64,000 nt of DNA, taken from contig CM007991.1 of assembly GCA_002189035.1 (NCBI GenBank), positions 2,604,001-2,668,000 on the forward strand. Direction: 5' to 3'. Position numbers and translations under genes: made by a program. Source of the DNA: Utricularia gibba. Taxonomy: Eukaryota > Plantae > Magnoliophyta. The notes beneath the pieces are model-generated. The model searched no databases, was not told where the DNA came from, and saw only the letters and a list, made by a program, of their open reading frames with translations. Shown here one piece after another: positions 1 through 64,000 of the stretch (position 1 is its first letter; each line of letters begins with the position of its first letter).

Positions 1-508
1 CGAATGTGTGGCGAGGGTATGCTTTACACCCTACACCCAGTCATTTGACACAGGTTCGAGAGTTAGCTCTTGTGCAACCTAAGAACAGTGCATTTTATAG
101 CTCTCGTCTAGCGGTCCATTATCTGATGATGTGTTTTCTTGAGTGGTGTCATAGCCATGGAATTGGATTATACAGAACATTGTTTAGTCTCACATCAACA
201 TTCATCTGATATATTTGCATGATGTGTTTATGTGATGGAAAATGAAAAAAAAAAAAAAAAAAAAACCTCAGCTTCCTCTCAGTATGCTACATATGCAAAC
301 AAAAATGAAAAGGGTACCCACCGAATCTTATATGTACAAGAAAAAGGATTTGACTATATAGCAACTACAACACTTGTTTTTGATCCACTAGGTTCCAACT
401 CTCACCCACTGGGGAACAGAAGAAGCTTGTGAACTTCATCAGCATGATGCAGCGGCAGCCTCTTTATTCGAATCTACAAAGAATGGCAGATAGTGATTGA
501 CATCGAGA

Positions 509-3354
509 TTATTGTGATTGATGATGTTGAAGGATGTCTTCAATCAGTTCATAGAGAACGGTTTCCTGTATCTCAAAACCGATAGCTTGAACATCTTGTT
601 GGGAGTTGATCCACTTTCCAGATGTTGCTATGTCCCTCTGAAGAATCTGATCCAGAGAGTTGTTTGCTGTCATTTGCTGAAAGAGATGCCATTCCACTTG
701 CCTCCATATCTCATTCACAAGATCCACACAAGTTGGTATTGGCAATGATGGCATGTTTGCCGTGCACCATCCAAAGTGAAGGCCACAGACACTCTTTAAA
801 GCTTCATTTGCGGAGTCGAAGAGGAGCCTTTGATCATGGCTTGCTCGTTTTGAAAACACCTCAACTTCATCATACAGAGATGAGTCTAGAATCGGTTGTG
901 ATGAGAGCCGCTTGAGATGAAAGTCATCCCAGTTCATTCCTGAACCAAGCAACACTGCCTCCACATACTCGAATGGAGATTCCTCATCCTCCAGTGATAT
1001 GGGTGTATAACTTGCTGCTCCTTCATCACTCTGCTCTTCAAAATTAATGAGCTGGGGTTCGACATCCCTAGCTGAGATCCGCAAAATGCTTCAGAAAAAA
1101 CATTCATGCTACTTTTCATGTCATAAAATCTTTGCAGATGGGGTAACCTGGCTCAGATACGATGCTTGCAGCATCATCCATGAACAAGGGCTGAAGAACA
1201 GATACAGGACTTGGCTGCTCTAGTTTGTCAATGCCATGGTCAGAATCTTCCATTTCCCTGCTTACGGCTGAGCTTGACATCGGTGAACAACACCCACCAT
1301 CTTCTTCACATGAGTCCTGCAGATACATATGGTACAGAATAGGACAGCAGAAAATGTCAATTCCAGGAGTTTGAAGCTTCCATGCGAATTACACTCAAGT
1401 CATCAAAGGAAAGGAAATCTCACTGATTTGGGGCAGGTTGAGGACTCTGAACACTGAGAGAATCCAATTTCGAAGCCAATTGCAGTGGTGCTGGCTTCTC
1501 CTATATCTGCACCTATCAAGCATCATTTTTTTAGTTTCCCCACCTCTAATATTCTAGACGTCTTGACAAGAATATCCAAAGAGTGGAGCATTTACCTTCT
1601 GAAACCATGTCTTCCTGGTAAGTGGACTGAGTGAAGTTGTTCTGGTCTTCACAGGAGATACTAGAATCCATTTCATTGATTTTTATTTTGTCAAAATCAG
1701 CATTAGCATCATTAATGGATGCCTCCCTACTCATGCTCACACTTTGACCCATTGAACTTGAATGATTCTCCTGGTCTTCTTGTGAATGCCAATTTTCAGA
1801 AATGCGATTTTGAGATAACCGTGCTCCATCACATCCTCCAGGACTGGTGCAATTGGGACTTGAGTCAACATGATCAGAAAGCATCATGCGTAAAGACTTC
1901 GGCGCCTGACTGGTCATTGGATTCGAGTTTTCATCCGCATTCACCAGCATGTCAGAGATATGCTTCTTAGCCTCGACATAGATTTTACACTTCCCTCGTC
2001 TTTGACTTCGTGAGCTGTTTTCCACGGCAATTGTGATGTTCTCCTGCAACTTGGCATCATCTTCTCCTCTTCTACCAGGGGATGATGTTATTTCCTTGCT
2101 CAATTTTTGGCTCACTTCAGCAGAGCCTAAGCCCATGTTTTCTCTCAGGCTGCGCTTCCCACCGCAATTGTGAGGTGCCATCAGTTTATCTGATGAGATT
2201 ACAGTTTCCTTCTTTCCCATCGAATGCAGCAGCTTCCTTTTCATTGCATTAAATGAGAGACTAAACAACATAGTTTTCTCATTCTTCACCTTGTTGCAAA
2301 TATGAGCAGATGGTGAAGAAATGGAACTACTCGTAGCATCAGTTCCTGAGTCAGCTGGTTCCACATTCAAAACGGCAAGAGAAGAATGAGAACTACCTTC
2401 ATGAAAGAAGCTCTCAAGAGATTTGCTCCTTGCATGCACAACATCATTTTGCTTAAGGTAGCCATTACCTTTCGTGCTTTCTGATCTATATTTGGATTTA
2501 GATTCCTGTAGTAGTTCCTGAAACAAACCATAATTTGCAGTGAATATTCTCACACCATCCATCAAGTCTTCACAGCAGCAAGGTCCAGGATTTTCTTCCT
2601 CCTCCTTGGAATGCACAATGCTGCTTAGTTTCTGCCCCACAAGGTGTTTTACAGCTGCCACAAGCTCTCTATCAGTTTCATTGGCAGCTTGAGCAGATAA
2701 CGCATCAAGAACACCAACAATGTCATTTTTCAAAACGCATTCACTCTTATTAATCTGCTCCTCAATCGCCTCGGAGATGATTTTATCCCAAGTTTTTGGC
2801 TCGGCTGCCTGGTCAAACAAATCTAAAGTCGGTTGCACACCCAATGCTGTCTGTGTGCTTGCGCCTTCTTGGCAGAGGTTCATCGTAGCTCGCTCTTTAA
2901 GCATGTCTTCTTCCATAAGTTCCTTCACGCTTGTTTTAGAAAATTCACTCATTGCCATCGCAGATTCCTGAGTACAATCAAATACAACATTGATTTGAGC
3001 CAAAAAAAAAAAAAAAAAACAAGCATCATCGTAAGATTGCTAGCTACCTCTGTGCCTCCAGAACTTGCACCATGACCTGCGCTAACTCTTCCGTTACCTG
3101 CAGCGTAAGGTCATGATAAATGGCTGTATCTTATTTACACACACGGTTGTTACGCATGTATCTCTCTCAATCAACTTACATGAAATCTCCGAGATCGATG
3201 ATCGTCCATCCGAAATCAATCGTCTGGTGGATCGACCAAGCCGAAAGTCAAACATATTAATGAAGCCAGACACGCAACCATTCTGCAACCTTCCATGACT
3301 TGGAGGGCGTTTCCATGACTTCTTATCTACGTAGCCCATTTTAGGATGTTTCAT
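509..3354 (-). CDS. TON1-recruiting motif (TRM)/LONGIFOLIA-like protein, DUF3741 + C-terminal DUF4378, about 6 exons
   Basis: N-terminal GCVSGFINMFDF, KTSVKELMEEDM, EQPSPVSVL (M2-like) and a C-terminal DUF4378-like exon (509-1072). GT-AG introns join the ORF pieces; the A18 run at 3002-3019 is an intronic polypyrimidine tract on the minus strand. Confidence 0.85.
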
Positions 3355-5286
3355 TCTGACTTCTTAACTTCCAGCTTCTGCAAATCAACACACAGCAAGA
3401 ATGCTCTTAGAGTCAAACGACTCCCACAGATGGCAACTAGTGGAAAAGCGAAAACGAATGGTGAAATGTAAACACATGAAATTTGAAAAAAGACAGAAAA
3501 GATTGAGCGAACAAGCAGAAAAACAAACGCCAGAATCTTGATCCCATATGCAGCAGAATATGCTTCATCAGAGTTTCAAGTAAAATACAGTGGAAGCCAA
3601 ATCCATAGGGAACTGTACTAGTTTATCACCATATCTTCTCTCGAAAAGAAAGCTTCGAACAACTTAAAATGAGATGTGCCAAAATGTGGTTGTTTTTGCT
3701 TTTTAAAAGATGGAGAACCCCAAGAGCTGAACAAAAGAAAAACTGAGAGTACAAAAATGGTATCTGTAAAAGTGAAAACTTTACAGCTCAGAGAGGAAGG
3801 GCATCCAATTGCAAACCAACCCTACAAAAATCAAATGCTTTAGCGAAGCCAGAGAGCTAAATTACTCCAAACCAGTTAATAGAAACCAGAAAAAGAAGTG
3901 AAATGTGGGGGCAGCCATTAAAGGAGAGCAAAGCAAGCAGAAAGAAAAGAGAAAGAAGGGAAAGATAAACAGTAGTAGGTGTTATTGCTTGTTGATGCAG
4001 AGAAAGAGGGAGAGAGAACAAGAAGAGAAACACGATGGCAACTTCCTACCAGAAGCTCAGCTGCTGTCCTCATGAACATCCATGACAAAAAGGCCAAAGC
4101 ACAGACACATTTTTGAATTATACGGGTGGCTCTGTCCTTCATTTTTTAACCATTTTTTTGTTTTACCATAAGAAAATGAAAAGAAAGAGAAGCAAAAAGC
4201 GGTGTCAGCTGTGCCTCCCCTGTCCATTTGCCTGCACAGATATAAATACTATGAAACCCCATTTTGACTTTTCCCTTTCACTCCCCACTTCATTCTTTCT
4301 TTTTTTTACTTCTCTTGGGATAGGAACTCCCGGACACTTTACAGTAAACAAATCTACTGTTGTTGGGTTTAGAACCAAAAAGAAGGGATGTAAAATGTCG
4401 TTTTTGGTGAATCATCATAGATTTTGCGTGCTCTTTTTACCTCAAATCATGCCCTTTTCTACTAATTTCCAAAAAAAAAAAAAGAAAACCCGATTCATAG
4501 AATGAGTAGTTATAAATGGGCAGATGAAAATGGAATGGAACCATGAAAATTAACGTTAAAAATAGGCATTCAATGAAATAAGTGTACCGTTGGATTAAAA
4601 TATTCATTTGAATAAGCATTTTTGCTTATCATTATTCATGTCCGCGTTTAAAGACCACCGTTTTCTACAAAACTTCTTCATAGATATAATATTTTAAGGT
4701 ACATATGTGATAGTACGGTACACTCCAACCACATTATTGTTTTTATTATCATACAAGGAAATGTAGTCATCAATGACATGATTAACTAGTTTGGTGGTCT
4801 CGCCTCACACGAATGTGTGCGCTTCCAGATCTCATTCATTTTTTATTTTTTTATCTTGCAGAATTGCAAACCCATTACTATTCATCCAATTATGTGATCA
4901 CGTGGGCTTCCAACTACCATCCAAAATAGAGAGATTTCTTACCCCGGATTTATTGATTGCAGCTTATCTTATCCCCCCACGCTCCTCCAACCCCAACTTT
5001 CGTTACTGTCCAAGAGCCACACTTTCGTATGCATAATTAAATGGAGCTTGGATGGATTTATGACGCACACTACCCACATGCCCGTACACAACCGCATCGT
5101 AATTGGATTATTTATTGATGGCATTCACTTTTATTTATTTATCCTCGGGGAGGAAAAAATGCATGCGTACCTTTGCTGCTAACGTTCCAGACGCCATCTC
5201 AGGCTAATCCCTGCGATCAAATTGGTAACTGGTTTGGCTTGGAATCTGAGTGAGTAAGCAACAGAAAAAGGGGCGGATGAACCTTT

Positions 5287-7966
5287 TTAGTTAATAACGA
5301 TCGTGCCATAATATTTTCGCTTTCTTCTCCGTGCTTTCCGCAGTATTCTGGCGGTCTCTTCTTCAGCTTCCACCGTGGAATAGTGAATTGTTTCTAACCA
5401 AAACAATATCCGTACTTAGTGTCCTAACTCCAACTTCAGGTATATCACAAGGAGGCATGCCAAGGAAAGTCGATGATGCATAAGGGTACTCTCTTATGTT
5501 ACTGCAGCATAAAGGACTAAAGTTAGTTAAAAATGATGTTGCCATTTCGTACCTGTTTCATTTTCCTGAAGCAAGCAGGAAAAACCGCAATCAATATCCT
5601 CATCTGAATCAATGACAATTCTCTGTTCCTGCTTATGAAATATGAAAGGTATGGATGGTACAAGCATAAGTGCGTCACCAAACTCCAGCGCGAAGGTTCA
5701 GGATTTTTCGGGGTCCATCCTCAATATAGGAACATAGAAAACGCATATAAGCATTAAAAGAACAAGAGAAAGTGAAGCTACCACTTGATTCCTGGAAGTT
5801 CTTAGTGAACTGCTTTCATCGTGGGTGCTCCTAAGGTTTAAGGTACCCCTCTTTTTAACGGTTCTCCAACCATCCGCATCATTCTTAAGTATTTGAAAGG
5901 TTTGTTTCCCTGGAATGCGTCTCGAAAGGCTAGGAATCGGGCAGAAAAATGATCTCCATAAGTAAGAACAAAGCAACTAAAAAAGTAGCTATATTAATCA
6001 CTAAAGAAGAGCAGGACAAAAATGAACTAGAAATACGACTAACTCTAAGGATATAGTTTAATGTAGCATATAGTACCAGGGAGTGGAACCCGTAGTTGCA
6101 TATTTCGCATTTGGAAGTTCTTGAGGGGATGTGCGGCCAGAAGCCTGAATACAAGCACAGTAGGATGGTCAACAGTCAAGATGCCAAGAGAAACTTTGTC
6201 ACCCATGATTGCAGAGAACGAGAACCTCTGGGATGGGCGTAGAGAAAGTTTCGTGCTTTTGCAGGGGCACCTTTATGCTGCAACAGACCGCCTACATGAT
6301 TTATTATGAAATTAGAAAATATAAAAATCTTGAATAGACGAAGATTATACCAACTTGCCTGTATTTCTCTTTGAAAATTTTTCATGAGTTCATCTTGGAA
6401 CCTAGACATTTGATCATCAAGTTTTTCCGATAATACTGATAGCAAAGAAATGATCTCTGCAAAGTGTTCCGAGTTCATCATTTGCTTAAAATGATCAAAC
6501 AACAGCTTCGATTCTTTATCCAACCGAATTTTGATCTCATCATGTCCCTTCAACTGATTTACCCCAACAAAGAACTGAAAAGATTAATCAAGGAAGCATT
6601 GAAATGAAAGGACTTATGAGTGAGGAGTTACCAACGACTGAAGTGAGTCATCATACACCATCAATTTCTGCCGCACGCCTTCAGCTGACACAAAAATCGA
6701 AAATAGATCATTTGCGATGCGTTGATTTGCCTAAGTATAACTGTTAAGGCTGCCCATCTGGACAGGCCATTTACTCACTCTCCAGAGACATTTCTTTTGT
6801 TCTCCTGCACACTTGTATGACATCATTTTGTACAGCGTCCAGAATGATACCAAGCCTGCTAACTGTGGTCTCCATCAGTCCAATTTTGTGCTCAAGCTCT
6901 TCACTGACCAGACCTGTGTATTTGAAATCATTAGTATGGAGCAACAAGAGGAGAGTTGATATCATATCCATAATATCAAGATTCTTGTGATTAGAAACAT
7001 GCAGAATAGAACATTCAAGGTGTCACTTCTGAGCAGGTCAAGACGGACATGAAGCAATGCAATATAACGGACAGATCCAAGGGATTGTTTATCAGTTCGA
7101 AGGCTTACATTTGCTGTCTTGAGAGGACCACTTGCGAATCAAATTGTTGTTAGTTCTGGACACTATTATCTGACTTTCTTCTCTAGTGCAATTGATCGGA
7201 GGCAAGCAAGGTGTCCTCCTCATCGAATGATCTCTATCTTGAGATCCATTTCGCTACAAATTGAGATACTCACGTCCTCAATCACTTCGATGTTTTCAAT
7301 TTACATGCATACTACGTAAGTTTCAAATATACAAAAACAATCACCGAAATCATCTTCAATGAATTTCAATTCCACGCAGAGCATCGCATAGAAGAACAAG
7401 AAAACGATGTAAGTATTTGAAACATACAGATGAGTGCAAGAATCACATATATTATCACCTCGTTCGTGAGAATCTCATCTTGAGAGTTTTGTGAAAATTG
7501 AGAGAGAAGACCATGCTGGGAGGAAACTCCCTGCGAAAATGTCTGCTGTGAATGCTGCGGCTGCTGGTAATGGCCCTGTGACATTATCTGGCCTCCGCTA
7601 AACACCGATGAAGTTTCTAATCCACTGGTAACGGAACTAGACCTCCTTACAAAAGCAATAGCAAACGAATGTAACAAATCAGTATCATACCAACGCACAT
7701 CGCACAAATTCCTAATCACATCTAGAAATCTGTTCACAAAGAGATTTGGAGGTCAAAACGAATGTGGAAATACATACAATACCGTAATTCCAAACAATCG
7801 AAGCCTAATGTAAACTGGCATCATCATATCGCAGCACAGAAGAATTGCAGAATACAGAAATGCGAATGAAAAGAAGACGCAACGAGGAATATCTGATCCA
7901 CCTAGTTGCCGGAGGTAAAACGGATATGGAGCTAAGATCGCAGGCCTTGTTGAATTTCAGCTTCAT
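5287..7966 (-). CDS. PRD3: Meiotic recombination initiation protein PRD3/PAIR1, about 11 exons
   Basis: Starts MKLKFNKACDLSSISVLPP, contains SEELEHKIGLMETTVSRLGIILDAVQNDVIQ and IDSDEDIDCGFSCL, and ends EEETARILRKARRRKRKYYGTIVIN*. All match PRD3 as I recall it. The intron at 6358-6292 has a GC donor. Confidence 0.9.
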
Positions 7967-8484
7967 TTTCCGTTGAACAATGGGAGCTTTCCCGAAACAG
8001 CAAAACCCGAGGGATTCTGCGTAAACCGCCTTCAAAAGCTGGCGCCAAGGGTTATTATCGGAAACCAACACTCCAATTCAAAACCCGTGGCCCAATAACT
8101 TAATGGACCTTGTACCATGCGCATCATGGAGTACACTTGTGTACATTTCAATTTAAGCCGAGATTTATAAAATTGGTATTCAATTTTCTTACCTATATAT
8201 CATAAATGACCAAACTTTTAGTCATCTAAATCACTTATAAAATTAGCAAGCAATGTTATCATTAAACATTTAATAACACAAGATAAGGATAATAAGCTTG
8301 TAACTATCGCAGAAAGAAAAGAATCAATACAATAACAAAAACGAAAAAAACTGTTTCAAGGCGTTCCGTCTTTTCACCTTCTTCAGCGCGTACCACATTC
8401 TCTCTTCGGCTCTGCGGTTGGTGTTGGACCCGACGCCTTCGAAGCAATAATTGAGGAGCATATTTCCACTTCTACCCTTCTCCT

Positions 8485-10053
8485 CTACTTGTTCATCACA
8501 CTTTCCAGGATCGGCTTCAGATCCCTCGGAGCAACATGGACTTTCAGCCCATACTTCATGAACAGAGTCAACGACATCCTCTGCTCCACCTTGTGCCCCG
8601 GAACCACCGTCAGCCGGTGACGGAGCAGTAACGCCGCTGCTATAGACTTCATCTGTAGATATGCCAAGTCCTTCCCAAGACATATCCGCGGGCCGGCATT
8701 GAACGCCACGAATTTGAAGGGATCGTGGGCTATGAACTTATCCTCCTCAGGGCTCAACCATCTCTCCGGCCGAAATTCCAGGCAGTCTTCGCCCCATGTG
8801 CTCTTCATCCTCCCCGCGGAGTAAATTGAGTACGTAATCGAGGATCCCGCCGGAACGAATGTCCCGTCCGGCAAAACGTCGTTCGCAACGACGTGCTTCG
8901 AGTCCTCCGGCACTGACGGGTACAGCCTCAGAGTCTCCGATAGGGCGGCTTTCAGGTACACCAATCGATCGACTTCCTCGAATCCCAGTGGTTGCTCAAC
9001 CCACGATTTCACATCGCCGCCGCGTGTGTCGATAAGGACGGTGCAGATTTCGCGGAGTATCCGCTCCTCCACCCTCGGATTCTGCATCACAAGCCAGAAG
9101 AACCAGCACATAGCCACTGACGAGGTGTCGCGGCCGGCGAGGATGAAATTGAGAGCTACGTACTGCAGGAACTGGTCGGAGAATGACTCCTTCTTCTTCA
9201 TGAATCTGGAGAGGAGATCGTCGTGCGTATCTGTGGCGCCCTTTGTCTGATTCATCAACTCCAGCCTACGTGCACCAATCACATTGGATAAATACTCTTC
9301 CACTTGGACCAAGCTCCGGCTCATGGCGACTTCCATCCCGAGCCGGAGCCATTTCTTCAGCTTCCAGATCACCTCCGGGAAGATGAATCGCTGCAGAGAA
9401 GCCTCGGTGGCTCGGTCAAACGCCGAAGCAAAGACATTCTCCGGCAGCCCCGGGGCTAGGGTTTGCGGGTCCTTACCAAAGGTGAGGCCGCAGATGTTAT
9501 CAAATGTCAGCCGGAGCAGCAGATCCTGCAAATCCACGGATCTACCTTCCGCCTGAGCCGCCTCCAGAATAGGGCAAAAGCGCTCCTCGATAGCCCGATT
9601 CACCCACCGCGCCATAGCCTGGCGCAGAGTCCTCGTCGTGAACTCAAGTGCCGCTGTCTTCCTCTGGAACAACCAGGTTTCCCCGTCGGAATTGAAAATC
9701 CCCTCACCAAGAAGGTCATGGAAAACAGACTGCCAAGTCGGCCCCTTGGGATAGTTTTCGAACCTCACCTTCAGAATGTGCTCCAAGTTCTTGGGATCGC
9801 TGGTAACCGTCACGAGCCCCTGTTTTCGTGCCAAGAATGGCACGGCGCAAATGCATGTCTGGTATGTTCCGCCGCAAGCTCGGAGGTTATCAGTGATCCA
9901 GTCATGGAGGCGATCTGCGTTTTCAATCAGACCAGGGAGACTCCCAAGCAGAGGCCACACTCGGGGGCCTCTGAGAGACTTGGAAATGAAGGTGAACCAA
10001 AGTAGATAACAAGTAACAGCAGTGAACAGCAAGAGCGCAAAGGATAAATCCAT
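8485..10053 (-). CDS. CYP86A: Cytochrome P450 CYP86A fatty-acid omega-hydroxylase (cutin), intronless, 522 aa
   Basis: Single ORF from ATG 10053 (MDLSFALL). Contains AGRDTSS (I-helix), ETLRLYP (ExxR), PERW and the [10 protein letters not shown] heme motif. Confidence 0.95.
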
Positions 10054-11135
10054 GTAACCACCAACAGAGGGAAAAAGACTCAAGCTCGGAACATTCAACC
10101 GGAATGGGGAGGGGATTTAAAGGTTCCGAGGTGAAAATGCTCAGACAAGCAGAAGAAGATGAGGAAGGGCGGTAGAAGAGAAAGCTGGGCTTGTAGGAGA
10201 ATAGGAACGGTGAAAGGTTTAAGTAGAGCTGAGGCCAGATTCGTAATGAATGCACCCACAGGGATGAAAGCTGACATAAATACAAAGAGGAGGTAGTTGA
10301 AAGATTAAAGAAGGCGGTATACAGCAAATATGTGTAGTGGAATCCCGGAAAAGGCCAGTGAAATGTGAAAGAGGGGTGCTTTTTTCTCACATCAAAGCTC
10401 GAACCCCTCTCAAGCAACAAAGGAAAGGGAGAGTTACATACTGCTGTCCCTGAATACACCTATCTCCAGAAGAGAGATGGGGGACGTGGGCAGCATTGAA
10501 TGGGTTAGAAGAAATAAATGTGATTAGTTGAGACAGCGCACCGGTGAAGATACAAGAACTACAGCAGCAGCGCGGGGTGCAATGATTCTCAACTAAGGGC
10601 TGACCTTTTTTAAATGCACCAACATGAGGACTGGGGATGTATATCCTGCCTACTGGTAAATGCTTAGGTGAACAACCCAACAACGAAATTTATGGTCAGT
10701 TCATTGCGTGAAGCTGAACGAAAACAAAACAATCTTCATCTACCTTGCCTTGTTTTCAAGGAGTGGGTTGACCTCTCCATCTGACACTCACTGTCGAATG
10801 AGCAGAATTCAAGTCAAACTTCAGTCTGTCAGATAAGTGTGTAAGAAGTCAAACCTAGAAAAAACGCATCGGTGTGTTTTGGGAATTGGTAACTGCTCTC
10901 GCGTCGATAATCGAGCAAGGGAAAGACAAGGAATCAAAAGGATCATGGAATTTTTGAGTAGTTACATGCATTTAATGTGCCAAATGAGCAGTTGACGGAG
11001 TCAGCCCCATTTTCTTGAATGTGTATATACAGAATTACACGTGTCTACTTTGCATACCCAAGTGATGAGAGATGAACGATATCAAAAAATCGAACCTTGA
11101 GAAACTATGTGATTGCAATGTCGAACCCTTCTTTA

Positions 11136-13003
11136 CTAACTTCTGTATAAGTACTTGGATAAGGGGAAGTCGAGACTCCTTGCTACCTGTAGAAACAGCA
11201 TCTCTTACTATCAAAGAGTGCATGAAAACAGTCTATACCACTGCAAGAATTTCGATACCTTCAGAGCCATATCTTCGGAAATGGCAGATCGATATCGTGT
11301 TGACCCTTCGAGAGGGCAGCTTCCTCCTTTTGAAATGAAGTTTGCACTACATAGACTGGATAGTTGTAAGAAAATGTTCGGCATGGAGGCATTATTACAG
11401 CTCTCGGCTTCCATGCTGTCAGAATTGCCATATTCTGGGGCATAATCACCAACAGATGCTATGCACTGATAGATGGCCAACAACCTCTCAAGTGGGAATG
11501 TTCCTGGTCCTTTCATTAGCAATTCTAGTTCTTTGGTTTCTTTCTTTTCCATTGACTTCTCAGAGACCCTGAAAAGGCATGAAATAAATTTAGTTTTCAA
11601 CTTACATTGGCATATCTTCCAATATTCGTGCTTCTTGATCGCTTACTTTCTCTTTCTTTTCCGGTTATCCAGTCCACCAGTTGAGTCAAAGAGTGAGGCA
11701 TCAAGTGTTGCCGGATTCCTTGATGCAAGAAATGCAGAAATAAGTAGATATCTAGCAGAGGTAGACATATGAAACCCGATCTCTTCAGAAGCCGCCTTTG
11801 CAGCAGTCTTCTTCTTCATGGTCTCATTTTTCATACCAGGTGCATCGTTTGGAAGATGTTGAGATGAAGAGAAAAATGTCGTTTGCAGGTACATGGTGAT
11901 ATATGGCTGAATATGACTGAATAACTTCCTCTTGACTTCTTCATTCAAAGCAGTTCCCAAATCATCAAGAGGTTCACAGTACTTCTTAAATAGCGGCGTA
12001 AACACAGCAGATAATTCATCAACTCGTCTTGTGATTCGATAGAAAGGTGGCAATACCAAGCTGTTGAACAGAAAAAGAAAAAAGGAAAGATGGAAAGTCA
12101 TTCTTGATGGCACAAACGTTCGCAATTGACATAAGTGATGCAGTATACTTACTCCAGAAAAGCCTGATAGAGCTTGGATTTAGCTCTGTCTCTCATGAAA
12201 ATAGAGCGCAAATCTCCCTCATTGTAGTCCGGAAAATACACTTGGAGCGGCTCCACATAGCCGGTATCAGATTTAAACGTAATGAGGGATGCTCTACTGA
12301 TAAAGATCAGCCCCACCTCAGGCATGCTCAAAATCTGAGGCAAGTTAAAAAAAAACGGTACCATGGAAGAACTCATATCCCATTCCCTGGCAACTTCAAC
12401 GTTATCAAAAATCAAGTAAATCATCTTTCCATTCACCGTTGAAGTGTCTGGCTTCATTGACCCACTCTTCTCCACATTCCCTTTCAAAGTATTCACCAAG
12501 TTACTCAAAGCCTCACGCAGCAAATTAGCAAAGTCAGAGGGCCTTTCACATCGCTTTGCGCTTGCATAACGACTACTTTCACATGCCCTATGAAGCAAAA
12601 GCTGATTCAGTACGGACTCAAAGAGTATCCTAGGAGAGTAGCAAGTGATCAAACTACAATAGACGAAGGGGCGCTTTAAGTATCTAAATATCTGGAGCAT
12701 AACGCTTGTCTTCCCAGTTGAAGCCCCTCCATATACGAACAGTGGCATCATAGGAGAATCCAAGGGACCCAGAAGATTGATCAATTCCATAATCTGAGAC
12801 CGCCTTCCTGGAAAAGAAGCTATCAACCCATCCAGGCTCAGGGGCTCTCCATGGAACACAAGATCTTCTATAGACAATGCTTGTAGCTTCGAAGCCTTAG
12901 TCGTCGTCGTCGGCGGCGGCGGCGGCGGCTTCTGATCCGGAGATCCACAAGGGGACAACCTCGCGGATCTTCGGCTACTTTTTGGGGTCCCTTCATCGCA
13001 CAT
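11136..13003 (-). CDS. ORC5: Origin recognition complex subunit 5, 4 exons
   Basis: FPGRRSQI, Walker A GGASTGKT, YFPDY, SARYLLISAFLASRNPATLDASLFDSTGG, FPLERLLAIYQCI; ends VARSLDFPLSKYLYRS*. Confidence 0.93.
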
Positions 13004-13228
13004 TTCTCCCGGAAAAGCAACCAAACAAAGCTTGTTGTTGGTGATCGAACAAATAATCGAAAACCAGAAGAGGATTCTAGGGTTTACTGGTTTCCCGCCA
13101 AATACTGGCCTGAGCGAGAGGGTGACTTGATTTTTCTTTCTTCCTCGCCTTCCCCGCGCCAAGCAACAAATACCCATTTAAAGAAAGCAATTTTCATTCT
13201 TTAATTTTGAAAATATTAATTTCCTATA

Positions 13229-13268
13229 AGCCCAACCTAAGGCTACTGGGCTTCAAGGGCCCGGCCCA
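13229..13268. promoter_or_regulatory. Site II (TGGGCY) element cluster upstream of ORC5
   Basis: AGCCCA at 13229, TGGGCT at 13247 and GGCCCA at 13263, which is typical of proliferation/housekeeping promoters. Confidence 0.55.
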
Positions 13269-13513
13269 AGAAAGCTCCCACAAGCCATGCGAGGAAAGAA
13301 GGATCTTCTCTAGAAAGCAATTTTCTGGAACAAACTGAATGCAAACACGAAGGTCCATTCATGGAGGAGAATCTGAATCCATCCAAGGGAACAGTTTGCA
13401 GTTAGCAGGCATCAAAACACACGCACAAACATGTACATACACTTGGGGAGGTCATGATTATTAATAATGTACATGAACCAGACCGGCTGGCAGCTGGAAT
13501 GGAGCTTCATCGG

Positions 13514-14770
13514 TCATGGATCGGCTTCTCCAACCACGGCGTCACCATCAGAGTCACATTCATCTTCTTCGCTCAGCTCCTCATCACTAACATTCTCCTC
13601 CGGGGAGACCCCAATATCTTCTGGTTTGGCGTACTTTAGACAATACTCTGGTAATCAAAAAACATATCCCAAAGGTGACTCCTATTGCTGTCAACTGTGA
13701 CAACTTAAACTTTCAAGAATTGTGATTTCAGAGCGTTTGGTACCTTTGACTTTCTGCTCGTATGCAGCCCGGTCGCGCATCATTAGTGTTGCAGCGTCCC
13801 CATTCAGTGGATCGGATGGATTGGGATACAGGAGAAGTTGAGGCAAGAACACCTCAAACACATTCACCAGGTCTGTTAATTTTCAGATTAGAGCAGCTCA
13901 TCATGGAATGAAAAAAAGGTACTTGAGGGAGGATGATGAAAGGGGATTATCTATGTGAGGCATACCGAACATTGGACTCCATGTCTGGTTAATCACGTCC
14001 AAGCAAACAGAGCCTGACCTGGAATTCAGCCAAGAAGATAATGCATCAAAGTGAAGAATCCAAAGCATGGATGGGGACATGAGAAACCGAAACTCGCCTC
14101 TCATCGACGTTGGGGTGATAAATCTTGTTGGTGAATCCGATGGATGGAGATTTATATGGGTAGGCATCAGGCATTTCCACCCTTACTTTCCAAACGCCAC
14201 CCTGGTAAGGGCCTGCAATAATTTTCCAGCAGAAAGGCCAACAACAAGAATACCGTGTCAACAAGAGAGAGTCCACAAGAGTATCTAGCTAATACTTTGG
14301 AAAACAAAAGCCATCATTGAATTTAGAAACAAAAAGCCAATTCATTTCTCGTGTAGGGAATCCATAAATGTTGCGTAACAGTTCCTCCAAACAGCAGAAA
14401 AACTAAAATACACTGGTTCTAATAAAATAATGCAACTGGGAAAGAAACACACGAGACAGTAGAAACAAACAACGAACAATAAGGCCAATATATAGAGAGT
14501 GCAGAGAAATTTACTGTCGTTGGGTCCATGGAAATGGACAAAGAACTCTTGAGTGCCATCATTGATCATCTCAACTTTGTAATCACTCATCATCCTAGAC
14601 GAAATGAAACAAAAAGAAAAATTCTTCAAACCCCAGAAAATAAATGAAGACCTTCGCTCGAGAATAGGAAATATAACTCCAGATCATGAAACTCGGAAAA
14701 GAAAACGACCCAGTTCAGAGACCGTACAATTTCATCAAATCCATATCACGCCTCTTGCTTGGGAAGACAT
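13514..14770 (-). CDS. UBC5: Ubiquitin-conjugating enzyme E2, UBC4/5/6 (UBE2H) type, 6 exons; apparent 1-nt deletion in exon 1
   Basis: [34 protein letters not shown], active-site [17 protein letters not shown], acidic tail. Exon 1 is 43 nt where [15 protein letters not shown] needs 44. The intron at 14097-14019 has a GC donor. Confidence 0.93.
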
Positions 14771-15366
14771 GTTTTTCTTTTTGCTTCGAGATACACGGAA
14801 ATATTTTCACGTTTGAAGGGATAGAAAACTCTGGGCGCTGATCTGATGCTGCGGTATTCTAACACGGAAGCCCAGATAGAGGATTAGAAGGAGAGAGAGA
14901 AAGAGAGAGGAGAAGACGAGAAGGGGAAATGGGCTTTCCGTATCCTGTGATGGCGTAGCGTGTACATGTTGGATCGGCAAGGCATTTTATACTCATGTTT
15001 TCACCAAACCCAGTCAATGAACTTCAAATAAATATTCAATCCTATTTTTGTAATTAATTTCATATATAAAGTTTACTGTTTCATTATTTTAAATATTTGA
15101 AACAAATACAGAAAGCCTGTTGGGGGTCATGCATACTGATGCCCTGAAGGTGGAGAAGAACACCAAATATGCAGAATGTGATACTTGGGATTAAAAACAA
15201 GGTTGCATTCTGATGTTGATTACATAAAACTAGGCATCTTCCATACATCTATCATCCTCATATACAGATATAAATCCTTTAAAAGAACAAGAAAAAAACA
15301 CATACTGTAAGCTCCACAAGATCACCAAGCATTCACTGATGTCACGCAGATTTATATGCATCTGGA

Positions 15367-16716
15367 TTACTTGCTGTAGTTTGAACTGGCCATCGGCAAC
15401 TGTGTCCAACCTTGATGACCTCCTCTTTGCTTGTGCAGGAGAAGTATCAGCAAGCAAATTGCAGCAATCAGGGGCAATAAAACACATAAACGCCTCAAAT
15501 GCATTCTCCCTATTACATGACCTGCACTGACATCTCCATCAAAGCTGCTCATTGTGTTGTTCATCTTCCATATCTCAACCCCATTAAGAATGGCGACAAC
15601 ACCTTTAGGCAAGCTTATCTTTGATGGCCCTACACCCACTACTATGTTGTCTGAACTCTTGGCATCAACAACAAAATCAGCGTAGAAAGGTGAAGCCAAC
15701 TGTCCACCCGTGACATCTGATAAATCCATATTCTCATAAGCCAAGTTCCCATTTAGATAAATATTGAAGTAGAGGGAGTTTAGGGAGATGCTTGCTATAT
15801 CACAGAAATGCATCCTTATCATGTATTTGTAACCCTTCTGTACATCAAATGACCATGTTATGTTTTCGTTGGGAACAGAAGGGGCAGATCTTTTTAGCAC
15901 TCTTGCTGAGTTGTATACATTATCAGGAGCGACTTCTCTACTTGCTCCACCATCACGGTAATTTATATGGCCACTAAAATGTAATGGTTGGGAGCCCCCA
16001 TCTCCGATCAGGTACTCATCATCCACCACCCATGTTCTCCACAACGAATCATTAAAAGGAGTCAGCTTGAAGCCTCCCATATTCACCCTGTACACAGCTT
16101 CAAACCCACTTCTCAGCAATCCGTAAATCCTCTCATTCACGTCAACATCGATAAATTGTGCAACATCAGAAATCAAACCCCTAGGAGTAGAGATCACTTC
16201 AATAGCGTTCACAAAACTCATTTTCGAGTCCCCAGATGGCACTAACGAAACTTTGATCTCCTTCGAAACAACCGGGATGACAAACTCCTTAATCACCGGT
16301 AAGCTAAAGCTCCTAGGAATACTAAAGTTACCCAACAGCAGAAACCCATTCGCCACAACATGAAATTCAGCCTCAAACAAACTATAAAATTCAGTTTCAA
16401 ACGGATAAAAATGCAAGCGCACCGTGTGCTGAACTCCACGATTTACAATCGGGAACACGTAACTTCCGCGACGGTTGAAGATCCTGGCAGTAGAATACAA
16501 CGGAGAGATACCGGATTCCGTAGCTTGCAGGTCGAAACCATGCCGCGTGAGGGGGTCAGATGTGAAAACTCGGCGGTCGGCATCTAAGGTCCCCGCGGCG
16601 GCGGAACCGCAGTTCACGAGGTAGAGATCGCCGCAGAATGCTGGAGCAGCGAAGAGGAGCGATGTTGAGAACAACAAAGCAAGATGCGGGAGCATTTTGA
16701 TCGTCACCATTGCCAT
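15367..16716 (-). CDS. Malectin-like (CrRLK1L-type ectodomain) single-pass membrane protein without kinase domain, 449 aa
   Basis: Signal peptide, YLVNCGS, YSTARIF, FVNAIEV, YRVNMGG, LWRTW, YMIRMHFCDI, AILNGVEIWKM, then a TM segment, a short tail of about 20 aa and a stop. No kinase sequence lies downstream. Confidence 0.88.
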   Translation of the reverse strand: MAMVTIKMLPHLALLFSTSLLFAAPAFCGDLYLVNCGSAAAGTLDADRRVFTSDPLTRHGFDLQATESGISPLYSTARIFNRRGSYVFPIVNRGVQHTVRLHFYPFETEFYSLFEAEFHVVANGFLLLGNFSIPRSFSLPVIKEFVIPVVSKEIKVSLVPSGDSKMSFVNAIEVISTPRGLISDVAQFIDVDVNERIYGLLRSGFEAVYRVNMGGFKLTPFNDSLWRTWVVDDEYLIGDGGSQPLHFSGHINYRDGGASREVAPDNVYNSARVLKRSAPSVPNENITWSFDVQKGYKYMIRMHFCDIASISLNSLYFNIYLNGNLAYENMDLSDVTGGQLASPFYADFVVDAKSSDNIVVGVGPSKISLPKGVVAILNGVEIWKMNNTMSSFDGDVSAGHVIGRMHLRRLCVLLPLIAAICLLILLLHKQRGGHQGWTQLPMASSNYSK

Positions 16717-17464
16717 AGGAGCGAAACCTCCGTCCGCCCTTCCAAAAAGAAGAATTTACTCGCCATCAAAGCGCGTGGACCACACCAACAAATATCGCGA
16801 TCACCCAAATTTGCATTGCCAGCCAGGCCAGGCCAGCCGTTACTTTCAAATCTAATTTCTTGGCCCAATAATCTTTGAGGCCCAAGCCCAAATGTCAACG
16901 CCGTTGAGAGTAACTCAATTCAACACGCCTCTTTAGACGACGTGCCTGCTTGTCTATTGAATGTAACCCAAGAAATTGCCGCTCTTAATTCAACGCGCTT
17001 ACGCGTCTACTTTTCTCCCCCGACAGATTTAAAAGTACTGGTGTTTTAGGGTTTTCATCATCAGTTGCAACCGCTTCCGCTGCGGCGAGAGGATCGTCCC
17101 GTTGACCTCGGTGAGTTTTCTTTTGAATTTCATTGCCCTAGATTTCCGTGATTGTGAGGGTGCATGCTCCATGTTTGTTGGTTCATGATGTTCCTTGACA
17201 TGTCTTGGGAGGCGTTTTTATGTTGTGATGTCCTGCGCTCTCGAAATCTTCCAGAAGATTTGAAATTTTCACTGCGAGGTTGAAGTGCATGTCTGGACTC
17301 TTCGATATGGTTTTATTAGAGGTTACTTTAGTTTCTGCTGACGCGTGATCCATGGCTGTCTCTCGATCACGGTTGTATCGTATGCTACATGTATGCTGCG
17401 TTTTTTTTCATTATCTTATGTTCGTTGCCTCCTTTCTTGCTCGTGCAGATATTCTGTTACCAAC

Positions 17465-18526
17465 ATGACTCATGCACAACAGACGCATAAGGCTTTTATG
17501 TCTTTCGGAAATCCATTTCGTGTGAGATCATCAAGAGGGTCACAGATGCCTCAAAAGTTCGTCTCCTTATTGGATTCATTTGAGGAGTCTTTGGATAGGA
17601 GGATAAGAGAGCTTAAACCTGAAAGAAGGGAAGACGTCCTTCCGTTATCATGGATGACTTTGGCAATGCGCTCGCTGTGTGAGGTTTATTCTGATGCCAT
17701 AAAACTAATGACTGCCCTGGAGCTGCCTGTTTCGGACTGGGATGACAACTGGGTTGAAGTTTACTTGAACAATAGTGTGAAGTTGCTTGATATTTGCAAT
17801 GCATTCACCTCCGAGATTTCTCGTCTGAAGCAGAGCCACCTCTTCCTAAGATGTGCCTTGCATAACTTGGATGGTGGCTTCCAAAAGCATGTGCAGGCAT
17901 GTTCCTCCTTAGAAGCGTGGAGGCAGCAGATTAATAAAAAGAATCCTAGACTCGAGGACTGCTTCAACATCATGGATGCACTAGTGTTCATGCTTGACCT
18001 TCCTAAAGTCAAGAACTCTACCAAAGGGAAAGTTCTGATGAGAGCCATGTATGGTGTTAAAGTGCTAGCTGTTGCGATATGCAACATATTTGCCGTCGCA
18101 TTGTCCGCTTCACCCAGCAAGTTAACTGACCTACAAGTCTCGGACACATACTTATGGTCAGTTGCTTTTACTGATCTCCAGAACTTTTTAAACTTGGAGA
18201 TTAGAAACTCATACTTGGGTGGGAGTGCCACGGTGCTCAAGGAGCTAGAAGCAGTTGATGTTGGTGTAAAGAAGATACACTCGGTTCTGAAGAACGAGTT
18301 CAACTTCTCCAAAGATGAAGCATTACCAATCCTCACCTCAGAGTTGAGGGAGTCATCAGAAAAATTTTCCCGAGAATTGCATCAACTGAACGAGGAGGTA
18401 GACGGATTCTTCAAGGTGGTTCTGGAAGGGCGTGATACCCTCCTAATGTCAACCTTCGGAGTTAGTGATATTCTCTGCAACAAAGCTGGGAGTATTAACA
18501 GAAAAAATACCCTCATGGCGAGATGA
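17465..18526 (+). CDS. BPS1: BYPASS1-like (DUF793) protein
   Basis: SFGNPF, LSWMTLAM, LELPVSDWDDNWVEVYLNNSVKLLDICNAFTSEISRL. Intronless CDS from ATG 17465, after a likely 5'UTR intron (GTGAGT near 17111, acceptor near 17449). Confidence 0.9.
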   Translation: MTHAQQTHKAFMSFGNPFRVRSSRGSQMPQKFVSLLDSFEESLDRRIRELKPERREDVLPLSWMTLAMRSLCEVYSDAIKLMTALELPVSDWDDNWVEVYLNNSVKLLDICNAFTSEISRLKQSHLFLRCALHNLDGGFQKHVQACSSLEAWRQQINKKNPRLEDCFNIMDALVFMLDLPKVKNSTKGKVLMRAMYGVKVLAVAICNIFAVALSASPSKLTDLQVSDTYLWSVAFTDLQNFLNLEIRNSYLGGSATVLKELEAVDVGVKKIHSVLKNEFNFSKDEALPILTSELRESSEKFSRELHQLNEEVDGFFKVVLEGRDTLLMSTFGVSDILCNKAGSINRKNTLMAR

Positions 18527-18753
18527 AAGAGGCGAAGAACGAATTTTTTCAACTGTAAACTTGGAAATTGTGTTGAAATAGCCCCACTATGTAACTTCTC
18601 AATGATTTTTATGTATCTTTTAGGCTTATGGGAATGAAATCTTGGTGTCTTGAAGGCGTCAAACCAAAAAAAAAAAGTAAAACTCATGGTCTGATGCATC
18701 TTTCAGCTCTGCTGTGCATCACCATGGTTTCTAAGCTTGGAGAACAAATTCCC

Positions 18754-20491
18754 TCAGAAGTGTCTCTCGAACCCAAGAGTGCAACTCTGCAACTCAACTG
18801 CCTCAACCTCCAGGCTCTCCGACGGAGTATCGCACATCCCGACGCCGCCGGCGTCCTGCTCCGGCAGCTGCTCACACGATGGTGGAACCACCCCACTCGT
18901 CACCCCCTGCACATCACTGCACACCCATGGATACTTCTTCGCCTTCTGCGCCATTCCAATCGTCACATTAGACATACATATTCCCTTGAAAGTATCCCCA
19001 GCTATGCCTTCCAGTCTCCCTGCCATTGACACATTCTCCGCCACGATGTCCCGATAGTTGATCCCGCTTATCTCCGGCATGGCGGTCGGATCGTAGTTGC
19101 TGTCAGCGTGAGACTTGTAGTTTCCATTGATCAAAAACACCCACTTCATCGTATGCAAGTTCATTCCCTTCACGTACACATCCTTCACGTAGCCACCTCT
19201 TCCAATTGCCGTCTTGATCCTCACCCCTGACTCTGTATCTACGGCCGTGATATCTTGCGCTCTCACGTCCTGAATCCCACCGGACATCTCGCTGCCCAGT
19301 GCGATCGCCGCGCTGTACGGCGAAACGCATGTCAGCCGCCGGATGACAAGGTGCTTGGTCGGCATGCCATAGCTGATGCCATACTCGTCCCACCCGCTTT
19401 TCACGGCGATGCAATCGTCGCCGGAGACTATGTAGTTGTCCTCGATCCGTGTGTTGGTGCAAGAATCTAAGACCAGAGAAGGTATCTTTAATCCATGCTC
19501 GATGCCCAAATGGTACAGCTTCTTAGCTAAAGGAAAGATGACCTGGGTTGATCCCGTCAGTGTTTGGAGAAGTCACCGGAGCCAAAATGGTAAGCCCACG
19601 GATGATCACATTGCTGCAAGCAGTCGTGAATAAAATTACAGAACAGTGAAATCTTGGGTCTTTACGAAATTTACCCACCTGGAGTAAACAGGATGCACAT
19701 TCCATGATGGAGAATTCACAAGTGTTAGATTGGAGATCTGTATGCCATCTGAATGCATTATCTCTATCAGGTAAGGCCTGGTGTACTTGAGCTTGCTTCT
19801 GTGGAACTGCTGCCACCAGAGCTCTCCTTGGCCATCAATGGTTCCATTTTCACCTTAACCCACAGTCAAGATTTCAGCTTCACATTCTTGAAGATGTGTG
19901 GAACCAAGAGAAGATGTTACCGGTGATGACAACATCAGTTAAATTGGATCCAAAGATGAGGCTGATGTATCTTCCTCCAGGCGCATCTCTTCCATGGCCA
20001 TAAGATGGCAAGGGATCCACCACAGGCCAAGAACTTATCATCTGTGCTGGTTCTGATTAGCAACTTCACAAAATCTCCATTGCTGTAAAAGAGATAGACA
20101 GACAGACCTGGGAAGCAAGAAGCACAGCATCTCTGTGGAGAAACAGGGTGAAATGGCTGGTGAGATTGAAGCTTCCAGTAAGCCATTTTCCAGGGGGGAC
20201 GAAAAGCTGAGCTCCACCATCAGAAGCAAACTGGCTGAGATGATCCACTGCTGATTGAAAAGCAGCTGTGTTGAGTGTGGTGCCATCACCAACACCTCCG
20301 AAATCAAGAATGGATGCAGTGTGGGAACGGCAGTTGATTGCAGAGTATCCCAAGGACTCGTAGATCCTGCTGCCTTTTCTGCAAGCAACCTCGTTCACTC
20401 CCAGCCCCAGAACCACCAAAACCACCACGACCACGTTCATCATACTCCCTGGAGGAGGCCACAGAGCAATCAAAATGAACTGGAATAGCAT
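18754..20491 (-). CDS. Polygalacturonase (GH28), 5 exons; start could be 20491 or 20443
   Basis: DFGGVGDGTTLNTAAF, VPPGKWLTGSFNLTSH, SPNTDGINPDSC, GDDCIAVKSGWDEYG, GSEMSGG, RIKT. Confidence 0.92.
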
Positions 20492-21047
20492 TCAGATATG
20501 ATGCAGCTCCACCATGGGCAGCTCCATATATAGGAGAGACCATAGAAGCTGGACGGTTAAAGTTTCAGAATATCACAAAATTCTACCACTCACCTTTCGG
20601 TTGCAACAAGAGTTCTGGTTGGGCAGCCCGCTTATTATAATGCAATACGATAGTGGGCACGCCACTTTAGGAAGGAGTGAGTGCCTGAGATTAGTTTTCA
20701 AAGAACCCACGATCACTGAACTAACTCTTCATCCGTCACCACCTTTGGAGTGAAGAAAGGGGGAGGGTGAAGAGACAGATGATGGAAGCTGTAGCACTTC
20801 AGTCACAGCATCGTGCATTATGCATGATACATCTAATAACCGGGACTATTACAAAATTCTGAGTAAATCTCTGAAAGCCATGAGACTGGCTGCTTGTGTC
20901 GCCCGTGAGCTCCAGAGCTGAGGACTGGCCAGAGGCCCACTCCTTCACGGGTGGAACCAACCAAATCCACAGAGCAAGAAAGCAAAAACCACGTCATATT
21001 TTTCTTTTTTTTATTTGGAAAAACATTTTCAAAAAAATAAAATGTCT

Positions 21048-21370
21048 TCAAGGAAATTTTGATTTCGGTCCGTTTTTCTGGGGCCGAAATCCGAATTGAA
21101 AAGTTGGAAATGTTTTCACTACCCATACTACGTGGGAGGTGTGTGGGCCTTGTATCTCAATAGTAGTCGTGTACCCGCCGCCACCGCCCCCGTGCCCCGG
21201 CGTGTAGCACTTATCGGGACACGTGAGTCTCCTCCGGTAGCACGGTCCCTTCTCTCTGCACACCACGATCGATTTCACGATCCCGTGGGCGGACCGTACC
21301 CATACACAGGATCTATCTGGGGGGCGGCGGAGGACGGGAAAACCCAAGCGAGCAGCAGCAACGGAATCAT
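21048..21370 (-). pseudogene. Degenerate copy of the neighbouring secreted Gly/Cys-rich protein
   Basis: A signal-peptide frame (MIPLLLLAWVFPSSAAPQ) is joined by a -1 shift at 21287-21289 to IVVCREKGPCYRRRLTCPDKCY..GGGGGG. The terminal CTxDCxxxCxAxC is replaced by unrelated sequence. Confidence 0.6.
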
Positions 21371-21859
21371 CCATCGGTCTCATGATGCTGCTACTATCGC
21401 TCTTACTTTTTCCTTCTCAGAAGAAACAGGGTGATGCAACAATGCATTGAATTGGAGGGGGAGCATTCAATCGGAATAAATGGATGGAAAGCCGTTGAGA
21501 GAGCAAGCTAGCCTAGAGCACGTTCGCTTGATGACGACTTTTGACTTTCGTGGAGTCTGCAATTTGACACTCATCAACGTCTGTCCAAATCCAAAGAAAA
21601 ACCAACACTTGGTCGCATTTTCACATTACATCATTTGGGGTTCAATTATCCACACTGACTCCACCGCACGGCCAGTGACTGGGTTTCACAAAACGGGTGG
21701 AATGGCACAAGTGATAATTTCTTGTTTCAGTATACTTCTTTTGTTTTTCATCTGCTGATTGAAGTGAGGAACACAGTGGTATTTCTTTTATATGATTGAA
21801 GGTGTGGAAATAGCAAATTGAGACAAGCAACCAGAACTCGTTGCTTGACAGCATCCCCT

Positions 21860-22207
21860 TCAGCAGGACGCAGTGCAATTCTTGGAACAGTCGAAGGTGC
21901 AGCTACCCCCGCCGCCGCCGTACACGTACCCCTTCCCCTCTTTGCTGAATGAACCGAAGCAGCTGTCGGGACACGTCAGGTTCTTCTTGTAGCAGGGCCC
22001 CTCCTGATCGCACACCACGCTCGTGATAACGATCCCGCTGGGATCACCCAATCCCGGTATGCCGAACACTCCCCCCGGAGCCCCGAACCCGAAACTGGGA
22101 CCGTTCTCAGGCCCCGCGTCCGCCTGGGGTTCAGGGCGAGCGGCCATCAGGAATGCTGCCCCGAGCAGGAAGACAAGAGCGGCCAGCACTAGAGAAAAGG
22201 ATTTCAT
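21860..22207 (-). CDS. Secreted glycine-rich/cysteine-rich small protein (At4g21620-like family), 115 aa
   Basis: Signal peptide MKSFSLVLAALVFLL, Gly-rich stretch, then VVCDQEGPCYKKNLTCPDSCF..GGGGGSCTFDCSKNCTASC*. Confidence 0.8.
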   Translation of the reverse strand: MKSFSLVLAALVFLLGAAFLMAARPEPQADAGPENGPSFGFGAPGGVFGIPGLGDPSGIVITSVVCDQEGPCYKKNLTCPDSCFGSFSKEGKGYVYGGGGGSCTFDCSKNCTASC

Positions 22208-22781
22208 GACTCGTGTTTTCTTGTGGAGTGGATGAAGGGAGATGAGCTCTATATATACATGCAACGGGAAAGGAAGAGAGCAGCATTCAATCGAGCTGGC
22301 CCCCCCGCTTAACAGCAGTTGACTCTTGTGAGTCAAAAAAAGTCCACCCTTTCAAACACATCTGTACTATTATTACACTATTATTTTCCCAAAATAAATA
22401 TTTTAATATTATTATTTTCCCAAATAAGCTACAAATTCACAATAATACTCGCCAAAAATAACAATAATTTAGAAAAAAATTCAATTTTCGGATTTTATTA
22501 CGATAACTATAGCGTCTAACTAAAATTAGTTTATTGAAAGTTTTGGTCGCATTTTCACATACACAAATCAAATATTCACATTCATGTGACTCGGTCAACG
22601 CACATAATAAATGTACCGATAGCGCGTCACGTCATCATTATTTTTCATTTTTTAATTAATTAGGGGAAAATGAGAACACCGATTAAATACTTTTTTTCCT
22701 TTTTCTCATTTTCGACACACGTCATAGCCAGGCAGGCGGGGGTGATCGTGACGGTGGGCTGACGTGGCAAGCGCGCTTGGC

Positions 22782-23487
22782 TCACGTTCTTGATGCATTT
22801 GCGGAGGCGAGCGTCAGAATCACGTAACAAACTGCGCTCAAATAGCAAGTGGTTATCGCGTTCGTTGTTCTGCTACAGAACTTGGGGAAGTGGTTGCATA
22901 TCGCCATCCACCCCGTGTGCTCGTTCCCGTACTTCCCCAGAAGCCCGATCGCCGTCGACGCCGCGCACCCCGCCAGCAACACGTACCCCATGATCTTGTC
23001 AAACGCCATTCCAAGAGTTAGTTCCGGGAAACACACACACAGCACAGGTGTATAGAATTCAGGTACGGCGAAAGTGTACCAAGTCGAGGAAGAAGACGAG
23101 GAAATAGCGTTTCGGATCTACAGGCTTCGATGCGAGGACTAGAACGAGGAGCAGCGTCAGGATTGTGACCCCTACTGCCAAGAAATTCGCGACGACGAAG
23201 AACCTGAAAGAGATCACATCGAATCAGAGTAAAGAACTGAACCACTTCGTCATCGCACCGCAACTATTTCGGAGTCAAAAAATGAACGAATCGGATCACC
23301 TGAAAGAGGAATCGTAGCTGTACCGAGCGTCTGCCCAAATGCCGTAAACGTTTTCGGTGTCATTGTTGGTGACCATAAGCCATCCGGCGACGGCGGATGC
23401 GATGGTTGCGACGCTTCTAAGCACGATCTGAATTGAGAAGGTCAGTTTCCGGGAGGTTAGCGGCGGGTGCGCGGCGGGGGTGGCCAT
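22782..23487 (-). CDS. CASP-like protein, CASPL1F type, 3 exons
   Basis: QIVLRSVATIAS, ARYSYDSSFR|FFVVAN, FFLDL|IMGYVLLAGCAASTAIGLLGKYGNEHTGWMAICNHFPKFC. Four hydrophobic helices. Confidence 0.88.
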
Positions 23488-24383
23488 GGTGACGGTGTGC
23501 GCGAAACGGAATTGAAGTACTGAAGGAATCTTCTTAATTCCTCGTAAAAAGGAAGTAATAAATAAATAAGGATAATTTTCCCTAATTCTTTTTGATAAAT
23601 AGCAATATTGGTCCTTTTTTAATAAAATATAGTAATTTCCAAATTGCAATTGAATTGTTTTGGGAAATCGTTCTAATTCTGGATGGAAATGTTAAACTTC
23701 CATTGAAATTAATGGTGCCCAGAATTAGTAAATTTTATTTTATTTTTCAGAAAATCTGAGTTTATTTTAAATTTAAAATGTGGGTAGGCCCAATTTCATC
23801 TGGATAGAGAACCCACGGGAACGATCGAGAAGCCCAACAAGAAGGCCCTAAAGTTGGGATGCATTGGCGGCCTGATGTTGATCCGGCCCATGAGTGTGAA
23901 AATTTGCACGGTTGCACCAGATGCCGCCGCGCCGGAAGGTTCTTTCCCAAACCGATTTCAGGCATTTCGAGTGAAAGGGCATCGGGTGATCTGCAGTTTT
24001 GGCCTGCCCTGTGGCACAAAGTTTGCGGATCATTGGTATTGCTTATGTTGCCAGCAAAAGAAAGACGTGTCTTCGTTTAAGTTTCCCTAAAGACCTGTTT
24101 TTGTGAGCTTCCCAAGGTTTTCCACAGATACTTCTGATTTTTTGCGGTGCAATTCATGTTTTTTGGATTCCTGGAAGTTTAGATCTTGATTTCCGTTGCT
24201 GATTCTGTGTTTGTTACATTCAAGTGTTGATTGTTGTTGTTTTTCCAAGCTGGATTTCAGGCGGGGATGGATGATGTATGTTATATAGAAGCATCTTTTC
24301 CGAAGAATGGATTGGATTCCGGAAAATATGGGAGGAGTGAGTGTTACAGTTCATGATCCAGAAACAATGAAATGAAATGGATA

Positions 24384-25690
24384 TCAAGGGAATGAGACCA
24401 CAAGTTTGATTTCATCAGGAGCAGGGGCTATGAAAACAAACCCCTTTTCTTCATTTGATGAGCTGCTGATCCAGCATGAAGCATGATCCGGTTTCTCCCC
24501 TCGATTCACACAGACACTATCCAGTCCAAGCTCATCCCAAGTTGTTGTCATGCTGATTCCATCGCACATCTTCATGGAACCCTTTTCAGATCTCGACACC
24601 AACAGAATCTCACCATCATTTTCAGGAGATCCCTTGATCAAGACCCAGAATTTGGCACTCATTTGCCTGCCAACCTCCTGTTCTGCCTTATCGACGCAAC
24701 AGTTTGCAAGATCCTTGGAATCGGGGTTCCAAGTCCTGGCCAGAATGGTGAAGAGTACACAATCAGCCACTGGTTTGCTCCCGGTGTTCGACCGCAGGTC
24801 AGGTAACGAGATCGATGCAGTCCTGGTCAGGTGCGGATGGTAGAACAAGGGCAATTTAGATTCCTCGTTCCTTGAAACGAGATCTTGGTGGATTGTGATC
24901 CAGCGTTTCAGAAAGCTCGTAGCAGCAAAAGGGTCCACCAGCATCAGGCTGCCACTCAAGCCAAGTGAGTAACCCCCGCAATTGAAGTTGGTCACCTACA
25001 AGTTCTATCAGATTTAGCTCGAATGCATACAGTGCATCTCAACCAACGGATACTATACTACTGAAGACCAAAGAACAAAAAAAATGGAAGCCTCCACGAT
25101 CTGAGAAGGCATTACTGAAATGGAATGCGATTGCATGCACGGAGAATCTGTACGTAAAGAGGCACATGGACGGGCACTGGTGAAAGTTTTGGAGGCATTG
25201 TTTGTAGGATAAGCTGCTTTAAACAGAAAAACAGCAAGGCTAACCTGAACATAGAAAAGTGGAGAGAATTGAGCATTTTGGTGAGTAAAATCCTCCCAAA
25301 AAACCAGCTTCTGAAGTTGATCTAGTGAAGTGGTTGCCTCCTTGACTGTTGTCTCCATCCTGGCTTCCACCAATCTAACCCCGGAGTCGGTGGAAACAAT
25401 CTCGGCATCCTCCCCGGACTCCGACGGTATCCGTAGCCGGCCCGCGATTATCGGTTGCTCGGCGAGGGCAAGGCTGAGGGATTCCTTGATCAGCGCGGCG
25501 TGGAGCCAGCCGCAGTCGACGGGGGATGCCTTGTGGAAGAAGAGAATGACATGGAAGGCGGGTGTCGAAATGGGAAATGAAATTAGATCATGAGGGCGAG
25601 GAGGAAGAACAAGAAGCTTTGCAGATGTTTTGGGGAAGTTGGTTTAGTCGGAACCACAGTCTGCACTGCCTCAATCTGGATTTCAGCCAT
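24384..25690 (-). CDS. BAHD acyltransferase-like protein of the CER2/CER26-like clade, 2 exons; apparent 1-nt deletion at 25628-25635
   Basis: MAEIQIEAVQTVVPTKPT, IKESLSLALAEQPIIAGRLR, FSPLFYVQ|VTNFNCGGYSLGLS. HxxxD is replaced by SLMLVD and there is no DFGWG. Confidence 0.8.
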
Positions 25691-26062
25691 TGCTCAAGCC
25701 ACCACCACAGTACCACAACGCCGTATTTTTCTGTGCAGTATCAACTTATAAATGGCCCCTCCTCCCTAGGCTGTCTGCATTCATGGTGTTAGTTGGGGAG
25801 GGGAAGAAGAAGAAGATTATATATTTAATGACCAGGACTTTTTCAAATTGTCCTTGTTTATATCCTTTTCGATATAAATAAGGAAAGAGGAAGAGAGGCA
25901 TTAGAGTTCAACTATCAAGATTGGAAATTTGAAATTTTGGTCGGGGCGGTTCCCGGTGCGTGGCGACTGTTGAGGAGCAGTGTTAAGTGCATTCCCATTG
26001 TGTAGCAGTTGGATTTCTCGGAAAAAGTTCGTTTTTTTCGTGCTAAAGAAGCAATCTTTGAG

Positions 26063-27626
26063 ATGTCGTCTTCAACCATTTCGGCCACCCCCAGCGAAGG
26101 GCGCATTACACGACGCCGTGGCGCTGTCAGGGGGCAGCCCACCGGAAGTATAGATTTGGGAGCAACTGTAGTCGCCGCGGTTGAAATAGAGACTGAAATT
26201 GCATCTAGCAGGCCCGGCGCCGGAATTTCGAAGGATCTCATTCCTAATCAAGGACCCATTACTCGCCGCCGAGCCGCCGACATGACGAATCACGCCGGAG
26301 GTGCAGACGCAGGTAAACCTCCCGGGCCTGCGGTTGAAAAGGAGTATGAAATCGCATCCAGACGAATTGCCTCCTCGATTTCAAGGGGGGAAGGGGAAAC
26401 CCCAGCGCGAGGCACGAATACGTCGGATAGGAATCCTGCGGCGCCAAATCGGGAACCCAAAATGCCGCGTTGGCTCACTGCTATCAGCATTCTCGTTAAG
26501 AATACGGCCCTGATTGCAGTTTTATTTGGTTTCTGGCGGACGATGCGATGGATGGCGGTGAATTCGGGGCCTGGTGTGGGTGACTTCTCCGTAATTGCCG
26601 GGGAATTGGATGGGAAGTACTCCGAAATAGAAAGGTTCGTCAAGACATCACTGAAAGCTGTTCAATTTCAGGTGACCGCCATCGAGGGAAAGGTAGATGA
26701 CAGGATAAGCTCTCTGAGAAAGGAGTTGAATGAGCAAGTAGCCAAGGAAGGGGAACAGATAGATTTGAAGTTCAAGGCACTGGACGCAAGGTATGATGCT
26801 TTTGAGAAGTTCATGGACGAGTTCAAATCCAAGAATCTGGTTTCAGCTCAGGAGTTCAACCAGTTCTTTGAAGACTTCAAAAACACAAGGACCAATGATG
26901 TTAGTTTCGATGACATTATAGCATATGCAAGAGACATTGTTAACAAGGAAATTGAGAAGCACTCTGCCGATGGGCTGGGTATGGCGGACTACGCTTTGGC
27001 ATCTGGAGGAGGGAGGATCGTGAAGCATTCCGAGCCATACGTCCAAAGTGGCGGCATACTTAACAGGAACAAGATCAGCGCTGAAGCAGAGAAGATGATC
27101 AGACCAAGTTTTGGTGAGCCTGGGCAATGCTTCCCCCTAAAGGGTGTCAAAGGATTCGTCGAGATACGCCTCAGGACCGCCATTATACCCCAAGCTCTGA
27201 CTCTGGAACATGTCGCCAAGGTATTCCACATTACCCTCTTGTTTATGAGCATGCAAATTCCCGCACTGGTTCCTCCCACTTCTTACAAACCTTCACCTCA
27301 TCTGTGCAACAGAGCGTAGCGTTTGACAGATCAAGCGCTCCGAGAAGGTGCCGGGTATCCGGATGGCTTCAAGGAGAGGACCCAAATGAAGCAGAGGATA
27401 GCAGGCAGGTGCTCCCCTGGCTGAGTTTACATACGACCTGGAGAAGAGCAATGCTCAAACCTTCAAGATAGACGACAGCGCGTCCCCGGCGGCGTCCAGC
27501 CTCGTCGATACCATCAGGCTGGATATCGTATCCAACCATGGGAGCCCAACTCATACCTGCGTCTACCGCCTGAGAGTACACGGCCTTGAGCCCGGCTCCC
27601 TCCCAGCTCTCGAAGTCCAGTCTTAG
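26063..27626 (+). CDS. SUN1: C-terminal SUN-domain inner nuclear envelope protein (SUN1/SUN2), 2 exons; apparent 1-nt deletion at 27414-27417
   Basis: TM segment and coiled coil, [35 protein letters not shown]|[42 protein letters not shown]. Confidence 0.92.
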
Positions 27627-28041
27627 AGTTAGTTTATTTGTTTCTAGCATTTTGGGCCCCACAAATATTATTCATGATTTATTCGGAAACAAAAAAAGAA
27701 TCCAAATATGCATGAAAGAATATACTCTAAATAAAAAAAAAACACGAGGTCCTTTCGGGCATAGGAGTTACGAACACATACGTCACCATAAATAGTAAAC
27801 GTGAATATTTAAATATTCGGATTTAATATTAATAAAATGGGTAATTAAACGTAAAATAATGTTGATTGATTCCAAATCTCTGGTTTAAGAGAAACATGCG
27901 ATACGTTTTTGGCAAAAGCGGCAGGGGATCTGGTTGCCATATATCATCACTGGGTGATCCTCTGGATGCCATAACTCTTTCTACTACTTCTTGTTCTTTT
28001 CTGGCATGCCACTTCGACTCACGAGCGATCAGAACAGGGCT

Positions 28042-28508
28042 ATGGAACCCGGGGAGCCAACTCACTCGGTCGACTCGGCCCAGAGCAACGTCGTGGACGA
28101 GGGCACGGCGGCCGCCAGGGGGGAGAGGATGTCAAGATATTTACGTGCAAGTACTGCCCGAGAGAGTTTACGACTTCTCAAGCGCTGGGGGGGCATCAAA
28201 ACGCCCACAAGCAAGAAAGGGCGATGGACAAGAACCCACATGTTAGCACCACGTCTTCGGTGATTTACTTCCCGCGGGTCGTTCCCGGGGCGGCGACTCC
28301 CATGTTTCGACAGGATTGGGTTAATGCGCAAGACCACGTGGCTGTTCCTGCAACTTACCGTTATCATCTTCCTAGTTTCTATTGGGCAACTCCGCCGCTT
28401 CCGGTTGGTGGAAGCACTGACCCCCCTTCTCCCACACCGGTACAAGAAAGTATGGATGGAGAAGAGGGAAAAGAAGGGGAGGATATTGATCTTACGCTTA
28501 AGCTTTGA
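28042..28508 (+). CDS. Single C2H2 QALGGH zinc-finger repressor with C-terminal EAR motif; apparent 1-nt deletion at 28118-28123
   Basis: Reading across frames gives [27 protein letters not shown], ending [11 protein letters not shown] 28042 joins this frame only if the G6 run is G7. Confidence 0.85.
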
Positions 28509-28996
28509 TAACACTCAGTTTGTGTTTTGTTCTACAGAAAAAAAAAAAAAAGAGTTATTCATTGGGATGTTTTAGCATTTTGTATATACACATTCGTTCT
28601 TGTGTCCTGTGATTCCTTAACTCCAGGGCTATGGTCAATCGAGGTTGTTGTGTTTCCATATGGTTTAATTACAGGAATGCCCTTCCACCATTTTTTGTCC
28701 CTAGGTAGAAACATTAGGATACTCAAGGGTGACGAATTAGCCTGTCTACTTGTGAGTTTGAAACATGAACATGGAGAAACCATTGCAATGGCTTCTTGTA
28801 CTTGTTTGAAAAAACTAAAAAAAAAAAAAGATGATCAGATTTAGTAGCAACTTGTCCAGCTGTTTTGTAACGTTTGGATAGTTGATGCAGTTAGTTTTCT
28901 GATGAAAGGAAAGTATTCAAGAAGCAGTGGGGACAGGTTTTTCAGATGCTATTTTTGGATCCATGACTTGTAGTAAGAGTAAAAAAGCTACTGCTT

Positions 28997-31192
28997 TTAA
29001 CTGAAGTGGTGATCAATGGTATAATTGTTACCCATGTCACTGCCATTGTCTGCTTCATCTCCTTCAGTAAGCCACATTCTGGATGGATGCCGGGTTAGCT
29101 CGAGCAACGATTCCTTTACATGATCCGCTCCAACAGTGTCATTACTTTTTCGCTGTTGAGAAGGTGAGTGGCAATTCATGAGGTTGTGAGTTTATTCTAC
29201 AATGAGATGAGAAGTCTTGGTGGTTACCTCGACCTTGAAAGTACTAGAGACGAGGCAGGTGTGTCTTGAAACATTAACATTTGTCACTTCCAAACCTAAG
29301 GAACTCAGAGCTTCCAGTAACCTCAAAAAGGCTCCTGGTTTGTGCTCACAGAATACTTTGAGGAAGAACTCCTTGCCATCGAGCTGAAATACCTCAACTT
29401 GGGGCTGAAATGTAAACCAAGAAGATAGTTTTTCGATCCATGTTAGGATACTAAAATAAAAGATGGTCATTGTACCTCCATTTGTTGCACTTTGTCATTG
29501 ATGTGGTCAATATCATGGTTTTGAGTAGACATATTTTCCTTGTAGTTCCTCCGGAAACCGTCCAACATGTTTTCATTCTCTCGGTTTAGGCTCCACCTCT
29601 CAGTATTCTGCTGTTGAACGCTGATCTGTTGTACATCTTCATTGTCTGAGTTTTCCTCTAGCTCCATTTGTAGTTCTTTTTCTTGTTTCTGCAGCTCGTT
29701 AATGTAGTCAATGGCATCTCCGAGTATCGAAGCTCTGTCCAACTACACCAAAAAGACTTGCTTTTGCATCATGCCGTTCCAGAATCATATTTTAAGATTA
29801 GTTATTGGATCACCTTAGAGATATTTGGAACCAGGCCCTCAACTTATAGAGCTTGTCATTCAGCTTCTTTCTGCGCCTCCTCTCTGCCTGAAGATTCTTT
29901 GCTTGGCCTTTTCCAGTCCTTTTACGGTACTTGGTTTCCTCTTCGTCATCCGAACCGTCCATTCTGTTGTTCTCACATATGAAGGAGCCATCATTTACCT
30001 GATCTTGCATCCAGTTTGGTGAAGTGCTCATGATATTGTTGTTCATTGCAGCTTCCGCGTGATGGAAACCGTTGTCAAATGAATTTGAATACGCCTTCCC
30101 TTCTGCACAGTCAAATAACCAAGGAAGATGAAGCTGTTTGGCTTTTCATCTTTACCACAGACAGCAACTGAGATTTCTACTTACCTTCCATGAAAATGGC
30201 TCCTCCATTCAAGTGGCTGGTATCGAAGACATTGCTGCTGAAGTTTTGCAGATTGAGTTGAGGATTACTGAGATGAATTCTCTCAGCAGAGATATCTCTA
30301 GGCAAATCGAAGCTATCCATTGAGATCTGTTGCTGAAATAGGCCTAAGGGGTGTTGTTCAGAAGGAAAGGAGTCAGTTGTGGCTGAGCTGCTGCTCATCT
30401 GCTCCAGGAAGTAGTTGCATTCGGCCCTGACCATCTTTATCACTTGGTCATTCTCAGGAACCTGAAAATGAACAGAAAAACTCTCTCAAATAAGATCTTG
30501 GATTTCTAGTGCAACAACAAACAACTCACCGCTTTAGTGGTAAATAACTCCACCAATCCGAGCGGTAAAGGGATCAGAACTCTGGTTCCACTCGTTTCCT
30601 GCAGTTGAACAATGAATGAGAACTACTGATTCTTTCGTCTCAGAATTGGCCTAGTTCAGATTATTGGGAGTACTGTACATGGGGCAAAGATGAATCCAAT
30701 CTTGGTACAATGTTAAGCCAAGTTGGTTGATTTGACAAAAGTGTCTGAGAATGAATCCTGCAAAAGGAGAGCTCATGAAACTGGTGGATTTTGAGAAAGT
30801 ACTAACTGATGTGATGTTACTTGCCCTGAATCCACCAGAGAAACTGAACAAGGCAACTGATTCAGCAGATCACAGGAAGGGATTTGGGGATGTGGAAACA
30901 TGAAATCTCTGCATGGAGCTGAAGAGGAGGAAGAAGATTGAAAGCAGCTTACAGCAATTTCTTCATTGCTCTCACTTCCAGCACAACAGCAATCCATCCA
31001 CTCAATACACCTGAGGTGATGATGAATGTATATACACAAGATGTGAAAATCTAGTTGCCGAATTCAAATTATGGTGTATGGGTACACTGAACCATACCCT
31101 TGATCATGGCTTATTTTCCAAAGAACAATGTAATCCCATCTCTGAATCCCCACCAGGGGCCTGAGTCTTTCCAGAAAACTATGCACAAACAT
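28997..31192 (-). CDS. AMS: bHLH transcription factor ABORTED MICROSPORES, about 9 exons; apparent 1-nt deletion in the bHLH at 29834-29838
   Basis: FLERLRPLVGIQRWDYIVLWK, CIEWMDCCCAG, TRVLIPLPLGLVELF, KNLQAERRRRKKLNDKLY, LDRASILGDAIDYINELQ and an ACT-like C-terminus. The intron at 30824-30758 has a GC donor. Confidence 0.92.
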
Positions 31193-31800
31193 GATCTTTC
31201 TCCTGTCAAAAAACAGAGGTAAGCAATCCCAACTTTCAGGTCCACAGTTCAAGATTTGATATCCATCAGCCCACTTAACTTGAAATCCTCTTGCGGTGGC
31301 CTTTTTATCATTTCAAGGGAGAGTTACAACCGTAATATGCTGGTAGGTGAGAGGCATACCATGCGTGACATGATAACTCACTCCAAAGCGTGCACTCATT
31401 TCTCTAGTTTTGTCTTAACAAGCACACGTTACTCCTTTTCAGGAGAACTCACAAAAGCTTGCATTCATTCATGTGTCTTTCTCCTCGTTTCACTTCACAC
31501 CGCACAAGGCTCAGGCTCAAGGTGTTTGCACGGTTAAAAAGAATGAGCATGTGCACAGTATATTTTTCACACAAATGAAAATGACTAGGCACAAAAAGTG
31601 AAATCTACACATTCAAGATATGCTGAAGTAGGGTAGCTCCTTGACATGCGTAGGGATGTGGTGTGTGAACATAATTTAATCTAAATATCATAACTGCTTC
31701 CAACCATATCACTTTCGTGTTGGTAAACATTCCAACTTTCTTCTACACCAATTTTTTTCAAGCTCAAAGAATGCTCACCTTTCATGCTTCAACAAAACAG

Positions 31801-31875
31801 TGGGTTGACTCCATTGGTTAACTTAGAAGTGTGAGACCCTACGAGTCTCGGTGTTTGATCCACAGTCAGAAAAAA
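31801..31875 (+). mobile_element. Possible tRNA-derived SINE-like relic
   Basis: A-box-like TTGACTCCATTGGT (31805) and degenerate B-box-like GGTGTTTGATCC (31850), about 45 nt apart, followed by an A-rich tail. Confidence 0.25.
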
Positions 31876-31914
31876 TACAAGGAATCATTCAATCCTTTGG
31901 ACCTGGAATGCTTT

Positions 31915-34900
31915 TCAGGAGACGATATCTAAGTCTGCATCAGCATCAGCCTCCCCGTTGATCAACCCGGGTTCTGCATCAGCCTCAATCTGGCCTGCTT
32001 CCAGTGTCCCATCTGATTCTGGATTCTGCTGCTTATGATTCCCATAAGCAGTAGGCTTCCCAATGGGGGAAACCTTGTCCGTGTCTGAAGCAGCGGCTGG
32101 GGTCTCCAAATCCATTCTCCCACCATCGGCATCATTTTCACCAGCAGGAGTTGCAACCTGTCTCAAAGCATTGATGCATTGAAGGTAAAGCATGTGAAAT
32201 AACTTTAAATATATGCATCTGAAAAACTAGTATACTAACTATTCTCCTGAAGACATTCAGTTATGATGCTCCTGAACGCAAGTAGGTTTCTTGATACCTG
32301 AGAATCTTCAACTTGCTGGGCGGAACCCTTGATGATCTCATCTTTCTTGGCACGCCTTGACCTGTCAGCTGATTTAACTTGATATTTTGACTGCACGTCC
32401 GGAGGCAAAAGTTCCAATGGAACAACCCCTTCAATGCCGTGCTCATTGAACTGCAATGTATAACCATCTCATTCTAAATCTCCTCGCATGCATATAAAAA
32501 ACCTAGTCAATGAAGATTTCATACTCTAGAAAATCCCTCCAAATCTTGCCGAGCGGAAAACCTCAATCCCTTCCAGCAATACACCTGTAAATAGTTACGC
32601 GTCACTTAGATGCAAGTTGAAAGGACAATTTGCCAAGAAAAGTTATATAACGGTTGCATGCAATATTCTGTTGCATCTCATCAGCCAACCATTTTGCTGT
32701 CTCGAAACATTCCCAACTCAGAGAAACAAATGAAAAAGTTAAACTTGGATGCAAGCTCTGAAGGCAAATACATGAAAACGGGACGCCTTTTTATTTGAAT
32801 AGAGAAATTCTTATAAATAAGAACCAAGAGGTGGGTATAGCATCACTCCTATGCTCGCTCGAAGTCATCTCATCAAGGGCAAAGAAAATTACTTACTCGG
32901 TTATTTTTGTGTGATATTCAGCTTCTATTCCTGCAGATTCATCCATCTGTTGTTTCAGAAACGTTAAGTTCTAGCTTACATCCCCAAATCATCTTTTATC
33001 AAGAGCCAAAGGTAATATAGACAGCTAATAGGAATCAACTCACATCGTCAGCCAACGGCTTCCAATAGTCCATTATTGAAGGAGTGCAGACACGCTGAGA
33101 ATCTGTCAAAGCATTCTGAAAAATTAACCACAAAAAACCAATTAGAAGTTAGATCAGAAGCTAACTAGCTTCAGTGACAAACAAGCCACTCCTGGACTGC
33201 TATCAATCAAAAAAATAGAGTAACTGAATTGACCGAAAGGAACTTGACATTTGACAAATGAACACAAAGGAACTTAAAAAGATAGGACAAGATTTTCCAA
33301 AATCAAACTAAAAATTTCTGTAGCACGTACAAAGTAGAAATTTTCAGGACATACAAAGAACAAAAAAAAAAAAAAACCTCGGAACCACAAAATACTATTT
33401 AAGGAGTTATTGGCCAGCAATATCTCATTTTTTTTAAAAAAAAAATCTAGAATTTTTATGGAAGGTTGAAAGCAGAAAAGCTTTGAAACATACTGGATTC
33501 TGGTCTGCCCATTTCCACAGCTGAGAGAGTTCTTTATTGCCAAGTCTCCAGCGAATCCGTCTGTGAGGTTTTATGGAAAGAGAGAAACGTAAAAAAGTAT
33601 AGAAAGATGAGGAGATCATGAGATGAGTTGATATACTAGAGCAGGACAAATTGCTCGATCATATTTCTCAAACCAAAAAACACATAAAACTGTTGTTATT
33701 AACCCCTTAAAGAGACCATTCTCATGCTGAGCATCAATAGAATCATCCTTGGAATATATAAAATTATCTTCTTGCCCATGCGATCATGAGCTTATTTACT
33801 TGATCAAAATCATTCATCGGGTTGTGTACACCTTACTATGAAACACACACCTATTTTCATGGATTTTAGCTGATGCTCATTCACAACTCTAAATTTAACA
33901 CCGAATGTAAATCACAACCATCCATCAACACAATTTTACTCATAGGTATTAGCTTATACCGCTTCTTGACGCCATCCTGAGAGAGCTTTCTCTCAGTCGG
34001 TTGTTTTTCAAAAGGAGGACAGCCATCACGCTTCCACCAAACCTGAAAGAAAAACACGCCCAGAAACGGCAAAAAACAGTAAGGGAAGTAGACCAGCTCT
34101 AGGTACCGAGGGAGAGGTAGGAAATTTTACTTTCTTACCCAATTCTTTTCACGCTCCAGTATATGCTCGATGCCTTGGAGAAATTCTTTGCCTCTGGGAG
34201 GTGTCAATTCCAGAAGCTTCTTCACCTGTTCTTCACTACTTTTTATCTCTTCCTTCTAGAGACAAAAAAAAAAAAAAAGGCACACAAATGATCAGGAAAC
34301 CATAAAGAGTGAACATAACATACACCATAATACTGACTATTGTATCTGTCGGCAGATCCTTGTCATTCTTTCCAGGTGCCTGTACGGAAAATCCAGTTTA
34401 TCATCAAATGCAACTAAGATAACTGGGCGCAAGAAGACAAGTTAGAACTAATATTTCCGAATTTCAAATCAAGAGATTCTGATGCAAAACAGTTACTGGG
34501 ACAAAATTATATCAGAATTTCATTAAAAAAGAGGCCTCCAATAATTCTCTATTACAATATTGCATTCAACAAGACACAAAAAACACAAAAAGAAAACAGA
34601 GAAATTTGAGTGAAACACCAACAAGAAAATAATCACTTATTACAACATAGAGACAGGGACCAGAAAGTATATAGGGTTTGCCAATGAATTATTGCATGCC
34701 ACTTGTTCCAACATGAAGACAGAGGCCAGAAAAGAAGAGTTGAAGTACCTTCAGATAGTCAAACAAAATAAGGCATTGAACCAGAAAATGCCGCCGAAAA
34801 CTTGGATCCTTCAACTGTAAAAAGGGAGAAAAGGTAAGTTTGTAGGTATCGATGGATCTCCTACACGTGAAACTCGACGAATGTGATGGACCTACAAAAT

Positions 34901-37467
34901 CTGTACCTCTAAACCCATTAGGTTACTACTCGTTAAATACTTTATGTTGAAGTTGGATGCCTCATCCTCGATGTTAATAGCATTGCATTCTTCATCACTC
35001 AAAGGCTGAGCCTTGAATGTATTCAAAACAACCTGTACAAACATAAAATACCAACCCCAAAATAAAGAGAGTTTCCAGAAGATGAAAGATACTAGAAATA
35101 TTGAGTCTAAAAAACTCACCAACAAACTGGAATTGAAATTCTGCCATTTCATAGCAACAGGCGTAAGTGATGCAGGATTCGAAAAATGTTCCTGCATATC
35201 AGGAAGAAAATGGACATCAATCAGCCGACTGAACCAGAAAACTGACCATCATTGAATGATGCAAGAAAGACAATTTTTGTTAATTATTCTTTCTTTTTCT
35301 TGGGAAAAACCATAAATTACAAAAACAAAAGGCTCGCGAAACAAAATATCCCTATCCAACTCCAGTAGAAATAAAACAAGCAGGTTGGCATAAAAAGAGA
35401 AACTAAAAAATAAAAATGAATTGATAGAGAAAATAGATGACACAACTAATTTCCCTACTACCTACCTGCAAATTCCAGAAGGTTTTGTAGAAGTTGAAGT
35501 CAATTGAACCAACTGAAAGAAGATATGGTGAATCCATTTAAGAAGATAATCGAGGAATCCAATAAAAAATCAAAACGTTGCAGTACAACAGCATTACACT
35601 CAGGGGCTTCTTTCTCATATTTGGTCTCATTAGATGTATTAAAAACTCCTTTTATATTTACAGCTGCAAGAAAGGTGCATCATATTGTAAGTTATCGTGG
35701 TACATATAGAACCAGTGGATCATATTTATAACATATGCACGATTACCAGAACGTTCTGATAAAGGGAAAAAGTGCGCAAGAAACATTATTATTCGTCCGC
35801 AGAAGACAACATCATTTGCCTGGAAACATAAGAGAATGCTTCAAAGCCATATAGTGACATGGGACTGAAATATCATTCTCAGCCTATGCTTGTAGTATCA
35901 TTGAAAAAAACTGCTAACGTGATTCAAAGAGATAAACCTTTGATAATCGCCGAAGAAGTTGGTTGCATGTTCTCAGCATCACAAGTTTTCCCCTTGCGAA
36001 GAGTTCTGGCTGAAAGATTGAGAAGAAAACATAGGAACAAAGCCATGAAAAAGATACCAGTAAAACAGATAAAAAACATTTCCATGGATGCTTACCTTCC
36101 CAAGAATGTCTTGCCTACTCTCTATATAGCCAAAAATATCCTCACAATTTCTCATGGTAGACATTTCTGTCAAATCTTCCAGAAGTTGAAAAATCATGCC
36201 ACCTTCTATATTTTCTCTCTCACACAAATAAAGAACAATGTCTAAAAGGAGGAGAAGATAATATCATGTTAGTCAGGAAAACTTCAATATTACCTTCGTC
36301 TTCAATCTTAGATGTAGAAACCAGAAATTTAGGAAGAAAACGAAAATTGAACTGCTAAGATCTTCTGCAGTTTGTATATTAAATAACACATAAATTTCTA
36401 GCTACAACTAGCATTGTAAGTTACATGCTATAGATCACAGAGCAGCATATATAAGCCTTCAATGTTAAAAATGATTAATTTAATTGAACCACTGGAGCAT
36501 GGTAGTGATTTTAGAGAACCAGAACCAAAATGCTAGCTCACCAAGAAGACGGGGGATTTGACCAAGGCAATCTTCCCCTTCAGCAACTGAATGACCATAC
36601 TGCATAACTCGTTCCCCTGCCTGAACTGCAGAGGACTGCAAAAAATTTGATGCAGCCATCAAGATAATGATTAGAGGAATAGGTCATGCTCAGACATTCT
36701 TAAGATACTGCGCATATAAGGAAAACAACAAGACACAGAGGATAAATATTGAACAATTTGCAAGAAGAGAAACATGCAACAGCGAACACACTTTAGTTCC
36801 AATCGAAAACACCTATTTGAGATAACTTATACCCAGAAGTGCCCTTTTCTTGACCCCAAAACTATGTCAGAGCCTGCCATCTGCGTAGCTGTTTAAGTAA
36901 ATAAACAAGAAGGTAAAGAGGCAGTACCACCAGCTCCCGGAGCAACGACCTAAGAATATTTTCCAACAGCTGATTTTCATCTTGCAAAAGTTTGGCAGGG
37001 TTCTGCAAAAAAACCAGTACTTCAAAACATACAATCTACAATGGAGTTCACAAGCAGCAGGTATAAACCTCCAAAAAGAAAAGAAATCGTTATACTAAAA
37101 AATAGTTCCATCCTCAAAGAAAACAAAATCTTGAACATTACCAACGCAAACTTCACTTGCGATCCCTTGGAAACACAAAGCCATAAAGAAAACTCGAGCC
37201 CCCTTCATAATTTCCGCACTTTCTAAAGCTAGCATGCTGCCTTATCCTCAGAATCCCTCAAAAAAAAGAGAGAAAGAAAAAGAAAACCAAACCTGTGGCT
37301 TTATAACTTGTTCAACAATTTGAAGCGCGAAATCTTGTGGAGGAGCAGGATTCAAAATTGCCTCCCTGAAAATCTCCTGAGCGCATCACAACCAAAATAC
37401 AGTCAGTTTCCTAGTGGCGCGAGCATAACGAACTTGACAAGGAAAGGAAAGGAAGGCATGCCACCAT
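31915..37467 (-). CDS. THO1: THO complex subunit 1 (HPR1/THO1), about 21 exons; two apparent 1-nt deletions
   Basis: IFREAIL, DENQLLENILR, EGGMIFQLLEDLTEMST, ELFARGKLVMLRTCNQLLRRLSK, WKRDGCPPFEK, RWRLGNKELSQLWKW, VYCWKGLRFSARQD. Confidence 0.93.
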
Positions 37468-37619
37468 TTATCTCAAGAGCAACTGCGGAAGTCACTCCGC
37501 CAAATGACCGAACACCAACTGCTCCTGAATTTCAACACTTGTTGCTTATATACGACATGACCCCCAAGACTTGCTAAAATTGCTTCAAATGACGCAAAAG
37601 ATTTCTTCGACGAGCAACG

Positions 37620-37695
37620 GGGCCAAAAGTGGTATTTACCCTATTAGGTAAGGGCCTTACATCACGGCCCAATATTATTTAGTGGGCCAGGCCCA
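37620..37695. promoter_or_regulatory. Site II cluster in the THO1/DUF1365 bidirectional promoter
   Basis: GGCCCA at 37666, TGGGCC at 37683 and GGCCCA at 37690, between divergent ATGs 356 bp apart. Confidence 0.6.
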
Positions 37696-37822
37696 AAAAC
37701 GACGTGGCGTCTTCGTCTCCAAGAAAAGAAAAGTTGACCGCTGTGTCGTTATGGTGGCCCAAATTGAAGAAAGGAGAGCGAAAAATGCGTGGGATTCAGA
37801 GGAGGATCACGTCGGGCGAACG

Positions 37823-39246
37823 ATGGAGCTGCTCTATCTTCTTTGTTCCATCGTTTCAACGGCTCTGACTTCCGCACTGCTCTCACTCACTCTTCATCTC
37901 CGCTACTTGCTCCGCCGGTTCTCCGCCAGCAATGACGTTGTTGAAACCGATAACTCTATCTCAGTGTACCAAGGAACCGTTTGGCATGAGCGCCGGCACC
38001 CGGTACGGCACTCATTCCGGTACCCAGTGCGTTACGCCCTCTTCGATCTCGACGGCGCGGCAGGCTTGAAGTCTGGGCATCTATCTGCTGACGACTGTCG
38101 TCGCGTGTGTGGAACAAGTGGGCCTGTGTAAGCTCTACTTTTTAGTCGGAACTTATCGTCTTAAGAACTGGAAATCATGTACTTAGTTGATGAACTTGCC
38201 TACTTGATCTATGAATTCATAGAACTCAATGAGTTCAAAACTTAATCTAGATCGGAATGGGTTAGATTCGTGATCGGGTGATTATGAATTTGAGATGATA
38301 CCTTAATTATTTGTGTTGCAAGGCCAGACTATTGTTGACAATACCTCAGAGCGTTGGTTATCAACAAAATCCATTGAGCTTGTACTACTGCTATGACGTT
38401 GAGGGATCCACCAGGTGTCTGAGAAAATGCATAGCTGAGGTGAGTTGTTCAGGGATATCTTTATTATATATCCTGAAAAATTCGTCGGTTCCTTGATGTG
38501 TAGTCTCTGGTGTTCTTTCAGGTCACTAACACCCTTGGGGTGAAAGAGTAGTATTTGTTTTCAATCCAAATTCTGATTTAGTCGCAAAGCCTCTTCATGT
38601 CAGCCCTTTCATGGCAAGTCTCTCTTCTGTGGTCTCTAGAACCCTCCTCATTTTCATTATGTATTTTTTCTTGAGAAGAATTATTGCCAATGCTGCCGCA
38701 GGATATGCAAGGAGATTGGAGCATAAAAACCACGGACCCCGATGATAGTCTACATGTAGTGATATCGGTATTACACCCCACATACGGAAGCTTCTTCACG
38801 GCTTCATTGACTGCCAAAAGAGTCGAGTCATTAGCAACCAAGGATCACTCCATGTTCTTCTGGTTGATGCCTCATAAAGTTGCTTTGTGGATATATTGGC
38901 ATGTAAGCACCCCTGACCATAAGAGATGCCACATGAACTAACTAGCACATCTTCGCTTTTGCAGACTGAACCTTGAACACTGAACCATATGCTGTTTTAG
39001 TCTTACTGTTTCTTTCAAAATGCAGTACGGTTGTCTTTCTTATATGGCTATTCTTGATTCCAGGCCCTTAAACTTTGGTGGAAGAAAGTTCCATTTGTTT
39101 CACATCCAAGATACGAGTACCCAACTTACAGAGAAGATGCCCGACTTCACGATGAGAATCTCCAATTACAGAGATGCACACCGGACGCCGGAACGATCTG
39201 CCAGCGTAGCTTCACATGGAAAGATGCAGAGTGGCCCTGGCGTTGA
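37823..39246 (+). CDS. DUF1365 family protein, 4 exons; apparent 1-nt deletion at 38532-38534
   Basis: YQGTVWHERRHPVRHSFRYPVRYALFDLD, LLTIPQSVGYQQNPLSLYYCYD, IAEVTNT(PWGERV), IYWH|ALKLWWKKVPFVSHP. Confidence 0.88.
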
Positions 39247-40623
39247 GCTCCCATCGCTCAACAAAACACTATTCATTGCAAGTCCCACTACCTACCTGCG
39301 CTCTTCTCACCATTCAGCGGTTGGCCCGACCCGCATTAACAACCTCATCACTCTGTTGGGACAGCCCTCATGTGAAAAAGGTACCTTCCTTTGGAATAAA
39401 GTTCAAAATCAGCTACATATCTGTGTCATTTGCCCATTGGATGATATGATTTTCCTGCTGCAACTGAAAGTTTTAGGTGAATGGGATTCTTTCACGTGCC
39501 CCTACAACTCCTTCTCACATGTGACCTAAAAGAAGAGGCTCCTGCCTAAAACACCGATGCCCCTTTTGATCTGTGTATTTATGGGAAACCGAATCCGTTG
39601 TTCCTCCCCACCCCATTCCATTAGTCTCGTGATGGAATTCAATTCCCAGCCCAGACATGATGTGGTGGGGTTCTCTTTCGCCTCCACCCATCCCTCCTTC
39701 CAGGAGCTGTCGTGTGTGTACACAGTGCCTGTTTGTTCAATCCCGTTGAAAGTTAAACCCGCAAGTACCCTGTACCTTATTTGATGAGTCATCGCCAATC
39801 AAAGTTGAGAATTTGACTTTGGGAAAGAAAGGAAAAAGGTGGTGGGTTGCGTTGCTTTCCTGCCTGCCGGATGGTGCTGTGGTGGAATCCGTACAAAAAC
39901 TCGCACTTGCAAAGTCAGGCTTTTTGAAGTATTCAACGACCAATCACATTCGCCATTGAATTGAAATTTTAGAAAAATCATCAAAATTTGAGGAAAATTT
40001 CCAGAAATTTTAAAAATTAATATGATGTATTTTAAAGTATGATTTTCATTTACGTGACGTCGAAAACTCAAAATTGAATTTTAATGAAATTTATGCTTCA
40101 AAACTCTTCCATAAAATCACTATACTAACATACATTTTGGGTTTTTTTATCATTAAATATATATTTTTTTTCTTTTGTACACAATAAAAATAGTTATAAA
40201 TATGTAGTTTAAATGTCAAATTTGAATAATATCTATTGCATATGATTATTCAAACCCATTAATAGATAAATCTGATATTATCTCTAGTTCATAACCAATT
40301 CAAGTAAATTATATGATGAACATTCGACTTGTCTGAACTGCATTGATATAACTTCATAGTCATTTTGATTTTTAGTGATGTTACTTGTGTACAAAATTGT
40401 GGTCATATTTATATCACCTCATGCCGGTGTCAATGTTAGTACAACCTTGTACTTCAATATTCTTTCAAATGATTCTGAAAAGTTGTCCATCTTCTTGCAT
40501 TTGATCAAGGAGCCATAAATTAATTTAAATTCTGTGTGTGAGGACGAGGGAAATTCAATTAAATGCATTTTGATTATTCATCCTTTTTTTAGGCGCCGTT
40601 GGATCAGCGTAGCATTTCAATCC

Positions 40624-40826
40624 CCGCGTGGGAAAACTCAATAAAGTGCATTCTAGCAATTACTTTTAACATATTATTATTCATTTTAAGGGAGACCACA
40701 CCGCTCATGTAAAACGTGCCGGAAATGAATTCCGTCACATTTTTATATTTTCACGTTCCATTTTCTTCTATTGCCGTGTTGGTCGGCCACCCGCTCCCCG
40801 CTCTCATCTTTTCGTGTATATAAAAG
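40624..40826 (+). promoter_or_regulatory. JAZ8 promoter: CGCG box, two T/G-boxes and TATA
   Basis: CCGCGTG at 40624, AACGTG at 40713, CACGTT at 40752 and TATATAAAAG at 40817. Confidence 0.55.
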
Positions 40827-40880
40827 TCCTCGCCATTTCCCCCTCCGTCGAAGTTGATATGCTGTTGCCCTTCAATAGAT

Positions 40881-41329
40881 ATGAAGAGAAACTGCAGTTT
40901 GGAGCTCCGTCTCGTCACGCCGCCGCCCGTCTCCGCCACGTACTGATTCTCTCCTCTCCACCTATTTTTTTCTCCCACTGATTTAGGATTTTGATCCCTT
41001 TTGTTTCGATTGGTCCTTGTAGATTTGATATGGTCGGCGAGAATCCGAGAAGTGACGAGAGGATAATGACCATCTTCTACAATGGAACGGTTGCGGTCTG
41101 CGACATGACCGAGTTCCAGGCTAGAGCTATCCTCTTGTTGGCGACTCAGGCGAAGGATGAGAAGCGAGTTACGACACCGACGCTGTTGTCCCCTGGTCTT
41201 AAATCGTCGGCGGCGGAGGTGGCCGGACTTTCTATGAAGAGATCTCTGAAGAGGTTTCTTCAGAAGAGGAAAGCTAGAGCAGAGGGTGTTGCTCCTTACT
41301 CTACCCAACATCGAAATGGAGATTGTTAG
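40881..41329 (+). CDS. JAZ8: JAZ7/JAZ8-type (TIFY5) jasmonate repressor, 2 exons
   Basis: Exon 1 40881-40939 gives MKRNCSLELRL (EAR). Exon 2 from 41023 has MTIFYNG (TIFY) and the degenerate Jas motif SMKRSLKRFLQKRKAR. Confidence 0.9.
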
Positions 41330-41589
41330 GCATGCGAGACATGTGCATTTTATTATAAGATATGTTGCAGTCGTGTTCGTTCCTCTGTGGAGCTATGTAT
41401 GGAATGGAATGACTGCCTAGTTTATTCCGATTGTTCTGTAATTCTAGAGAATCTAATGATCCTGTGAACAAACAGGCGATATAGAGGCAGATGGCTAGAA
41501 AACCTTGACGAAGGTTTCTTGTAGCCATCGCTCTGTTCATTACATACTGATCTGCAAGCATGGGGTGAAAGTCTTATAGCCTTTACATC

Positions 41590-42500
41590 CGTCATCATGG
41601 CGGCAGGTGGCTTCTCCGATTGATCGGCAGCCACTCAGCGCCATTGCTTGCTCGAATTGGTAGCGCATCTGCAAAAGAATAGTCCTCCCACTCTGGACCT
41701 TGCAAAAACCAGTCCCCTTTAGAAAAAGTTTAAAACTTTGCGTTGGTATAAAATGAGTTGTGCGTAGAAGTTACATATACACCAGATTCTCATAGTGCCA
41801 AGGCCTTATAGGCATCGGTCCCGCGATCAAAACATGGGCTCGCCCTCCTGCTATGGATTTGCTGCGAGGTATGGCCTGTAGTAACAACCTGTTCAAGAGA
41901 GGTTATCGTTGGTGGCACAGAATCGGGATGTTTGGCTCCATGGTTCGATACATGCTGCTCCAGTTTCCATTGTCAGAACTGCTGCATAGCTCTGAGGAAA
42001 GATAGACAAAAGGAGGCCATTTACATGCTCAAAGGCACACCGAACCAAGCCCATGAATATTCATAAAAGAATAGTCACTCTGATTTGGTATCCCAGCAAA
42101 TCGATAATGGAAATGGGATGCCATCTTCTGCAGTAGCAGACGGGGGAGTAGTCATGATGGGCATCGATATGTTGAAGCCCAGAATACCTGTGGATACATC
42201 AATCATGCTCAAGAAAGCGAAAATTATACAAAAAAAAAACGGAGGCATTTTTCTATCGAAAGATTGCATTTTTATGAATGTGAATATTGCGTTTTTATCA
42301 ACCTTTTTGTATTGTAATGACCGGAAATTGAATGCACTGGTATGTGCTGAATACGAAAAGGAGGTAAATCACAGGAAACAGATGACTGCAGGCGAGAGGA
42401 CAGAGGCAGCGCCTCGTCTTCTTTCATGTCAAAAGGCTGAGGTCTGCGTCAAAGCAATAAAGGGTAAGGGGGCCACTGAACCCAGAACATGGATGTTGCT
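41590..42500 (-). pseudogene. GOX: Glycolate oxidase (FMN-dependent alpha-hydroxy acid oxidase) pseudogene; boundaries approximate
   Basis: Ordered fragments: SMIDVSTGILGFNISMPIM (about 42150-42210), SNHGAKHPDSVPPTITSLEQVV (near 41948), RGTDAYKALAL*ESGVY (TGA at 41792-41790) and LQMRYQFEQAMALSGCRSIGE (about 41610-41675). Also shows frameshifts and a large internal deletion. Confidence 0.88.
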
Positions 42501-42730
42501 CTGAAAAACAAGAGATTCCTAACAGAGCAAAAATCTCTGATGGGACCTCACTCATGCCCTTATCACCCCCACATATCGGCATACATCTTTTCTCGAGGCT
42601 TCATTCTACGCATGTGAAGCCTACCCTTTTAATCTTCTTCATCTTAATGGAACAAATCTGTGAACCCCATGAACGGGTTTTGTACTAAAATGTGGATTGA
42701 AGAAGACAATGATTGGTTTAGTTAGACGAT

Positions 42731-44106
42731 TCAGTAGCAGATTACCAACAGGTAAAAGAAAAAAAGAAGGGGAAAAGGTGCTGGTCTTTCTGCAGCACCA
42801 TGTTGCTCTGTGCTTCCTGTAAAGGCCTTCGGCTTCACGTTGCTGTCACTCTCTGCACTATGATTGCTTTCCGCCCCGGTTCTGTTGCTGGGATTCAAGC
42901 ATTTGGGAATCTGAAATGACTCTGGTTCACGTTCTTGATTGGCGCATAAACCGCTGTTTTCTCTGATATCAAGCCTTTCTCCGAGACGATTAAGGAAATC
43001 CGGTGGAAATGACAGCTCCCCTGTGAGTTGGTTTCTGCTCAAATTGAGTGTATTCAAGTTTTGTAACCTTCCGATTTCCGATGGAACGTCGCCGGTTAGC
43101 ATGTTGTTGTCGAGGGAAAGGGCTGTTAGGTTGGTTAAGCCTGAAAAGGTGGCCGGAATCTGGCCGGTGAGATGGCAGTTGGAGAAACTCGCTACTCTCA
43201 GCCGCGAGAGGGAGCCTAGGAAAGAAGGGAGGCTCGTGTTTAATGGGTTATCCTCCATGATCAGATACTGTAATTGGTGCATAGATGAGAAATTTTCAGG
43301 GATTGGCCCAATGAGCGAATTATGACTCAAATCCAACAAAGTAAGCTTCGCCAATCTTCCGAAATCCTGTGGAAGTTCTCCTTGGAGTTTGTTGAAGCTC
43401 AAATCAATCTTTTCAATATACTGCATATCTCCGACTGCCGCCGGAACTGAATTTCCTAGGAAATTCCAGCTTAAATCAAGGATACCCAGATTTTTCAGAC
43501 TCCCGATTTCTTCAGGGATTCTCCCAGACAGCTTGTTGTGGCTGAGATCAAGCTGCTGGACGCTAAACATCTTGCCGATTTCCGGTGGGATCTCGCCGGA
43601 CAGGTTGTTCTGCGACATACAGAAGATTTTAAGCTTCTCCATAAGTGAGATCGTGGAGGGATTTCTCCAGCGAGCCCAGGGTTCGATACCAGAACTAAAG
43701 TTTCCAAGGAAGTCATGGATTCAAACACATTGCTGCTCAAATGAAACGGAGAAACTGTGAAGCAGCTGACCAGAGAAAGGGTTTTGAGATACGGCAAACT
43801 GCGAAGAGACGCAGACAACGTAGAGGCGTTTTTACAAGGTGGGTCGACAATGTCGGGCCCGACATGAATCTTGGTAACATGAAACACCGATGTTCCTTCT
43901 AGAAGCTCACACTCAATCCCCGGCCACGGAGTTTCGGAGCAAGGAGAAGGATGAGTCTCAGCCCAGGATGAATCTTCCAGAAGAGAACTCATAACTTGAA
44001 AAAGCCCCAACAACTCCCCATCCTCCATATCCCCCTCGCCGGAGCAGAAAAAGACACCATTTCCGGCCAACAAAACAACAACAAGAATAAAAACCTTAGA
44101 ACCCAT
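42731..44106 (-). CDS. LRR receptor-like protein (PII-2/RLP29-like), intronless; apparent 1-nt deletion at 43658-43660
   Basis: Signal peptide, PCSETPWPGIEC, PPCKNAS, about 10 plant LRRs and a hydrophobic C-terminus. The two ORFs join as GEIPSTISLMEKL with one extra base. Confidence 0.88.
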
Positions 44107-44679
44107 ACGGGAGGAGAACGGAAACCAACACCTCAGAGAAAAGAAAACAACCTTGGCCTATGCCCTTCGACATTCTCAATACTAGAGTACATTCGCTCAA
44201 AGATATGCGAAAATGGGGCAGCTTTATTTCTGGGAGAACAAATTAGAACAGAGAATCTCATCTCCATTTATGGGAATCTGAGTGGCAAGTAAATGGAGCT
44301 GCGTATAAAAGGATCATGCATTTGGAGGGGACAGTTACCTTAAAAGGGAATTGAAATTTCATCAACAGTCAAAACCTGATCAATTAAAAGTTTTGTTGCA
44401 ATTCGATGGGACAAGCCACTGATCTCTGCAGTTTCCCGGAAACCGACGTCGCTCCGATCCGACGGCCCCCCTCCCCCTTCCTTTTTCCCTTTCATCAATG
44501 AGCTTTATCCATCGGTTCCCTTCTCGCGCCGGCCGATTCCCTTAATCCCGAGGACACTTCCGAAAAATCAGAACTAAAGATGGCCCAATCAGTCATAGCC
44601 ACGTCGCCTCCCATTTTAACGTTTAATTTTAAAAATCATATTTTATTTAATTAGTGGGACCCATTTAGGCCCGTCTGAA

Positions 44680-44781
44680 TAGGGTTTAGAACCCACCATT
44701 TGAATAGGAGTAGAAGAACCCACGGAAAATTGGGCCAGTCCATGGCCCAGAAATGATTTGCTATAAAGAGACGTTGGCCCA
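44680..44781 (+). promoter_or_regulatory. Telo-box plus site II cluster upstream of the F-box pseudogene
   Basis: TAGGGTTT at 44680, TGGGCC at 44731, GGCCCA at 44744 and 44776. Confidence 0.55.
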
Positions 44782-44975
44782 CGAGGTTGCTCGCTCCACA
44801 AAAAAATAATATTAATTTGTAAAATACATAAATATTTGCAAATATTTTTTCAAACCTAGTGCCACATTTGTTCGTTGCAGAATGTAGAAGTTTGTGAGTT
44901 GGGAACTCCTGCTTCGTTCATCTGCTGCGGTGCAGGGGGAGTTTAGGGGAAAATCAGGGTCAATTGAGGGAAGTT

Positions 44976-45973
44976 ATGGTTTCGATTCGGCCAGATTTGG
45001 GGGTCAGAGTGCGCCCACTGCCTGTTGACCATCTCCATCGGCCTCCTGATTCCTTGATAGTTTTGGTTTTCAACAAAATTCGCGATGTCAAATCCTTGGC
45101 CCAAGAGATTCAATTCTCCAGTCCTCCAAATCGATAAGGTTGTAGTGCAGATCGATTGCGTCATCTCTGGTGACGAATCCTTCGCCTTCGGCTGCCGGGA
45201 TTCAAAAGCCGATGTCTTCCTTTCTTCGGGCTATTCTTTTCTGTGGTCCTTAAACCCTGCAATCCATTTCTCAGCTTACTGCTCCTTCGCACTGTCGCCT
45301 GGTTCTTTATGAAGATTTAGATGATGAAAAGCCGGACAAAACAACGTGACCCACCACTCGCCGACGCAGGTGTTGTTAAACTTTCGCGAGATCCAAGTCC
45401 TGAGGATCGAACTTCCTGGAGGGGAATTATGGATTATCGATGATGGGGTTTTGTTGAAAGGGAAGGCTAATTTGGGCTGCGCGCTTGATAATTTCACTAT
45501 TCTTGGTGTTTCCAGTGTTGCTCACTACGTTGACAAGAACCACAAATGTTGGTGCACCGCAATTGCTGATGATGCCAACTATGTTACTGCCGCTGTAGCA
45601 GATAGCAGCATCGGGAAAGCACTGCCTGCTTCAACCTATAACAGCAGAGCATAAGAAATTGGAAAGTCTAGTTTTGAGTGATGTGGATGGGCAAGGAGTG
45701 AATATCCATGAAGAGACAGCAGCAACTGGAGGAGCTCACAGCCAAGCTGTTATCGGCATCAACAGCATCGAAGAGAACACTCATTCCTGCGATGGAATTG
45801 CCTAAGGGGATGGTTTTAAAAGGAGCAGCTTTGGTTGCAATCAGGCTAAGTAATCAGTGTAAGGAGGAGTCGGTGGGTTAGCAATCAATAGGGTTGCTTC
45901 TGCTTTTGAGGAGCAATTTCCCACTCGATTGTTTTCGACGGAAAGAACTTATTGTCTTGAAATGAACACTTGA
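44976..45973 (+). pseudogene. F-box protein pseudogene (At4g18380/At1g30200/At5g46170 family)
   Basis: PDSLIVLVFNKIRDVKSL, VVVQIDCVISGD, VTHHSPTQVLLNFREI..LRIELPGGEL, LLQPITAEHKKLESLVLSDVDGQG, ASKRTLIPA, RTYCLEMN. These fragments are spread over several frames, with stops and multi-base deletions. Confidence 0.88.
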
Positions 45974-47238
45974 AGTTGGGGTTTTTGGATGACCAGGGTA
46001 ATTTTTTTCCGTACTCCGATTTTGTTTCCAGATTTGTGAACATAGTTTCCATTGATCCAATTCATCCTAGCATCGAATTTCTCTTACTGCAAATTGTCCT
46101 GAATCTTAAGCAAAGATGATCATGATTATAGTTTCTCCATTCGGAGTAGTTGCATTTTTATTTCAATGCGTCCTGTTTCTCCTGGATTTAACTCTGCTTG
46201 CGCACCAATGCCTAGTGTTTTTTGTGTATCCTACTGGTGCATATACTAGCAGCAATGCCAGTTTGATGCCGTATCTACGTATGACTCCCAAAAATCCAGC
46301 GATTGTAGATTTACTTTAGCCCAATCACAATGTCTTTACATTCGATTGTGTGATGCAGAGCTTGATCTTACACGTTGGGAAGCAATGAGCATGGGGAGAA
46401 TGCATGCTAAGGAGAGAAAACACTCAGGGAAAAAACACTGGATGTGACTGATTTTGAACAACCTTGGTTATTCTATTTTGCAAGCGCAGTGTGGTGTATT
46501 TTACGTTTCCTGATTCTTTTTAATGATGTGATTCCATTCAACTCGTACTCTGTATGGCATCAATTCTCAAAAACTTCTTCGCAAGAAGAATTTTTCAACC
46601 CTCCCTTCAAGATAGAATCTTGAAGAAAGTTGGCAGTTACAGAGGTTAATCAGCCAAGGAGTTGAAGAAATGCATGGGAAGTGTGTTGTGAAAGGAAAGC
46701 ACTACATTTTATGGTAGCGGAGATAATAAGCAAGCAACACAAGAAAAATGAGAATACAGATGGTGTTTCTGAGTTAAGATACAACAGCGGGCAACAAGAA
46801 CCTAATGATACATAGTTCCCAATTAACACTGAAGACGGCTCTCTGCTCAGCAACCAACATATGGTCTACCTGCAAAACCATGGCCAGCATTCCTCTTACA
46901 ATTAAAATGAATCCTAAAGCTTGGATGAGCAGAAAGTGCATAATATTGAATTGAAGGCGGCAAGAGAAGTGAAAACAGTTTGAATGAAGTGCCCATCTTT
47001 CAATGAGGAGCAGGATGCTGGTTTGTGTTAAACAGGAAAATGATTCATCAGAATAGAATCCACAGACAAAATGCTGTTGTTGTCTCAGAAAAAAAGAAAG
47101 GCTAGAGTACGTGTGGGAATGAAGCATGTAAATGGGACAGACAGCAAGTGGAGAGGAATTATGAAACGAATCAAAACAAGAAGAGATTTTTGAGAATTAC
47201 CAGAATGAGGAAATGGTTTCAGAAACTTTGGAAAGATT

Positions 47239-48372
47239 TCAGTTCTTTCCTCTTAGTTTCTGGTTGCCCTTATTGCTGTAGCAGAGTTCCTGGCGGCCTT
47301 CGTATCCAGCTAAAAACTGGTGATTGTGGTCGTCGGCGCCGATGAAGAAGCTCGGCGGAGATCCGTCGGGAAACCTCTGGATTGGAGGCAACATTGACGG
47401 CGAAGAAGAATTGGACTGAAGGGTCCCCCTGTTGAAGCCAGCGAAGCCAGAAGATGAAGAGACTGAAAAGCTCCCGTTCATAGAGTAGTCATGGCTTCCA
47501 CTGTTCATGGCGTGGACCAAGTTATCCGGCGCAAAGGAGAAGTGCTGCAGTTCTGATTGGTGGTGCTCAGCGACCGGCGACACACCGAATCCCGGAAAAT
47601 GATTTCCCGTTGACGGTACTTGGCTGGCGCGGGCGGTGGCAGGAGATAGAAGCCCAGAAGAGAAGTAGTCCATCGGAGTAGGAGAAGATTTCATGAAAAA
47701 ATACGACTCTCCGCCGTTGTGTGTCGTTATTCCTGCGTTCAGAAGCTCGGTAAAGGAAGTGGTTTGAGATATAGGATTCAAAGATCCATTTCCCTTCTCC
47801 TTCTCCGCAACTCTGTCCCGAGTTTTCCTAGATCTAGATAGAGAAAGCCCAGAACCTTTACAAGTTTCAGAAATGGCGCTACATGAGGAGGACTTCATAG
47901 CCACATGCTGTGAAAAACTGGGATCGTCGCCGTCGTCCATCTCAACCTCCGGCGATTCAAACCCATGTTGATCGCCGCCGCCGCTATTCGACCGCTTCTC
48001 CTCACTCAGCTGCTTCCGAGAATCAGGGAAAAGAATGCTCATCGGCGGCAGCTCGTTGATGGAACTCGCCGCCGCCTTCAGCAACCACTCAACAGCCTTG
48101 CTCGGCTGGTCGTACCCTAAACGATCCTGCAAATCGTAGAATTGAATTGCTGTGTTTACCGACAGCCGCACACGGCGGTCCCTCAGCCCCTTCGATGTCA
48201 AGACTTTGCTGTGCCTATCTTTTCCCCCACACGCTCGAGAAACCCTTACAATCCTCGACGACGGCCAGCCGTAAAATCTACCCATCGCCGTGAAATCCAC
48301 ACCCCCGCCGTTGTCTACGCCTCTTTCGTTCTCTCCCTCCTCCTCTTCTTCCTGGTACTGCTCCTCCATCAT
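47239..48372 (-). CDS. TCP2: CIN-clade TCP transcription factor TCP2/TCP24-like, 377 aa
   Basis: [60 protein letters not shown], a shortened R-domain and the miR319 site GTLQSN. Confidence 0.93.
47411..47431 (-). promoter_or_regulatory. miR319 target site in the TCP2 mRNA
   Basis: The + strand reads TTGGACTGAAGGGTCCCCCTG. Its first 13 nt are identical to miR319 (UUGGACUGAAGGG...), so the minus-strand mRNA is complementary. Confidence 0.93.
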
Positions 48373-49847
48373 CTAATCTATCACCCCTTGTTCCAAAAAC
48401 TCAAAACCTTTATTCTTCTGCCGCCATTGTTCCGTCGCAAAAGGAACAGAAGAATACCAAATCGAATCCTCAAACCCAACAACACCCCCAGTCAGCTTCT
48501 ATGAAATAGTGAAATTAGGGTTCGTGTGAGAGAGAGGATGAAAGAAGAGCAAGAGTATCCGTGACCGTCCTTGGTCATTGATGGTGATCTCAGAGGGGAT
48601 TCTTTGGCTGCTTTTGTAGAGACATCTAGCTACAGAAACAGCTTCACTCTCCTCTCCTCTGCTCCATTGCCATACACACATACAATTACAGACAGAATCA
48701 CGTTGTTCAATGAAGTCAGAACAGAAACAGAACAGAACCGCGGGGAGAAGCTTTTTACAGTGGTTTTCAAAAGAAGAAACCGGAAAGACTGTGGTACTAC
48801 TACTTGCTCAGTCTTCAGGCTGCCTCTTCCATCGTCTCAGTTCTGCAAAACCCAGATCATAAAATCATCAACAGACTACAAACCAATATAAAAATTAGAA
48901 AAAAAAAACAACAACAGAATCATTCATTGTATCTAAACATCTTTCTTCATACAACTGATTATTTTTTTCTTCAGGCTGATGAAAAAACACAGATGAATTA
49001 AAGCCCGCATCTTTGAATGTGTCGCAGGCAGCGGTGTTAGATCCAGACCACATACAGAGCACCCAGAAAAAAAAAAAAACAAAAAGCGAAGGGCATCAGA
49101 TGCTGCTGAGTAACAACATCGACAACGAAAGCAAAATATGTTTTTCTTCAAACATTGATTAATTGACGAGAATTTCTATCTGGGGTTTGCGTTTTCTGAT
49201 CTCACATCACATCCACAAATGTTTATTACATGACTTTTTTCCCTTCAGACATGACAGTGACTTGCTGTGGCGGAGAGGAAGGAAGAAGATGGAAGATATT
49301 CGGGCATTAAAGAGTTCGCTGGCGTAGCACAATTAATCGTGTTTCCATTCCCATCCCGACCAATACCAACCACTACAAAAATAATATCCACAAAAGAATA
49401 ACATATTATTACATAGTTTTAATTTAATTTAACCATTATTTTAAAAATATTATTATATTTTTTATAAAAATATTGCTGACCTAACTAATATAATATGATT
49501 AAAATATTTATCCATCGATTTAGTATTTAATACTTAATTACGCTGCTATAAGTCATGTGTTTTTGTGGAGAACCGACACAAGGCTGCTGCTTTTAACGGC
49601 CCAAGATAGTGGCCCATTTAACGGCGGCAGCCCATGTACTTAGGCCCGTCATTTCCTTCAGCTTGGCTTCTCTTTTTCCCTCGACACCGGACAGCGGCCG
49701 GCGGCGGTGGCGGCGACGACTTCGAACGGTAAGTACTAGTTTTCTTTTTTGGGCTGATGGAATTAGTTTTCGGGAGACGTAGGGTTTTTTCTCTGTTCTT
49801 TGGTTGATTAGCCGGGGAAGCCTTTTTGTTCAGGGAGTGATCGTGGT

Positions 49848-50734
49848 ATGGCTGCTGCATATTGCTCTAAGCTGGTTCGTGGTGAGTGCTGTTCTTGTTC
49901 TTTAGAGAATTTTATGCTTCTTCATTCTCGCACATTTGGAGATTATCTGCTAGGGTAGAAAATATTAGGGCTTGCCGAGTGCCTTTGTTTTTTGGAATCG
50001 TCAAGGGATTCTAAGTGGTCAGAACTGGATTGTAAAACCCTTCAAATGGTCTTTCCGCTCATTGTTCGAAGCCGTTTCCCCCAATACGATTCAGTCGGAG
50101 TGATATGATTCGTGTTAAGCAGATAATATTTGTTTTATTTCCTCAAAAGTTTGTTACTTGATTCAAATCCCAGCTGGGCGTTCGATCATCGGTGGGCTTA
50201 ACAACAATGTTGTTGGAGCAAGCTCTGGGCTGTTGACTCCAGAGTTGCAGTCCCAAGTTAGTATTGCTCCTCGTGGTTGCTTCTTCAGCGTTCCACTTAG
50301 TATTTACTCTTTGCATGATCAGATGGTGATTGTGGGTCTGAAATTGTGTGGATGCAGCAGCAAGTAAGAACATTCATACAAATGCGGACAAATCTCAAGG
50401 TGGTGGATAACTCAGGGGCGAAGAGAGTGATGTGCATCCAGGCTCTGAAGGGGCGAAAAGGGGCTCGTCTTGGCGATGTGATAGTAGCTTCTGTGAAATC
50501 AGCACACACGGGTGGGAAGGTGAAGAAAGGGATGTGCACTATGCTGTGGTGGTTCGTGCCGCTATGCAAAGGGGGCGCTGCGATGGCAGCCAAGTCAAGT
50601 TCGATGACAACGCGGTCGTCCTGATTAACAAGCAAGGTGAGCCCATTGGGACCAGGGTGTTCGGCCCTGTTCCACATGAGCTCAGGAAGAAGAAGCATCT
50701 CAAGATTCTCAGTCTTGCAGAGCATATTGCATGA
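49848..50734 (+). CDS. RPL14: Mitochondrial 50S ribosomal protein L14 (HUELLENLOS/HLP-like), 3 coding exons; apparent 1-nt deletion at 50529-50531
   Basis: Transit-peptide exons, then [23 protein letters not shown] ... [28 protein letters not shown] ... [13 protein letters not shown]. Confidence 0.92.
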
Positions 50735-51668
50735 GGTACGAAATCAATTTCTCATAACATCAGTGCCCCACTGAGGGCCGTATTGGAGCTGTTTAGGAAT
50801 CCAGTTTGGTGAACTCATCATCCTAAATGGAGTTTTCAGCTGTTGGTACTTGGAATACGATATTTTTTCTTCTTTGTTGACAAGACAGGAAAGAAAGGAA
50901 AAGCGATCTGCGTCCTATGCGCTAGAGTAACTTTATAAGCATGCAAAACATCTGCTGCAACCTGACCGTCCGATGACGGCGGCGAGCCGGTGCTTGTCGG
51001 CTTGTCGGAATTTCTTATTTATTCGACACATTTATATGCAGTAAAACACAACGGATTCCATTCTATTCTCCTCCCTAGTCCAGTTTCAGCCGTACGATTA
51101 GCTGAACTCATGCAGGATCACGCCCCCTGCAAAAAGCCCCCATCCACCCAGCAGTCCACTGCACAGTTAGGGCAGGGGTAACTCGCATCACTACCAATTG
51201 GAAATGGAAGCCATGCGCAACTGGGGAGTAGGAGGAGTCACCACTGAATGCGGATGTAGCAGACATTCATTCAATTTACGCCATTTTTTACCAAGAAGGG
51301 GCAACATCGCCTGTAGAGGTACTACACATAGATCATTCCCTCGAGGAAGAAGAAGAATTTTATCTGATGGTGGAATGAATTGATTTCTTTATTAATGCTG
51401 GGAACTCTCAATGCGAAAAAGCCATTGTTGACGAATCGAGTTTGTAAAAGTAAAAGCTTTTCTGTTTGATCCTTGTCAGTTGTACCATGAAATCATGCCA
51501 TAAAGGTCTTTGTTAGGACCATCTGGAAAATTGGGATGCAGAGAGATACTAAGCATGAGAAGAGGAGGACTGAGAGAGTGTCTCCTGGTCGTACAGCCAG
51601 CCCCTCCTCTACATATATGCGTGACTTGGCCTCAGTTTTCATGCTTCTTCTGCTTCTAGTGTCGAGCC

Positions 51669-52040
51669 ATGGAGATCGGGAACCAAGCGGCGGAGGTGGT
51701 TGTGGCGGCGCTTGAGAGGGATATGGAGGAGGGGTACGAGAGGGTGAGAGCTCTGGTTTGCAGCAATGCTGTGGTGGTCTTCACCATGAGTGGCTGCTGC
51801 ATGGGCCATGTAGTGAAGCAGCTGCTTTTCGGGCTTGGAGTCGGCCCCGTCATTATCGAGCTCGATCGGGAGGGAGAGGAAGTTTTCTCCTTTCTCAGAA
51901 GCATCTCCGGTGGAGGGCAGGCGGTGCCATCGGTGTTCATTGGGGGCAGTTTCTTGGGTGGGATTGAGGCGGTTTTGGCTTGCCATATCAATGGTTCTCT
52001 TGTCCCTCTTCTCAAACATGCTGGAGCTCTCTGGCTTTGA
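51669..52040 (+). CDS. CC-type glutaredoxin (ROXY), CCMG active site, ALWL C-terminus, 123 aa
   Basis: AVVVFTMSGCCMGHVVK, VPSVFIGG, HINGSLVPLLKHAGALWL*. Confidence 0.93.
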   Translation: MEIGNQAAEVVVAALERDMEEGYERVRALVCSNAVVVFTMSGCCMGHVVKQLLFGLGVGPVIIELDREGEEVFSFLRSISGGGQAVPSVFIGGSFLGGIEAVLACHINGSLVPLLKHAGALWL

Positions 52041-52583
52041 GCTTCTCCTTTCAACTTTAGGGAAACACCAAAGGATCAATCTTGCACATTCCAGCGCTTT
52101 GTATTGGTCCATCTTCCAAATGTTATAACAAAATGATTGTCTTGTTTCCTCTGCAAATGTTCTGAATATGAATGAACATAAGAGACAGAAGCATCTTGCC
52201 AAGGTACAGAAGAATATTGTCATACTTCGGCACTGAAATGTACTCGTAGGTATAGAATATGAATTCAGATGCCATGGCTGTTTCCTCTTTAACCATAATA
52301 AATCCCAGTTCACAAAATCAGGAAACTGATGATGAGAAGACGGCAGAAAACTTAACATTTTCCTGTCTGTCTGGTAATGATAAAAATCAGTTCTTCAACA
52401 AACTTGCGCATGAAAATGGCATGGGAGACCATGACACAGATAACAGCAGGCTTGAACAGGAGGAATCAGTGAAGTGAAGTACATATACAGATAGCCAGAT
52501 CACCGAACCTTTCCTGATACATCAACCCTCATCATTCATACTTCCGAACGATAAAAAATGCTCATGGAATCCGAGATAAATAC

Positions 52584-53565
52584 CTAACGGGACTTCTTGA
52601 CACGCTTGGAAGGCCTTACCGTTTCCTTCTTCGGATCCTCAGGAACCTTAATGATAGTGAATGGCTGCAAGGATATAAGAAATACACGATGGATACACCA
52701 CAAATTAGCATACATGAAATACATTATCAAGTGATAGACTTCGTGCTCTATTTGTTTCCGTGTGGAAAGGGCGAGAGATATTACAATTCACATCCGATTG
52801 AGGATGGAGATAAGCATAAGGAATAACACTTGCCTCTTCCACTTTATTCTGAAGTTCCAAAAGTTCTTGGCAGTAAGAGAGACACTCAGCATGATACAAA
52901 GCTGCCAAGTCCTTGATCAAGGCCTTCCTCCTGATGATGCCGATCACTTTGACATGCAAACAAAGATTGAGTTTTAACACAAACCCACAACATCTAATTT
53001 CAGTAATACACAAACGATGTCAAGAACTCTATCACCAGGTAACGAATGTTAAAATAAAGAAAGTGTCTCATTTGTTAAGATCGAGCATTCAACAATGCAT
53101 GGATCTTTCCTGCAAAAAAGTTGTGGCTTCCTACAACGCGTATAAGACTTTCATATCTCATGCTCAAAAACTACTGTACGTAAACAAGGTTCAGAATTGA
53201 CGAATCCATTAATCGAAATCAGATTGTAGAAGTTTAACGGCATAGAATGCGCCTCTCATCAATATGGTTAACCAGAAAGAAGATCAATATACCCAAATTG
53301 GACTCCGAAATTCAAATTCATGAATCACGAGGGCCAAAGTTGAATTCAAATAGACTACTAGAAAAATTTGGAGGCAAAAGACGGATATGAAGAACTAGGA
53401 ATTACTCCGGCTGGGGTCGAAACTAGGGGCTGTGGGAGAAGCAGAATCCTCCGCGTGTGAGGACGAACGTCCGCCGGAATCATTCCCAGACGTTTCCGGT
53501 TGATGCAAAAGGGGAGGGGGTGGCGGTGGAAGAGAGAACAGCCGTTGGACTTGAAGCTCACCCAT
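52584..53565 (-). CDS. Small conserved plant protein of unknown function, 3 exons
   Basis: Spliced model: MGELQ..PSFDPSR|MIGIIRRKALIKDLAALYHAECLSYCQELLELQNKVEE|PFTIIKVPEDPKKETVRPSKRVKKSR*. The second intron (52833-52665) has a GC donor. Confidence 0.78.
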
Positions 53566-54906
53566 CGGAGAAGCTATGAAAAAGGAAATTCAACCCTCCG
53601 ATAAACTCTTATAAGCCTAAGATTTTCAATTTATATATAAACCCTAATCCCTAGATTTTCCCTCTCCCTTTCTATAAAGATAAAGTTTCCGCCAAATATG
53701 TCCTGTGGCCGGATTATTCCAGCGCTTCTTCTGGGTCACAGATCTAGCAAATCCTCCGGCACATGGTAACGATTTCTTGGCTGGAGATGCGGTGGTTCGG
53801 TCTCCGTATATGATGTCAGCCCTTTCGTGCCTCTAAAAACTAGTAAAATCCACAAAAAAGGCAGTCAATGCTCTCGCAGTTCATCAGTCTGGGAAGATGG
53901 CATTGACACTAGAGCAGGATGAAAACTTCGCTATAATCATTTTGCTTATGGTGAGGGGTTTACCTGCATCCGATGGGGTGTTCCGCCTTTGGGATCGGCG
54001 AATGATTAATGCGATGATCCAACTCCATTGGCAGAGACCGACACCAAATTCAGGCTTACTTCTCTTGCGAGTTCGTCATTCATCAAACTTCATTCCATGC
54101 AAAAGGCTTTGTTCCCATTCGATTCATGTGTCTGTCTATGCTATAGGGATGCTCTACATATGCCTTTTCTGAACTGCTACTTGAATTTCACAGCATTGAG
54201 GCGGCCGTTGGCGCAACTGGTTCATCCGGAACTGGAGGCGCTAATGGTTAATCTGATTCTTAGGGAATGCGACGCCGAGCTAGGAAAAAAAAAGCGATAT
54301 CCATTTTGGTGGCCGGTTGCTGATCCGCCCTGGTAATCACGTTTCTGGATTCAACTCAACTCGCTAAAGCTCTACTGAAAAAACAAGCTGAGTTTGTTTT
54401 GAAGATGGTAGGGAAAAGCATCTTTTTTTCAAGAATGATTGGTGTTCCCATTTGTTTTGGTGGATCCACACCAAAATTCGCCGCAACAAAATAGACTGGT
54501 GTTTTGGTGTTGCAGTTATTTTCTGCAGCACCCAAGTTTGATTCTTGGGTTCCGAAATGGTCGTCGTGATGATTTAGGTATCTGGGCACCGGAGGGCCCA
54601 TGGACTGCAACAATGAGAAGCCCAAATGAAGCTCTGCTCCAAGTCCATTAATGCTTCGCCATGACAGCCGCGCCTACGGCGGTAGGCGTTGGCCTCGCGA
54701 TTTTGCCTGCTGGACTCTGAAGTGTCGAGATTCTAACCAAGGAAGTTGTGATTGTAAAGTGCGTTGGTGTTGGCGGCTCCGTTTTAAGTTACCGCCTACG
54801 AATCATCTTCTTCATGATTCTAACCGGGGACGTCCACTTTGACGCCTGATCGAACCAACCCAAATCCGCAGCTCGGTTTGGTGGTGATTCAATTGACAAC
54901 CAAAAT

Positions 54907-57666
54907 ATGCTCTCTGTGAAGGCCCTGACACGGGTATCTAGGGCTGGGTACTCCAGGTTTCGTGGGGCTTACGCTTGCTGGAACAGCCTGCCGTTTCTGG
55001 ATGACTCTGCCCACACTCGCTCCCCGGTTGAATCTTCTCAAGGGGTGAGGATCTTTGTATCGTATGTTATGTGTTGTATTTTCAGCGCTGCCTTTTAGCA
55101 CCTGATGCTTCTCGATGTGACTGTGGTATGCTTTAGTGCCTTCTAGTTGTTTCTAAGTGTATCATAATAGCTTCTAATTTTGAGGGACTACAATCGGCTT
55201 TCTTTCCGAATGGTCGATAGTTACCATTTTCGTGCGCTTCCCCATTGCACTATAGTTGTTAAGGGCCTTTGATCCCCAAACTCCACTGGTTTACTGTTAA
55301 AACAATTGGAGCGGAATGCAAAAGATGGTTTTTTTTTTCTCTGCTGTTTGTTTTTTATAGTGTTTGTGTTTAAAACATAGGAGCAACCATAATTTTTTGA
55401 AATGGCTCAAGTTGGTTGCCCTATTCACCAGGTCTTGGGTCGCAGAGTAATCTTTTCTTGGGTTTCAAGTGCCATAAATAGCGTTGGACAACAATCTCAA
55501 ATAGAAGGCAGTGATGAAGAGGTTGGTACTCTCTGATTGTTTACATGGACTTTGATAATCCAATAGATTTCTGTTTCTAATTTTTTTCCGTGAACTCCAT
55601 ACTGTTTGGTTGCTTTAGCTCTTTAATTCGAGCACAATCGGACATCCAACACTTTCTGGTTGCAGGAACGTCTTGATCCTTTTTCTCTTGTTGCTGATGA
55701 GTTGTCACTTGTTGGAAATCGTCTGAGGTCAATGGTGGTTGCTGAGGTATTTGGTTTGCATCCTAGTTGTGTTATCTATTGAATGCCGATGACATTTGTA
55801 CATATTTCGTTTTTTTAGGTTCCCAAGCTAGCCTCTGCAGCAGAGTACTTTTTTAAAATGGGAGTTGAAGGGAAAAGGTTCCGGCCTACGGTATATACTC
55901 TTTTCATTTTTATTCCATGACATAAATCTCTCTTGATGGGTGTTGCAAGTTGTCGGAGTCATTGCATTGGTTTTTCTTGAAGAACTGACTTCTCTAGTCA
56001 TGTCCATGTCCCCAATTTATGTGTCTAGGTTCTGTTGCTGATGGCAACAGCACTGAGTGCCCCTTTGAGAGCCCATGATGCTGCCGCGGGTTACGTGTCT
56101 GGGGAGCTGCGTGCTAGACAGCAGTCCATTGCTGAGATCACTGAGATGATTCATGTAAATTTCCTTTCCCTCATCTTGTTCAGAGGCCCCATCTCCTGCT
56201 TTGCTTTTCCAAATTGTGCACTGTCGAATGTGGTAGAGAAATGCTACTGTAGTTCAGTTAATATTGTCTTTAGGATCCAGTTACTGTAAGAAGTACCTGA
56301 ACGATATGTCACTCCATCTCGTTATCTTATATCTAAGCAGCGCCTCATGTTTAGCAAGTTCTTTTTATCAGCTTTGCATACATGACAGGTAACACCTTCC
56401 TGAATTATAATAGGTTGCAAGTCTCCTGCATGATGATGTCTTGGATGACGCAGACACAAGGCGTGGTATTGGTTCATTGAATTTTGTGATGGGAAACAAG
56501 GTATTTTCTTTCTTTCCATCATCCACTGAAACTATGTACGGCCTTCCCTTTTTACATATTCATTATTGTAACTTGCAGGTAGCAGTTCTGGCTGGAGATT
56601 TCCTCCTTTCCAGAGCTTGTATGGCACTTGCTGCCTTAAAAAACACTGAGGTATCCTTTACACACTGCCGCATTTTCACCAATGTGAAATGTATGAGCTT
56701 CATTTGTAGTATTCTGTTGTTAGGTTGTGTCGCTCCTGGCTAAAGTTGTGGAGGATTTAGTTACCGGAGAAACCATGCAAATGACTACTACTGCTGAGCA
56801 GCGTTGCAGGTAGGAATCATGCTGCTTTGTGCAGAGTTTTGTTCCCTGTTTTTGTTGTCTGAGCCTCTGTTATGTGTTGGTTTTGACAGCATGGAATACT
56901 ATATGCAAAAAACATACTACAAAACGGCTTCATTGATTTCCAATAGCTGCAAAGCAATCGCACTTCTTGCAGGTCAAACAGCGGAAGTTTCAATGCTGGC
57001 TTACGACTACGGCAAGAATTTGGCAAGTGCCTCTCTTCTACCATGCATTTCTAGTGTACAATATAAACAGTATTGGCGTTGGTTGATCGATGATGTTCAC
57101 CTGATGAATGGTGATGCTTGTTTGCAGGGACTGGCTTTTCAGTTGATTGACGATGTTCTTGACTTCACCGGCTCATCAGCCTCCCTTGGGAAGGGATCCC
57201 TGTCCGATATTCGTCATGTACATTGTGTTGCATTCTCCTCTTCTGAAGATTATATTCGCTTCTGCGCCTGTCACAGAGCTGATGCACTGTCTGTTCTCTT
57301 GCTGTAGGGGATTGTCACTGCTCCTATACTGTTTGCCATGGAGGAATTCCCCCAACTTCGTCCCATAGTCGATCGAGGATTCGAAAGCTCTACAGATGTG
57401 GATCTCGTAAGTTTGCATCCCCCCTAAACATTCGTTTCTCTGTTCGGCTGCAACCCGAGCGCTGTAATGAACCTGAGAGAATTCAGGCTCTGGAGTATCT
57501 TGGGAGGAGCAATGGGATTCAGAAAACCAGAGAGCTGGCAACAAGGCATGCGCATCTGGCTTCGGCTGCAATCGATGCTTTGCCTGAAAGTGATGATGAG
57601 GATGTGCTGCGGTCGAGGAGGGCCCTCGTGGAGTTAACTTCAAGAGTCATCACAAGAACGAAGTAG
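54907..57666 (+). CDS. GPS1: Trans-long-chain prenyl diphosphate synthase (SPS3/GPS1 type), 12 exons
   Basis: DPFSLVADEL, GKRFRPT, EMIHVASLLHDDVLDDADTRRG (FARM), YYMQKTYYKTASL, GLAFQLIDDVLDF (SARM). The intron at 57023-57127 has a GC donor. Confidence 0.95.
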
Positions 57667-58008
57667 ATTGACTACACACGCTGGCCGGAGCAACATTCAG
57701 AAGCCCAACACAGCAACTTTGTTCCCACTATTCATGCACCCGTTGGAAAGAATCAATTTTTGGCCTATTACAGTCTCATCTAGCTGCTGCAGAAAAAGAA
57801 GCGTTCAATATCTTGTAGGCGACTCCTTGATTCATCCCCGAAGCAAATTTGAATAAAAGAGTCTGAAGTTCTTTGAGCATACAACCAGTAAGTACCTTAT
57901 CATTCATTCGTTCCCAGAAAAGATGCTAAAGAAAGGGAATTTCCAAGAGGTCTTTAGTGTATGATGAAGGCGAAACAGGGAATTCAAGATGCTCAAGACA
58001 ATTCCCAC

Positions 58009-59067
58009 TCATACTCTCAGAATCTGCAACTTGTTCGAGAAAGCGATAGCTACCCAATCAGGCTGCGAAGAAGACCATTGCAGCTGTTCAATCTCAGCAC
58101 CTGCAGTATACGCAAGAATGGGATCCAGACCTCCCTCCACAGGCTGCCCCATTGATGAAAGATCCCAAATGAGGGCTTGTGAATCATCCCCTGCTGTGCA
58201 AATATGACAGGAACTATGGGGCGCCCAGGCGATGGCATTCACCCCTGCTTGATGGCGCTGCAATTCGACCACCGGCAACGTCGGAAAACGTATATCTAGC
58301 ACCACGACCTTGCTACTATCCATTATAATTGTAGCCATGTATCTGGGATCCTGTTTATTCCACCCAAGTCTTACCAGTGGCGTATCAGGCTCCGAGCTCT
58401 CGTATATTATCGTCGAATGCTCCTTGTCTCTGAGATCAAAAACCCTAACTGAACCATCTGCAGAAACGGAGGCGAAAACCCCAACACCTCCCCAGGCGAT
58501 ATCGTATACCTCCTTGTCGTGCGCAATGAGCTGTGTGTCCACTACTTCCTTCTCGATATCCCAAATCGTACAAGTGGTATCAATGCTGGAGGTCCCAATC
58601 CTCCTAGGCTCCGCTTCATTCCAGTCAAAGGAAGTTAACGGCCCGGAATACTCGCTACTCCGATTATTGTTCAACAAGCTCTTCAACTCCACGCGCCGCC
58701 CATTGGCCGCATCGCCATCGGAGATTTGCCAGAGACGGAGGTAATCCGAGGAGGAGGCGAGCAAATCAGGCCTCTGGCACTCCTTATCAGGGATGAAGAT
58801 AAGTTTGGTAGGAGGATAAGGATGGTCGAAGGAGAGCGCGGGATCGGAGCGGATTTCACCAGTAGAATCGTCAAGCTGTACAATCTCGACACGGTTGGCG
58901 TACTGCTCGAGGAGGCTAGCGATGGTGAGCCGATAATTCTTGTCCTTGCGCACGCTCCAATTCATAGCATAGATATGCCACGGAGCTTCGTAGGTGTAGA
59001 TCTCCGAGCGCCGGTGCTGCTCGTCGGAGGCCTCCTGATTCAGGCCGCTGCTCCCACCCATAGCCAT
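58009..59067 (-). CDS. LWD1: WD40 protein LWD1/LWD2 (AN11/DCAF7 family), intronless
   Basis: [77 protein letters not shown]. Confidence 0.93.
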
Positions 59068-59910
59068 ACGCCTTGCCCTAGTGGCGGAGAAAGAGAGGCT
59101 TTCAAAATCCAAAGCCCACGAGATACTACAATTTCTCCCCTTTGCAAAAAATCTAATTAAATAGGGCAGAAGGAGGACGACAGCGAAATGAACCCCTTGT
59201 TTTGGGCTTGGGGCAATATGGGCCTCGAGCTTGGGCCTTCGAGGGTCCCACGTCGCTGTCGGCAAATCAATTAAAAATAAATATTAAAAAGAATTAGAAG
59301 TGTTGCTTACCCGGCTTGATATTCATAAAGTCGGGGCATTAAATGCAATTTGGACATCACACTGACACTAACAGTGACGCTCCAGGGTACATGTTTTGTA
59401 GTAAGCAAGCATTAAATGCTTGAATGCCCAACTGTGCCTTGTGGGCACCACCATATGTTTGCTTGCCGACAGCCTGTACGGGCCTCAATCCGAATTGACC
59501 CAATTTCGGAATTAGGGTTTGAATATATTCCCCTTTTAAATGGGGTATATATATAATTACCCAAAGTGGGAGGGAGGTGTGGAGTAGGGGGACACGTGCC
59601 CGAGGAGTGTTCCATAAGATGGTGTGTTAGTTACTGGTGTCCGTCCGTGGATTGAGCCGGTCGTCGCGCCCCCCGGGGAACACAACAGACAAAAGGATGA
59701 GCCGGAAAGTGCTGTAAATTCCAAATCGTAGTCGAATGACAGCCGGGATTCACCCTTCGCCCCAACCACGAGAATCTTGTCGATGTCGTTGCTTTTTCGG
59801 TTTCAACGGTTACGATTACCGTCCTCGGTGCTTTAATTGAGGCCACCTTCAACGGCTACTACTACTGCTGGGAGCAATCTGGGGACTGTGTGAAGTGAGG
59901 AAGGGGAGCC

Positions 59911-62548
59911 ATGGATTTCAGCTCGTTCTTGACGTCCTTAGCGACGTCCTTTGTGATTTTCGTGCTGCTGATGATTCTCTTCGCTTGGCTGTCAAGTCGG
60001 CCGGCGAACGAGGTGATTTACTACCCCAACCGGATTCTGAAAGGTCTGGATCCGTTTGAAGGGACGAGGAGGACGAGGAACCCGTTTTCGTGGATCCGAG
60101 AGGCCGTCACTTCCACCGAAGCGGATGTTATCAGAATCTCCGGCGTCGATTCTGCGGTCTACTTCGTCTTCCTCACAACTGGTGAGTGGATCCCTGTTCG
60201 AATCTCAGTGATCCGTGTTTTACCAGGGGAGTAATTCTGGATCTGGGGATGTTTTTTTTTTTTTTTTCTCTGGTCCAGTTTTGGGAATATTCGCCTTGTC
60301 TGCGGCTGTTCTCCTCCCTGTTCTCCTGCCCCTCGCCGCCACTGCTCACGGCAGCGTGAAGACCAACGGCACCACCAGCCAAGGAACATTCAATGATCTA
60401 GACAGGCTTTCCATGGGTCACGTTGAGGTCAGTGCTCCCATCTCTCTATTCATCAGCAAAGCATGAAAACTGATGAAGGTATTAGCCTTTTTTTTTTATC
60501 CTGTTTGATTTTGTAACAGGAGAACAGCCCACGTTTATGGGCATTTCTAGGAGCTACATACTGGGTGTCGTTCATCACCTTCTTGCTTCTGTGGAAAGCT
60601 TACAAGCATGTCTCTTGGCTGAGAGCTGAAGCTCTCATGTCTCCTGAGTTCAAAGATGAGCAGTTTGCAGTGCTGGTTCGTGATCTTCCGGCTGCCACCG
60701 GTGGCCAGACGAGGAAGGAGCAGGTGGATTCATACTTCAAAGCCATCTATGGAGATTCCTTTTACAGATCTCTGATTGTCACAGATAATAAGAAGGTGGG
60801 GGCACTTGGTTGGTGTTCACTGGTTTCTTGTTCCGCAACGCTTGATAGGTAGCTTATCTGTTGGAGTTGTATCAGGTGAACGAGATTTACGAAGAACTGG
60901 AGGGCTACAGGAAGAAGCTTTCCAGAGCTGAATACATCTATGAAACGTCCAAGACAACTGCAAATCCTAATGGAGTACGTCCAACTCTGAGAACTGGCTT
61001 TCTTGGTCTTATCGGTGAGAAGGTTGATTCCATAGAGTACTTTGATCAAAAGATAAGGGACCTGATTCCAAAGCTAGAAGCTGAGCAGAAACTCACTTTG
61101 AAAGATAACCAGCAACCTGCTGCAATCATCTTTTTCACAAACAGGGTAACCGCAGCTGCAGCTTCACAGAGTTTACATGATAAAATAGTTGATTCATGGA
61201 CAGTCATGGATGCTCCAGAGCCCCGCCAGATAATATGGACCAACCTTCCCAAGAAGTACTATGAAAGAAAGATTCGCCAATGCATCATCTTCATCGTTGT
61301 GTTTCTGACGATTTTCTTCTTCACGATCCCTATTGGATTCATCTCTGCATTGACTACCCTGGATAACTTGAAAAAGATTTTCAAGTTCCTGAAACCAATC
61401 GTTGATATACCAGCAGTCAGGACAGTTCTTGAAGCTTACTTGCCACAGCTTGCGCTTATTGTGTTTCTTGCTTTACTTCCTTCCTTGCTGTTGTTCCTCT
61501 CTAAGCAAGAAGGAATACCGTCAATAAGCCATGCCCAGAGAGCTGCCGCGGGGAAGTACTACTATTTTTCAGTTCTGAATGTGTTCATCGGTGTTACCTT
61601 AGGTTCGACACTGTTTTCAACATTCAAGGAGCTCCAAAACGACCCCAATTCTATTGTAACCCTTTTGGCGAACAGCCTTCCTGGAGGTGCTACTTTCTTC
61701 ATCACCTTCGTAGCTTTGAAGTAAGTTCACAGGTTCCTGAACCATTCCTTGTCATGTTTGTTTCATCTCCATTGACTGACGGATGATGTGCTGCTTTGCC
61801 GCAGGTTCTTTGTTGGCTACGGACTCGAACTATCCCGAATAGTTCCACTTATCATCTTCAATCTGAAGAAGAAGTACCTATGCAAGACTGAAGCAGAGAT
61901 CAAGGAAGCTTGGGCCCCTGGAGATTTGGGATACGCGACCAGGATTCCTACCGACATGCTTGTTGTCACCATTGTACTCTGTTACTCCGTGATATCCCCC
62001 CTGATTCTTGCATTCGGCGTCGCGTACGTCGGATTGGGATGGCTCCTTCTCCGTAACCAGGCAATGTTTCTGAAAACTCAAACTCACTTTATCGGCAAAT
62101 CAATTTTTCCCTAGAATTCAGCAATTTGATCATCATCAGGTTTGATTTACAGGTGCTCAAAGTGTATGTTCCTTCATACGAGAGCTTCGGGAGGATGTGG
62201 CCGCACCTTTTCATTCGCGTGGTAGCATCGCTGATCCTCTACCAGTTAACGATGATCGGATACTTCGGCGTGAAGAAATTCTACTACACTCCGATTCTGT
62301 TCCCCCTCCCGATTCTCTCCATCATCTTCATCGTGGTGTGTAAGAAGAAATTCTACCGCTTCTTCCGGTCGACTGCGCTGGAAGTGGCGAGCCGGGAACT
62401 GAAGGAACAGCCGAACATGAGCTCCGTTTTCCGGTCGTTCGTGCCTCCGAGCCTGAGATCCGAGAAGGTTCTGGAGGAGGAGGAGGAGCGCTTCGAGGAT
62501 GCCCTTTCAACATCTCAAGTTCCTTCCAGGGCAGACGCGGTAGTTTGA
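59911..62548 (+). CDS. ERD4: OSCA/CSC1 mechanosensitive channel ERD4 (OSCA3.1), 6 exons
   Basis: MDFSSFLTSLATSFVIF, IYYPNRILKG, EQFAVLVRD, APEPRQIIWTNL, ATFFITFVALK|FFVGYGLELSRIVPL, YVPSYESFGRMWPH. The intron at 62061-62152 has a GC donor. Confidence 0.95.
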
Positions 62549-62911
62549 TTCCAGCTCCTTTGTGTTCGTCGCGCCGTGCGTCTCATGTGTATTTTAGGAA
62601 AGTGTTCGTTACCATCCATTTCTTTTTTAAGGCCATGTCTGGGTTGCCCTTATTCTATATTTGGAAAAATATCCCAGATGCAAAACGTAAAGCAGCACTA
62701 AAGAATCATTTCACGGCAAACAAAACGTTGGGTTTCTCTTTATGCGCCGCTTGATTTTCGTTTAATTGCTCAGATTCGTCTTCACTCCATTTACTGGGTT
62801 CCTTGAACGCAGGCGTCCGTCCTCCTCTGAACGTGTGTCTGCATGGAGAAGATGGTAATTTGGGTTGCAGAAGGAAGCAGTGCCAGTGATTCCCGCCATT
62901 CATTGATCAAC

Positions 62912-63621
62912 ATGAGAAGCAAGATTCTGATTTTTCTGGGCTCTTCGTTTTTCCGCTTTCTTATGGGTACTTGTGCCGTTCAGCTAGATTCTTTTCACTT
63001 GATCGTAAGTGATTACTTTTGTTTCTTTCGGTGCTTTGGCAGTGATGGCTGCCGACGCGTCAATCCCACTCGCGACCCTGTCTCCGCCGGAGGGGAACAC
63101 CACGTTCCTGGGGGGTGAGACGTGGTGCGTGGCTCGGCCCGCGTCGCCGCCGGCTGAGCTTCAGGCCGCCCTCGACTGGGCGTGCGGCCCCGGGCGCGCT
63201 GATTGCCGACCCATCCAACCTGGCGGCGCGTGCTTCGAGCCCGAGTCTCTGGTCTCCCACGCGTCTTACGCTTTCAACAGCTACTACCAACAAAACGGCA
63301 ACAACGACGTCGCCTGCTACTTCGGCGGCACTGCTGCTCTAACTCGCCGCGATCCCAGTACTGAATCAAACAGACATATTTCAATTCTGAAACCAGTCTC
63401 ATATCGCTCTATTTGTGCTGACATTTGGTTGCTTCAGGCTACCAGGACTGCGACTTCGCCTCATCGATGTGAGCTACAAACTGTGTACATGCCTGGAATT
63501 CCATCAAGATGATTCCGTTGCGCTGAATTGAATGAATGACAGGTCGGAGGTGTCGGGATCGAGGAGGCTCCGGAGATGGAGGCTACTGGGCGTAATGTGC
63601 TTTGCTCCCCTGCTGGTTTAA
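62912..63621 (+). CDS. X8-domain (callose-binding, PDCB5-like) protein, probably GPI-anchored, 4 exons
   Basis: Signal exon 62912-62966, EGNTTFLGGETWCVARP..LQAALDWACGPGRADC..SHASYAFNSYYQ..ACYFGGTA, and a hydrophobic C-terminal tail. Confidence 0.88.
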
Positions 63622-64000
63622 GAATCTATCTGACACTGTCGTGGAATATCATCTGCGATTCCGTATACCCCACATAATCCGCAGTTTTGTTCCCAACAGG
63701 GAAAAAGAAATGTGAGGAAAGATCGTTTTTCGATTTTCTTGACTCGAGAAGGATTATACCATTTCGATTTGCGTTTGATTCTTCTTCGACTTCCCTCTTC
63801 GAGATTGCGTGCGTAGGATGGTAGTCGCGTGTGTAGTGCCTCGCCATTTATCGATGAATCGGCTGGCGGCGGCGCAAGCCACCATTCGTTTCTCCCTCTT
63901 CTCCTGCGTTATCTTGGCGGCAGAGTGTTGGAATCTTCCGGTGGTCCTAACCCCTAACACAGCGATTAGGGTACTAAAAACAACTGGGTTTGTTTGTTTG

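What the first reader, a model, noticed from the sequence alone, without database searches (positions are those of the whole stretch)
41590..42500. Hidden glycolate oxidase pseudogene, decayed by deletion, between JAZ8 and the LRR-RLP
Seen: on the minus strand, GOX-like fragments occur in the correct order. They are SMIDVSTGILGFNISMPIM, SNHGAKHPDSVPPTITSLEQVV, RGTDAYKALAL-stop-ESGVY and LQMRYQFEQAMALSGCRSIGE. Only about 160 nt separate the KMAHP-like segment from SNHG, where intact GOX has roughly 160 codons plus introns. The Gly of ALALG is a TGA, the DGGV before RRGTD is lost, and one intron donor (GTAACT near 41776) is retained, so this is an unprocessed copy. The relic starts about 200 bp after the RLP stop, so its promoter appears to be gone. 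Established: GOX is the core peroxisomal photorespiration enzyme. As I recall, Arabidopsis GOX3 (At4g18360) lies beside the At4g18380 F-box and TCP2 (At4g18390), the same neighbourhood seen here. Inference: this is the dead syntenic GOX3-like locus. The substitutions and large deletion cannot be explained by the homopolymer errors seen elsewhere. It would matter biologically if this lineage has lost or reduced a GOX clade.
Basis: partly seen in the sequence, partly recalled or inferred. Interest (0 to 1): 0.75.

Follow-up and report, generated by a model that had tools for sequence, protein, structure and literature searches.

The report
Decayed glycolate oxidase pseudogene at ancestral locus
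Between a JAZ gene and an LRR receptor-like gene lies the dead remnant of a glycolate oxidase gene, still in its ancestral chromosomal position but with over half its coding sequence deleted; it is real but looks like ordinary gene loss in a compact plant genome.

Summary
On the minus strand, window 41548-42219 carries recognisable remains of four of the eleven coding exons of a plant glycolate oxidase (GOX) gene: exons 2, 9, 10 and 11. They are in the right order and orientation. Against the exons of an intact Jatropha curcas GOX they align at z = 11, 5.7, 8.0 and 7.6 over shuffles. Exon 1 and exons 3-8 leave no trace.

The remains are 73% identical to Jatropha at DNA level. They carry about 25 indels, a TGA in place of the Gly codon of ALALG, and a 16-nt deletion that removes LDGGVR.

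Extra non-exonic DNA sits where introns 8, 9 and 10 belong, and GT follows the ends of exons 9 and 10. The copy is therefore unprocessed.

The position is ancestral. In Jatropha an intact GOX lies tail-to-tail with the JAZ8-type gene, exactly as here. The F-box and TCP2 neighbours match Arabidopsis GOX3 (AT4G18360) and TCP2 (AT4G18390). In Genlisea aurea the same slot holds no GOX.

The genome is from Lamiales, probably Lentibulariaceae. First-reader notes from this scan (unchecked) list many similar eroded pseudogenes in this genome, so this is most likely routine gene loss. Whether an intact GOX survives elsewhere could not be tested.

The parts
42115..42219 (-). Remnant of GOX exon 2 (codes ...SMIDVSTGILGFNISMPIM..., then a frameshifted KMAHP-like stretch)
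   Evidence: DNA local alignment to Jatropha exon 2 (L008:18291-18415:-): z = 11 over 200 shuffles, 77% identity. It has an 8-nt deletion and +3, +1, +1 insertions. tblastn E 1.7e-5. Search of solved structures E 2.7e-3.
41992..42114 (-). Non-exonic spacer standing where exons 3-8 and introns 2-8 (about 2 kb in Jatropha) should be; it ends in a pyrimidine tract plus CAG just before exon 9
   Evidence: No exon 3-8 signal at DNA level (z < 3) or at protein level (z < 2.5). The sequence was read.
41889..41991 (-). Remnant of GOX exon 9 (...TGAACI / SNHGAKHPDSVPPTITSLEQ); the active-site His of SNHG is kept and the Arg three residues later is Lys
   Evidence: z = 5.7, 68.5% identity, with a +10-nt insertion and three 1-nt indels. 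tblastn E 8.5e-5. Pfam FMN_dh E 1.6e-5.
41852..41888 (-). Junction of exons 9 and 10: 37 nt where 12 nt of exon 10 are expected. It is either a 27-nt GT...AG stub of intron 9 or an insertion
   Evidence: Alignment ends and the sequence. Ambiguous.
41775..41851 (-). Remnant of GOX exon 10, with 4 + 12 nt deleted (LDGGVR) and TGA at 41790-41792 in place of the Gly codon of ALALG
   Evidence: z = 8.0, 75% identity. tblastn E 1e-3.
41724..41774 (-). Shrunken intron 10 (about 51-58 nt against 122 nt in Jatropha), beginning GTAACT
   Evidence: Homology to exon 10 stops at its last base (41775). Homology to exon 11 resumes at 41723.
41548..41723 (-). Remnant of GOX exon 11 (...LQMRYQFEQAMALSGCRSIGE...); the last 50 nt or so are uncertain
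   Evidence: z = 7.6, 73% identity, 15 small indels. tblastn E 3.8e-6 for 41597-41686. Search of solved structures E 9e-3.
41030..41329 (+). JAZ8/TIFY5-type gene, convergent with the remnant (flanking marker)
   Evidence: Pfam tify E 1.8e-9 and Jas motif E 2e-7. Homologues are named TIFY 5A/JAZ8.
42731..44106 (-). LRR receptor-like gene upstream of the remnant, read as two overlapping ORFs (flanking marker)
   Evidence: Pfam LRR families and LRRNT_2. The reading frame breaks near 43650.
44937..45970 (+). Homologue of the F-box-like gene that neighbours TCP2 in Genlisea and Erythranthe (flanking marker)
   Evidence: tblastn with Genlisea L001:12102-13283, E 8e-39, in several frames.
47239..48372 (-). 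TCP2-type transcription factor gene (flanking marker)
   Evidence: Pfam TCP E 7e-35. The best homologues are Lamiales TCP2 proteins.

Best explanation
This is an unprocessed glycolate oxidase pseudogene that died in place at the ancestral eudicot GOX locus, which lies tail-to-tail with a JAZ8-type gene and a few genes from TCP2. After constraint was lost, deletions removed exon 1 with the promoter and the whole of exons 3-8. Introns 8-10 shrank to stubs. The surviving exons 2, 9, 10 and 11 collected a nonsense codon, about 25 small indels and roughly 20-24% substitutions at first and second codon positions. It cannot encode an enzyme: residues about 1-46 and 88-237 of the TIM barrel are gone, which on spinach numbering includes most catalytic residues. 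The most likely setting is loss of a redundant copy in a compact, deletion-prone Lamiales genome (probably Lentibulariaceae), with GOX activity supplied from another locus. That last step is an inference.
For: Shown here:
- Homology of four colinear exon remnants.
- Absence of exons 1 and 3-8.
- The lesions.
- Extra non-exonic DNA with GT exactly after exons 9 and 10.
- The same JAZ-then-convergent-GOX arrangement around an intact gene in Jatropha.
- TCP2 and F-box neighbours, and AtGOX3/AtTCP2 gene codes three steps apart.
- No terminal inverted repeats or repeats around the remnant.
- Functional baseline: Jatropha and Nicotiana benthamiana GOX are identical at 39/41, 34/35 and about 54/60 residues in exons 2, 10 and 11. 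The remnant is only about 50-60% identical there.

Context: the window's TCP groups with Genlisea (support 83/79). Genlisea has no GOX between JAZ and DEG5. Unchecked scan notes list many eroded syntenic pseudogenes in the same genome.
Against: - Only one outside genome (Jatropha) showed GOX within 10 kb of the JAZ gene. Vitis, Carya, Paulownia, Coffea and Ricinus did not, though their genes are further apart.
- No read or RNA data were available, so an assembly error and residual transcription are not directly excluded.
- No intact GOX from this genome was seen, so redundancy is assumed, not shown.
- The exon 9/10 junction could also be read as precise intron loss plus an insertion.
Confidence: 0.88

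Rival explanations
1. Processed (retrotransposed) GOX pseudogene that landed here by chance.
For: GTTGTT, which matches the first bases of exon 10, follows directly after exon 9, as it would if intron 9 were precisely absent.
Against: - 51-58 nt of non-exonic DNA beginning GTAACT lie between exons 10 and 11.
- A pyrimidine tract plus CAG lies just before exon 9.
- No poly(A) tract follows exon 11.
- Position and orientation match the intact Jatropha gene next to JAZ.
Confidence: 0.03
2. Gene fragment captured and moved by a transposon (Pack-MULE or Helitron type).
For: Such captures also give colinear subsets of exons with pieces of intron.
Against: - No terminal inverted repeats or other repeats flank it.
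- The location is syntenic and the orientation is the ancestral one.
- Divergence is high: 73% DNA identity, with decay at all codon positions.
Confidence: 0.03
3. An intact gene that looks broken because of assembly or long-read homopolymer errors.
For: Neighbouring genes (the LRR gene and the F-box gene) also show single frame breaks that could be errors.
Against: - Six exons and about 2 kb are missing.
- Indels of up to 12 nt lie outside homopolymers.
- There is a base substitution to TGA.
- About half of otherwise near-invariant residues are replaced.
Confidence: 0.02
4. The remnant is kept because it now serves another role, for example as 3' UTR or terminator spacer for the convergent LRR and JAZ genes, or as a non-coding or antisense RNA source acting on a live GOX copy.
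For: It has outlasted a long period of decay in a gene-dense region. It fills the whole space between two genes that point at each other. Some plant pseudogenes overlap lncRNAs (PMC12241627).
Against: No evidence of conservation beyond neutral decay. No structure, repeat or ORF of note on either strand. No expression data.
Confidence: 0.05

Closest known systems
Plant peroxisomal glycolate oxidase (GOX; (S)-2-hydroxy-acid oxidase, Pfam FMN_dh PF01070), e.g. spinach 1GOX, Nicotiana benthamiana 5ZBM and the Jatropha gene at L008:15503-18769
   Same: Clear sequence homology in exons 2, 9, 10 and 11. The exon ends are the same where they can be seen. The chromosomal neighbour (JAZ) and the orientation match Jatropha.
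   Different: It is not a gene any more. About 53% of the coding sequence is gone, and what remains has a stop codon, frameshifts, the FMN-binding LDGGVR motif deleted and the active-site Arg changed to Lys.
Arabidopsis GOX3 (AT4G18360) locus
   Same: It shares the neighbourhood with an F-box gene and TCP2 (AT4G18390).
   Different: Arabidopsis lacks the JAZ neighbour at that site (from memory), and its gene is intact and expressed in roots (PMC7655567). Clade membership of the remnant is untested.
Collinear pseudogenes and short-deletion fractionation after polyploidy (Woodhouse et al. 2010, PMC2893956; Crombez et al. 2025, PMC12241627)
   Same: A gene at a collinear position is being removed piecemeal by deletions between intact neighbours.
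   Different: It is not shown here that the loss follows a whole-genome duplication or that a homeologous copy survives.

Membership tests
FMN-dependent alpha-hydroxy acid oxidase/dehydrogenase (FMN_dh), plant GOX type | Significant sequence similarity to family members | tested here: met
   Pfam FMN_dh E 1.6e-5 for one piece. Plant GOX is the top or near-top hit for all three pieces among solved structures. Exon-wise z scores are 5.7-11.
FMN-dependent alpha-hydroxy acid oxidase/dehydrogenase (FMN_dh), plant GOX type | Complete (beta/alpha)8 barrel of about 367 residues in an open reading frame | tested here: not met
   Exons 1 and 3-8 are absent. There is a TGA at 41790-41792 and about 25 indels.
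FMN-dependent alpha-hydroxy acid oxidase/dehydrogenase (FMN_dh), plant GOX type | Catalytic and FMN-binding residues (spinach numbering, from the literature: Tyr24, Tyr129, Arg164, Lys230, His254, Arg257; the DGGVRRG loop) | tested here: not met
   Only the His of SNHG survives. The Arg three residues later is Lys. LDGGVR is deleted. The other residues lie in the exons that are gone.
FMN-dependent alpha-hydroxy acid oxidase/dehydrogenase (FMN_dh), plant GOX type | C-terminal peroxisomal targeting signal (PTS1) | tested here: inconclusive
   A shifted frame reads ...AIRL followed by a sense codon near 41575. The alignment there is weak.
Unprocessed (non-retroposed) pseudogene at the ancestral locus | Intron remnants at the ancestral intron positions | tested here: met
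   Homology ends exactly at the last bases of exons 9 and 10, each followed by GT. There are 51-58 nt between exons 10 and 11, and CAG with a pyrimidine tract before exon 9. The intron 9 stub is ambiguous.
Unprocessed (non-retroposed) pseudogene at the ancestral locus | Conserved gene neighbourhood and orientation | tested here: met
   Jatropha has JAZ (+) followed by intact GOX (-). The window has JAZ (+) followed by the remnant (-), then F-box and TCP2. AGI codes come from papers.
Fractionation relic after whole-genome duplication | An intact homeologous copy in a duplicated collinear block of the same genome | not testable with these tools
   Only this 64-kb window of the genome can be read. 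No second GOX lies within it.

The most novel reading that the evidence does not exclude
The JAZ-linked ancestral GOX locus was lost throughout Lentibulariaceae: gone without trace in Genlisea aurea and a stub here. These carnivorous, partly aquatic plants would then run photorespiration on a reduced or relocated GOX complement, so the loss would reflect lifestyle and not just duplicate loss.
Probability: 0.12. Interest if true: 0.45.

Novelty: new member of a known kind. Interest (0 to 1): 0.2.

Why it matters
On its own it matters little: it is one more dead gene in a genome that seems full of them.

It is a clean, well-anchored example of how a plant gene is dismantled in place. One or more large internal deletions, loss of the 5' end, shrinkage of introns and many small indels can all be read against an intact orthologous locus.

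It also marks the JAZ8-GOX-...-F-box-TCP2 block as an old eudicot neighbourhood. It would gain importance only if a count over the whole genome showed that this lineage has unusually few or no working GOX genes.

Tried and rejected
- The search of protein representatives with the 60-aa piece gave only one repetitive 1364-aa protein (P0001). No GOX passed the E-value bar of that very large library, so it could not supply a reference protein.
- Exact look-up of the window's TCP protein found nothing.
- Loci around TCP2 or JAZ orthologues in Genlisea, Erythranthe, Paulownia, Vitis, Carya, Coffea and Ricinus held no GOX within 10 kb. One Daucus look-up failed.
- My by-eye guess that 42300-42350 holds a remnant of exon 1 (FSYSAHTSAFNFRSL) was rejected. 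Exon 1 scores below shuffles there.
- My first reading of AAVLTMETGAACI as exon 8 (GVLTAED) was wrong. It is the start of exon 9.
- Paper searches for Utricularia with glycolate oxidase or photorespiration gave nothing relevant.
- The bacterial-type promoter and terminator scan does not apply to a plant.
- No search, tree or fold with a full-length GOX protein was made, and the GOX-versus-HAOX clade of the remnant was not tested.
- The third large protein search was not spent, because the identity of the remnant was not in doubt.

Full report
**What is in the sequence**

Three stop-free pieces were searched separately, because the tools do not read through stops. Each found plant glycolate oxidase as its best match among solved structures, at colinear positions of the 370-residue enzyme:
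- 42078-42269: residues 52-80, E 2.7e-3.
- 41793-41972: residues 252-301, E 6e-4, plus Pfam FMN_dh at E 1.6e-5.
- 41543-41770: residues 325-354, E 9e-3.

**Getting a reference gene**

The representatives search returned only a repetitive protein, so I looked for an intact GOX through its neighbours.

The TCP gene at 47239-48372 has its best homologues among Lamiales TCP2 proteins, at only about 57% identity. The JAZ gene at 41030-41329 (tify and Jas domains) has TIFY5A/JAZ8-type homologues.

The locus around the Jatropha curcas JAZ (L008) carries a called 367-residue FMN_dh gene. It lies 3.6 kb downstream on the opposite strand.

**Anatomy of the remnant**

Each Jatropha exon was aligned locally to the minus strand of 41330-42730 and scored against 200 shuffles.

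| Exon | z score | Window coordinates |
|---|---|---|
| 2 | 11.0 | 42219-42115 |
| 9 | 5.7 | 41991-41889 |
| 10 | 8.0 | 41851-41775 |
| 11 | 7.6 | 41723-41548 |
| 1 and 3-8 | all below 3 | no alignment above chance |

- A protein-level retest of 42220-42730 and of the 41992-42114 spacer was also blank.
- A tblastn of all stop-free Jatropha segments against the window plus seven other loci gave hits (E below 0.01) only in the same four colinear places, the exon-10 stretch being hit in two frames.
- About 47% of the coding sequence is represented. Residues about 1-46 and 88-237 are gone.
- The remnant spans 672 nt. The same stretch of the Jatropha gene spans 2.9 kb.

**Lesions**

- Over 430 aligned bases, identity to Jatropha is 73%. 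By codon position it is 76%, 80% and 64%. There are 25 gaps of 1-12 nt.
- GGA (Gly of ALALG) has become TGA at 41790-41792.
- A 4 + 12 nt deletion removes LDGGVR.
- In the SNHGAR motif the His is kept, but the Arg is Lys.
- For comparison, the working Jatropha and Nicotiana benthamiana enzymes are identical at 39/41, 34/35 and about 54/60 residues in exons 2, 10 and 11. The remnant is only about 50-60% identical there.
- Inference on age: the excess of roughly 0.2 substitutions per first or second codon position implies a long time since death. At ordinary plant mutation rates that is on the order of ten to fifty million years, and less if this lineage evolves fast. This is a rough estimate only.

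**Processed or not**

- Homology to exons 9 and 10 stops exactly at their last bases, and GT follows in both cases. After exon 10 the sequence is GTAACT, against GTAAGT in Jatropha.
- 51-58 nt separate exons 10 and 11.
- A pyrimidine tract plus CAG lies just before exon 9.
- No A-run follows exon 11.
- The 37 nt between exon 9 and the aligned part of exon 10 can be read two ways: as a 27-nt GT...AG stub of intron 9, or as intron loss plus an insertion. This junction stays ambiguous.
- No inverted or direct repeats flank the remnant.

Together with the synteny below, this makes an unprocessed gene decaying in place by far the best reading.

**Synteny**

Gene order in the window is DUF1365 (+), JAZ (+), GOX remnant (-), LRR gene (-), F-box homologue (+), TCP2 (-), and further on RPL14 and a WD40 gene.

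- Jatropha has JAZ (+) followed by an intact GOX (-). Its TCP2 carries a locus tag 11 steps away and is reported on a contig of the same length as the one carrying the JAZ gene.
- Papers confirm AT4G18360 = GOX3 and AT4G18390 = TCP2.
- Genlisea aurea has DUF1365, JAZ, DEG5-type protease, LSM, aminotransferase, F-box and TCP. Only about 130 nt lie between JAZ and the protease ORF, and there is no GOX signal.
- The window, in turn, has no trace of the protease, LSM or aminotransferase genes. The two blocks have therefore lost complementary genes.
- Vitis, Carya, Paulownia, Coffea and Ricinus showed no GOX within 10 kb of JAZ. Their genes are widely spaced, so this says little.
- Ricinus is reported to have a single GOX (PMC7655567). 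I could not show that it sits in this block.

**Whose genome**

- In a TCP tree the window's protein is sister to the two Genlisea proteins, on a long branch with moderate support (83/79).
- The scan reports 1590 windows for this genome, which is about 100 Mb, and gene density here is one gene per 2-3 kb.
- From memory, this fits Utricularia gibba. That identification is an inference.

**How ordinary is it**

- Unchecked first-reader notes of this scan list 86 entries on eroded or syntenic pseudogenes in the same genome. None mentions an intact GOX.
- Piecemeal deletion of collinear genes is a known route of gene loss in plants (PMC2893956; PMC12241627).
- I therefore rate this as a real, nicely documented, but routine pseudogene.
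- The only route to higher interest is a whole-genome count showing that working GOX genes are few or absent. I could not run that count.

Noticed in passing
window 43495-43700 (-): The LRR receptor-like gene is split into two overlapping ORFs (43495-44106 and 42731-43642). The frame break lies near 43650, just after ...GEIPP, and is not in an obvious homopolymer. It is either a real frameshift or a 1-nt assembly error.
   Followed up: partly
window 44937-45970 (+): The homologue of the TCP2-neighbouring F-box gene matches the Genlisea protein in at least three pieces in different frames. It too is either broken or carries assembly indels.
   Followed up: no
L001 (Genlisea aurea KE528357.1) 16833-18574: In Genlisea the JAZ8-type gene abuts the DEG5-type protease gene with about 130 nt between ORFs. 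The GOX slot is completely empty there, while the window keeps the GOX stub but lacks the protease, LSM and aminotransferase genes.
   Followed up: partly
L008 (Jatropha curcas) 16215-16560 (-): Intron 8 of the Jatropha GOX gene holds two degenerate extra copies of the start of exon 9 (reading ...SNHGGARQ...), each next to a long A-run. This looks like a small tandem duplication inside the intron.
   Followed up: no
window 47239-48372 (-): The TCP2-type protein is short (377 aa against about 420-480 aa in other Lamiales) and only about 57% identical to its best homologues, consistent with a fast-evolving lineage.
   Followed up: partly
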